From Malacoraja senta (taxonomy: Eukaryota): 64,000 nt of DNA. The notes under the pieces are model-generated. The model did no database searches and was not told the DNA's origin. It saw nothing but the letters and a program-made list of their open reading frames with translations. Below, one piece after another: positions 1-64,000 of the stretch. The stretch lies in the NCBI GenBank assembly GCA_038087875.1, contig CM075987.1, positions 21,764,001 through 21,828,000 on the forward strand, in the 5' to 3' direction. The position numbers were made by a program, and so were the translations under genes. Every line of letters begins with the position of its first letter. Within the stretch, counting starts at the first letter, position 1.

Positions 1-540
1 GCCGAGTTGTAAAACTAATTAATGTCTGGCAAGTTATTCAGATGTTGGAAATTGTCCTTATGTTTTTTAAGTGGAGAGTGAGTCAGGGCTAAGTGAATGG
101 GTCAGTGGAAGTGTAGGAGTTAAGAGTGGAGGTGTGGGTGTGTGTGCGCAGTGGTTTGGAGGAATAAACGTTGAGGAGGAGGGGTGTTTGAAGTTAGGAA
201 GAAAGAAGGAAGCGACTGACTAGGAATGGATGCAAGTTAGGAATTGGAGATGGTGGAATTCAGAGGTAGGGGGATGGGGACTAGGAGATGTGTGAGGGTG
301 GAGACCAAGAATCAGGTAGGAATGGCAGGATTGTATGCATTATACCATTAGCATTTATATAGCAAATTATAGTAACATAATCGTTAGGCAGATTAATGTA
401 AATCTGACCAAAATAGTATAGAGATCTTGAATAATATAGTCCTAGAGAAGTTACAATGATAGGGAATGGCAAAATCAAAGAGAAGATTAAAAATAAGGAT
501 GAGGAACTAGTAATGATAGTAAAAGGGTCTGAACACTAAC

Positions 541-738
541 CTGGTGCATTGGCATCACCTGTACTCATAAACCCCAGAGGACCAACCCGATAGTTGAAGG
601 TCACGACTATTACTTTGCCTCGAGATGCAATCTCCAGCCCATCGTATAGATAGTTACTCAGGAAGTTGGCTCCGTGCCCTGCTCCGACCAAGAAACCTCC
701 TCCAAAGATCCAAATCATAACAGGCAGATTGGTGGACA
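541..738 (-). CDS. CEL: CEL exon 4
   Basis: VSTNLPVMIWIFGGGFLVGAGHGANFLSNYLYDG...DANAPG; AG/GT flanks, 198 bp. Confidence 0.93.
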
Positions 739-3486
739 CTGAGGAAGACACGTGAAGAGAGCTTTTTCATTATATGATCAGATTAAAATCAATAATAGGT
801 ATTTTTTAGAAAAGAGATACAGATGGAAACAGGTCATCAATCACCTGTTTTCACTAGTTCTGTGTTATCCCATTTTCTCATCCCACACTGTACACACTAG
901 GGGAAATTTTACACCCGTCAATCAACCTGCAAACTAACACGTCTTTGGGACATTGTAGGAAACCGGAGCACCCGGAGGAAACCCAGGCGGTCACAGGAAG
1001 AAAATGTAAACTCCACACAGACAGTACCCAAGGTCAGGATCTAACTAGGTCTCTGTGTTGTGAGGCAATGGCTCGATCAGCTGCATCACTCTCCCACTGC
1101 AAGTGTTTATATAAATGAAGTATGGATCTCGTTCATTACTATCATTACTATTACAAGAGAGCTTACTGAATACGCAGTGGAACTATTACAAAATACAAAA
1201 ATGCTGGAATTACTCAGCAGGTGAGCCAGTATCAGGTGTTTGACATTAAATATTTCCTTCGCTTTTTCCACAGATGCCGGCTGAATGCTCCTGATACTTT
1301 TTGCTTTTGTTTCATTTTCCAGCATTTCCAATTATTTTATTTCCATTTAGTAGTGAAAAAAGTTTGTTTTGTTTTAGCTGTATCAATGTCAAACTGTCAC
1401 AGGTAGAGCATAATTTACAGACAATAAAATTCCCTTTACGGTGAACCATTAAAATTCCCAGGTGGAATACAGGTTAAGTTGTAATAAAGCTCCTTCCACA
1501 CTATCCGTTCAAACATTTCCAGCTGTAGTGCAGATGCAAACTAAAATTAATTGGTATTTATGTCGGGATATTTTCAGTGTATTGAAACTTAGGTGAAGAG
1601 AGGCACAAGTAGTGATATAACTGTGCCCGTGGGTTGCCACAAAATACAGGCACTTTGTCAGACAGGGTACAGAAGACCTGCTGCAGTTGATGGAAACTGT
1701 GGATGAATAGCAATTGGGTTAAAGGTATTTTATTACAAGGATCTTAAGTCTACCATGTGAATAATTGGATCTGCCAAAGATCAGTGCCATGTCTTTTACA
1801 CGAGTGTAAATAAAAACTTGACATCACAACACCAACAGAACTTTCCAAACAAACATATAATTTCGTGGACATTTTAAAAGGAAGAAAGGCTGCAAAGAAA
1901 GTGGAACACCTTCCTAAAATTGATGCACCTTTACAATCAATAACACGAGAATGTTAGCTGCGTACAGTTTTAACCTGTGACTTTCATTTACCTTTGCTCC
2001 CATGTGGGACCCAAATGTTCAGGTAAAGACAATCTTCATTCCCAAAAACAGAATCTTGAGTCAAAGTTGTCTGCAAACATCTGGGTTTGAATTTTTTAGC
2101 CGTCAGGATATCTGGTAATGACATAAACACCAGAAGTTAGTGGAAAGAAAATACAATGATTGTTCACGATCCTCAGAAAATATCAAGAGCCTTTACAGAG
2201 TTTTAAAGTGTAGACTTTGTGATAGCAGAGGGCAAGAGATCAGCAAAATCAACAACAAATGCAGAAAGCAAACTTATTAGTGATTATTTGGAGCAGATTT
2301 TTATCAACAAATGTTTTAACACATTGGTCCTCCCCCCCCCCCGACCCCCCCAAGAGTATAAAACTGATTAGAACATTGATTTGAATTTGTGACATTGCAC
2401 AAAGCAATACTACTGAACTAATATCCACAAAAGAACATTTTAAAATTAAGTGCATTCTGTTGTATAATTCAATTGTCTTGTATGCAATCAAACCAAAATC
2501 AAACACACCTGTCAATAGTGCTCAAGTTATGAATACAGGAATGCATCTTTCTAATTAAGACTTTCATGTTGATAAAACTAAACTAATGGCTCTTACAACT
2601 CTGGCAATATTGTACTAGTAATGGCACCTGAATTATGTGCTCTGGTCTCTGGAGTGGAAACTGATTTTGGAAGTGACAACAAAACAGTGTATTATAACCC
2701 AGTGGTGCAGTGGCTATTTCTGGTCTGGTAATCCAGGCTGACTTGTATTGATAATACAGTGTTACAGGTTATAATCTCTCCATGGCAGCCAATGATTTTA
2801 AATTCAATTTTGAGAGAGAGGAAAAAAAAAAATCAGATTGGATAGATGGTTCACTGTTGCGTTTTAAATCAAGGAAATCTCTCGTCATTAACCATACCCG
2901 ACTATATTACATGTGATTCCCCGACCGACGTCATATGTAATTCATTTTGGATTTGCCCTCTGAAATGGCCATTTATTTACACCAAATTATAAAGTACACC
3001 TGACTATATGGACTGCAAGAATTCAAAGAGTTGATTTGCCAACATCTTCTCAAGCATAATAAATGCTGGCATTGCCAGCAACACTCACAACTCAAGTCTA
3101 AATAAAAAAACATCTGTTGTCTATTGAGATTAATTTTGCAATCTTTGTAAGTTTTCCAATGCCCCTGACTTTTACTCAGCTTCTCACTTGCACCGACTGG
3201 ATATTGGACATTGAAGAAATATTGTATCCATTTTTAAGAGACGATACAGGCATCGCAAAATGCAAACAAAAAGGAGATTTGTTACCAGGCCATCTGGGGT
3301 GTGGTTCAGCTTTCTCAAATCGCTTTGGGGTGGCAGCAAAAGGAATTCCTCTGAAAATGTCCACAGATGAAAAAAATCCATCTCTTTTATAGGTACCTTC
3401 CACAAGACCGCCTTCAGTTTGCACAACTCCCAGCTGTTGAAAAGGAGCAAGAAACCAGAGAGGGAACAAGAGTGAAGGAGAAAATA

Positions 3487-3529
<43 letters not shown>

Positions 3530-4601
3530 ATATGGTAAAGTGGAATCAGCTGAAGGAATCATATGGAACCTGTTCCGCAGCGGTTAATTAATCAATTAAT
3601 GTTGGTTGATTAATTAATGCAGAATTGCTACGTAACAGCATCATATACAATTCAATGTCTTACATTTTTTTTTAACAATGTTCCAATTGTAAAACCAAGA
3701 ACCCTTTCTACTTTAGCAAAACAGTGCTGGAAGAACTACATATCTGCTTCTATAGATCACTGCATTTCCATTCTTAATAATCAAACAATTCCATGCACAT
3801 ACAATTTCACTGTTCTTTTAAACAAACTCTATCAACGGTCTATGGAAACAAGGAACTGCAGATGGTGGTTTACAAAAAAGGACAGAAATTGCTGGAGTAA
3901 CTCAGCCGGTCAGGCAGCATTTCTAAAGAACATGGATAGGTGATGTTTCGGGTTGTGTCTGATGAGGGTCCCAACCTGAAAGTCTCCAATCCATGTTCTC
4001 CAGAGATGCTGCCTGACCCACGGAGTTACTCCAGCACGTTGTGTCTTCTTTTGTAATCTGCACTTCATTGTTTCTACCCTTGTAGGGAGATGGATGTGAA
4101 AATGGGATGACAGAGAACTAGGGTGAACGGGTGATCGATGGTCGGCATTTATCAGAAGATTATTAAACCAGTTAAATACAGAATCAACCCACCTCTGCAC
4201 TCTCATTAAACATGTCTAATGGATTAGATGGAGTAAACCTCCTTTTAAAGGCTTTGATCTGTAATCAGAGATCCATTTCACTGTCTGCATGATACTGGCA
4301 TCTTGCAAGCCAGTGAAACACTTACTCAGCACCGAGTTATGTTGAGTTAAAGACTAATTTATGGGCTAATTCATTGTTTAACACGCATCATACCAACTAC
4401 CTCGATAGCTGCACAGAACTTCCTACTGTGACAGTAAAATCGAGACCCTCAAATCACGTTGAGAGCAACTCAATTGGAACATTTGTCCTTTTCCCAAAAT
4501 TTGCAAATAATGGAGAGTTTGATGAAACTTACCGTGGCTCTTGCTACAACACTGAGAAAGAAGCTGCCAAACAGGAGCCCAAGAAACTGCCAGCAAGCCA
4601 T
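541..4601 (-). CDS. CEL: Carboxyl ester lipase / bile salt-activated lipase, 5' part (coding exons 1-4; gene continues past window start)
   Basis: Exons 4601-4533, 3433-3286, 2111-1992 and 738-541 splice in frame to a signal peptide plus carboxylesterase motifs (FRGIPFA, EDCLYLNIWVP, PVMIWIFGGGF, NYRVGPLGF). Adjacent to GTF3C5 as in mammals. Confidence 0.93.
806..1090 (-). mobile_element. HE1-like tRNA-derived V-SINE, decayed
   Basis: Reverse-complement similarity to the copy at 13007-13308. Confidence 0.7.
1992..2111 (-). CDS. CEL: CEL exon 3
   Basis: DILTAKKFKPRCLQTTLTQDSVFGNEDCLYLNIWVPHGSK; AG/GT flanks. Confidence 0.92.
3286..3433 (-). CDS. CEL: CEL exon 2
   Basis: LGVVQTEGGLVEG...VDIFRGIPFAATPKRFEKAEPHPRWP; AG/GT flanks. 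Confidence 0.92.
3493..3521. repeat. (GA)n microsatellite
   Basis: Direct reading; forms a (CT)n pyrimidine tract upstream of the CEL exon 2 acceptor. Confidence 0.9.
3847..4076. mobile_element. Penelope-derived short repeat, head-to-head inverted pair
   Basis: Arms ...ctgcagatg...tgctggagtaactcagc... and its reverse complement around a ctgatga..gaaa core; same family as the repeat downstream of the Penelope endonuclease remnant at 38110. Confidence 0.7.
4533..4601 (-). CDS. CEL: CEL exon 1 (signal peptide)
   Basis: MACWQFLGLLFGSFFLSVVARAT followed by GTAAGT donor, phase 0 into exon 2. Confidence 0.88.
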
Positions 4602-4645
4602 CTCACAGGTCTGCACTTTGAATCTGTGCTCTTCCAACATGCATG

Positions 4646-4653
4646 TTTATATA
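4646..4653 (-). promoter_or_regulatory. Probable TATA box of CEL
   Basis: TATATAAA on the minus strand ~45 nt upstream of the CEL ATG. Confidence 0.6.
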
Positions 4654-5103
4654 CATGAATCTATGCCAGCATTGTGTATTGACCACAAATAACACTGTCA
4701 AGGTTGGCCTGTTTATTTTAATAAACAAGCATATCTTAATGACATTATTTAACATGGACAGGCATTAATATCAGCAAAAGACTCGTTTTCAAGGCCAGTA
4801 ACAATACTTTATCAATATTACAGAAGTTCAGTAAACCTCCTGCTTAAAGTAGGAATGTTTCAGATGGTTTCTTTGTTCACTCTCCTCCCCCACAATTTTA
4901 ACCAAACCATTGAGATATATTCACAAAATCAAGATATCTTTATATCAGAGGACAAGGTGGGGACTCAACCCGGCCAGTTGCTTTCCAATGGTTCACTTTC
5001 AGGAACTGATAGCTGCTGGTGGGTACAGGTAGACCCAAGGATGTTGGGATGGGTGACATCGTTCCATTGCCCTTCTATTCAAAATAAGCATTGGATGCTT
5101 TGA

Positions 5104-5470
5104 GCTCCTCGGGGAGGGATGTGTTGATGCCAGCAGTACTCCCCAACTTCACTTAGTAGCCCGTTATGTCATGTAAGCCTTGCCACAATTGATAAGTGGC
5201 TGTGGGGTTATTCTGAGATTCTAGTCGTCAGGAATTTTCTCTTGACATCGTTGATGGCTTTGCGGAGATTCTATATGGATTTCCTGTACCTCTCGCAATC
5301 ACCCGACTTGTACGCCTCAGACTTGGCCTTCAATAGAGGGTGGATCTCACGGATCATCCATGGTTTCCAGTTGGGGAACACTCAGATCATCTTCTTTGGC
5401 ACACAGTCCTCTGAACACTTACTGATGATGTCTGTAATTCTAGTAGCATAGGTTGGCCAGACTTGAATGT
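5104..5470 (-). mobile_element. Rex1/Babar-type LINE fragment
   Basis: Minus-strand translation with stops: IISKCSEDCVPKK..FPNWKPWMIREIHPLLKAKSEAYKSGD..LRKAI. Confidence 0.65.
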
Positions 5471-6174
5471 GCACCAATCAACCTACTGAGGGCAATCATG
5501 TGGAATCTCATCTGTTTCTACACACCACCAATCATGGTCACCATTGCAGAAAGCATCTGGCCCAGATGAAGTCCCCAGCCCTGTCCTCAGAACGTGCATG
5601 GACAAGCTTGCAAGAGTATTCGCATCTTCAACTTCGCCCTAATCCATTCTGAGGTTTCCACCTGCTTCAAGACTACTGATCATATATGGTTGCTTTTATA
5701 ACTTTTAATAACCTTACCATCTCTTCTATATAATTGTGTAATCAAGATAAAAACATAAATTTGTTTTAGATCTGATATTAGTCCAATGGATAAATGGACC
5801 TTATTGCAATTGAGGGATCCTAGGGGCTTGCAGATAGCGGCACAGGCTAGGGAAAGGTCACTCTGCAGTTACATTAAATATAAGAAAAACACCAAAGTTT
5901 AGCTAATAAACAAGCAGAGCACTAATACCTGGGAACTTCTCTTTGCATGAGTGACTTGTGGAATGTGTATCCAGAGAAGACTTACAGTTGGAATTCATTA
6001 ATAAAACAAAGGAAAACTGAACAATCTAGGGTTTCTACCTGGAGATAAAAGAAGGAAAAAAAAAAAGGCTTTCAATATTACCATGGAGTTCCTTAAGTAG
6101 ATGCAGAAGCCACGAAATTGGTCCATCACCTCTGGTATTTCATATATACATTCCACACAAAAGTGCTTTTGTAC

Positions 6175-6299
6175 AGAAGGGTTTCGGCCTGAAACGTTGC
6201 CTATTTCCTTCGCTCCATAGATGCTGCCTCACCCGCTGAGTTTCTCCAGCATTTTAGTCTACCTTCGATTTTCCAGCATCTGCAGTTCCTTCTTGAACA
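6175..6299 (+). mobile_element. Penelope-derived short repeat
   Basis: gaagggtttcggcctgaaacgttgcctatttccttcgctccatagatgctgc..., highly similar to 31689-31821. Confidence 0.75.
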
Positions 6300-8559
6300 A
6301 TGCTTTTGTATAGACTAGAATGTGCTGGCCATCATTCCGAGGTTAAATGATACTCACCAAAAAATTGGCCGAGGCAATTCTACACATATTTAAGCAAATA
6401 CAGACTGCAGGAGGAATAAAGTGGGTCAGGCAACATCTGTGGACAGTATAACACAGAGTGCTGGCTTAACTCAAGGCAGAAACTCGGGAGTACGTGGATA
6501 GATGACCCTTCTTCAGGCTGATTGTAGTGTGGGAGAGAAAAAGGGAGGGAATAGACAGACAACAATTTAGCTTGTGTCTCTTCCTACAGATTCCATCGAC
6601 TTTACATAATTAAGTTTGACATAGCTGAAAATTTCCTGGCTTCTGTTGCACATTCACAAACCTAATTTCCTTAGTTGTGATGTAGGCAAGAGCAATTTTG
6701 TTCAAAAATGTTAGAAACAACAGTAATACTGCTAGGAACATTTTGTCAGGCTAATTGGTGGTTTTATCTCAGGAGATAAACTTCTGGGAACTCAGTACGC
6801 TGCAGAGCTGCTTGGAAACATTACCTGGATTTGGCATGAAATCTTTAGCCTTAATAAGGAATAGCTTCTAAATTACACCACAGGTGTTGTACACATCAGA
6901 AGGAGAACGTTTGTGCATTAAAACACCCACCAGGAGCCATCAGGTCTTGGTCTTTGCTCTCCGGGATATGATATCCATTCCGACTGCTGGGACTGTCCAC
7001 ATCACACGCCAGCCATGGACAACAGCAGACCGGGCTGGCACTATGCTTGCCATGTGTAGTGTACCATGGGCACAGGAACAGCATTTATCACAACATGTCT
7101 CCCGGTTTCCAAACATAAAGGATTTCCACATCTCTAGTCACAGAGAGGACATCTCCCTGGTATCCATCAATATTCATCAACTGACATTCGCAAAAGAGAG
7201 AACTGGCCATTTACTTCTCCACATTGGTACTCGGAGAGTTCCTGTGCACGTGAAAGGTAGAATCACCGGAACATATCAGTTCTGAAAGAGGTCATCTGGA
7301 GAATCCTGCCGGTACCAGTTCTTTGAAATACTTTCCAATCTGATCCAGGGATTCTCCTTTTACCCCGGAAGGATGCAAATTAATCAATAGACAATAATCT
7401 TCTTTAATTAAAACACTTGGACAGGTACATTGAGAGTATCATTTTTTTGTATACTATAAATGTCAGTTCTCTTTAATATGCAATCGAGAGCACAGTTTTG
7501 CAATGAGTCAGTTTTACAACATCCAGCTAATGATGAAGAAACAAAAGAGAGAGGGTACCAAAAATAGCAAAGCAGATCTGTGACAGGGATGAGAGTCCGT
7601 TTTTCATCATGGCAGCTCCATAAAACAATTTGTGCTGACCTCACAATAAAAGCCCCCCCCCCCCCCCCCCCACCGGTCTGGCACCGTTGTTTCTGCTTCC
7701 TATGGGTAAACACACACTAATCCTAATAACTGTTTTCACAGCTGAGAATTTCTCACACTTGAGATTAGTTTAAGTTGTGAGTTTGAAGCACCTGTTGCCC
7801 ACATGCTTTCCATTTGCGTTGGATCACCACCGACTGCACTCCACAATTCTCCGACAGCACCTATCTGCACCGAGATAGCTGGGTCATTTTGGAATTTTTC
7901 CAACATTCTCTGCAAAAGCAGCAAGATGGTGGACAGAAGAACAAAGAGAATAATCACAGGGCCACTACCCTGCACCCATTGTTGGACTCTTTCCTTCTTA
8001 TTCCATGCTGTTGTCATGTCCTGCCTCAGTCAGATTCAGAATGACCGCAGATATCACGGTTAACTGTACATCATTCACCGAATGCAGAAACAGCCCGGTC
8101 TGAAGCTGTAGGTCACCCATGAGCGCAGTCTGTGTCCATTCAGGCCACACACAATCCTTTCCTAATACTAACAACCTCCACACCACACTACCAAGAAATC
8201 CACATGGAAATACCAAGGGTGGGGAGTGATTAAAGATGTGTTTGGTAATGTGAGTGAGGGGCATGTCATCTCTAACTATTCACTTGCAAATGTATTAACA
8301 CATTCTCTCCCAAACCACAGCCAAGCAATTTACATACAAGCCGAATGAAACTAGATTCACGGGCTGTTTTGTGCAGAGTGCAGGTTTGTTCAAAGTACAT
8401 ACATTTCAGGGGCGTTCCCATTTGTCTGCAGTATTAACTGCTGGGAAGTGGGAAGAATCCTGGTCTTCAGAGACCAATCCAGGCACAACTGAAATTGGAA
8501 AGCAAAAATCTACAGGTGCTGAAAACCTGAAATAAAACAGTAAATGCTCCTCTTCCCTT

Positions 8560-10088
8560 CCACCTCTAATGTCTGTTGGTTGCTCTATTCCCCCCTCCAC
8601 CCACACACACACTGTCCAGAACCGGACAATGTTTCCCCTCTACCCTCAAGCTCTGTGCTCAACAACTGCCACCAGTCTACACAGACATTTTCAATCAGTC
8701 CCTGCAAACCTGCACTGTCCCTGCCTGCTTCAAAGTCTCCACTATTGTTCCTGTACCCAAATGGCCAAGGGTTACTGGTCTTAATGACTACAGGCCTGTC
8801 GCACTAACCTCTGTAATCATGAAAACCCTTGAAAGACTTGTGCTAGCCCAGCTGAAAAGTATCACAAACCCCCTGCAGTTTGCATACCGGGCCAATAGAT
8901 CAGTCAACCTAGGCCTGCACTTCATCATCCAGCATCTAGACTGACAGGGGACCTATCTATGCAAGTATTTTGTTTGTGATTTTAGCTCTGCGTTCAACAC
9001 CGTTGTGCCAGAGTTACTACACTCCAAACTCTCCCAGTTGACTGTGCCTGAACCCCTCTGTCAATGGATCACCAACATCCTGACAGACAGGAAGCAGCAT
9101 GTGAGGCTGGGAAAGTATATCTCGGATCCGCTGACCCTCAGCATAGGAGCACGGCAAGGCTGCGTACTCTCCCTTCTCCTTTACTCTCTCTCCACCAATG
9201 ACTGCACAGCCACAGACTCCTCTATCAAGCTTCTCAAGTTTGCGGCCGACACAACCCTGATTGGACTGATCCAGGATGGGGAGGAATCTGCCTACAGACA
9301 GGAAGTGACACAGCTGGCGTCCTGGTGCCATCGCAACAACCTGGAGCTCAATGCACAGTAGACAGTGGAATTGATGGTAGGCTTTAGGAGAGCTCCCCCT
9401 CCCCTCACCATCAACAACAACACAGTCACATCTGTGGAGTCATTTTACCTTGGAACCATCATCTCCAGGGACCTAAAATGGGAGGCCACCATCGACACCA
9501 CAGTCAAAAAGGCCCAACTGAGGATGTACTTCCTGCGGCAGCTGAGAAAACAATCTGCCACAGGCAATGATGGTCCAGTTTTATACTGCCGTCATAGAGT
9601 TTGTCCTCACCTTCTCCATCATGGTCTGGTTTGGCTCAGCCACCAAGCATGGCATCCGGAGGCTGCAGCACATCGTCCGATCAGCCGAGAAAGTTGTTGG
9701 CTGCAACCTTCCCCCCCATTGACGAACTGTACACTGCAAGGGCCAGGAAGCGAGCGGGTAAGATAATCTCTGACCCCTCACACACTGGCCACAAACTCTT
9801 TGAAGCACTTCCCTCTGGAAGGCGACTCCGGACTGTCAAAGCCGCCACAGCCAGACATAAAAACAGCTTTTTTCCCCATAAGCAGCAGCTCTACACAACA
9901 GCCAAAAGTCTGTAGCCTCCTTTTGCTCTGATATTTTATTTTATTCTTCACATGTTTAACTTATAACGTTCTATTTTTAATGGTCTACTGTATATCGTGT
10001 TGTTATCCTTGCGAGCAAATTACCAAGGCAAATTCCTTGTATGTATACATACTTGGCTAATAAAATGTATTCAATTCAATTGAATTCA
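8560..10088 (+). mobile_element. Rex1/Babar-type LINE, 5'-truncated and decayed
   Basis: Frameshifted RT ([45 protein letters not shown]); 3' end with ataaaatg and (TTCAA)n tail. Confidence 0.85.
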
Positions 10089-10899
10089 CACACAACGGTG
10101 AACACCATGCTTTCCCTCACCTCTGCCATAGTCTGATGGTGGACCCACTGCTCTGTTGAAGGAATTCTCCATCCTTTCTGGATATCATTTCATCCCAAAT
10201 GGAAAATCACCACCTTGGAAAACTTGAAGCACAACTGCCCATTCATTGGTTTACAAATTAAAAACACTAAACTATCTAACAATAAAGGTCTTGCAATTTA
10301 ACCTTGTTACCTGTAATGAGAATGCCTGGAACTGGTTCTGGTGCCTACAACGTGGCCAGCAACAGGAAGCTGGTCTTGGTGGATGAGCCGCCTAATAAAG
10401 GCCTAATTGGGAATGGATACTCACTGCAGAAGGCATGAAAGGTAAGGAGTCACAGAGAACACCAGCCTGCTGCCCACCACTCAACCACGCGTTTTCACAT
10501 CGACATGGAGATGAACCTCAACTAACAACCCATGACCCACTGATAAGTAAATGAGTTACTGAGCCTCCACACTATCCAATAGCCTCCCTGTTCATGTAAC
10601 AGAGAGACAGAAGATGCTGTACACCAGCAGTCTGGTTCCATAACTCTTCGTCAGTGATCACCGTGTGCGCGGCTTGGTCACATTCCAATAAAGAAAACCA
10701 GAAGCAACTGATCAACTGCAACAGCAGTTTCTGTCAGAGAAGCTGGTCCAATGTAGCCAGCTACACGAACACAAGACCATGCTGCATATTATTAGACACT
10801 CCCTGCATAGCGACCATCTCTTGTCAGTGTACTTTCAATGCAACAATCAGTGTTTGTCTCTCGCCTCATGTAACCAAGTCCAGCTCACATTCAATACAG

Positions 10900-11051
10900 T
10901 CAAATGTAATCGAGAATCTCGGTCTCCATTTCATTTTCGCTTCCCTCTGACGGTGCGTATTCTTCTTCCTCATCTTCCTCCTCCTCCTCTGCAGATTCAT
11001 GCTCTTCTCTCTCCTGAGTGACTGATGGTTTCTTTCTCAGACAGGTCGAAG
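10900..11051 (-). CDS. GTF3C5: GTF3C5 exon 11 (last coding)
   Basis: ASTCLRKK...EEEEEDEEEEYAPSEGSENEMETEILDYI*. Confidence 0.9.
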
Positions 11052-14000
11052 CTGAGCATGAGGGAAAAGGAAAAAAAAAAACAATTACATATAAAACCAA
11101 TATCAGCTTCACAGTGTTCGGGAGAACAATTCCCAATCTGGACTTCCCAGCTGCCCAGACGTTATCACCAGACGGCAACTCTTGATGGTGAATTGTGTAA
11201 CTTCCAAATGCTGAACAATGTTAGTGAAGAGGAGATGTTACCCAAGTCAAATCTCCAATACACCTGTAGACAGAGGATGTTCAGGCAGCTGCAAAATTCC
11301 CCAAAGGTGCTTGAGCTTCAGATATGAAAATTCCCCCAAAGTTAGAGACAATCATTCTTTATGTTTCAGTTAGTCTGAGACTAGGATGGATGTCACAGAA
11401 TTCCAAGGTTGCCATTTTATACAGATACATGGATGACAACATCACTGCAAGTGAATGAGTCCAATGAGTTGTAGAAACAAATGGCTGTGAGACTTGGGGC
11501 GAGCATGAAAGGATGAACAATGGGGAGGCAAAGAGTGGCACAATGCCAGAGGTTGAAGAGGGTGGTGGGCTAAAGAGTCATTGGCACAGGCAGCACTCCT
11601 GCAGAAGTGCCAGCCCAAGATATTTGGGCTTAAATATTGGAGAGATACTTGAAGATACAATTTTATATCCCCAAATTGAGAATGTTAACCAATGATCCCA
11701 GTGCTGACTCTTCAAAATACCATGTACACAGCTTTTCCTCCTTTTAAGATAGGCAGAAGTGCACTGTAACACCTTATGGTGTACGGGTCAAACACAGGCA
11801 AACAGACTAGCTTAGATGGGGCATCTTGGTCAGCTTTGACGTGTTGAGCCAAACTGTACGGTGCGTCTTTATTATAAAATTCTACATCAAAGCTACAAAA
11901 CATCTCTGTGTATGATATATTTCTTTCTATAATAAAATTGTCTTATGATGGAGGTTTCAGCAATACTACTATGTAGAGGTATTACTTAATTCACACATAT
12001 TACACACAGATCCTGTGTTCAGTTGCAGCAGAGAGCAATTCAGCACAATATTCATCAAATAAATGCTACAGGTCAAGATTCTCATGTTCGCAAACTTCCA
12101 ATATAAATATATTGGAGAGCAAGCAGCGAATGTGAACACGACTGGATCTAGGCATGAAGACGGACACAGGAATACTGGGCTCCGTAGTCCAGGGGAGGTA
12201 GTTACTGGGTCACCGCAGTAATTAAATAATTTAAATAGCATGAATAAATTTAACTGAAGTTACAGCAGAGGAGAAAAAGGAGGCACGGGGAACTGCTTTT
12301 GCTGGAACCTTGAACAAAATAAAACAAAGTGCTGGAGGATCTTAGTGGGTCAGTCAGCATCTGTGAAGGCAATGGACAGGTGATGCTTTAGGCCATGACT
12401 CAGTCTTACGAAGGGTCACGACCTGAAACGTTGTCCATCTATTCTTTCCACAGATGCTGCTTGACCTACTGAGTTCCTCCAGCACTTTGTTCGTAGCTGA
12501 AAAAGGATAGTCAGTGGTTGAAGCAGAGAGAGAAACAAAATCACATCGACCCGAAGAAAAATATTTTGATTCTTCTTTTCAATCTAGTTACCGGCCTCAC
12601 CTGCTCGATTTTTGCGACAGACCTCTTTAATCATGTTGGACATCCGATCCCGGAGGTCATCACTGGTTTTCGGCAAACACCAGCCATCCCTCTCATTACA
12701 TGTGGTCTCTTTGCCATTATTGCGATGGATGATCTTTTTTAAACTGTAGTAACAGAAGGGAACCAGTTTCAGAGAGGAAATGACCATCATTCAACACTTG
12801 TCACACTTGAAACACTCTGAAAGCTAGGTAAGCCATTACACAAATCTAATCTTGCATTTCTACTGATATAATTCTACTTAAGGTTACAGAAAATACACAA
12901 TAGTCTAGGTCACAATGTCCTGATCGTGACAAACTTGAATCCTGAGTCAGAAGGTTGAAGGTTAAAGTCCCACTCCAGACACATTGGCTTAGTGTAGGTC
13001 TGACTGGTGGCACGGTGGTGCAGCGGTAGAGTTGCTGCCTCACAGCGCCAATGACCCAAGTTCGATCCTGACTACGGATCTTCCTATGGTGTTGTCTGTG
13101 TGGAGTTTGTACGCCTTACCCGTGACGGCATGGGTTTTCTCCGGTTTCCTCCCACATTCCAAAAATGTGCAGGTTTGTAGGTTAATTGGATTCAGTAAAA
13201 TGTCCCTATTGTGTAGGACAGTGTTAGTGTACGGTGATCGCTGTTTAGCACGGACTCAGTGGGCAGAAGGGCCTGTTTCTGAGCTGTACCTCTAAACTAA
13301 ACTAAACTGACGGAAACTTAAACCAAGGTCTCATCAGTCTTTTCAGGTCTGTGTACAAGATCTGATGGCACTGTTTTGAAGAACAACAGGGGATGTTTCT
13401 TGCTGATGTCCTGGCCAATATTTATCCCCAAGACAACTCCGTTCAATAGTGAGAAGCTTAAAACCAATTCCCCCGGTACTGGCACGTCCCATTCACTCTC
13501 CCACTGAAACCCCTTCCTATTCTAGTCCAATGAACAGCACCTGTCTACGTCCAAGTCACACAGCTGGTAAAACATCTGGCGATAGGGTGGCAAAGTGTCC
13601 TCTCGGAAGATGTACACCGACTCCTGGAATTATAAGAATAGTAGATATCAGGACGATTACATTATACAATGAACCTATTGCATTCTGATCTAATCCAATC
13701 ATTTGCTGGCACTCAGTCCATTCAAATCTGCAGGGAGATACAGTTGGGTGGGAAGAGAGAGTGTCAAGACTGGCTAAAACAAAGTCCACCACGACATCAG
13801 AATTTTATAAAACGTGGGAGTGAAAAGTTCAAGTTCAAGTGAGTTTATTGTCATGTGTCCCTGATAGGACAATGAAATTCTTGCTTTGCTTCAGCACAAC
13901 AGAACATAGTAGGCATTGACTACAAAACAGATCAGTGTGTCCATATATCATTATATAAATGTATACACACATGAATAAATAATAACCAGTTAATCAATTA

Positions 14001-17000
14001 TCCCATTCGGACAAAACAGTGTACAAATGTTCATCACAATACCGCCGAGTGGTTATTCGTGTATTATATTAATTTTAACTCATTCACGTGTGTCCAATCT
14101 TTCACCTTATTCTCTGTAGCAGATGCATGTCCCTCCTCATGACTCTCTCTGGCCAGTGCACTATCCCTCTCCGACCCCATATTTCGCTACACATAGACTT
14201 ATCTTTAAATACATTGAGCACAATTCTCACACCACCATTGTGTGTGGAAACTTACTTTGAGTTTGTATCCTGACAGGGTGAGCATTCTCCTATGTGGGAA
14301 GCTGAGAATCTTTGGAGCTTTAGTTAGATCCTGAATACGCACAACCTGGGGGACTAGGAGTTAGAGGGAATATCAAAATCACACAATTAAAAAGCAATAC
14401 AGTCTCTGTCATTTAATAATCCACACTTGTCAAGTTCAGTCGCCTACATTGGGCAAATAGTGTTGATCAACTAGTATTGGCAGTGGTTTCAAGGACAATG
14501 CTGTTGCTGTTAAGGCATTGAGCAAGATATTCCTGATAGCTTAATGGGTTTCTTGCTGCTGATTTGATGTCTATTAACTTCAGCCAGTCAGATTTTTGAG
14601 CAATTTCGATCAGCACTTCTGATTGCCCATTGGTGACCACGGTTTAAAGTTACACATTGACTTTAATGCAGTAAAACAGGCCCATGCACTTCACAGACTT
14701 AAAGAAACATCGTAAGGAAGACGGGAGAGGCAGAAATGCAAGAGATAATTCCAGAGGTAATGCTCAGACAGCTGAAGGCACAGCTACCTGTGCTGGACTA
14801 ATTAAAGTGCTGCATGTGTAAGAGGTTCAGATTGGGTCAACTGAAGGGATTTCCAAAGGAGGCAAGAGCAAAGAAGACGTCAGGGATGGGAAGGTTTTAA
14901 ACAAACGTCAACATCCTCTCTCTCTTTTCAGATAAATTCTTTAAACCGAGTAGGTTCTAACAGAAAAAAGTTCCTCAGTCTGCTAATTGGACATGTATAA
15001 ATCAGACGACATCACATTATAAAAATATCACCTATACGGTCAGAAGTAATAATGGCTGTAGAATGTAGTATTTTACTTCGGAGTCACGTGAGTGACTACG
15101 TGAAGAACCCCGCCAGTGCGCCTGCGCGTCATTACGTCAGACGCCTTGACGCAAACGGACATGAGGAGCAGAGTTCCTCTAATGGATTTGTAGTTTTTTA
15201 ACTACAAGGTAAGTAAAAAATGTTTTCAGTATTTTCAGGTCCATTTACTGTGGGTCTGTGGGGATTTTTTCCACAGACGCCATGGGAAAAAACGGGCAGG
15301 GGGAAGAGGCGAGCGACTCAGCCGACAGAAAGTCGGGAAAGTCGGGAGTCTGCGGTTAGCGACCAACCGCCTCTAACCCCGGTACAGTCGCCAGCGGTGA
15401 GCGTAGCGACTGTGCACCTGGGGCCGGTGAAAACACAGTCAGCGCCTGTCGGGCGCAAGGCCAAGTTCGAATCGAAACGGGCCATAGAATCATAGAATCA
15501 TAGAATCATAGAAAGTAGGTGCGAGAGCAGACCACCAGGTCCATCGAGCCCGCACCGCCATTCGCTCATGGCTGAACACCAAACAAACACCCCTACCCAC
15601 AAACAGTAGACACAAGACACAGAACACAAGACACTACCCTCCCCTTTATACCGCTATCACCCCTCTCCACCCCAAGAACCGCGTGATCTCCTGGGGGAGG
15701 CAAAAAAACGGATAAAAACCCAGGTCCAATTCGGGAAAAAAATCCGGGAAATTCCTCTCTGACCCCAATCCAGGCGATCGACACTTGTCCAGGAGATCAC
15801 TCAGGTCTTACTATACTAACCCTACCTAGGTCCATATCCCTGCCCTCTCCCCGTAACCCCTTATCCCCTTGGCAGCTAAAAAACCATCTATTTTAGACTT
15901 AAATATATTTAATGTTTCTGCTTCCACTGCTCCCTGGGGCAGTGAATTCCATAAATTAACCACCCTCTGGGTGAAGAAGTTCTTCCTCATCTCAGTTTTA
16001 AAAGAGCCCCCCCCTTATTCTGCAACTATGTCCCCTAGTTCTAGTTTCCCCGATCATTGGGAACATCCTTGGTGCATCCACCCGATCAAGGCCCCTCACG
16101 ATCTTATATGTTTCAATGAGATCGCCTCTCATTCTTCTAAACTCCAAAGAGTAGAGTTCCAGCCTACTTAACCTTTCCTCATATGTCAATCCCCTCATTG
16201 CAGGAATTAATCTTGTAAACCTTCGCTGCACTGCCTCCAGGGCCAGTACATCCTTTCTTAAGTATGGACCCCAGAACTGTACACAGTATTCCAAATGTGG
16301 TCTCACTAATACTGTGTACAGCTGCAGCAAGACCTCCGTGTTTTTATACTCAATCCCCCTAGCAATAAAGGCCAAAACTCCATTGGCCTTCCTGATAGCT
16401 TGCTGCACCTGCATACTAACTTTTAGTGATTCATGTACTACTACCCCTAGATCCCTTTGCGTTGCATTACAGCGCAGCTCCTCCTCATTTAGAAAATAAC
16501 TTGCCCTATCATTTTTTTCCCCAAAGTGAATGACTTCACATTTATTAGTATTAAATTTCATCTGCCAAGTTGTTGCCCACTCACCTAGCTTATCTATATC
16601 CTTTTGCAGACTCTTCCTATCCTCCTCATCCCCTACTTTTCTTCCCATTTTTGTATCGTCCGCAAATTTTGATATATTACACTTGGTTCCCTCCTCCAAA
16701 TCATTTATATAAATTGTGAACAACTGGGGTCCCAGCACCGACCCTTGCGGAACCCCGCTAGTTACCGGTTGCCATCCCGAATATGAACCATTTATCCCCA
16801 CTCTCTGCTTCCTATTTGGGCCACGGAGGAGGAGTCCCAGGAAATGGAAATGGAAGAAGCTCCAGGGCTAGATACTGCTTTTAAGCGTATTGCCCAAATG
16901 GAAAGCCTGCTACATAGGCTGTTGGAGCGAAGCACTCAGGTAAGAGTGTACTGAAATCCAAGCTGCTGGAAGCAGCTCAACAGCTCCTGGTACAGGGCTG

Positions 17001-20000
17001 ATGAAATGCACCCTCAGGGATGAGGAGCGTGCCACGGGTCATGAGATTTCAGACCCGACTCTGACGGTGAGGCTATACAAGGCGAAGAACGGCAGCTGCC
17101 AGATGTTCCACCCCTGGCAGTACGATTTGCTGCCCGTCAGGGTCAGGAGAGCCATTAGGAGAAGAATTGGCCTCCCTAATAAATTACTTGGTTTCCCATC
17201 AGCTGGAACAGCAGGAGATGGATGAGAATGCAAGAAAATATGAGTTGAGTATGACTATGAGAACTCAAGAATTGAAATTGCAGAGAATATTAAAGCTGTT
17301 GGGTTCTGGAATAACTGCTTTTGCCAGAATAGCGGATAAAAGCCAAGAGATGAGGGAGTTGCATCAGGAAGCACTGGGGTTGCTATGCAGCACCCGCTTC
17401 AAGATCAATTGTCTGAGGAAAGGTGCTATACGGCCTACTATAAATCCAAAATTCGCAGCACTCTGCAAACCAAGTAATGTACAATTACCCAACTTACTCT
17501 TTGGAGAGGATTTCGGGAGACATATTAAAGAGTTGGAAGATGAAGCGAAAACAGGATTGATGAAAACATCAATGGTTGTAAAGTCTGTAAAGAGGAAGTA
17601 TCCTTTCAGACGTCATACGGATCCTGGACCAGGACCAAGTCGCTCATTAACGCAGGGACGTAGCTGGCGGCCTGCAGCGGGAGCAAGAACCAGTGGGGGT
17701 GCTTCTGGGAGAATCCAGGGATCTCAGAGTACTCAAATGACTCAAGAAGTAGGTGGACCTGGTTCTCATGGGAACATACTAACCGGATTAAGTCCAAAAG
17801 CTGGAGGCAGATTACGTCTCTTCTATAACAATTGGAAGAAGATTACTTCAGATGTGGTAATTCTGAATAGTATACAAGGATTTCGAATTAAATTCAATCC
17901 AAATTATGATTTGCCTGTCCAGCATGTTCCTAGCAGAACTCTCCACTTTGCACAAAAAGAAGTGATGGAGGTTCAAGCTGCATTTCAAACCCTATATATA
18001 AAAGGTGTTATTGAAGAATCAGTCTACCAAATTCACCAATTTGTGTCAAATATATTCCCTCGATCAAAAAAGGATGGAGGATGTAGGATTATTCTAGACT
18101 TGACAAGTCTGAATCCTTTTGTTTAATTTAAACATTTTAAAAGGGAGACATTTGTGACTGCCAAACAACTTATTTCAGAAGCATGTCATATGGCAACTAT
18201 AGATTTAAAAGATACATATTATTCAGTGTCTGTTTACTCGGAAGATAGGAAGTATCTTAAATTTACATGGATGAACCAGTTATGGCAGTTCAAAGCTTTG
18301 CCTAATGGGTTAACGTCCGCTCCCAGAATATTCACAAAATTGTTAAAACCAATTCTGGGGTTGCTAAGCCAGGGGCATTTACTAATGGCATACTTGTATG
18401 ATGTCCTGATTATAGGAAGGACAAAACAGTCAACAGAAGCATCTGTTGCAGTTGTGAAATCAACTTTTGAAAGTTTGGGGTTTCTAATTCATCCAAAGAA
18501 ATCAAGGTTAACACCATGTACCTCGATTGATTATTTGGGGTTCACAATTGATTCAGTCCAAATGAAAATTACTTTGCCCAGTGAAAAAAGGGTGGAGTTG
18601 ATTAAAGATTGCAGTAATCTGTTAAACGAGCAAAAACCCTCAATCAGACAGGTGGCTCGAGTACTGGGAAAATTAGTAGCAGCATTCCCAGCAGTCCAAT
18701 ACGGACCATTACATTATCAACAGTTGCACAGAGTTAAAGAACAGGCACTGAGAATGCATGCTGGTCATTTTGATAGAACCATGCAACTAACAACAAATGC
18801 TGTTTCTGATCTGCAGTGGTGGATTCTACATGTCTCAAGCAGTTCCAGCAAAGTGCTGATTGAACAACCTTCCATGATATTACAAACTGATGCCAGTGCA
18901 CTAGGATGGGGTGCAACTGACTTAGCATCTAGCTGCGGTGGCAGATGGAATCAGGAAGAGTCATTGTTACTGCAGACATGGGGAGTTAACTATTTGGAGT
19001 TTTAGGATGTTTCTATGGACTCCAAGCTTATTGTTCTAACACAACTAAAAGGCATGTTCAAGTTCAAATTGATAAACACAACAGCAGTTGCCTATATTAA
19101 TGATATTGGTGGAATCAAGTCGGGGTCATGTGACAAAATGGCTAATCAACTTTGGTCTGGGTGTATTGAAAAGAACATTTGGATTTCAGCTATCTATCTA
19201 CCAGGTAGAATGAACACGATAGCAGACACCAGGTCACGAAAGTTCCATGATAATAAGAATGGATGTTGAATCGAGAGGTATTCAATGATATAGTAATCAG
19301 ATTTGGAATGCCCGACATCGACTTGTTTGCATCTAGACTGAATCATCAGCTATCGAGATATGTCTCATGGGAATCAGATCCAGGAGCAGTGGCGATTGAT
19401 GCTTTCTCGTTACATTGGGGTGGTATGTTTTCATATATATTTCCACTTTTCTGCCTCATAAGCCAATGTTTGCTTAAAATCAGGCAAGATGCTGCTTCAG
19501 GGGTATTGGTAGTACCAGATTGGCCTACACAGCCATGGTATCCGTTGATATTAGAATTAACAACACAAATGTTGATGAAAGTCCCAAAAAGGAGTAATTT
19601 ATTGCTGCACCCTGTAACAGGGGAACAACATCCATTATATGATCGTTTGGATTTGTTGATTTGCAGGTTTTAAGAAGGCCTTTTCTGGAGCGAGGACTGT
19701 CTGAGTGTACTGTGGACATGCTTACGGCAGCCTGGAGGAAGAGCACTCAAAAACAGTACCTTTCTTATATTAAGAAATGGGAAGAGTTCTGTGTACAAAA
19801 GAATGTGCAATATAGTACTGCAGATATTTCAAATGTTTAGAATTTCTGTCAAAACTTTATTATGATAAAGGTCTGAGGTGTAGTGCAATTAATTCGGCCA
19901 GAAGTGCATTGTCCTCATATTTGGTTCTGGATTCAGAAAGAAACCCAATTGGGTCACACCCAATTGTTTCCAGACTAATGAAAGGAATCTTTAATTCCAA

Positions 20001-23000
20001 ACCACCGAAACCTAGGTACATGACAATCTGGGATGTAAGTGTGGTACTGAAACTACTTCGTGAATGGTCACCAAGTGTGTCTTTACCTTTGGCCAAGCTC
20101 AGTATGAAAGTATTCATGCTTATGGCATGAGTGACAGCACAACGAGTGCAAACACTTGGAAAATTACAAATAGACAGTATGGAAGTAACTGAAGGCAAGG
20201 TTACATTCTATATCTATGACCTACTAAAGCAAATTAGGCCAGGTGTGACAGGATTTAAAATTATGCTAGCAGCATATCCAAATGACCCTTGTCTCTGTGT
20301 TAAGACATATTTGTTACAATACATTGAGGTCACAAAGAATTTGAGAAATACGGAAACTGGGTTGTTGATCACACACAAGAAACCACACAAGAGAGTTTCA
20401 ATACAGACTATTTCCAGATGGATAAAAGAAGTCTTAACAGCTGCTGGTATTAACACTTATGTTTTTATGTCTCACTCGACTAGGGCAGCAGAAACGTCGG
20501 CAGCCAGGGCAAAAGACGTCCCCGTCGACCATATCCTCGCAGCCGCCGGGTGGTCCAATGAGTTGATGTTTCAACATTTTTACCATCGGCCTATTGTTAA
20601 TGCGGGATTGTTTGCAGAAACTATTTTAAGTTCTGTGTAAATTCCTCTGGTTTAAAGGGGATCTGATTAATTTCATTATTGAAATGAATTACTGCATTTG
20701 TGGTACAAATGATATTATGAATGCATGATTGATTATTCTCGTTCCGAGTCAATCAATGCAGTGAGAAGCCAGGATTGATCTACGGCATGAAATCACAGAG
20801 CTTTAAAATCTTCACGTAGTCACTCACATGACTCCGAAGTAAAATAGTAAGATTAAACGAGAACTTACCAGTTTGAAGTTTGATAGTAAGATTAAACGAG
20901 AACTTACCTAAGTTTGAAGTTTGATCTTTATTTTATGAGGAGTTACGTAGGTGATTACGTGCCCACCACGACCGTACCCTCTATCATAAAGGTCAGATGG
21001 AAGTTCTTGTATTACTCGTTTTATTATGAGACTATATTACTTCGGTTGTTGTTTTTTGTGGTTTCACACCGCTGCTTTGAAGATTGACGCGCAGGCGCAC
21101 TGGCGGGGTTCTTCACGTAATCACATACGTAACTCCTCATAAAATAAAGATCAGACTTCAAACTGGTAAGTCCTCGTTTAATCTTACTATTAACATGACG
21201 TTCCATATAAAACTGTAAAGTGGGTGTTTATTCACTGAAATTTTCACTGAATAATTTGTGCTGGAGATGATCTACTTATAGGCTGGGTAAAGATCAACAT
21301 ACTCAATATATAGATGTATATATTATCTAAAAAGATCTATTGATTTATTTTGTTTTTTTAAGTGAAGGCAGTAAAATAGACTTAAATCTTCAGTTGAATG
21401 AGTTTTGTTTTTAATTTTTTAATCAAAAAGTGTGAGAGCTGAACTCCACAACACTGACCATACATTGGATCCAGTACCAAAGTATATGGAACTGATGCAT
21501 TGAAATGCTGAGAACTATGTTCTGCACTCTGTATCTTCCCCTTTGCACTATCTACTGTACTCAAGATTGAATTGTTTGAATGTATGTATGGTGCTGTATG
21601 TCTGATCTGTTTGAATAGCATGGAAAACATAGCTTTTCATTGTACTTCAATTCTCATTTACACTTTCATTGTACATGACAATAAAAAACCTAAACCTAAA
21701 ACTTGCTTCCAAGTTACCTGACCCAAACCCGACAGGTTCAAACTATTGTCACGGTTGGGATTTCTGTACTGGTAAGGGGAGGTCAAATTTTATATTTTAT
21801 ACCCAAGTTGATCTCAAATACCCATGGCATCATACTACTGGGGAGGCTAAATTAGAAAGTTTTTTAGTGTCCGACATTAAACATACACTTACTGAGTCTT
21901 ACCTGGCTTGCTGATGGTAATGGGCAGGCTGTAGTTAAATGTGCTGCGCTTTGCCTTCACTGGCATGTCCGAGGGCATATAACCTGTAAAGTAAAATACA
22001 ATGATGTCTGTACCCTCATTGACACTTAATAGTGACATTTCCATTTACTGGTTCTTTATAGGTTTTTGTAGACTCGGGAACAGATACTTTCCCTCTGTTG
22101 GTACACAAAAATGCTGGAGAAACTCAGCGGGTGCAGCAGCATCTATGGAGCGAAGGAGATAGGCAACGTTTCGGGCCGAAACCCTTCTTCAGACCCTCTG
22201 CTATCAGACTACTGAATGGTTCTCCCATAAGCTAGGGTTGCAGTACAAATCTTCCAACCCACCTCAATGCGGACAATGGACTTTGTCCTCTGTAACTGTA
22301 ACACTATAATGCTGAAATCTATATTCTGCAGTTTTCCTTTGCTCTAATGCCATCCTTTTGTATGACTGGATTGTATCAGATTTAACTCGGTAGCACGCAA
22401 AAACAAGAACTTTTCATTGTATTGGGGTACACGTGACAATAATAAACCAATACCATTCAGGAGCAGGTATGTAATGTCTTTCCTGAGCAATAATGCTGTG
22501 CAGGGAGTTGAACACAAAACATTCCCAGGAATGCTGCACCAGCAGAGGAGGATTACTGAGGGACCAGCAATACCAAGAGAGTGCCTCATCGACAGGGGGT
22601 ACAGTTTTCAAATAAGGTGTCAAATCAGGGACTTGGCTGTCCTCCCAGCTTAATAGAGAAGATCCCACAACATCACTTCAGTGACTGCATTCATCCATTC
22701 CAGGAAACATCCTGGTGAATGAGTTGTTTCACCAGGACGTTGCCTGGAAAGGATGAATGCAGTTACGAGGAGACTGGTTAGGCTGGGTTAATTCTGTTTG
22801 ATGAGACAACAACTAGGGAATTATCTGATTGAGATATACAAAATATTGAAGATACTGATGGATAAATACGGAGAAATATTTTCACTTAACAGGGATATCC
22901 ATGACGAAGGCATAAGTTAAAGGGCAAGTGATAGGAGTAGACACAAGGAACTGCAGATGCTGGTTAACAGAAAACTGCTGGAGTAGCATCTCTGGAGAAC

Positions 23001-26000
23001 ATGGATAGGTAGCGTTTTGGGTCGGGACCCTTCTACAGACTCCAAGAGATAGGAGATTTAAGGAAGAATATTTTCCATCCTAAATTGTTTGAAATCTGAC
23101 TCTATGAACATGAAAGATTTCCCAAGCAGCCTAGACCATCTTTATTCCTCAATAAACTGAAACAAAAGATCTGTCGCTTCTTATCACATTGTCATTTTGG
23201 TAGTCTGCTGCACGCAAATTGGACGCAATATTCCTTGAAGATGTTGCCATAGGTTCACTCACATCCGCAAGGCCAGATGGGAGTTCAGCTTAGCATCTAA
23301 TATAAAAGATGGCAGGTGACAGTGTAGCAGTCCCACAATACTACACTAGGAGATCAACTGAACAGAGAAGAGAAAATGTAGGTAGAAAATACAGACATTC
23401 ATTTCCTTGTATTACATGTATATTTTTTTGTTTTTAAGCACAGAGTGTAATTAGTTTCTCCTTCCATCAGTTACCATGTTTGGTGCTGCAACGAAGTCTG
23501 AAATCCAACACCTGATAAATCTTTGCCTTGGAATCTTTCCTTGGGTCATATCCGAACCTCACCCAGAGACTTCGCCAGGGACCTGTAAGCTGTGAAAAAG
23601 AGCGGACAAGCATGAGGTAATGCATTTTGGAAGATCAAATCTCTCGTGGGACATACCGAGTAAACGGCAGTGGCTTTAGGAGCATGGATGTACAGAGACT
23701 GGAGTGCAAGTTCATAAATGAAAATGGTGATATGAGTGAATAGGGTGATGAAAAAGGCATTTGGTGTGCTTGCCTTCATAGGCTGGGGACATGTTGCTGT
23801 TGTACAAAGTATTGGTCAGACAAGTACACTGTGTACAGTTCTGGTCACCATACGATAGGAGGATATGGTAGCAATAGAAAGTGTGCAGAAGAGATTCACC
23901 AGGATGTTGCCTAGAATGGTGAGTCGTAGTTATAAGAGATTGAATAGATTGGCTTTATTCACATTGTAAGGTAGGAGGTTGAGAGTAGACCTTAGAGGTT
24001 TATAAGAATGTGAAGCGCATAGACAGTCTGTTGCTTTTTTCCAGGGTAGAGAAGCTCAGATTTAGAGGACATGGGTTTAAGGTGAAAGGGGAGAAATTTA
24101 AAGGACATCTTCTTCTTCTTGCGTATGGCGTGCGCAGCCTAAAGTTGTAGGACAACTTGTTCTATTTGATCTATTTGTTTGTGCATGTCGGGTTGATTGC
24201 ATTAGTCGAATCAGGGTGGACCACATGAAGGTTGCAATCTCCCACCCCAAAGGGGTAGGCTTGTCACATAGAGGGCAGTGAATATCTGAAACATCTGCCA
24301 AGAAGTGGTGGTAGAGGCAGATATAATTACAATGTTTAAAAGGGGTGCAGGCATGTACTCGGAGAGGAAAGGCATAGAAGGACAGTGGTCTAATGCAGGC
24401 AAATGGGATTAGCATAGATGGACATCATGAACGGTCGGCATGGATGAGGTGGGCCGAAAGGGGCTGATGGTGTGCTGTATGATTCTTTGTCGAGCACCCT
24501 CTGTGACTCACCATGTAGTAGGCTACAAAAGGCAGCAGCAGCTTCAGCTTCTCTGGATGCACATTAATATTTGACTTAACTGCATTTCTGGACCAAACAG
24601 GCCGGATTGCAAAGATCTGAGGAGACAGATAACAGATCTGCACAATGAGATGCCAAGTTCTACCATTCACAAGTACAAGGCCGCATCTCACAATAATGTA
24701 CGTGTAATACTTTGTTTGTTGATGGAAATAGCACATCAACACGGCCAGCACCATCAAAAATACCGGAAACTGATACAGAGAATACTAGAAGCCCTCAGAA
24801 GGTTAAGTAACGTATGTGGAAAGGGAAACAGATTATGTTTCAGGTTTAAGACTCTTCTAATAATCTGATATATTAATTCTGTTTAATTTTCCACAGACAC
24901 AGCTTGACCTGTTGAATATTTCCGTCAGTTTCTGTTATTTATACTGTATCATTGCACTCCACAAAAAATTGAAAATTATGAGTCTTTCATGAACTCAGGA
25001 CGTCTCAAATCACTTTACAATCAACAAAGCATTTTGAAGTGTTGACAGCTTGTAATATGGGAAATTGCTGCAGCCAATTTGTCTTACAAACAACAATGTA
25101 ATAATTCCACCACTAAGAATATTTACCACCCCACCAGGAAGAATTTATCTGCTGTTTATTGAAAGGTTTTCAATATGGATCTAAATAAGCAACGTTCAAG
25201 CACTTTAATTGAAAAATGGACACCAGTACTGCTCACCCCTTTCAGTTCTTCTTCAACTTTCCGGTCTGCTGCCTGAGTGTTAAATTTGCTCCAGTTCTGA
25301 ACGGCAGCTTCAAGTGGCTGGGATGGGACCTCGGCATCGTCAAAGTTTACAAATATGGCGTTGTGGGGACGGCGTGCTCGCCCCAGACCAATCAGATTCT
25401 CGTTGGACAGTTTTGGAGGCTGATATCCTTCCCTGAGAAACAGACAAAATAATTGCCAATGAGTTTTGCTCTCAAAATCACACCCAATATATCTTCCGCT
25501 GTTCTGCCACAAATCCAAGAATGAAACCATTCGTAGGATGAGAGATCAAAAATTCAATTAGAATGGATTTGTGACCAATCATTGGGAAAAGTAACAGGAA
25601 TTTCTCAACATCAGTTTGTAATTTTAGAGTTTGTGAAATAATTGGTATCAACTAACAGAATGTGAAAGAGTTTGTATTATCATTATACTTTTTGTAACCG
25701 TGGGATATCACAAGCACCTTGCAATTAAGTAGGAATTAAGTAGGAATTGGGGGGAGGGGGTGATGAAAATAAATTGAAGGGACTCGGCTTCATTCTTAGA
25801 GCTTTGAAGTGAGATGGACATAAAATGCTGGAGTAACTCAGCGGGACAGGCAGTGTCTCTGGAGAGAAGGAATGGGTGACGTTTCGGGTTAAGACCCTTC
25901 AGACTGGTCTCAGAAGGGTGTTGACCCGAAGCTATGAAATCCTGCTGAGTTACTCCAGCATGTTGTGTCTTTCTTTGATTTAAACCAGCATCTGCAGTTC

Positions 26001-29000
26001 TTTCCTACACATTTTGAAGAGTGATAGTTGTCTTTGATTGAAAGATATATACTGAGAGGTCTTGTCAGGGTGGATGTGAAGGGGAAGCTGTTTATTGTGA
26101 GAGAATCTAGAATCAAAAGTCTGTGTTTACCAGTAAGAGGTTGCCTCTTTGGACAAAGAAGGAAAGATTTCTTTATCTCAGAGGGCCTTGACTCTTTGGG
26201 CCCTCTGACTAAAGAAAATTCTCCTCATCTCCTTCCTAAAAGAACGTCCTTTAATTCGAAGGCCATGACCTCTAGTCCCAGACTCTCCCACGAGTGGAAA
26301 CATCCTCTCCACATCCACTCTATCCAAGCCTTTCACTAATCTGCAAATTTCAATAAGGTCCCCCCATGAAGAGAATGTTTAGTGAGATTACAGACAGATC
26401 AGCTGTAAAGCAGGTAGAGAACCCAAGGGGCCTGTTCTGCTCCTAATTCATAAAGGGTAGTCATAACTAATGCACTCGGAAGTTCAAGAAAAATCTTTCC
26501 TATAGAATGGTGAGAAAGTAAAACCTGCTAGTGCATGGATTTGAAGCGAAGGTAAGGAAGAATAAATGATGAATAGGAGACTGTAGAGCTAAGGTTGGTT
26601 AAAAGGAGATGAAAGCATTAAAACTGACAGACCCATTGAATCAGAAGCCACATTTCTGTTCAATGCTGCCAATACTCAACTGTACTGACCTGTGCTGGAC
26701 CTCTGGTCGATAGAAGTAATCCACAGGGTTATCCACACGGGAAAATATTGGAGGAGGGATATACAGCGGCAGCTCCTGATCAAAGAACTCCTTGTGTTCA
26801 GGCTTGCGGAGAATAACTTTGTCGTACATGGACATTTGTGAGCCTGCTGATGCATTGTGCAAGGCAAGAAACTGGAAATCAGACATACCTGTAAGACACA
26901 ATCAGGAGACTCACCAGACAATGAACCTGTAACAGCACAGCACAAGAACAGGTCCTTCAGCCCACAATAGTTGTACCGAACATGCCAAATCCAACTCTTA
27001 TCTGCCTTCACATATTCCATATCCATCCATTCCCTGCATATCCACATGCTTATCCAAGTCTCTTAAATGCCACTATTGTATCTGCCTCCACCACCTCCCC
27101 CGGCAGCGCATTCCAAGCACTCACCACCTTCTGTAAAAGAAAACACGTGCACATCTCCTATAATTGTTGCCCCTCTCGTTGTATATTTTGACACTCTTTC
27201 TCAGACTGCGACCTTGGCAATCTTGGTTTTATCTGCAAACTTACTAACCAACTTGTCTATGCTGACGTCAAGTCATTTATATATATCACAAGGAGCACAG
27301 GTCCTTGCCAAACTTCACTGGTCACCATCCTCCAGCCTGAATATTGTCCTTCCACCACATCACAATAGTCAGAGAGCGAGAGAGAAAACAAGAGCAAGAG
27401 AAAAAATCTAATTTGTCTTCAATTGATAGAGCCAGAATCAGCTGATAGAAAACAAATCCATTCCTTTTTAGACAATAGGTGCAGGAGTAGGCCATTCGGC
27501 CCTTCGAGCCAGCACTGCCATTCAATGTGATCATGGCTGATCATCCCCAATCAGTACCCCATTCCTGCCTTCTCCCCATATCCACTGACTCTGCTATTTT
27601 TAAGAGCCCTATCTAGCTCTCTCTTGAAAGCATCGTTTTAGGTCTATAGTTGGCACAGAACAGAACCAGCTCATATATAATAATTTCAAAGTAAAAATGA
27701 GGAGTTATACTGAAGATTTTGTAAATTATCAGTTAGGGCATATTGATTTCAGACCAGGATCTGAAAAGGTATCACAGGTTTAGTCACAAGAAATGTAGTG
27801 ATCACTGTTCTGGCAACAGAGAAGGATGAGAAGATAGTTTAAAGAATTGTTCAAAATCCTGATATTTGTTGGGAAGAGGAGACAAGAAAATGGCAGGAGG
27901 GTCAGTAACCAGAGAACACTGGAAAAAAATGGCAACAGAACTAGTGGAGATGAAGAGAATGTTTCCATCCAGTAAGCTATAAATGCATTGACTGACAGAA
28001 GCAGATTCAACAGTAATTTTCACTGGGAATTGGATAAATATTTTAAAAGGAAAACATCGATAGGACCAGTGGCAAGAGTAAAATTAACTGGATAACTCCC
28101 CCCCCCCCCCCCCACCCCCCCACCCCAAAGACTGACGCAGACATAATGGACCCAATGGCCGTTTATTTTATAAAGTATAAGAATATCTAACAACTGCCCA
28201 TGAAATATAAATCTTAAGAGGAGACAAAGATTTTTTTAATTTAATCCAAGAGAGGAGCACATTAAAATATTAAGGAAATGACCCAAGATGAAAGCAATGG
28301 GGAAATATGCCATTCAGGTAAAAAAAGACAAACAATTATCACCTGCTAACATTGTATAGAATGAAATAAAGTATACATTTCTGTAGTGCCTTTCACAATC
28401 TCAGGACATCCTAACGTTATTACAACTAATTATGATTTTTTGTGGCTACGCTTGCAGGGTAGCATATATTAGAGAACATTTGCACAAGCACCCACAATGT
28501 GATAATCGTTGGCTAACGAGTCTTTTAAAAAAATATCTTGGCTGAGACACAAAAAATGGCCAAGTCAATAAGCTTTTTTTTTTCAAGATTGTGTCACAGA
28601 ACTGTCCACATCCAAGTACCATGAAGGCTTTTCCCTCTCTTTTGCTCCACTGGCAAACATCCCTTGGTCAGCAAAGAACTTGATGGATCATAACACATTT
28701 CCTCCTCTTCTCCAACTCCAAAACAAAACTCCTGCACATTACTGGCTGAATTGAATTGAATATGGCATGAATTGAATTCATTTTCCCATTTCTTCTGAAG
28801 ACAAACAGCTGAATTATACACAATCCAACGATATGTTACCCTGAAATTTGTAAGTGGTCCCGATAACACCAAGAATTTCCATTTCATATTTAATCTCTTC
28901 TTCACATTCTCCTTCCTTTTGAGGTGCCTCTGCTCTGATTTTCTTCTTTTTCCTCTTGACCCGGAGTAGCATGCTGGTTGAGGGGAACCGGTTACCACAC

Positions 29001-32000
29001 ACAGGGTGGCAGTAAGGATCCTTTGGACGGAAGTGCAGTTCAAGTCTCCTGCTCGGATCAGCGTAAATCTATTCCAAAATAAACAGATTTTAAAGAATTA
29101 TTATCATAAACACCAGTTGGCCCTCAGTCAACCAGTTGGCCCTTCAGTAGATCGATTATTTGAAAAATCAGAGGACAAGGTTTAGTGTAGCAGATGCTTT
29201 GCTCAATGTCAATTTGCTCAAACTTAAGCAAATATGTATACACTCCTGTGTTCTGTGGGATGATTTAGGGCTCCTTTGAGATGGCAGATGGGCCAGCAAT
29301 TTAAAAAAAACCCATCTGGAATTCAATTTCCAATGTGCAACTCTCCCAGTACTGTCAGACTAGATCTTTGCACTCAAATCAATGGATGCGATTTGAATGG
29401 CAAACATAACTCTAAGAGGAGAGCCCCACCAGCAAGCCAAATAACCTTGTCACTAATTTCAGCACAGCAAGTGAAGGCAACCTTGTTTCACCTGTAAAAC
29501 ACAAAATACTAGTGCAACAGCGGGTAAAACATAATCTATGGAGGACGTAGACAGGTGATGTTTTCGGTCGGGATACTTCTTCAGATTTCCAGTCTGAGAG
29601 TGGAGCAGAACGTCTTCACAGTAGGCATACTTTTAGAAGATTTAGAAGTGGAACAGTAAAATTGAAACACAAGGAACTACAGATGCTGGAATCTTATGTA
29701 GAACACAAAGTGATGGAATAACTCAGCGGGTCAGGCAGCACCTCTGGAGATTATGGAAAGCATTTTATTTTCTACAGATGCAATGTAGAAAGCATTTTCT
29801 CTTCTATAGATGCGCCACAGAAGGCATTTTATCAGGATGTAGCACAGCATGGTTCGGGATCAGCTCCATCCACGACCGCAAGAAAGTGCAGAGCATTGTG
29901 GACTCCAACTGCACTTCACGCTGCCTCGGCAAGGCCACCAGCATATTCAAGGACCAATCTCACTCCGATCACTCCCTCTTCTCCCCTCTCCCATCAGGCA
30001 AGAGTACAGGTTTGAAAACACATACAGTGGCTTGCAAAAGTTTTCATACCCCTTGAACTTTTCCACATTTTGTCACGTTACAACCACAAACGTAAATGTA
30101 TTTTATTGGGATTTTATGTGATAGACCAACACAAAGTGGTGCATAATTGTGAAGTGGAAGGAAAATGATACATGGTTTTCAAATTTATTTACAAATAAAA
30201 AACTGAAAAGTGTCGCGTGCAAAAGTATTCAGCCCCCCTGAGTCAATACTTTGTAGAACCACCTTTCGCTGCAATTACAGCTGCAAGTCTTTTGGGGTAT
30301 GTCTCTACCAGCTTTGCACATCTAGAGACTGAAATTGTTGCCCATTCTTCTTTGCAAAATAGCTCAAGCTCAGTCAGATTGGATGGAGAGCGTCTGTGAA
30401 CAGCAATTTTCAAGTCTTGCCAGAGATTCTCAATTGGATTTAGGTCTGGACTTTGACTGGGCCATTCTAACACATGAATATGCTTTGATCTAAACCATTC
30501 CATTGTAGCTCTGGCTGTATGTTTAGGGTCGTTGTCCTGCTGGAAGGTGAACCTCCGCCCCAGTCTCAAGTCTTTTGCAGACTCTAACAGGTTTTCTTCC
30601 AAGATTGCCCTGTATTTGGCTCCATCCATCTTCCCATCAACTCTGACCAGCTTCCCTGTCCCTGCTGAAGAAAAGCATCCCCACAGCATGATGCTGCCAC
30701 CACCATGTTTCCGCCACACATAGCGTTTTGCATTTAGGCCAAAAAATTCAATTTTGGTCTCATCTGACCAGAGCACCTTCCTCCACATGTTTGCTGTGTC
30801 CCCCACATGGCTTGTGGCAAACTGCAAACGGGACTTCTTATGGCTTTTTTTCAACAATGGCTTTCTTCTTGCCACTCTTCCATAAAGGCCCGATTTGTGG
30901 AGTGCACGACTAATAGTTGTCCTGTGGACAGATTCTCCCACCTGAGCTGTGGATCTCTGCAGCTCCTCCAGAGTTACCATGGGCCTCTTGGCTGCTTCTC
31001 TGATCAATGTTCTCCTTGCCCGGCCTGTCAGTTTAGGTGGACGGCCATGTCTTGGTAGGTTGGTAGTTGTGCCATACTCTTTCCATTTTTGGATGATGGA
31101 TTGAACAGTGCTCTGTGAGATGTTCAAAGCTTGGGATATTTGTTTATAACCTAACCCTGCTTTAAACTTCTCCACAACTTTATCCCTGACCTGTCTGGTG
31201 TGTTCCACGGGCTTCATGATGCTGTTTGTTCACTAATGTTCTCTAACAAACCTCTGAGGCCTTCACAGAACAGCTGAATTTATACTGAGATTAGATTACA
31301 CACAAGTGGACTCTATTTACTAATTAGGTGACTTCTGAAGGCAATTGGTTGCACTGGATTTTATTTAGGGGTATCAGAGTAAAGGGGGCTGAATACTTTT
31401 GCACGCGACACTTTTCAGTTTTTTATTTGTAAAAAAATTTGAATACCATGTATCATTTTCCTTCCACTTCACAATTATGCGCCACTTTGTGTTGGTCTAT
31501 GACATAAAATCCCAATAAAATACATTTACGTTTGTGGTTGTAACGTGACAAAATGTGGAAAACGTTCAAGGGGTATGAATACTTTTGCAAGCCGCTGTAC
31601 CTCCAGATTCAGGGACAGTTTATTCCCAGCTGTTATCAGGCAGCTCCTCACACCAGCTAGAGTACAGTCTTGACAGTCTCCTCACACCAGTCTGATGAAG
31701 GGTTTCGGCCCGAAACGTTACCTATTTCCTTCGCTCCATAGATGCTGCTGCACCCGCTGAGTTTCTCCAGCATTTTTGTGTACCTTCGATTTTCCAGCAT
31801 CTGCAGTTCCTTCTTTAACACTACAGTCTTGACCTCCCATCTACCTCATTGGAGACCTTTGAACTACCTTTAATTGGACTTTATCTTGCACTAAATGTTG
31901 TCGCCGTTATCCTTTATTTGTACACAGTGGACGGCTTGATTGTTACCATGTATATACTTTTCTTTGACTGGATAACGTGCAACAACAAAAAAGCTTCACT

Positions 32001-32467
32001 GTACCTCGGTACACGTGATAATAATAAACTAAACTAAGGGTCTGGAGCCGAAGCGTCACCCATTCCTTTTCTCCAGAGATGCTGCCTGACCCACTAAAGT
32101 AGCTCCAGATCTCCGTGTTTAACTTAAGGCTCCAGCATCTGCAGTTCTCCTTGATGTGGGGGGGACCCGCGGTTGGAGGGGGAGGGGGGGGGGAGAGGTT
32201 AAGGCCGTTCCTGGGGCGAGTGGAGAAGGCCGGAGCGCCCCGACTCACCCGGGAGACCCCCTCCTCCCCGCCCAGCGTCTCCAGCATCTTCAGCGGGTCG
32301 CGGACAACCCCGGGGTACTCGGCGCACACCAGTCGCTTCCCGGCGTCAAAGTGCACTTTCACCGCCGTAGTCTGCAAACCGGCAAACTTGGCGCCAGACC
32401 CCTGCTCGGGTGTCGGCTTCAGCACAGGTTCCGCCTCCACTTCCATCGTCTCAATGACAGCCGCCAT
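10900..32467 (-). CDS. GTF3C5: General transcription factor IIIC subunit 5 (TFIIIC63), complete, 11 coding exons, 539 aa
   Basis: Exons 32467-32249, 29068-28840, 26888-26690, 25432-25237, 24616-24512, 23589-23475, 21983-21903, 14353-14256, 13623-13541, 12743-12601 and 11051-10900 sum to 1620 nt in frame. Motifs EYPGVV, FRPKDPYCHP, GPWRSLWVRFGYDPR, and acidic C-terminus SENEMETEILDYI. Confidence 0.96.
12601..12743 (-). CDS. GTF3C5: GTF3C5 exon 10
   Basis: LKKIIHRNNGKETTCNERDGWCLPKTSDDLRDRMS... Confidence 0.93.
13007..13308 (+). mobile_element. HE1-like tRNA-derived V-SINE
   Basis: tRNA-like head (ggcacggtggtgcagcggtagagttgctgcctcacagcgcc...gttcgatcct), V-domain-like core (ccggtttcctcccaca), CR1-type 3' tail ending (ctaaa)n. 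Confidence 0.85.
13541..13623 (-). CDS. GTF3C5: GTF3C5 exon 9
   Basis: ESVYIFREDTLPPYRQMFYQLCDLDVD. Confidence 0.93.
14256..14353 (-). CDS. GTF3C5: GTF3C5 exon 8
   Basis: VPQVVRIQDLTKAPKILSFPHRRMLTLSGYKLK; phase 1 in, phase 0 out, GTAAGT donor. Confidence 0.85.
15485..16817 (-). mobile_element. CR1-clade LINE, 5'-truncated, nested in DIRS gag region
   Basis: 267-aa RT C-terminus (SGVPQGSVLGP, KFADDTK, RPHLEYCVQFW); (ATTCTATG)n tail; gggcca direct repeat at 15479-15484 and 16818-16823. Confidence 0.93.
17750..19673 (+). pseudogene. DIRS pol: RT, RNase H and methyltransferase-like domain (disrupted)
   Basis: KKDGGCRIILDL, IDLKDTYY, LPNGLTSAPRIFTK, YLYD (YLDD mutated), QTDAS..GWGA, NTIAD, DLFASRLNHQL, YIFPLF. 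Confidence 0.9.
19674..20640 (+). pseudogene. DIRS tyrosine recombinase (disrupted by stops/frameshift)
   Basis: PRYMTIWDVSVVL, TAQRVQ (catalytic R), HSTR, AAGWS, FQHFY; in-frame TGA at 20128-20130. Confidence 0.9.
21903..21983 (-). CDS. GTF3C5: GTF3C5 exon 7
   Basis: GYMPSDMPVKAKRSTFNYSLPITISKP. Confidence 0.92.
22101..22194 (-). mobile_element. Penelope-derived short repeat
   Basis: Reverse complement reads gtctgaagaagggtttcggcccgaaacgttgcc... Confidence 0.75.
23475..23589 (-). CDS. GTF3C5: GTF3C5 exon 6
   Basis: LTGPWRSLWVRFGYDPRKDSKAKIYQVLDFRLRCSTKH. Confidence 0.94.
24108..24248 (-). mobile_element. ~140-bp short retroposon with HDV-like ribozyme head and (GAA)n tail, copy 1
   Basis: Similar over its full length to 45800-45932 on the opposite strand; interrupts a CR1 fragment. 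Confidence 0.8.
24195..24248 (-). ncRNA. Minimal HDV/CPEB3-like self-cleaving ribozyme (predicted)
   Basis: P1 GGGGUGG/CCACCCU with G1.U wobble, P2 GAUUGCA/UGCAAUC, P3 ACC/GGU, L3 UUCAUGU, J4/2 CUAA. Confidence 0.75.
24512..24616 (-). CDS. GTF3C5: GTF3C5 exon 5
   Basis: IFAIRPVWSRNAVKSNINVHPEKLKLLLPFVAYYM. Confidence 0.94.
25237..25432 (-). CDS. GTF3C5: GTF3C5 exon 4
   Basis: EGYQPPKLSNENLIGLGRARRPHNAIFVNFDD...EEELKG. Confidence 0.94.
26690..26888 (-). CDS. GTF3C5: GTF3C5 exon 3
   Basis: GMSDFQFLA...ELPLYIPPPIFSRVDNPVDYFYRPEVQH. Confidence 0.94.
28840..29068 (-). CDS. GTF3C5: GTF3C5 exon 2
   Basis: IYADPSRRLELHFRPKDPYCHPVCGNRF...EILGVIGTTYKFQ. Confidence 0.94.
30025..31597 (-). mobile_element. 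Tc1/mariner DNA transposon (DD34E, long IR/DR-type TIRs)
   Basis: ~213-bp TIRs (30025-30237 and 31384-31597), TA target duplication at 30023-24 and 31598-99. Confidence 0.96.
30243..31217 (-). CDS. Tc1 transposase, open 324-aa ORF with probable internal in-frame deletion
   Basis: Paired-like HTH, GRPPK, WSDE, FQQDNDPKH, SPDLNPIE; 34 residues between the second D and E. Confidence 0.88.
   Translation of the reverse strand: MKPVEHTRQVRDKVVEKFKAGLGYKQISQALNISQSTVQSIIQKWKEYGTTTNLPRHGRPPKLTGRARRTLIREAAKRPMVTLEELQRSTAQVGESVHRTTISRALHKSGLYGRVARRKPLLKKSHKKSRLQFATSHVGDTANMWRKVLWSDETKIEFFGLNAKRYVWRKHGGGSIMLWGCFSSAGTGKLVRVDGKMDGAKYRAILEENLLESAKDLRLGRRFTFQQDNDPKHTARATMEWFRSKHIHVLEWPSQSPDLNPIENLWQDLKIAVHRRSPSNLTELELFCKEEWATISVSRCAKLVETYPKRLAAVIAAKGGSTKY
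31689..31821 (+). mobile_element. Penelope-derived short repeat with best-preserved hammerhead-like core
   Basis: gtCTGATGAagggtttcggcccGAAAcgttacc... Confidence 0.75.
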
Positions 32468-32522
32468 GGCAGCATCTGGTCCCACACCTAACTACGTCCG
32501 GCGTCACGATGTTGGTTCCGCT
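32155..32522. promoter_or_regulatory. CpG-rich island over GTF3C5 first exon and promoter
   Basis: Sharp local rise in GC and CpG content relative to the AT-rich flanks. Confidence 0.65.
32249..32467 (-). CDS. GTF3C5: GTF3C5 exon 1
   Basis: MAAVIETME...RLVCAEYPGVVRDPLKMLETLGGEEGVSR; gccATGg Kozak context, GTGAGT donor. Confidence 0.92.
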
Positions 32523-33084
32523 TAACATTAAGTTATATTCAAGTACTATAATTATTAAACTATGCACACAGCAATGTGATGACAACCAATTTCCCCCTCC
32601 CAGTAATAGCGAGTGAAGGATACATATGGTCAGGAGTTTGGCTCATCTTCTCTATTTTTCTTTTAAGATTACATGATTTTTCAACGCCCATCCCTGGGAG
32701 GGGCACTGACACCTGTTTAAATGTGTAGGAAGGAACTGCAGATACTGGTTTACACCCAAGATAGACACAACATGCTGGAGTAACTCACCGGGACAGGCAG
32801 CATCTCTGGAGTCAGAACAGGGGTCTCGACCCGAAATGTCACCCATACCTTTTCTTCAGAGATGCTGCCAGCCCCGCTGAGCATTTTATGTCTATCCTAT
32901 TTATTTTTTTAAAGGCTCTTCTGTCACAACAGTACTGGGAGTTGTGTTCAATTCTTGTCCACCACCTTTCTTTCCAAGATCTAGATGTTAGCGACCTTGC
33001 TTTCAAAGGAAGTGTTTCTTACGTTTACTTGTTCATACTCTTGTGAATAACAGCAGGGATATTTAAATGTACTCACAACATGAA

Positions 33085-34115
33085 GTCAGAGTAATACAGC
33101 AAGGAAACATGCCCTTAGACGCAAATCATCCAAATTAACGAATTTGCTCATTTAAGCTAGCTTCATTTGCCTGCTTTGGACCCACGTCTCTCTGAACATT
33201 CCCCACCTATGTACCTGTCCAAATGTATTAAAATGTTGTTATTGTACCAGCTTCAACCATTTTCCCTGGGAGCTTGTTTGAGCCCTCATGTTGCCCCTCA
33301 GGTCTTTAATCTTTTCATTCTCACCATAAACCTTTGTCCACTCCTGACACCCTCCCTATCACTCAGACCATCAAGTCCCAGTAATATTCTTTCCAAAGAT
33401 TGGAAAGAGCAACTTTGCAATTATGTCTTTCCCCATAGCAAGGCAACCAAACTGTACTCAATACTCCCAAGTGTGGTCTCACCTACATCTTTACAGATAC
33501 AGTATAACATCCCAACTGCTATACTGAATGTCTTTACTGATGAAGACCAGTATGTAGTTTAATTCTATTTTAACCACCTTGTCCACCTGTGACACCACTT
33601 TGAAGAAACTGTACTTGTGCTCCTCGGTCCTTCTTGTTCTTCAACATTCCCCAGGGCCTTACCATTCACTGTGAAAGTCCTACCCTGCTTTGACTTCCCA
33701 AAATGTAATATTTCACGCATATCAGAATTGAACACCATTTGCCATTCCTTGGCCCCCTTACCTAGCTGACCAAGATTTTACTGTAATTTTTGACAAACAT
33801 CTTCACTATCTCCAATATCTCCAATTTGTGTCATTTGCAAACCTATACATGCCTTGTATATTTTTATCCAAATCATTTAAATAAATGTAGAACAGCCATG
33901 GGCCCAGCATCAATCCCTGTAGCATGGCACTAGTCATAAGTCCCCATTATGAAAAAACCCTTCCAACATCACCCTCTACTTCCTATCATTAAGCCAATTA
34001 CGTATCCACTTGGGTACCCCTCCCTAGATCCTAAGCGACATATCTTTCAGACATGACTACCATGTGGGACTTTGTCAAAGGCCTTGCTGAAATCCCACTG
34101 GACAACATCCACATC
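33085..34115 (-). mobile_element. Decayed CR1 LINE fragment
   Basis: Minus-strand CR1 RT similarity (ccatgtgggactttgtcaaaggccttgctgaaatcc; aactgtactcaatactcccaagtgtggtct). Confidence 0.7.
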
Positions 34116-36299
34116 TGGACACCTGGGCTAACACTGCAATTTATGTTGATCATATATTAGGGTTCGGATCACCCAGTCTCTAATGTTAATAAAATTAATT
34201 TTAATATCATGCCAAATGTATTAAAGTTATGGGTTAAGGGTTTTCAAGAGGGACAAGATTTGATTCTCACTAAAACCAGGTCTATAATCCCAAGGCCTAA
34301 TAACAAGGTAAGCATGAGCTGACTTGGTAACCCTGTTAGACAGATGGATGCAAAATTGTTCCAGCAGCTTTACATTACCAAACACAATAAATTGCAGATG
34401 CTAATTTACAAAACAAGACAAAATGTTGGAGTAACTCAGATCAAGCAGCATTTCTGGTGAACATGGAGACGGAAGAAGGGTCCCAATCCAAAATATCGCC
34501 TATCTATGTTCTCCAGAGATAGTCTCTCACCCACAGAGTTATTCCAGCACTTTGAGTCTTTTAAAAAATATATTAAGCTGTTTGCTTCCCAAACCAAATC
34601 TCACTCAGTCTATGCTACCACAGTGGTGGTACATAGCAACACTAGAATGCATTAATTTATTTATTCCCTGACTTCAAACATGAAGAGCAATGTTTTGGAA
34701 ACATCACATTTCATTCTATTCTAGTGTAGTCATATTTTTCTATTCTTTCACACCCAGCAAGTCAATATTCTAACCAGAGCTATTAAGAGCACAGCTGCAA
34801 GGACTCCAGCAGGTCACAGGCACCAAAATCTCCAACCCAAAGGAACTAACAAAAAAAAGCAGGGAATGTAGCCTGCTGATGATGCTCTCGCTTTGGGGAA
34901 TAAACAGCACGTGGACAAATGAGAAATCACCAGCATGATAGAATTTAATCCAGTATTTATTCTCTGCAGACCAGCACTGTCCTTTGATATTGAAACAAAT
35001 CAGGCAGCACCATATTAATTAGTTCTTAATCCAATTAAGTAGTAAAATAAGCAATTATAGACCAATTAAAAAGATCTTCCATCATTTAAAACGGTAGAGA
35101 TGCCTTGAATTTTGGGCAATTTTAAAAGTGCATTTCTACTCCCTTGTGTTAGTAATGACAGTGCAATATCTTACTTATTTTAAACAAGAGGAATTCTATA
35201 ACCTACAAAAAATTGCTTTTCTAGCTTGTATACTTTACTTCACTGTTCATAATATTTGATAGGCCAAAAATTAGTACATCAGAGAGACCAAGGATGAAAG
35301 ACAACAATCAATTCTATTTTGATATACACCTGAAGCTGTACAAAGGGTTTGCACTGCATCCACATTCCAGATGAAAATACTGAAAAGGTAATAACAATCG
35401 TCAGAAGATAAATAAATTTAATCAAAAAGAATTGCAATTGTGGAGGGTAGCCCTTTATTGAATCACTGCGCAATAATCATTGTCAACTCAACTGTGAACC
35501 CCCCAAAAATACTGTATCTGAGCAGTCAAACCAAACCTTTGCCCCCACCTCCAGGTGACGCACGAATCTTGCACGATACCAAGAACAAAGCCATCATACT
35601 TCAAATGGTGGGTCAAGGGCTTTAGTTTCGATTCATAACAAGCAGTCCTGCCTCCAGCCTCTGGCTTGATTCCAAATGTGGCGAGCAAATTCAAAACTCT
35701 AAATCATTGCAGTACAGTAAACAGCAACTGCAGTGCCGAGGGAAAGTGGTGGCGGTGGGAGAGGAGTGGGGGGGGGGGGGTTAAAATCACAGCAGTGTTT
35801 CATTATTTAGAGTACACAGTCCGACAGATCGCTCCTGCGGGAAGTTGGTCCAGCCTTTCTTTTGAACACCGCAAGATAGTTAGTCTGCTTGTACGATGAA
35901 CGGTTTCAAGGTCACGCTTCCATCCCAACTGAAGAGGAGCAGTCCGATTGGGTCAGCAGCAAGCATTAGAAGGGGAGGGAGTATAAAAGGTTCCAATCAG
36001 ATGTTCCGTCATAACTGGGTGGCCATCGTACACAGACATCATATGTACAACATAATGTAGTGCAAAACATTAAAGACAACATATTTGTTCACAGTTAAAC
36101 AGGAATTTGATGTCTTTTTTCCCCTCTTAAATATATAAACATTCCATTGAAGGAAACATGACTCCTTTACTGGATTGTACCTTGTTTTAAACTTATGACA
36201 TGCTTACAAAGCAAAGCAGGCATTAACTGCTCAGAATAATACTGACTAAGTTTCTTTCCATTCCACCCACCCACCCCCCACCCCTCCTCCCCCCAAAAA

Positions 36300-36768
36300 T
36301 TAATTCTGGTCATGATGTGTTCCGTCATAGTCCATTATGCTGAGCTGTCTGACACTTTCAGGGCTGGGTTTTTGCACTGGCACCTGCAGTTTCAAGGGGC
36401 CCAAAGAACTGCCCAGCTCCATGTTGTATTCAGTTTTGAGGGAGTCCAAAAGGCTGTCCATCTTGGGCCGCTCATTGTCACACTGGCTTTCGCTCTTGTT
36501 CCTGAATAGCTCACGGGCACGCATCCCAAGGAAACTCTTGGAATTGGGATAGGAGCCGACAGTGACTGGTGTTGTGGGCTGCTCCAGAAAGATCATACTT
36601 GGGGCACCCTGGCTCTGGTCCATCAGCTCAGACACCATTGGCGGTGGCTGCGCTTTCCTGTTGGGAGATCGATCAATGCTGGGGGCCATTGGGGGCTTGG
36701 CTTGCTTGTTTATGTTCTCTGCATCCGAGTTCTCATCGAATGATTCAGAAATGACAAGGTTTTCAGCC
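36300..36768 (-). CDS. TSC1: TSC1 last coding exon
   Basis: ...[22 protein letters not shown]...[15 protein letters not shown]. Confidence 0.9.
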
Positions 36769-39700
36769 CTATTCGTACAAGAAAAAGAGCATAACATCAC
36801 ATTTCTGCAACTAAGAGAAGACATCCGAGCTATGTATCCGACGGCTCAGTTTAGTTTAGAGATACAGCGCGGAAACAGGCCCATTCAGCTCACCGGGTCT
36901 GCACCGACCAGCGATCCCCACATATTAACACAACCATATACACACTAGGGAACATTTTTACATTTATCAAGCCAATTTACCGACATACCTGTACGTCTTT
37001 GGAGGGTGGGAGGAAACAGAAGATTACAGCTGCAAGCGCTGTAAAGCAGCAACTCTACCGCTGCGCCACCGTGCCGCCCAAATTTATTACAAACAGTTCA
37101 GCAGAAACATGTTTGATTTTCTACATTTGATTTATTACCCATCAATGAAAAAAATTTCAAAATTAAACTTCGGAATAAAAATATATAAACAAAACAAAAA
37201 CTGTGCCTATCACACATTCTCAGTGTCGATACATTCAATGGTGTCATATTCAGAGGTGTTTGTACCCATCTTTAAAACAAAACACCCTTGCCATTCCTGT
37301 AGCCCCCTAGGGTGATATCCCTTCCCTTGCTTATGGGGTGTCGACACCAGACTCTGCCCCTCAATGTCTGGCTGGGGTGATAAGTGAAAGCAAACTTTAA
37401 AGATCAACTGTTAAAACTATTTCTTTTAAACTCAATCCTAAATGATTAGTAAGGGCATCAAAGGTTACAGCGATGAGGCAGGAGAATGGGGCTGAGGGGG
37501 GGGGGAAATAGATATGCTATGATTGAAAGGTAGAGCAGACTTGGGCCTCCTCCATTGCCAATATAAGGCCAAATGCAAACTGGAGGAACAAATTCTGCTT
37601 GTGTTTTATGGCCTTATATTCAATCTCTTATCCTGATAAGGTTAAGGATTGGGCCATAAAAAACATTTTATTGATTTTTGATTTCACTAGTTCAGGTTGA
37701 GTTACATAATTATATAGCACAGGAAGCAACCATTTGACCAAATATTCTATTTTATTTTAAATGCCACACTGATCTTTTATAAATTAGTTTCAATAAGGCC
37801 ATCAGCATTACTTCCTATTCTTCAGGGATTACCATAGGGCATCTGGTATCTTGTACAAGGGGGCATTCACTAGTTCATCGTCACAACCACACTAAATAGT
37901 GTCCTCATTCAACCTTCACACACACAATGGTGGCAGGAGTTACCAGATAATCAGGCAAAGTGGCAAAAATTCTTATTTGCCAATTTGGAGACATGACCAA
38001 ATGCATCTATTATTCAAATCATCAATTATTCAATGGAATTAGAAAGCAAGGTGTATGGTTGGACATCAGAAAAATTAAAAAGTATTGGAGATTTTAAAAA
38101 AATATCGTATTTAAATCCCTTTCCCATTCCGACTTTTCTGTCCTGGGCCTCCTCCATTGCCAATATAAGGCCAAATGCAAACTGGAGGAACAGCACTTCA
38201 TATTCCGCTTGGGTAGCTTACGAACAAACGGTATGAAGATTGAATTCTCCAATTTTAAGTAACTACTAACCTAACCCCTCACCCCTTTCTCCTCCCCCCA
38301 TGTCCCACCTGGACTTGAACCCCCACCCACATCCCATCCTCTGGCTTCACAATTTGCATTTTTTCTCTGGCCTTAATGCAATCATCTGCATATCAAACCA
38401 CCCCCTCCTCACCCATATCCACCTATCACATACCAGTTTTTGTCCTTCCCCTCTTCTCTTCCAGCTTTCTTCCCCCCACCATAGTTAGTCTGACGAATGG
38501 TCCCAACCCAAAATGTTACCTATCCATGTTTTCCAGAGATGCCCCAGAGATTACTCCAACAATTTGCACCTTTATTATAGGCCAGCATCTGCAGTTTCTT
38601 GTTTCTCTCTATTCCAGCTTTCTCTCTACTACTCCAAAGGGTCCCAAACCAAAACATTGCCTATCCATTCCCTTCAAAGTTGCTGCCTGACCCAGCATTT
38701 CTCATTTTACTTAAGATTCCAGCATCTGCAGTTTGTTGTGTCTTCAATCATATTTTACAAGAGTCGCATTAAGTTAATTTAATGAACTTACTTTTCCTGT
38801 GCAGACTGATCGTTATTCTCTGCTGCAGACATTTTCTCTGGAGGTCCCGTTCTCTCCAACTTGCTGTAAAGTTCCAAGATTTCAGTCTGTAGAGTTTGTG
38901 TTATCCGTTTCTGAGCTTCGTAACGGCTTTCTGCTGCTTGTAGCTCTTCACTGAAAGAAATACAGATGGAATAGATCTTTGTAAAAGACTGTGAAGGTGC
39001 TCAGGCATCTCAAAAACCTGCCCACCTGCTACAAAATCTGAAGGACACATTTCAAATCCTTCAGAATGCCATTGGTGCGAAGTAGTAATTCAAATGAACA
39101 AATACACCACTGTGGTGCGAAACCGTACCAAGATCTTGGACATGCACTGCACCATCATACCTAGCCATATTTTTTACATTCTCCAGGTATTTTTTTTGCT
39201 CCATTAAAAGATGCTCTTTCTTATTCAGCTGGCTTTCGAGTTCCATGATGCGCCGTTGTGATGCCTCCATCCGCTGGACTTGCTGCTGGATGCGGTTCCT
39301 CATTTTCTCCTTCTCTCGAATTAAAGTGGCTTGAACCATCTCTGTCTCTGCTGCCTGAACAAAATGACAAAGGCGTGGTGGGGAGAGGGGGAAGGAATAA
39401 AAAGGAAAGGATCTTCCATGAATAGTAGCAAATTGTATTCCAGGTAACAGTCTGATATACATTTTATGTTCCGATTGTTTATAACATCAAGTTATACTTT
39501 TCATTCGTCTGCTAGGGTGTTTAATATTTCACCTGACGAAGTACACCTCTCAGAAAGGTACGCATATTTACAATAGAAGCTTTGGAACTTCGGTTGGCCA
39601 GAAAGACACATGTATGCGCAAATAAAACTATGCAAGAACTGAACACAGTGTCCAAGAAAGGAAATTAATGAGGTCAAAAAATACTGAAAACACTCAGCTC

Positions 39701-42700
39701 GTCAAACAGCATCTGTTGTGGAAGAGAATGAATTATTGGTTCACGTTGATGAGCTGGCTTCGGAATGGCATATATATATATTTAGGATTACTGATGAAAG
39801 ATCATGTGTTTTTCTCTCTCCATGAACTGCCTGACCTGCAGTATTTTCTATTTTATCTCTGACTTCCCAGATCTGCAATACTTTCAAAATGGGCACTGGT
39901 CTTAATATTAAGGTACTACATAATTAGCAAGTAACAAAGATAAATGTCCCAAAGCACTACATAAAAGCTCATCTGACAAAATGTGATAGTCACCAGGAAA
40001 TTGTGACAGATGAATAAAAGCTTGATCAGAGCGCTGGAGAGCTGTCGGCCCACTGAATACATGCTAAACATCAACTCCACATTTACATGAATCCTTTTTT
40101 TTTTTTAAAGGGAATGCCTTACTTGGAAGCTGTGCAGCCTAAGCCCAAGTACAAATGGAATCAGGGATGAAAGGGTGGACTAGGTTGGTCAGGCAGACAT
40201 CAGAAGGTTGAGGGGTAGAGATGGGTAAATGGATAGGGGAGAGCCACTGGATGGTATAAAAAAAAGAAAATGTTTGAAAAATAAAAATGTACCAACGCCA
40301 CCATGCTTTGCACAGTTTGGTTTCCCTGATGCACAAGGCTTGACAGACTAATTAACAAGGATCTTCAAATCTTTTTTTTTTTTACATACTACTGCTACAG
40401 ATTTGGCCAATTTCTCCTGCGATTTCTCAGTTCAAAGAACTGCTGAACACGGGTATGTTTGTACAGTTTCCGCAACACACACAATCAAATTCCAATAAAG
40501 GTATGCCAAAAATCTTACCTTAGCCGAACCCATCTGAGAGTGTAGCAATTTCTCCATGTGCAATTCATTCACTTCACTCAGAAGCAGGAGCTGTTTATTC
40601 AGCCACTCCATTTGTTGCTGCACAGACTGGGTACTAGTAAACTAGGAATAATACAACAGGGATGATCAGCATTTCAGTGGGAACAATGGCATGGAGGGGA
40701 GGGTTAGGGAAGAAATTGAATTGAATGAATTGAATGCTATTTATTGTCATTCAAGCCTAGGCTTGAACAAAATATCATTCCTAGTTTTTTTACATCACAA
40801 AAAAAACCAAGACCCACACTTAACACAGTTTACATAAACATCCATCACAGTGAGTCTCCAACACCTCCTCACTGTGATGGAAGGCAAAGTCTTATCTCAC
40901 AAATGGTGTTGTACAAAGGATGATGGGTGGGGGTGGGGAGGGAGGGAAATCAACAGTTGGACTTTAGTTCCCCTGCTGCCAAAACACTGAGTGCACTGGG
41001 CATCAACGGAGTGGCGATGAGAAAGCCATCAAGAACACCACAGAGGCAGCGGAGAAGGCCTCGAGATGGCTCTGGATCAGGAGAGAAGGTCCATGGGGAG
41101 GAGCGAATGCCACCTGAACACAAGTCGTGGTCTGATCAACCACGGCTGGGTCGCCTGGGTGAGGATGTCTGATGTTGAAAGACCCGAAACACCCAATGAC
41201 CCCCAGGTTACATCACTGATGAGGTGTTCAGGAGCATCAATAGACGTATTTGTATAAAATAAAATGAGCACCACCACCTACAGCACTAAATGAGGCAGTG
41301 ACCAAAGATCCCTGGAGATACACAATTCTCCTCCGCAAAATGGGAATTTGAATGGAGACGGGAATGGGAGAGCCAGAGTGGATTTGGAGGATTAACAAAA
41401 CTGATACCTTGCTTTAAGTTAATGACCGTATAAAACCAATTATTAGTGATCACCTTAAACACAAAATACTTGATATAGGTATACTACTGTCAAATGCACT
41501 GCGATATAGTGAAAAGTGTTTGTGTGCTATCCAGTCAAATCAAATCATACTATACATGAGTACAATCAGCCCATAGACAAGTACAATAGGCAGTGCAAGG
41601 AGAAAAATACCAGTGTGCAGAATATATGTTACAGTATTATTATATAAAGTGCAGGAACTGAAATGAGGTGAGCTGGAAGATTGAAACTACACACTGGATT
41701 ATAGGAGGATGATCCAAGTGGTCTGATAGCAGTGGGGAACAAGCTGTTACTGAATCTGGTGGTACGTGCTTTAATGCTTATATTTATGTAAACATGGTGT
41801 GTTTAAGTTACTGGCAGCCAGACCTCTGGACCATTCAATATTTAAAAGTAATAAATAAAACTGGAATTAAAGTTAATCCTCGTCATGGTAACCACGAACA
41901 TACTTGTCATAAAAATTAAGAAAAATCAGAAGATCTTCAGTTTCTACCCATGCTGACCCACCAATAAGGCAGGCTCCAAATGACAAGAGACAATTAGGGA
42001 TGGACAATAAATGCTAGCATTACTAATGACGTTCATTCACAGGATGTGGGCAAGTAAAAGCAGCAATAGCAGCACTTGGAATTTATTTTTCATTCAAATT
42101 CACTATGGTTTCCTGTTTCACATATTTTCAGCATTCAAATTGCTCAACTCAGAAGCAAATCAGCAGAAATCAACTTGGGGAGTTGCAAGTTAGAGGTTAC
42201 AAGTTTGTGGTGAAAGGGGGCAAATATAAAAGCGATAGATATTTCCACACAGAGCGGTGAATATCTGGAAAGGACTGTCAGAGGAAGTTGTTTACAGGGC
42301 TTTTTGACAGGTTCTTAGAAAGGTGTAGAGTCGGGCAAAATGTAGGCAAATGAAATTAGCACATATAAACTATTATTATTATTATTGAACTACTATTGTT
42401 TTTTTGTGTGCATGTATGTGTGTGTACTTGTGAGTATGTGTGTATACACACACTGAACTTTTTTTCCTCTCGCTTATTATATTGTTTACAGTGTACTATG
42501 TTTACGTATTCTGTTGTGCTGCAGCAAGTAAGAATTTCATTGTTCTATCCGGGACATATGACAATAAAACACTCTTGACTCTTGGTGTTGCCTGCCTAGG
42601 CTTTCTGTGCTGGATGATTCTATGAAATAGTTTTGAGTTCAGGTAATAGGATTGTTTACTAAAACACCCACATCAGTTCAGCAAGTATTTTGATTTCTAT

Positions 42701-45700
42701 CCCAAATAATTTACAGCAAGCTTAGTACTTTTGAAGTCCATATTCCATCAGAAGCAATGGCATTCGATACGCACAAACAATATGGTAAGGTTGGCTTATT
42801 GGCTTGGTAATAAATGCTGGCCTGGATATCTGGGAGAACTGGCCTGTTTTCCTCTTGGAGGAAAGGGCTCACTATGTTTACTACCTCTGAAAATTAGCAC
42901 ATCAGGTGGCACTCCCTCAGCATTGTTCTGGAATGCTACACCGTTGTGCACTCAAGCTTCTTAAGGAGACATAAACCAACATCTTTAACTCAAACGACAG
43001 CACTCCCACCAGGCCACAACCAAAAGCGGGATCTAATTAGGTCTTCCTTCCTTATCTGCAAAAGATCCAAATGAAGTTTTCAGTCAAAAGGAAGCGGCAC
43101 TAATTGTGTAGAAACTTGGAGAAAATGGCAGCAATTCGGAAAAGCAGTGAGGGGAATAGAATATCACTCTAATATTGGACAGGCACATGCAGCGAGGTTG
43201 ATAATAATAAGTTTTACACAATCTAACCATTGCTGTACTTATGTTGGATGTGTTTTATCAGATAGCAAAAAGAGTCTTGTTCTGTATCTAAATCATGATG
43301 TACATGATCTTCATTCAGTGGGAAACTAAATGAGATTGAATGAAATTCGTGTTTGTTCGTTGACTATGGCCAAATGCAAGAAAATATTGGGAATGTAATT
43401 ACCGCAAGCCCCAAGAGCAGAATGAGGCTTGGGCTAATTACATTCACAATATTTCTATTAGGTAGACTGTCACATTCCTTACCTTCTCAGTCATCTGGTT
43501 CAATAGATATGCTGTGTTGCATGCTTTGTTATTGGCTTTCTGTAGCTCCAGCTTCAATTCTCCGATCATCTTCTGACAATCTTGCAGTTTATTCTGACAA
43601 TGGAAATGATACGAAAGTTGAGATACTCAAATCTCAAGGTACAATGAGGACTAAGCAATGACCCTAGATCGCCATTACTGCCCTGAAAGCATTCCTTCCA
43701 CAATAGGGAATGTGCAATGTGTAACATTGTGGCCTCTGTCCTACTTAAGTCTTCCAAATATCCAAATATTTAACAGAAATTACATTTCAACCAAGCAGCT
43801 CAGCAACAAATACTTCTTAATAGTTTAATGAACTCTATTCACATTACAAAAATGACCATTTGACTAAACACACAGTGCTTTCAACTAAACAAAGAGTTTT
43901 ATTTGCCCTTTGTAAAGTTACTTTGAATCTATTTCCATTTACTCTTTTGCCATATATGAAGTTCATCTTTTTATATGCATTAAATTTGTAACTTTTGTGT
44001 ATCGCCTTCCAATGAAAAGGTCACCTTCACAAAACCATTTATTATCATTAACTCTCAATAAAACTACATTCAAAATGTTGATTTACTTTTTTTTAAATAA
44101 AAATTGTATGATTTAGCCTCAACTGCTTTTGCTGAATGTCCTCCTTCCATCCCTCCCCATACATCCTCAACCTTGGGAAACAAGTATTCGAGCAGACAGT
44201 TGAACTCCAAGAACATAAGATTTAAACATTCACTGCATTGGTCTGAAGTATCTACCATATTGATTTTTCAGAGCTTTTAAATGCATAAACCAGTTCTCAG
44301 CATTGTTGTCATTGGACTTAAAATACCATCCAAGTTCGGAAACCATTCCTTCATTCCCACCGGATTGAAATCCTAAAACTCCCTACTCAACATCACTGTG
44401 GCAATATCACCACACAACCTACAGTGGCTCATGAGAGCTGATCATCACCTTTTCAATGTTAAGCAGGGATAATAAAAAATGTTGACCTTGATCCTTGATA
44501 TCAAGGTTAACATCTTATAAATATAATTGGAATCAGAGTAACAGAAATCCTACCATAAAAATTAGATTCAATGGAATTTTATTGGTTAGTAAAGACTCAT
44601 TGAGTTAGTTTACTGCAATACACATGAAAAGGTGAATTATGTATCAATACCAAGTCTGTGTGCTGGAATTTAACAGGCATAATTATTTTCATCATCTGAT
44701 TCCATCCTGACATTTGGGGATGTGCCTGCTTTATCTTATTTTCTTGGACTTTAACTGTCTGCTCAAAGACTTCCTTCCCAAGGTTGAGGATGTATGGGGC
44801 GGGATTAATCCAATTGCAACACAGGTTCCAGCCAGTCTTTACCTGTAGCTCCTGACAACTGGCACGATAGTCATCGCGTCCCTTCTGGAGCTCTGCAATC
44901 TGGCTGTTGAGATGTAGAATGATGGAATCTTTCTCCTTCTTCAGCTGCTGATACTTATCCTGTTCGACAATCAAACTGTGCTTGAGAGATCCGATATCCA
45001 ATTCTTGGAGCTTTAGCTGGTCCTTCTGTGCATCAGGGTTGGCAAAAAAGAGGAACGGAGGCTCAGTCGCAACAGTCAGAAAATAAACTTCACTATTATC
45101 CGCAGAGGGAAGCAGAATAAAGTATGCTGCTCAAACCTCCCCCCACATCACTGTTGTTTGAACAAAGACCTTAAACCATCAGTTGCAATTGTCCCATCCA
45201 GGTTTGGTTGATTTTTTTTGTTACTGCAGTTCCATAAAGGCTCTGGTCGCCCTTTCCCCCAAGTGCCTTTAAAAGTTTTAACCAAGACTGAATACTTAGT
45301 TTATCTGAATTTTGCAGGGCTGTGTGATGGAGGAAGAATGACAGAGCGCCGCAATCACGTTAGTGAGTATTACTGAACGGTCGAGAGCATAAATGATGAG
45401 TTGTATTTCCAAAACAAAACCTAACAGATACTAATGTGAATCTTGCTAGGTGACAACTTTTTGCTCGATGGATTCTATTATCTTTTATATTAACATAATT
45501 TACAATATTTGTGTGAAAGATTCCATAAACAGCAAATGACTGTGAATTAAATGTTGATTTTAGAAGAAAATTGATAGAAGTGGGAGAACATCTAGGATGC
45601 TCTGATCTCTTATATTGAGTTTAGTGGACAGTTTGCATAGCAGCTGGTACTATTGCCTCACAGCTTCAGACTTGGCCTTGGGTGCTACTTCTGCAGAGTT

Positions 45701-48700
45701 TACACATTCTCTCCAATGGCTGCATATGGTTTACTCCAAGTGCTCTGGTTTCCAACCACGTACCACAGATGTATTGGTATGTTAGATATTTACAGCAATG
45801 GGGTGGGAGATTGCAACCTTCACGGGGTCCACCCTTTTTCCATTAATGCAATCAACCCGACGTGCACAAACAAAAAAATCAAATAGAACAAGTTGACCTC
45901 CAACTTTAGGCTGTGCACACCATACGCAAGAACATTTACAGCATTTACCCCCTAGGGAATAATCAAAGTGGAGTTGGTGGGCATGAGTGAGAGAATAAGT
46001 TTCAGAGGTACTGGAAAATAACCAGAGAAGGAGTGGGACCAATGGAACTGCTCCCTCAGAGCCAACATGGACCCAATAGGCTGAATGGCCTCCTTCCATG
46101 TAAACATTTAAGAGGTTTGAAAATACCTTTCAGGTTGACTGTGCAAACAATCAAATGGAGGAGAAAAGTATAAAAAAGGAAAAGCAAAAGTTATAACTTA
46201 ACTTTCTTGCATATTTAATGCATAAAGGAGACGTTTTTGAAACACGAGCTATGTAGCTAGATAGTTTTAAAACCTCACCATGGCTAAATTTTGTTCCTCC
46301 AGTGCAGTTGCCTTGAGAATTTTGCGCAGCAAACGACGATTCCGAACAGCATGTTGTTCTCGCTTGTAACGTTCATAAAGTAATTGGTTGTGCAGTAGAA
46401 GGAGTTGATTCCTCAGAGTGTGCAGCTCATCCATGGGAGCAGAACCTGAGATCAAAAGAATTACTTTATTAAAAAAAATAAAAGCTACAACTGGCTTTGA
46501 AAGGACTGTTGCCAAGCTACATCAATGACTATTGCATCTGGCTTTATGCGTCACCCACCCCCTAAACAAGAACCAATTGCTGCTGTAAACAATTTGCACT
46601 CACACAGCATCCTTTGCATGGTTAAAAAGAGATTGTCGGTGCGATGGAATGTAGAATAAAAATGTTAAATATCGAGTCATAAATTTACAACAGGTGAGAC
46701 AGCTGAAGGAACATTTGCCATTGGTGAAGTAACTAAAATAGGGATTTCACGTGACCAAAATTGAATGAGTTGATTAGAAAGAGTGTGTAGCTCATTTGTG
46801 GTGGCAGAACCCAGGATCAATAGTACAGATGTTTGACGAAAAGCAGGAGGTATGTAGAATGAACCAAGGAGAAATTGGAACACAGGGCCAATTTTTTTTT
46901 TTTAAAGTTGCCAAAAACAGGAACCAAGGGGCAAGCAAGCAAAATGAATGACAGTGGTCAACAGAACTGGATGAAAGTTAGAATACAGACCCGTGGTGGT
47001 GGTGGGAGGGCCGGGGGGGCGGGGGGGAGTGGTGAAGAGAGACGAAGGAGGGACCAACAACATTTTAGGGTACTTTGTAACTTTGTCTGCACCTTGTGGA
47101 GACTCTTTTGTGTACTGTCTATGCAAAAACAAAAACAAAAATCACTGTACCTTCACGATACACGTGACAATAAAGTATCTGTCTAGATTGCAGAATTTTA
47201 TAGAAATTCAGGTTCAGCGCAAGATCAGAGGCAAGGAATAGTTCAATTGGGAAGCAACAAAAACACTGGCAATGTATGCAGGGGTAAACCTAAAAAAAGA
47301 GAAATCTGCAAAGAAAAACACATCCAAGGCTACCTATTTATTGTAAAGCAATTAAAAAGTAGCATGTATCAAGAAACGATGAGCATAATGTTGTACATTT
47401 ATGTCCAATTGTAATGTATCTGATTGACAGAACCACTTGCATTAAACTACAGCTCATACCCAATGCTGCATCATTTGTAGGTTTGTTTCTCAGCTTCACT
47501 CACGGTAATTGGAGAGGTATCATTAATATGTAGCACATACCTCCAAAGTGAGTCCAGTCTGCAGATTTGCTGGGCAGAGGCAATCTAAAATTGATACACG
47601 AAAGCAACAGTAAGAAATTGATATCAAACAATACTAGTTAATCATTTTACCAATTAACTGTTATCAATTTGTGCAAAGTTGTTACAATGACAGTGAAATA
47701 ATATCAATTATGAACTGCATGTTTCCACTTGAACAGTGAAATAAGGCAAATTAATCCATTTTGCCAAGTTTCAGAATCTCATGCCCTTTTTCTTCATATA
47801 TCCATCTTACCATCTTAGTGGAGCTTCTCCTCAGAAATTAGATCATCATTGTAAATATGATTGCACCCAAATCAGAAGGTCCTCAGTGGCTGAATATTTC
47901 ATTCACATCGCATTAGAGCGCACAAGAAGAATGATTTGAGTTATATTAATAGGTTGCTTCAGTGTAGAACCAAATCTCATCAAGAGTCAGTAGATCAACA
48001 GGAAAAGGGAAAGGGAATACATACAACGTTGTACAAATGATTACCTGTGATTAATTGGATAGTGAAAGCAGGAGCCAGTTGGGCTTGGATTACATTGGCC
48101 ATGCAGAGGAATGCAGTTCAAACCCCTTGGTAGCCAACGTCTTGGCCAAGGGCAAAACTCTCAGCTAACATTTCACTACAATACTGAAGGCTGGCGTGTT
48201 TATGAAGTCAAAAAGGAGGCCTGATAATCCACACAGCAAATTTACACTAATATCTCCAACAACCCTAAACAAAATGCCACATCTTATTTCCTGACGTTTC
48301 TTTCTGTGGATAAATTATTGGGAAACTTGGTTGCAAAGAGAACAATTCTAAAATAATTCACTAGATTGATTTCACCATCAAAAAAGGGGCAATTCAGCTT
48401 TTCATAAAAAAAAGAAATACATCAGCAAAGACTTCTACACATGTAGACAGCTGAAGCAAAGAATTTAGATACATTTAATAAGTGCTATCTCGAAATAAAA
48501 ATGCAAGTCAAATTAAAAACAAAGATTAGACATAAAATGCTGAAGTAAATCAGCAGGACAGGCAGCATCTCTGGAGAAAAGGAGATGCTTTATGATCTCC
48601 ATAGATCACGGAGATAACTCCAGAGATGCTGTCTGTCACGCTGAGTTACTCCAGTATTTTGTGTCTATCTTTGGTTTAAACCAGCATCTGCAGTTCCTTC

Positions 48701-51700
48701 ATACATATTAAAAACAAACATAGTTGGTCAAAGTTTGGTGTGTACAACGGCCCAAAACTAAATGATGTTTTGAGGATTCTGCCCTAAATTAACCAACCAA
48801 ACTTAAACTTAAAAGCAGCTTCCGATTCCATCAGAGGCAATTCCATTTTGTTCTGGATAAAAAGTAAATCAACACTGGCTATATAACTAGGCAATAGAAG
48901 AGCTTATTTTTTTATTTCCTCCCACACAAGACCAATTCAAAATTTCAAATACAAAGCAAGGGAAATATTGAAAATTGCAACTGCAAATACAAATTATCAT
49001 GAGGCAAAAAACAAACAAAAAAAAACTGGAGCACATGGATGCAACTTCCATCTTGGGCACCCAGCAGTAGAGGTAAACATTAGCTTGGAGACAACACTAC
49101 TCTAAACATACAACTATGAAGTTACCAATGAAAACACACAGCATTAGATTTGATTATGAAGAGAGTTTTGCATGGGTTACAAATGTCAGGTACCCCAATA
49201 TTGCACTGTAAACACTATAAACATACATTATACAGCACTGCAATTTGCATATGTAGTTATTTTTCCATTGGTTTTAATGCTACACATAAAAAGTTTGATT
49301 AGTTCACATGCTGATATGGTGCACAATTAAAAATAATTGCAAAAACAGAGGGAGAGGGGGAAGAGTCCCCATTGCACCCCAGTAGAGATGGTCGACTGAC
49401 ATTCTCTGGTGCTCTGACATTACAATGAACAATTCTAAAGTGTCTACTGGTAGGAATACCTCTTGATGGCACTGGTTCTCAGAGTTCTAGAAAAATGTTT
49501 ATAAAAAGTACTTGTTTCTAGTATAGGCTGCAAGTGGATAGATATGAAAATGAGGCTGAACATATGCCTGGAATCTGCCTCGTCCCACCTTGGATTTCTG
49601 AATTTACAAAGGATGATACACAAGTTTAATCAACTCTGTTCAATAACTGGTAGTCAACTTCTGTTCTTGTACACGAACAGAGATAGATTGTAAAAGGCAA
49701 TTCTATTCTTCTTTCGGTGCTTTTGGCATTAACATTTGAAGGATGGGTTGGGCAGTGTGGGAGCCAGATCATGAGTATCTGGAGGGACTTCTGTCAAAGT
49801 TTTAGCGCTGCTGCTCTGACAGCAGAAATAAATACTCCAACATTAAATATAGGACAGACAACTATGGTGTGAGTGCAAATGCTAGGAAAGAGAAAAAAAA
49901 ACACTAGTTGCCTGGTCCCGCTGTCATAGACAATTCAATGATTGATTATTTGGATATAATATGCCTGCCCAATAGACCAAACAGCACTCAGTAAAAACTC
50001 AGTGTGTTGAGAGGTGTTATGGTCATTAGCTCTGGTTAAATATGATCCTGAAAACTTCACCTCCATTTCCAATCAGCTAAACTATAAAAAAAAGAAAAAA
50101 TATTTTAAAATTCCCATGTTCAAAGCCAATTAAAAAAGCTAATCAGTTTCCATTCTGCAGCCAAAGTTACGTATAATATGTAACTGAAGAAATCGAGACT
50201 ACCCGATGAATCAGACAAATTAACAAAAGCAAGCACCACGCAAGTTAGAAATGCTTTATTATCAATTATTTATCGGAGTTTAATTGGTGGTTATTAATGA
50301 TATGACTGTAGAATTCTGAACTTACCTGACCAATTTTCTTTGATTGTGGAACTCAGGCTGCACAGGGTAAACTCTAAAATAAACATGGTGGAGGCACTTC
50401 CATCAGTTACCTTGCCCACATTAACAAACAAGACACCTCCTGACATTTCAAGCTGTAATTATGCCAAGCCATCCAAATGACTGCAAGCTGGAGTTTAAGA
50501 CCTGCCCAAATCTACTAACTCTAGTATGAAGCAGTTGGTTCTATGACTGGAATATATGAAAGTAACTGTGGCCCCACCTTAAAATTTAAAGAGTTGAATC
50601 AACAAAGAAAGCTGTGAAATGAAAAATCGACACAGCTTGCAATCATTAACAGTGCCCATACATTTTGCAATCAAATTGGGGAAAGAAAAATCTCAGAACT
50701 AAGGAATACTTTTAGCTTTTTCCACAACACAATAAATGTGTACCCTTATGCAATCAAGTCATTGTACTTATTGAGCACATTCAACAGTACGTTGCGGTAA
50801 TGTTGGTTGAAGGATAAATATTACTCTTTTAAATAATTCTCCGGGATCTTTGAATGTACACAAGAGGGCACGTGGACCCACTTTAATGTTGCACCAGAAA
50901 GGTGGCATTGCCACAGTGGAACAATTCTTCATTACTGTAATGGGAGTCACAGCATTTTTTTTCCGTCTTACCTGCTAAGCTCCTTCACATGTGCATCTCC
51001 TCCTTGCTGAATCAGCTTATCCAGCACATCAAGAGGCGAGATCAATGAAGATGATAGATCCTCCAATTGCTTGCCTGCTAGCTTTTGTAGCTCAGTTGTT
51101 TTCTGCTTGATGAAAAGACTTGCTGCTTTGGGCAAGGCCATTTCAAAGAGGTGTTCATAAGGGAGCGGATGCCCAGTGCCAAGAGGAGGAGGTCTCAATG
51201 CCTGCACCTTAAACAGGGGACTGGGTGTAAAAAGTTCCAATGATATTGATCCAGCTCTGACCATCTCCTGTTTAATGTTTCCCGAACAGTTCTCAGTTGG
51301 TTTCTCAATGGGCATAAACCCCTTTTTGACAGAGCACTGCTCTTGCCTGCGAGGCTCCAGTGCTTTACCAATTGTAGATGACGCTTGGTGGGGCTCAGTG
51401 TGCAATCCCTGCTCAGTGGTAGAATGGGACAATTCTTGCTCACGCTTTGTCTGAGTGCCAGTAAGCATTTCAGTTGTGTGTTGAAAAGGAGAGTCAAATC
51501 CCCCCCGAAAAACCAAGGGCTGCAGATCCAAGGATGTAATTTCAGAAAGCTCATCAGCAATAGCAGCTGTTAAAGATAAAATATACCCTTTATCTACTGT
51601 AACTTTTAGCACAACTTTATTTAAACTATTCTTTCATCCTCCTCTACATAAATGATTTTTTTTTAAAAACATTCATAGTTTTAATTAATCTGCAACAATA

Positions 51701-54700
51701 AAGATTTCATACAGTCACTGAATTTTTAGACATCAAATTCCTTTAAGCTATGCATAGAGAATACAAGACAATTGAAATCTTGGCTAAATCAACAAAGTGT
51801 AAAGGAGGCTCTCAATGGAGAGAAAGGTGGAGAGGTTGAAGGGTTAGGGAGGGGATTTCTGAGTTCAATGTTAAAACAGCCTAGAATGTTGCACTTCTGT
51901 ATTTATCTATGTTGGAGGGGATTTTCTGTTTAACCTGTACCCTGAATCTGGCTTCATGTGGGGCCCAGTTGATCCTATTAATTACAGCTCAGATAGGAAC
52001 AGACACAAATAACATCTCGTAGAACAATGCTGAGTTTCTCAAACTAGTCGGTTTATCCAAAGGCTTAATAGTTGTATACTTAGTATAAGTGTAAATTGTG
52101 CCTAGTGTGTGTAGGATAGTGTTAATGTGCGGGGATCGCTGGTTGGTGCGGACTCAGTGGACCGAAGGGCCTGTTTCCGCGCTGTATTTCTTAAGCTAAC
52201 ACTAAAACAATGATTACGTGTGGATTTGACATCTTTGAAGCAATTCACCACTGATCAACGTTTAACATCCGGTTTCCTGTTACATGTGGAATTTATACCT
52301 GAAATTAATTTAATCACCTCTCCTAACATCCTTAATTGTTGGCTTCTTTTCCCATCGTGGTTTCCCAATATGCAAGCTCTCAGGTTAAACATGTTACAAA
52401 CTACTCATCTTTCTTATAATTTTCAGAATTTCTATTAGATAAAAGTTAGACATTAAATGCAGATACCATAAAAATGTAGAAACTTGAAACATAGGAACAG
52501 GCTATCTGGGCCACGAAGTCCATGTCAAAGCTTCTGGCCAAATAGGATATTCGCATTTATGCTCAATTAAATTATATTCTCATGTAAGAATACTTTGAAA
52601 GGGATGGAATTGTGCACTTGAACAAAAAGCAGACATGTTTATGGTGGAAAAGTAAAAAGTATAAAAGACCATTTACGCTACATATCAATGGATTTCAACA
52701 CTTGTTTACTGCTGCTGGTAAACAAGACATACCTTCTTCATTTTCCTTTTCTGTTCCATCCTCTTGTAGATTCAATCCCTTTATAACCTCCGAGAGCTCT
52801 CTCAAAGATACTGTTTTGGCATTCTCATTCTCCAAACCTGAATATGAAAGATGCAGTGAAAGTAAAACAAAATACCATCAATTAGATGGTGATCCCAAGA
52901 CTGACAAAAACAAATACTTGTCAATTCAAACATGCCCGCACTGACCATTAAACACCCGTTTACACAAATCCTACATTTTATTTACTCCACGATGCACAAG
53001 AACCTCGTGTTGACCCTATGCCACAACCATTTTAGCAGTTTGGCATAGCTAGAAAGAAACACAAGCTACTTGTGGCTCTTGGGTAAAAGAAAGATTGAGA
53101 AGAGGCTAGTATGGAAGATAAACACTTGCAGTCAAAATGAATAATCTACTTGCACTCTCAGTGTAATAGAATTCCATGAAATTAAGAACAAATTATCTTT
53201 CCACCCATATTGTGAATTTGTTCATCTATAAACTGGAAACAACTCAATGGGCCAAGCACTTGGTTATATACACAATGCAGACCTTTCCACTCACATGGAC
53301 TGTCAGCTGCTCCCTTATCATCACTTGTCACATGACTCTGTCTCTTTAATGGCTTTAAACTCTCAGTTTTCCCATCCTGCAATAAAAATACAGATGATGT
53401 TGCGCCACTGTTGGTCTGGTGGAACATTATACCAATATGGCAAAAGTGGAATGCTTCAAGCATATTGGAATTTTTGTAGTTAACATTTAGATTCTAATTA
53501 ATACCTAAAAGATGACCAAAGGAGCAGAGAGAGGCATGAAGGAGCCATTCAGCTATTTAAGTCGTAGTATCTATGTAAAGCCACCCAGCTAGTACCTCTT
53601 TGCCTCATAGTTCGGCACATACTTTGCTTTCAGATACTTATTCACCTCCCTTTTCAATGTTCCAATTGAATTCACTCGCGCTACTGCCATTGGCTGCACC
53701 TTCAGGCCTCCAACCACTAGCTATATGAAGCTTTTGGTTGTTTTTTATTATTCACCTTCATTCCATGTCATCTAGGTCTTGATCATGCCAAGAGTAAACA
53801 GTTGTTTACCTATATTATACCTCAAATATATTATATCCAAATTATCCATCAAATGTATTGCCACTGGAATCATTTTGTTAAATTTATTTTTGCAGCCTTG
53901 TACATCTTTCCTGGAAGTTTGGTTTCATGTTCTTATTGCTCTTTGGCTCTGTAGTCACGTTCGAAAAGATGCCAGCGTTCAGCAATGTCTGAATCAAAGG
54001 TAAGAGGGCTCGGACGGCGACATGAATTTGCCATAATGGAGATAAAGAGGACACAAAATAATCAAAAGAAAATAAAACCCGATAAACATGAACGGAGTGG
54101 GCAAGATTCACTGTCTGACACCATGTAATGATGAGACACGAACACACACTAAGATTCAACACATGTTTATTAAATCACTTCCAGCATAGGATCTGCATGC
54201 GTTACAGCTCCGAGCTGCAACATCTACTAGCTAGCGTAAGCAAGCACTTGATACTATAAAGCACATACCAGGCGGAGCTACTACTAACAAGCATTATAGC
54301 CAATCTACAGGCTCCATTTAGAAATCCCAAGATCCCCTCACTTCAAAACTCTCAAACTTTACACACACATCGCTGGATTTCAGTTCTTTAGGCCTTGTGA
54401 TTTATAATGCCTCTTATTGTTCCGACCAAAATACTTCACATTTCCCTGCCTCTTTCCCACCTATATCCCTTGGAAGTCTGTTCTGCCTCACAAGTCACTA
54501 AGCCTCTAAATTGCGCCATCTGCACCTTGTACACCCAAACCCAACTTCAACACTGAAAAGTAGTGGTCCTCGTACAAGCCCAGGGAAATGTAAAGTGCAT
54601 GTACCTCGCGTTGAACAAAATATTTCACTACCAATCCAAGCTACAACAGCCTAATTTCACAGGTTGTGTGACAAAGCCTGTCTTGGTGACAGACTTACTA

Positions 54701-57700
54701 AGTCACACTTTATCATACACCTTTTGGAAGTCATATAAAGAAACCACATTTCCTTCTACCATTGTACTTCATAAACTATAAAATGATTTGACTTAAACAA
54801 ATTCTGACTGGCTAGTGTATTATGCGTCTCTCAAAAAGTATCTATGCTAAATGAAGTGAATTCTTTGCACCTGTAAATTATACCATTTAAATAAACATCC
54901 AGCAAATTTTACCTTTCTTGATGGTGCTGCAGTTGCCGAGTTGCTGCATAGTTCATTCCCATCTGCAGGACATGACAGGGGAGGGGATACGGCTGGTGTT
55001 TCAGTTGATTGTCCTTTTCCGACTGTTTTTTAAAAAAAAGTCAAAATTAGCTCACTGCTCTTCCAACTCCACAGTCGTCCCACTTTGAAAAAAAAAATGC
55101 TGCAAAGGAGAAGTTGTTATAATCTCCAATTGTAGTTTCATGCTTTGGAAGACACAAGCAGTTTATATCGAAAAATTCCTGACTGTGACTATAATGTGGT
55201 TGAGCTCAACATTATATTTAAAAGAAAGAAACACAAAGCACCCATTAAGATTCATGATTAAATCAAGAACAAACTGCAAAAGGTACGGCACTGTTTACAG
55301 GTTTAGATTTAATATTGTCACGTTATTTTTTTAAATTTTTTTTTTTTTTTTTAGAGGCAATTGTACAAGAATAAAACATTTGGCATGTAAAATTATACAA
55401 TTATTGTACAGCTTCAATTTTGACCTTTTAACCTGAAAATGAGGGAAAAGAAGAGAGAAAGAACAAGAGAGGGAAAAAGGGAAAAGTGAAAAGATAGGAC
55501 CCCTAGACTACCAAAGTAGTGTGGCCAAAGAGTGAATAAAGATGTAAGAGAGGAAAAGGAAAAAAAAAAGAAAAAAAAGAAAAAAAGTGGTGATATACCT
55601 GCCCCTCGTCCCCCCCGCCCACCTCACCCAACCCATAGTTGGATTTAAATCCATATTTGTGTTGCGTCATACTATCCTTGTAAGAATTCGATATTGTCAC
55701 ATGTTATGAGGTAGAGTGAAAAGTTTTTTGCATGTTATCCAAACAGATCAGATATACGATACATAGACACTATCAATTCAAACTCAAGAACAATAGATAG
55801 AGCAAAAGGGAAAGATAACACATGATATATGCTAATGAATAATCGACAATCAATGCACAGTGCTAAAAAAAAAAAACTTTATCTGAAAGGGGCTGATACC
55901 CTGCACAACCTGATGGCAAGAAACATGGAGTAATATAATCTGCAAATATATGAGGAAGAAAAAAAGTGGCAAAACAGGTCGCAAGCTCCACAAAAGACAG
56001 TGAAAAGGAAACTTGACAAATCTTTAAATTAAACCACAAAGAATAAGCAAAGCAATATGTGACCTACTAACTGAAACTCTTCCTGCTCTGGTGGACCAAT
56101 AAACCAAGTGAGCCGGTGGAGTTCTACAGGGACCTGTGCTGTGATCTCCGTTGTTTGGGATATGCATGATATGAAGACTGGAATACAAAATCAGAGATGT
56201 AATGCTGAGGCTCGATAAGGCGCTGGTCAGGCCGCATTTGGAGTACTGTGAGCAAATATGGGCCCCATATCTGAGGAAGGATGTGCTGGCGCTGGGGAGG
56301 GTCCAGAGGAGGTTTACAAGAATGATTCCAGGATTGAGTGGGTTAGCATATGATGAGCGTTTGACAGCACTGGGCCTCTACTCGCTGGAGTTTAGAAGGT
56401 TGATCGGTGACCTCATTGAAACTACAGAATAATGAAAGGCATAGAGTGGATGTTGAAAGGATGTTTCCACTGGTGGGAGAGTCTAGGACCAGAGGTCATG
56501 ACCTCAGAATTAAAGGGCACTTTTTTAGAAATGAGATAAGGAGGAACTTCTTTAGTCAGCGGGTAGTTAATCTGTGGAACTCATTGCTACAGAGGGCTTT
56601 GGAGGCTAAGTTCATGGTTATTTTTAAGGTGGAGATAGACAAGTTCTTGATTAGAATGGGTGTCAAGGGTTATGGGGAGGTATAAATGGGAATAGGAGGC
56701 AGAGATCAGCCATGATTGAATGTTGGAGTAGACTCGATGGGTCAAATGGCCTAATTCTACGCCTATAACTTGTATATAAATGATTTGGACATAGACGGGG
56801 GTTGGTTAGCAAATTTGCAGATGACACCAAGATTGTGGGGGTTACTGTGTGGAAGCTGTCAAATACACAATGGGATATAGAGCCACCTCAGAAATGGTCA
56901 GACATATAGCAGATGGAATTTAATCCAAGCAAATGTGAAGTGTTGCATTTTGAGAAGTCACCATCGTTAACCAGGGCATTAGGGCCAGGAAATCATGATG
57001 CAACTTCATAAGACTTTGTTTTGGCTGCATTTAATTTTGGAGTATTGCATGCTGTTCTGGTTATCCCAATGGAGGAAGGATGTGGGGCTTTGGAAAGGTG
57101 CAGAGGTTTACCAAAATGGTGCCCAGATTAGGGAAAGATTAGACAGACTTGGATTGGTTTCGCTGTAACATCGAAGGTTGAGGGGAGATCTGATACAAGT
57201 ACATAAAATGATGAGAGGTAAAGATAGGGAAGACATTCAGAACCTTTGTCCCAGGATACAAATATCAAATACTAGTGGGCATAGATTTAAGGCGAGAGAG
57301 ACAAAGGTACAGGGAATGGAGGGATATGGTTTATGTGCAACAGATAAGAGTTTAAATTAGCATTATGTGCGACACCGACATTGTGGGTTGAAGGACCTTT
57401 TCTTGTGCTGTACTGTTTTATGTTTATCAACCACATTCACCGATTGCTTGTGACCAAGGAAGCGAATTATGGGCATGATTCAATTCCAACATGTCCTAGC
57501 TTTGACAGAGATATGCAAGGATCTGTCCAGATTTGCATTAATGTATTTACATTACTACAGCGTTTTAACAATAATTGCACCTGCAGAGTACATTTAGCAT
57601 AATAGAAGATCTCACATAGTTTCCAAACTGTTTATATACATTGAGCCAAGGCGATACATTATATATACATTGAGCCAAGGGGATCCTACATGGACCATGA

Positions 57701-60700
57701 ATTAGCTGTGATATACATACCAGGTGTACTGTGGACTCTAACAGTTAGGCAAGAGCTACTGTGGGATGTTTCATGAAGGCTTGTTGGGGAAAGTCCTCTT
57801 GAGGAGGGGGGAGTGGACAGCCCACAAGCTGAAGATGGGCTCCAGAACACATCCTAAAATGGAGACAAATTAAGCATGTTTTAAAATTCATTTTTAGGAA
57901 CAGGATGTCACACACTAGGCCAGTATGCATCTTTAATACCAAGGCAGCAATCAAGGCAGCAATATCAAGGCAGCAATATCAAGGCAGCAATATCAAGGCA
58001 GCAATCATGAGATGCCTTCTGTAACCACGTCATTCCTTCTGCTGAAAGTATTTACTCTAGTGTCTGGCCAATCATGACCCCCAGGATGTTGATAGTGGTG
58101 ATGGCAATACCAGGCTTGTCACCAAAATACTTCTTAAGTGATCAATGCCTGGAGTTTTTGTTATGTGAATGTTACTTGACCAGTCTCGACCAGCCATGCA
58201 TTCAAGTGGGGACTCAACTTACCTGCAGCCCTTCTGCAGGAAGGCGTTGTGAAGTTGGTGGTGTTCTGTACTGTGACTGAGATCCTGGGAGACTGGAGAA
58301 TGGACCTCTGGAGATGTAAGTTGTAGAAGATGCACTGCCTGCAATGGAGTCAACAGCAAGGTGTTAAACTCAGTAAAAAATATTAGAGAGTCATACAGAA
58401 CAGAAACGGGTCCCTCGGCCCACAATGTCCTTGATAACCAATATACCCATTTTTACTAAAATGGTACCCACATTTGGTCTATAGCCTTATATGCCTTCAG
58501 GATTATCTGAGAAATTCAGGCACTTAAAAACCACAGAGTCGATGAAGAACAGATTTTTTTTATCTCTTTTGACCTGGATCGATCCAATGTGAGAATAATA
58601 CAAAGAACTGAAATATTGTTGAATGCCATTAATGATTGACATGACGTCTTAAATGTATTAAAGGTATGAGGAGTAAAGCCCGAGATTTATGGGTAGATGT
58701 ACATAGAACAAGGGGCTGCATTACCAGACTGAACCGGAGACACCTGCAACATTTAAGATTAGAGAAATAGGCAGGTAAAGGGAATATCAAAACAAAATTG
58801 GCATAGAGCTGCTGGTCACATGCAAACCAATCACAAATTTGGACAGACAATTTCTGTACAATGTTATGAAATTAAAAGGTTCCGTACTTACCAAAGCTGC
58901 TCTGAGAATCTGAGAATGGGCTGGAGCTGTGGTCAGTGTGCTTGTGTTGGCTATGTGTAGAGAAATGTTTCGGCATGATTGTATAACCTTCTTCACAGGA
59001 TGCCTCTTTTGGGTCGAGGGAAACTTTGGCACATTCTATAACAATGTCATGAGTTTCAAATCTCTTCCATCTATGCAACAGAACAGGAAACAGAACCGTT
59101 AACCACCACTAATCACATTTGATTAGGTAAGACAAAGGGGAACAAATGTTGCCTCAAGACGTGCCTGAACCATTCAACTGTTGTGGGATTGAAAGCTTAA
59201 CTGTCATCTCCACAATAAACTCTCATAACTATAGCTTCACTATATTGCTGCAATTGCACTAGATTTCAGTCCTATAAGCTGCTTGGCAGATACTTAAATG
59301 ACAGACAAGAGTCGATCTCTTCATTTCAATTAGCAATTTTACTTTAATAGCTGCAGCACTTTAGGTAAAATGAAAAAGTAGAGAAATACATTTTCTTTTA
59401 AAATGAGAAAGTAGAGAGAAAGCAAAAATTGAGTTCTAGTTCAATGATAACTTTACTCACAGGAGAACTTGCATTTTGATAAGATTATAAATAGACAAAC
59501 TTACACATTGTAATCAATCACTCTAAAATACAGCAAATCTGACTTTTAAACCAAAAAGTGACAACAGGTAATACTGATTGCAATGTCCACACATTTTGAA
59601 ACGATTGCATCAACCCATCCAAGATTAAATGCTTTCTGAGTTGATACATGTTAAAACAAAAACTGAAGGGGTGGGATAGGTCTGTAATGAAGATAAGACT
59701 GTAATATTAAGATTGAAATAAGTCACTTACTTAACAGCATCCAGTTCATTGTCCTTGGTTCCAGTCACTAGCTCGGGGTGGATTCGCACGTGTTCCAGCA
59801 TCGGCTACAACAAAGACATTAGGAATGTAGCAAGTTTACTATCAGTTCGAGAAATAATCTATTAGAGGCACAACGAACTGCAGATACTCGAATCTTGAGC
59901 AAAACATAATGTGCTGGAGGAACTCAGCAGCTCAGGCTGCATTTGTGGATGGAGTGGAAACGCGGTATTTTGGTTGGCAACCTTCTTCAGACCGAAGAGG
60001 GAGCCCCAACCCAAAATAGCGCTTGTCCATCCCCTCTACAGATGCTGTCTGACCCGCCGAGTTCTTCCAGCACTCTGTGTTTTGATCAAGAATCTTTTGT
60101 TGCTTCACAAAAGCCAAGCCAGTCAGTAGGATACTGGTCGGTGTTCCCAACATGGAATCTGGGCTGTGTTAATGTCAACAAATCTAAGTAGAAACTGTGT
60201 AAAACATACCAGTTACAAACTCAGGCTAGGCTGTCATGGAAGATCATTGGCCCAAATAATTTCATTTTTCTATCCACAGCTGCCATTTGGCCTGTGTATT
60301 TCCAGAATTTGTGCTTTACTGCATAGAAACTGTTGTGTTAATTACAGAGAAGGAAAGTTATTGCTTCCAAAATTCAACCAAGGAATTAACAGTTTAGAAG
60401 AATATTGCTTTTTAATTAACAAATACATCTACCAGTGCCCACACAGAAATCGTTCTCTCCTCAAAAGCATTGACCCACTCTGAAGCTGACTGCTTTCATA
60501 TTCACCTTAAGAAAGTTGTGTAACAGCTAGAGTGCGGACAGTGGCATTTAAATAGATGTCAATAGAATCATAGATGTTAGATGTCAAGCTGAGCCTGCCT
60601 TCGCCTTCCACGTCCCAAGTCCAGTCCCCCTCCTTCCATTCTCGGCAAAATCCAGCTGGTCTTTTATGCAGCTTACCATCCATCCCCCATCTCATCATAG

Positions 60701-63700
60701 ATTGTCAATCCTTCCACCATCTTTATCTTGTTTGATCAATTCAACTCCAGTCCCACACCAGTACCCATGTGAAGTGACCAAGCAAGGTGCACAGTTAAAT
60801 CAAAAGCATTTCACCTCCCCATCTGTTTCCAAAGAAAATGCCCTTATTCTTACCTTTACCACCTCCTCAAAAATCTCCACATTTTCCTTCATACTGTAGT
60901 GAGAGCGGAGGTAGGACACAAAGTTGCACGGGTACATCCCATAGAGACGGTGAAACAATGCATAAACACTGGCATGTAGATGAATCAGATACACTTCTGG
61001 CACTTGGCCTGGAATCAATAGAAAAACAATTAGATAAAGGAGATAGTACAACCATTGACATTATCAAACATTGATAACTTTAGAGGTGAACTTCCAAGTT
61101 TTCCTCAGTTCTATTCATTAAAATGAAAAGCACTTCAGAAAGTTTCCTTATTCCCTTTGTATCAATTTGCTTAATAGCAAATTTGTCATTCATAGACTGG
61201 CATTGTTAATTACAGACTTGGGTCAAGTGCTTCTGCATCAGTTTCATTATTCTAATGAGTGATCGATGAAATAAATGCAAGTAGTTGGTAAAAATGTAAT
61301 GTACAGAAAACTGCTGAACTAGGATTATACATCCAAAATATTAATTATTTCTCCCACAGATCTAATGAGAGGAACCAGTATTTCACCCAAGATACACATA
61401 AAGTGCTGGAGTAACTCAGAGGGTCAGGCAGCATCTCTGGAGAAAAGGGGTGGGTGATGTTTTTGGTCAGGTCCCTCCTTCAGTCTGAGATGCTGCCTGA
61501 CACGCTGATTTACTCCAGCATTTTGTTTCTATCTTCGGTATACGATACGATAAAATGTTATTCATACCCGGAGGGAAATTGGTCTGCCGACTGTCACAAT
61601 ACACAAGACACACAAAAACTTGAGATTAAAAGTTAGTTAAAAGTTAATTAAAAAATAGACCAGCATCTGCAATTCCTTTCTACACAGTATTTCACCCATC
61701 AGATTTCCTCATTTAACAAAATGTTGTCTTGTTACAAAAATATATGGACCGCCAAGCATAAAGGCTTAACACCCAAGTTATAGATTAGAATAATTTTGAA
61801 TGTATATTATAAGGCGCCACCTTTGTGTAAACAAAAGACCCTGTAGCCACCATTTTGCATGAATACAGGGGATTCCTCCCAGTCCCCTGGCTAATATTTA
61901 TCCCTCTACTTGCACCATGAAAATAAATAGGTCTGCTCATTTTCAATGTTAGAATACTAAAAATCGGCTGCTAGGCAGGCTTTCATCACAAAAAGTAGTT
62001 TGGATATCCTAAAACAATGAAAGGACTTGCGCAAATCCAAGTTCTTCTTTCCAGAGTGCAAAGATCAAGCCACCCCATCTCCCAACTTTCGAAACTGCCC
62101 ATAGTATCCCCAAATTAGTTAACCTTGAGTACGTAAATGAGACTGCCATTTCAAATACTCGTACCTACTGACTAGAGTCCGAACTCCTAAATCTCCGTTC
62201 TGTTCACTAAACTTAGCCCAAAGAAGATTTTTGTTACAGTACTGTTACAATAAAAGTCTACTAGGTCTTCTAAAGAAGGTGGAAAAAAAGGCGTTTGGTA
62301 ACCCACACTCCCAAATCCCTCAAGCAGAAGTGCAAGGCCATCACTCTTTGTGTTACATCAGCATACCTGGATTCCGCAGGTTCCAGGCTGCCAAGCGACC
62401 AAAAATTTCAAAGAAATCAAGGAGATACTGCTTCCCAGCCTGCGGGATCATTGGCAGGAGGATGATTAATACAAGAACTCCAGTAGTCAGGAATACAACC
62501 TCCGTGTCCGTCTGTAGAGAAGATCAAATTAACAAAGGCAGACCATGAGAAATTTAAGAGATTGGATAACAAAACATGAATGGCATCCCTCAATGCCCGA
62601 GGCAATGAGAATAGTTTTAAAATAATGCTTCTGTTACATTTTAGCAATCAGAAGCCTGCTCACTGGCTTGATCTGTCCATTTAATAAGATCATAGACGAT
62701 TTGTATTTACCCAGTCTGTATGCTTATGATTCCAGATGCTTTAATAATCACACCCCATAAATCCAAGGATTTAATAATCATATCCCATAAATCCAACCCC
62801 AAATTGACAACTTTCTGGAAGACATGATTCCAGTTTACCACATGACTTTACCAGGCACAGAAAAGCCTTTTCCCCCCCGAAACCCTAGCATTAAAATACA
62901 CAAAATCTGATGCGTCAGCTGTAACTCAATGGGCAACACTCAGAATCACAAGGTTGCAGGTACAGGCCCCACTTAATGTACTCTAGTACACAATGCAGGC
63001 AGACATTTCCATGCAGTAACAAAGGAATAGTGCAGTGTCAGGAGGTACTGTCTATCCCATTTGTGGATTCTGAAGACTAGAGAGGTCTTCCATGTCCTGC
63101 CCAATATTTATCCAAACACCACAGCATAACTCAACCAGGTTTCTTGGTCATTAGCAAAACAAGTGCTGGAGGAACTCAGCAGGTCAGGCAGCATCTGTGG
63201 AGGGAATGGACAGGAGATGTTTCGGATCAGGATCCTTCTTCAGAACGATACCAGGTCATTGCCTCACTGAAGCCCTTGAGATAATGTATATTATTATTTT
63301 TTTAAATTACCCAGTGACCAATGACCAAAGACCAAAGAGTTGTTTTGGCCAAAGAACTTTGGTATTCTCCAAGACATCCAAGAGCAAAAAATACTTTTCA
63401 GGCAAGGGACAAAAACAAGTCACAGACTCATCTATATAAAATATCATTCAGAGACAATCCAGTCTGATTATTTGGAAGCGTCCAATTGGAAATCAAAAGG
63501 ATATGGGGGCTATGAGGATTGAGAGAGAAGGGGAGGAAAGGAGATCTGACTTTATATTCAGATTATTTCAAAATCTTCATGGACAAAATGACGAAGTAAG
63601 CCACTCAAGTCCACTAGTAACGCAATTATAATTTAAATCCATACTCTGCCATCGTTAAGCAGGTAAGTCATTGTGAAAGCACATCTTGTGTGGAAACATG

Positions 63701-63933
63701 AAATAAGATAGAAACACTGGGGGCATGAAGAGAAAAATAAAGTTCAGTTAAAGAAGATTTAAAAATTATGAATACTGAACCTTCAGACACTTGAGCAGTG
63801 AAACCAGCACAGGTGCACGGCAGAGTTTATGAATCCAAGTTGGTTCGCGTCGGATAACGTGACCCAATAATGTTACGGCAGATAGTCGAGTGACTGCCTT
63901 CCCCATGCACTCGTTTAGTCGATCCAAAAGATG
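36300..63933 (-). CDS. TSC1: Hamartin (TSC complex subunit 1), last 19 coding exons; 5' exons outside window
   Basis: 19 GT-AG exons summing to 3297 nt in frame. Motifs [71 protein letters not shown]. Confidence 0.96.
36848..37079 (-). mobile_element. HE1-like V-SINE with internal deletion
   Basis: Reverse complement of a tRNA-like head and CR1-type (ctaaa)n tail, as at 13007. Confidence 0.8.
38110..38745 (+). mobile_element. Penelope-like element 3' remnant (GIY-YIG endonuclease C-terminus plus terminal repeat)
   Basis: 38110-38262 translates to [50 protein letters not shown], followed by a pyrimidine-rich UTR and two copies of the window's abundant short repeat. Confidence 0.8.
38792..38950 (-). 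CDS. TSC1: TSC1 exon
   Basis: [32 protein letters not shown]... Confidence 0.92.
39161..39354 (-). CDS. TSC1: TSC1 exon
   Basis: AAETEMVQ...[24 protein letters not shown]. Confidence 0.9.
40519..40641 (-). CDS. TSC1: TSC1 exon
   Basis: [30 protein letters not shown]... Confidence 0.92.
43483..43593 (-). CDS. TSC1: TSC1 exon
   Basis: [37 protein letters not shown]. Confidence 0.92.
44843..45025 (-). CDS. TSC1: TSC1 exon
   Basis: [18 protein letters not shown]...SCQELQ. Confidence 0.92.
45800..45932 (+). mobile_element. ~140-bp short retroposon with HDV-like head, copy 2 (core mutated)
   Basis: Starts at GGGGTGG; flanked by near-perfect TSD atttacagcaat (45788-99) / atttacagcatt (45934-45). 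Confidence 0.8.
46279..46445 (-). CDS. TSC1: TSC1 exon
   Basis: [42 protein letters not shown]... Confidence 0.94.
47541..47584 (-). CDS. TSC1: TSC1 44-bp exon
   Basis: [14 protein letters not shown]. Confidence 0.92.
50972..51566 (-). CDS. TSC1: TSC1 large central exon
   Basis: [11 protein letters not shown]...GGFDSPF...FTPSP...[12 protein letters not shown]...[16 protein letters not shown]. Confidence 0.93.
52733..52837 (-). CDS. TSC1: TSC1 exon
   Basis: [34 protein letters not shown]. Confidence 0.85.
53295..53376 (-). CDS. TSC1: TSC1 exon
   Basis: [27 protein letters not shown]; phase-compatible, GTGAGT donor. Confidence 0.8.
54913..55022 (-). CDS. TSC1: TSC1 exon
   Basis: [21 protein letters not shown]...AAPSRK. 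Confidence 0.82.
56176..57425 (+). mobile_element. Two tandem CR1 3' fragments
   Basis: [22 protein letters not shown]..., [11 protein letters not shown]...RVVNLWNSL; second decayed copy with KFADDTK. Confidence 0.85.
57721..57853 (-). CDS. TSC1: TSC1 exon
   Basis: [23 protein letters not shown]...HSTP. Confidence 0.88.
57940..58006. repeat. Minisatellite, 12-14-bp unit caaggcagcaat(at) x5
   Basis: Direct reading. Confidence 0.9.
58223..58338 (-). CDS. TSC1: TSC1 exon
   Basis: [39 protein letters not shown]. Confidence 0.85.
58892..59070 (-). CDS. TSC1: TSC1 exon
   Basis: [29 protein letters not shown]... Confidence 0.93.
59731..59804 (-). CDS. TSC1: TSC1 exon
   Basis: [24 protein letters not shown]. 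Confidence 0.93.
59866..60095. mobile_element. Penelope-derived short repeat, inverted pair
   Basis: Self-complementary arms around ccttcttcagaccgaagaggg; similar pairs near 12282-12495, 25817-26010, 32722-32895, 34390-34560, 48526-48706 and 61390-61686. Confidence 0.7.
60854..61008 (-). CDS. TSC1: TSC1 exon
   Basis: [52 protein letters not shown]. Confidence 0.95.
62367..62511 (-). CDS. TSC1: TSC1 exon
   Basis: [48 protein letters not shown]. Confidence 0.95.
63781..63933 (-). CDS. TSC1: TSC1 exon (most 5' in window)
   Basis: [51 protein letters not shown]. Confidence 0.94.
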
Positions 63934-64000
63934 CTGAAAAAAGAAAGAAGTGGACTGAATTCTGGAGACTCCCCCAATTTACCCACCAAATTTGGATTAA

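What the first reader, a model, noticed from the sequence alone, without database searches (positions are those of the whole stretch)
24195..24248. Intact minimal HDV/CPEB3-like ribozyme in the sense strand of GTF3C5 intron 5
Seen: the minus strand reads GGGGUGG-GA-GAUUGCA-ACC-UUCAUGU-GGU-CCACCCU-GAUUCGA-CUAA-UGCAAUC (54 nt). This gives a 7-bp P1 opening with a G1.U wobble, a 7-bp P2, a 3-bp P3 and a 7-nt L3 with U at position 1 and G at position 6. An L3 C can pair with the G after P1 (one-bp P1.1), P4 is reduced to a stub, and a C-U-A-A J4/2 carries the candidate catalytic C. Established: this is the nested double-pseudoknot of HDV-family ribozymes, and L3 differs by one base from the mammalian CPEB3 ribozyme loop (UUCACGU). 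Inference: the motif is on the GTF3C5 transcribed strand ~260 nt after the exon 5 donor, so the pre-mRNA could self-cleave co-transcriptionally, as with the intronic CPEB3 ribozyme.
Basis: partly seen in the sequence, partly recalled or inferred. Interest (0 to 1): 0.85.

Follow-up and report, generated by a model that had tools for sequence, protein, structure and literature searches.

The report
Self-cutting RNA heading a jumping element
The hepatitis-delta-type self-cutting RNA fold is real, but it is the first 54 bases of a short jumping element present in thousands of copies, so it belongs to that element and is not a device of the GTF3C5 gene.

Summary
The 54-nt motif is present exactly as described, on the minus strand at 24248-24195. 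It has all the sequence hallmarks of an HDV-like ribozyme except a P4 hairpin.

It is not a gene-specific element. It is the 5' end of a ~140-nt non-autonomous non-LTR retrotransposon (24248-24107):
- At least 4,580 genomic matches lie within 3 mismatches of the ribozyme.
- Copies have an (AAG)n tail and target-site duplications.
- Copies start exactly at G1, the base 3' of the predicted cleavage site.

The element's first ~80-105 nt are the 5'UTR of a LINE family that encodes an endonuclease and a reverse transcriptase. Its last ~48 nt are that LINE's final codons, stop codon, short 3'UTR and tail.

Best reading: the ribozyme cuts the element out of host read-through transcripts, as in R2/SIDE, RTE, Baggins and L1Tc/NARTc.

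The window copy does sit in sense orientation in a 922-nt intron of the Tau95/GTF3C5 homolog, 263 nt after the donor. That placement is incidental. The copy differs from the family consensus at two ribozyme positions.

Catalysis is untested: no raw RNA reads were available, there is no covariation, and Rfam scores are below threshold. This is a new member of a known kind, notable for its minimal size, a core that follows CPEB3 numbering and its high copy number.

The parts
24195..24248 (-). HDV-like (delta-like) ribozyme, 54 nt. The predicted cleavage site is 5' of G24248. Parts: P1 24248-24242 / 24219-24213; J1/2 24241-24240; P2 24239-24233 / 24201-24195; P3 24232-24230 / 24222-24220; L3 24229-24223; P1.1 C24227-G24212; linker in place of P4 24211-24206; J4/2 24205-24202, with candidate catalytic C at 24205.
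   Evidence: A sub-threshold but full-length, in-register match to RF02682 (14.3 bits; 17.5 bits for a consensus copy).
24107..24248 (-). One complete copy of the ~140-nt non-autonomous (SINE/SIDE-like) retrotransposon.
   Evidence: In one search, 40 of 40 scored genomic matches begin at query position 98-105 (window 24253-24246) and end at query 239-251, most at 239-246 (window 24112-24105). Searches show the flanks and target-site duplications.
24169..24248 (-). 5' module (element positions 1-80): the ribozyme plus ~26 nt, shared with the 5'UTR of the partner LINE.
24108..24155 (-). 3' module (element positions 94-141): the last codons, TAG stop, ~18-nt 3'UTR and (AAG)n tail of the partner LINE. 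The tail lies at about 24120-24108.
   Evidence: (92% identity over 48 nt to L078).
24249..24253 (-). Possible short target-site duplication (CCTTT), repeated at 24104-24100. It is weak for this copy.
   Evidence: Other copies have clear 6-13-nt duplications.
24510..24511 (-). GT donor of the host intron. The upstream Tau95/GTF3C5 exon ends at 24512.
   Evidence: a contig of run X5 ends at 24512 with 0 differences.
23590..23591 (-). AG acceptor of the same 922-nt intron. The next exon carries Tau95 profile positions 100-144.
45800..45932 (+). Second, older copy of the same element (90% identity) with target-site duplication ATTTACAGCA. Its P3 is broken.

Best explanation
The motif is the 5'-terminal HDV-like self-cleaving ribozyme of a non-LTR retrotransposon family.

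The family has two forms:
- A LINE made of a ~106-nt 5'UTR that starts with the ribozyme, one ORF with an AP-type endonuclease, a reverse transcriptase and a C-terminal Cys/His motif, then an ~18-nt 3'UTR and an (AAG)n tail. One near-full-length copy spans about 3 kb.
- A much more abundant ~140-nt derivative that keeps only the LINE's 5' end (80-105 nt) and 3' end (~45 nt).

Proposed mechanism. The short element has no recognisable promoter of its own. It is transcribed as part of host RNAs, for example when it lies in sense orientation in an intron, as here. The ribozyme then cleaves just 5' of G1 and so defines the element's RNA 5' end. The LINE's reverse transcriptase recognises the shared 3' end and copies the RNA into a new site by target-primed reverse transcription. 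New copies therefore begin at G1 and carry target-site duplications.

Shown: the fold, the copy number, the target-site duplications, the G1 starts, and the 5' and 3' ends shared with the LINE.

Inferred: catalytic activity, co-transcription with host genes, and mobilisation by that particular LINE.

The window copy is one such insertion in an intron of the Tau95/GTF3C5 homolog. If it is still active it would cut that pre-mRNA, but nothing suggests the host selected it for that.
For: (1) Fold. All helices and core bases are present. A consensus copy aligns end to end with the Rfam model RF02682, matching its P1, P3, L3 'ACGU' and 'CUAA'. Positions 20-23, 25-26, 37-38 and the 4-nt J4/2 match the bases named for CPEB3 in PMC4836649 (passages).

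(2) Repeat.
- 3,150 first-look candidates; 40 of 40 scored at 94-100% identity.
- 2,282 + 2,298 matches within 3 mismatches of the 54-mer, against 0 + 0 for the reversed control; the first 100 listed are exact.
- 30 of 30 fetched loci are ~125-142-nt elements with target-site duplications.

(3) 5' ends. Of 65 distinct full-length copies in hand, 53 have an exact duplication of 6 nt or more, and in 46 it abuts G1 with no offset. In a set chosen by the middle of the element, and so unbiased for the ribozyme, 7 of 10 unique copies start at position 1 give or take one.

(4) LINE 3' end. LINE copies end in the same 48 nt, including the ORF stop codon. RVT_1 matches at E = 2e-30.

(5) LINE 5' end. 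In L091, L087 and L096 the module is followed, about 40-50 nt later, by an ATG-led ORF. That ORF matches the Exo_endo_phos N-terminus of a related intact LINE. L103 and L104 carry the LINE-type 5'UTR with a complete ribozyme that passes the descriptor from G1.

(6) Intermediates. L080 is a 1.6-kb chimera of the exact module joined to the RT-coding part and the tail. The 'type C' short elements retain the LINE start codon region.

(7) No Pol III head.
- ARAGORN finds no tRNA.
- Rfam finds no tRNA, 5S or 7SL likeness at E up to 10.
- The best A-box and B-box matches have 3 mismatches each, which is chance level (the motifs are recalled).
- Type C carries a T5 run on the sense strand.

(8) Conservation in other data. 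In contigs of four other coded runs the element is very abundant, and loose ends pile up at 24248/24249 and 24108-24111. At a share of 10% or more, the only ribozyme variants that are not peculiar to the window copy are U45G (the free position of J4/2) and A32G (U5-A to U5.G, which still pairs). The 88-nt body has about 7 such sites plus 2 indels.

(9) Precedent. [quoted passage not shown]
Against: - No cleavage assay and no RNA 5'-end data. Only assembled contigs could be laid, and they cannot show RNA ends.
- Rfam scores are far below gathering (17.5 against 44 bits), and no hit at all to the HDV or CPEB3 models was listed.
- No covariation. In 32 distinct full-length ribozymes, 0 pairs change on both sides, and the shuffles do as well as the data.
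- The loose descriptor matches about 0.8 times per shuffled window.
- Among 18 unique copies with the LINE-type 5'UTR, only 5 start at positions 1-3. Six start at positions 8-10, just after the P1 5' strand. Simple cleavage at G1 followed by full-length copying does not predict this.
- No intact full-length LINE of this family was found. The longest open frame among family members at 75% identity or more was 681 aa, so present-day activity is unproven.
Confidence: 0.8

Rival explanations
1. Promoter-defined 5' end. The element is a SINE (and LINE) transcribed from an internal promoter that starts at or near its first base. The HDV-like fold is then either inactive or secondary. A dual promoter-plus-ribozyme arrangement, as reported for the first 77 nt of L1Tc/NARTc, is the mild form of this rival.
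For: - A precise 5' end is also what an internal promoter gives.
- 6 of 18 LINE-type copies start at positions 8-10 and not at G1, which could mark a start site.
- There is no covariation and no Rfam hit above threshold.
- The abstract of PMC3383444 (search listing) states that the same 77 nt act as promoter and ribozyme in L1Tc.
Against: - A chance fold with 7 + 7 + 3 bp, G1.U, U20/G25, C22-G37 and C-N-A-A starting exactly at base 1 is improbable. Hits with P2 of 7 bp or more arise about 0.09 times per 128,000 scanned positions.
- There is no tRNA, 5S or 7SL likeness, and A/B-box matches are at chance level.
- The type C subfamily has a T5 run on the sense strand, a Pol III stop signal by recalled knowledge.
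- Short copies overwhelmingly start at G1.
Confidence: 0.12
2. One reading: a host-selected, CPEB3-like intronic ribozyme that regulates GTF3C5 pre-mRNA.
For: Sense orientation, 263 nt after the donor of a 922-nt intron. The core follows CPEB3 numbering.
Against: - It is one of at least 4,580 near-identical copies flanked by the marks of insertion.
- It has drifted from the family consensus at two ribozyme positions, one of them a CpG decay.
- No conservation specific to this locus was shown. Contigs of related organisms overlap the element's 3' edge by only 22-25 nt, under the tool's 31-nt rule for bridging.
Confidence: 0.03
3. Dead relic. The fold descends from a once-active ribozyme, but neither the window copy nor the present family cleaves any longer.
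For: - The LINE copies are old (about 87-93% alike) and broken.
- The window copy carries C24U and U38A, and its nested minimum-free-energy fold changes.
- 17 of 65 full-length copies in hand no longer pass the descriptor.
Against: - At least 100 exact copies of the 54-mer and 94-98% identity among short copies point to recent amplification from sources with an intact motif.
- U38A would turn the U21.U38 contact into a Watson-Crick pair.
Confidence: 0.05

Closest known systems
R2 SIDEs (short internally deleted elements) of Drosophila (PMC3414825, abstract read)
   Same: A non-autonomous element made of a LINE's 5' HDV-like ribozyme joined to the LINE's 3' end. It is propagated by the LINE's target-primed reverse transcription, and the ribozyme defines the 5' end after co-transcription.
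   Different: R2 and its SIDEs insert site-specifically in 28S rDNA and are rare. The element here is dispersed, with varied target-site duplications, in thousands of copies. Its partner has an AP-type endonuclease, and its ribozyme is 54 nt with no P4 and a 2-nt J1/2.
L1Tc / NARTc / SIDER Pr77 HDV-like ribozymes of trypanosomatids (PMC3185411 and PMC3383444 from search listings; PMC4035085 abstract)
   Same: A LINE and its short non-autonomous partner share a 5' module that is an HDV-like ribozyme. Copies are dispersed and abundant, and host mRNA effects have been discussed.
   Different: The host is a protist with polycistronic transcription, and Pr77 is also a promoter. The sequences are unrelated. 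The element here sits in a 1.94-Gb animal-type genome with spliced genes.
HDV-like ribozymes of RTE and Baggins LINEs (Ruminski et al. 2011, seen only as cited in PMC6765202; the paper itself is not held)
   Same: Elements without their own promoter are released from intron or read-through transcripts by a 5' HDV-like ribozyme. The partner LINE here resembles RTE in having a very short 3'UTR and a simple-repeat tail (this resemblance is recalled, not tested).
   Different: The clade of the LINE here was not determined; the PDB and Atlas searches were uninformative. It has a C-terminal Cys/His motif.
Mammalian CPEB3 ribozyme (PMC4836649, passages)
   Same: Intronic and on the sense strand. P1 is 7 bp. 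U20, U21, C22, A23, G25, U26, G37 and U38 sit at the same numbered positions. P1.1 is one C-G pair plus a U.U. J4/2 is 4 nt of the form C-N-A-A.
   Different: CPEB3 is a single conserved locus with a P4 hairpin, and its P3 is G-C rich. The element here is a multi-copy repeat with a 6-nt linker in place of P4. The Rfam CPEB3 model gave no listed hit. Position 24 of CPEB3 was not named in the passages I saw.
Minimal (P4-less) HDV-like ribozymes from metagenomes, and theta ribozymes of gut phages (bioRxiv 10.1101/2023.06.13.544163, passages; Riccitelli et al. 2014 only as cited there)
   Same: About 50-nt double-pseudoknot ribozymes without a P4 domain.
   Different: Those came from metagenomes or phages, and that preprint says their origin and function were unsettled. 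The example here is in a eukaryotic chromosome with a clear retrotransposon context. Silkmoth R2 ribozymes also lack P4 but have J1/2 loops of hundreds of nt (PMC3774820, passages).

Membership tests
HDV-like (delta-like) self-cleaving ribozymes | Nested double pseudoknot in the order P1-J1/2-P2-P3-L3-P3'-P1'-(P1.1)-P4-J4/2-P2', with P1 of about 7 bp and P3 of 3 bp directly abutting P1'. | tested here: met
   The consensus copy also passes. The features are as described in PMC3774820 and PMC4836649.
HDV-like (delta-like) self-cleaving ribozymes | G at +1, forming a G.U wobble at the base of P1 next to the scissile bond. | tested here: met
   G1.U36 in 27 of 32 distinct full-length copies and in the window copy.
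HDV-like (delta-like) self-cleaving ribozymes | Catalytic C at the start of J4/2, followed by constrained A residues. | tested here: met
   C44 U45 A46 A47. C44 is kept in at least 90% of sequences and A46/A47 are invariant in 42 distinct sequences.
HDV-like (delta-like) self-cleaving ribozymes | L3 carries U20 and G25 (the metal-binding reverse wobble) and a C that forms P1.1 with the G after P1'. | tested here: met
   U20 is invariant; G25, C22 and G37 are each kept in at least 90%. The roles of these bases are taken from PMC4836649.
HDV-like (delta-like) self-cleaving ribozymes | P4 hairpin. | tested here: not met
   Only a 6-nt linker (38-43). P4 is dispensable in the family: minimal ribozymes lack it, as do silkmoth R2 ribozymes.
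HDV-like (delta-like) self-cleaving ribozymes | A score above the gathering threshold of an Rfam HDV-type model. | tested here: not met
   The best score is RF02682 at 17.5 bits against a gathering score of 44. Nothing is listed for the other HDV-type models. Covariance models cannot score the pseudoknot.
HDV-like (delta-like) self-cleaving ribozymes | Helices supported by compensatory changes. | tested here: inconclusive
   0 of 18 pairs change on both sides in 32 distinct sequences. The copies are 94-98% alike, so the test has no power.
HDV-like (delta-like) self-cleaving ribozymes | Site-specific, divalent-ion-dependent, C-dependent self-cleavage. | not testable with these tools
   No raw RNA reads were on offer. 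This needs a bench assay.
Ribozyme-terminated non-LTR retrotransposons and their internally deleted non-autonomous derivatives (R2/SIDE, L1Tc/NARTc type) | The ribozyme sits at the very 5' end of the element, with unrelated upstream flanks. | tested here: met
   (46 of 65 copies with a duplication abutting G1).
Ribozyme-terminated non-LTR retrotransposons and their internally deleted non-autonomous derivatives (R2/SIDE, L1Tc/NARTc type) | The short element shares its 3' end with an RT-encoding LINE. | tested here: met
Ribozyme-terminated non-LTR retrotransposons and their internally deleted non-autonomous derivatives (R2/SIDE, L1Tc/NARTc type) | The same ribozyme heads the LINE's own 5'UTR, upstream of the endonuclease/RT ORF. 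| tested here: met
   L091, L087 and L096; L103 and L104 have a complete ribozyme. Caveat: many LINE-type copies start at positions 8-10.
Ribozyme-terminated non-LTR retrotransposons and their internally deleted non-autonomous derivatives (R2/SIDE, L1Tc/NARTc type) | Transcription by read-through from host genes, with no promoter of its own. | not testable with these tools
   Only negative hints: no Pol III-type head.
CPEB3 ribozyme (Rfam RF00622) | A single conserved locus in a CPEB3 intron, matching the Rfam model. | tested here: not met
   A multi-copy repeat in a Tau95/GTF3C5 intron, with no listed RF00622 hit at E up to 10.
Classical Pol III SINE (tRNA-, 7SL- or 5S-derived head) | A head homologous to a Pol III gene, with A and B boxes. 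| tested here: not met
   One search gives best matches of 3 mismatches out of 9 specified positions each, about what chance gives (the box consensus sequences are recalled).

The most novel reading that the evidence does not exclude
This family could be a living example of the kind of vertebrate retrotransposon ribozyme from which the mammalian CPEB3 ribozyme was taken. It has the same numbered core (U20 U21 C22 A23 . G25 U26, G37 U38, and a 4-nt C-N-A-A J4/2) and the same P1, P3 and L3 lengths, differing mainly by the missing P4.

If the short copies are active, the genome would also hold thousands of minimal self-cleaving sites. Many would lie in sense orientation in introns, and they could trim host pre-mRNAs genome-wide.

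A further open possibility concerns the second cluster of 5' ends at positions 8-10. It may mark either a built-in start site (a combined promoter and ribozyme, as in L1Tc) or an RNA 5' end protected from degradation by the pseudoknot.
Probability: 0.12. Interest if true: 0.8.

Novelty: new member of a known kind. Interest (0 to 1): 0.55.

Why it matters

What this case adds:
- A very small natural example (54 nt, no P4) with a clear eukaryotic host and a clear job. A 2023 preprint still described the origin and function of minimal HDV-like ribozymes as unsettled.
- A high-copy short element, found in several related organisms' data, whose catalytic core follows CPEB3 numbering. This gives a concrete candidate for testing where the CPEB3 ribozyme came from.
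- A natural set of thousands of intronic insertions in which the cost of self-cleavage to host genes could be measured.

For the scan itself, the lesson is that this apparently gene-specific ribozyme is a repeat.

Tried and rejected
- RNA evidence. The look-up of sequencing runs listed no holder on record as RNA. Read laying could lay only assembled contigs of four coded runs, and its table of places where molecules begin or end was empty. Cleavage in vivo could therefore not be examined.
- Covariation. There is none, and the test has no power.
- Rfam. At the 5-kb scale it found nothing at the site. At narrow scale it gave only a sub-threshold RF02682 match.
- Partner search, dead ends:
  - The most abundant intact LINE (L073, ORFs of 341 and 1271 aa) has no likeness to the element.
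  - A pattern asking for a longer continuation of the type C middle gave 1 + 1 hits against 1 + 0 for the control, which is chance.
  - Two related intact LINE families (L082, L083; 41-48% RT identity) have no descriptor hit in the ~1.2 kb upstream of their ORFs.
  - The first six walking steps reached only 5'-truncated copies.
- LINE clade. Pfam gives only Exo_endo_phos, RVT_1 and a weak zf-RVT. The PDB sequence search (L1 ORF2p 70 bits, R2 54 bits, RT region only) and the protein atlas do not resolve it.
- Literature. Webb et al. 2009 and Ruminski et al. 2011 are not held, so their lists of ribozyme-bearing elements could not be checked. A search pairing 'HDV-like ribozyme' with shark, skate and cartilaginous-fish terms listed 15 papers, none holding the ribozyme term. 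A search on non-autonomous, vertebrate and HDV-like terms gave 9 papers, none of which, by title and abstract, describes such an element. These searches do not prove it is unpublished, and Repbase and Dfam could not be consulted.
- Earlier findings of this scan. There were none for this genome or sequence. The three word hits concern other genomes and did not bear on this case.
- Taxon. I did not establish the organism. From recall only, some flanking repeats resemble cartilaginous-fish repeats; this is unverified and is not used.
Full report
OBSERVATION

Numbering from G24248 = 1:
- P1 is 1-7 paired with 30-36, seven pairs opening with G1.U36.
- J1/2 is G8 A9.
- P2 is 10-16 paired with 48-54, seven Watson-Crick pairs.
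- P3 is 17-19 paired with 27-29.
- L3 is U20 U21 C22 A23 U24 G25 U26.
- G37 can pair with C22 (P1.1).
- Positions 38-43 are a short linker where P4 would be.
- J4/2 is C44 U45 A46 A47.

A descriptor I wrote for this topology finds the site, plus one weak AU-rich hit at 32560-32470. The descriptor is loose. In 80 dinucleotide-preserving shuffles of the window it matched 65 times (0.81 per window), 7 times with P2 of 7 bp or more. The fold alone is therefore not beyond chance for a scan of many windows.

Rfam gives only a sub-threshold match to RF02682. It scores 14.3 bits for the window copy and 17.5 bits for a consensus copy, against a gathering score of 44. The alignment does span the whole model in register: P1, P3 'ACC/GGU', L3 '..ACGU' and 'CUAA'. 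No HDV or CPEB3 model was listed.

WHAT IT IS

A search of the window's own 1.94-Gb assembly with 251 nt around the site gave 3,150 first-look candidates. All 40 scored matches were 94-100% identical. All began within a few bases of window 24248 and most ended near 24108.

The 54-mer of the family consensus has 2,282 forward and 2,298 reverse matches within 3 mismatches, against 0 and 0 for the reversed control. The first 100 listed are exact.

In the fetched loci the repeat is a 125-142-nt unit. It begins GGGGTGGG and ends in (AAG)n, and it is flanked by target-site duplications with unrelated flanks.
- Of 65 distinct full-length copies in hand, 53 have an exact duplication of 6 nt or more.
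- In 46 of them the upstream copy abuts G1 with no offset.
- That sample is biased toward intact ribozymes. In the 12 loci found through the middle of the element (10 unique), 7 start at position 1 give or take one, and 3 are 5'-truncated.

The window itself holds a second, older copy at 45800-45932, with duplication ATTTACAGCA.

The copied RNA thus begins at the base immediately 3' of the predicted HDV-type cleavage site. A descriptor hit with P2 of 7 bp or more arises about 0.09 times per 128,000 scanned positions. Its coincidence with base 1 of a repeat is therefore not plausibly chance.

THE PARTNER LINE

A pattern that asked for the element's 3' end preceded by something other than the short-element body gave 120 hits. 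A few of them had a different upstream sequence. Fetching these showed protein-coding sequence running into the shared end. The ORF ends '...DLQL*', and its TAG lies inside the short element's 3' module. About 18 nt of 3'UTR and the (AAG)n tail follow.

Longer copies carry RVT_1 (E = 2e-30) and share 48 nt (92%) with the short element's 3' end. A Cys/His motif and a weak zf-RVT match lie C-terminal of the RT.

Walking upstream through the few copies that reach further (33, then 14, then 26 first-look candidates) reached the LINE's 5' end. In L091, L087 and L096 the ribozyme module is followed, about 40-50 nt later, by an ATG-led ORF. Its first ~155 residues match the Exo_endo_phos-bearing N-terminus of a related intact LINE.

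L103 and L104 carry this LINE-type 5'UTR with a complete ribozyme that passes the descriptor from G1.

Intermediates exist:
- L080 is a 1.6-kb unit. The exact module is fused at a GATC microhomology to the start of the RT domain, and the unit runs to the tail.
- The 'type C' short elements keep the LINE's start-codon region joined to its last ~45 nt.

The short element is therefore an internally deleted derivative of the LINE, as R2 SIDEs and NARTc are of their LINEs (PMC3414825, abstract; PMC4035085, abstract).

No intact full-length copy of this LINE family was found. The longest open frame among family members was 681 aa, and copies are about 87-93% alike. The LINE is thus older or rarer than its short derivative. 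Its clade was not resolved.

HOW IT MOST LIKELY WORKS

Shown:
- the fold and its core bases;
- thousands of copies with target-site duplications and a simple-repeat tail;
- 5' ends at G1;
- a 5'UTR and a 3' end shared with a LINE that encodes an endonuclease and a reverse transcriptase.

Inferred:
- The element lacks its own promoter. No tRNA, 5S or 7SL likeness was found. A/B-box matches are at chance level (motifs recalled). One subfamily has a T5 run on the sense strand.
- It is transcribed within host RNAs.
- The ribozyme cuts 5' of G1.
- The LINE enzyme copies the released RNA from its 3' module.

This is the scheme described for R2, L1Tc, Baggins and RTE elements (PMC6765202, passages; PMC7761336, passages).

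Two further points fit it:
- The nested part of the fold (P1 plus P3) is the minimum-free-energy structure of the consensus 54-mer, and P2 appears in the fold of a whole consensus element.
- In contigs of four other coded runs the element is very abundant, with loose ends at its two borders. The only ribozyme variants at a share of 10% or more that are not peculiar to the window copy are U45G (the free J4/2 position) and A32G (U5-A to U5.G). The 88-nt body shows about seven such sites and two indels.

RESULTS THAT CUT THE OTHER WAY

- There is no biochemical or RNA-end evidence. No run is on record as RNA, and only contigs could be laid.
- There is no covariation. In 32 distinct full-length ribozymes no pair changes on both sides, and shuffles match the data. 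The copies are too alike for the test to mean anything either way.
- Of 18 unique copies with the LINE-type 5'UTR, only 5 begin at positions 1-3. Two begin at 5, six at 8-10, two at 13-16 and three at 43 or beyond. Two more copies begin at 8/9.
- The cluster just after the P1 5' strand is unexplained. A reverse-transcriptase stop, 5' trimming up to the P2 helix, or a start site near position 9 (a combined promoter and ribozyme, as reported for L1Tc; PMC3383444, listing) are all open.

THE WINDOW COPY AND THE HOST GENE

Tau95_N (28838-29071) and Tau95 (23497-23631) exon matches lie on the minus strand. The upstream exon ends at 24512 before GTGAGT, and a contig of run X5 ends there with no differences. 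The acceptor AG is at 23591-23590. The intron number was not checked.

The copy differs from the family consensus inside the ribozyme at two positions:
- C24U is a CpG decay in L3. It lets 11-16 pair with 24-29 in the nested minimum-free-energy fold.
- U38A would turn the U21.U38 contact into a Watson-Crick pair.

Whether this copy still cleaves cannot be said. If it does, it would cut the GTF3C5 pre-mRNA, but so would any sense-oriented intronic copy. Nothing indicates host selection at this locus.

COMPARISON WITH KNOWN SYSTEMS

As a ribozyme it meets every sequence and topology criterion of the HDV-like family except a P4 hairpin. P4 is known to be dispensable (silkmoth R2). It fails the Rfam thresholds, and catalysis is untested.

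Its numbering matches the CPEB3 ribozyme: U20, U21, C22, A23, G25, U26, G37, U38, a P1.1 of one C-G pair plus a U.U, and a 4-nt J4/2. It is not a member of the CPEB3 family, which is a single conserved locus with a P4 hairpin.

As a mobile element it belongs with ribozyme-terminated non-LTR retrotransposons and their internally deleted derivatives. The authors of PMC3774820 warn that the active sites of such ribozymes converge on the same few sequences. The CPEB3 likeness is therefore a lead, not evidence of descent.

VERDICT

Its main implication is wrong, because it is a retrotransposon's 5' ribozyme and not a gene-specific device.

It is a new member of a known kind. It is of moderate interest for its minimal size, its CPEB3-like core, its copy number and the unexplained second class of 5' ends.

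Noticed in passing
window 22678-22770, both strands: An ~85-nt near-perfect palindromic hairpin matches the miRNA-precursor models mir-2007 (46.6 bits, gathering 100), mir-8515 and MIR898 on both strands. It looks like a MITE-type inverted repeat and not a miRNA gene.
   Followed up: no
window 45800-45932 (+): A second, older copy of the same short retrotransposon (90% identity) with target-site duplication ATTTACAGCA. Its ribozyme has a broken P3.
   Followed up: yes
window 32470-32560 (-): A weak AU/GU-rich match to my loose HDV descriptor, with P2 of only 5 bp. It occurs at the rate expected by chance.
   Followed up: partly
L087, L091, L100, L101, L105, L110 (5' ends); L074:803-856(-); L092: Many copies with the LINE-type 5'UTR begin at element positions 8-10, just after the P1 5' strand, and not at G1 (6 of 18 unique copies). 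This is unexplained.
   Followed up: partly
L081:2768-2843, L088:668-737, L092:913-979, L076: Inverted copies of the ribozyme module lie directly against 5'-truncated LINE bodies. They resemble the 5' inversions that twin priming produces.
   Followed up: no
L080 (G000:C5:65170100-65172100), element about 102-1701: A 1.6-kb chimera. The exact ribozyme module is joined at a GATC microhomology to the start of the LINE's RT domain, and the unit runs on to the (AAG)n tail.
   Followed up: partly
L073 (G000:C9:26873300-26882000, minus strand): An intact two-ORF LINE (341 aa and 1271 aa). The same 1271-aa open frame recurs at many places, so it is probably the youngest LINE of this genome. It is unrelated to the element studied.
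   Followed up: partly
L083:3940-4240; L082: Related intact single-ORF LINE families (940 and 986 aa, Exo_endo_phos plus RVT_1). L083 also ends in (AAG)n about 220 nt after its ORF. No HDV-type motif was found upstream of either ORF.
   Followed up: partly
L033/L034, L059/L060, L065/L067, L111/L112: These pairs of loci share identical flanks around the element, so they are recent segmental duplications or assembly duplicates.
   Followed up: no
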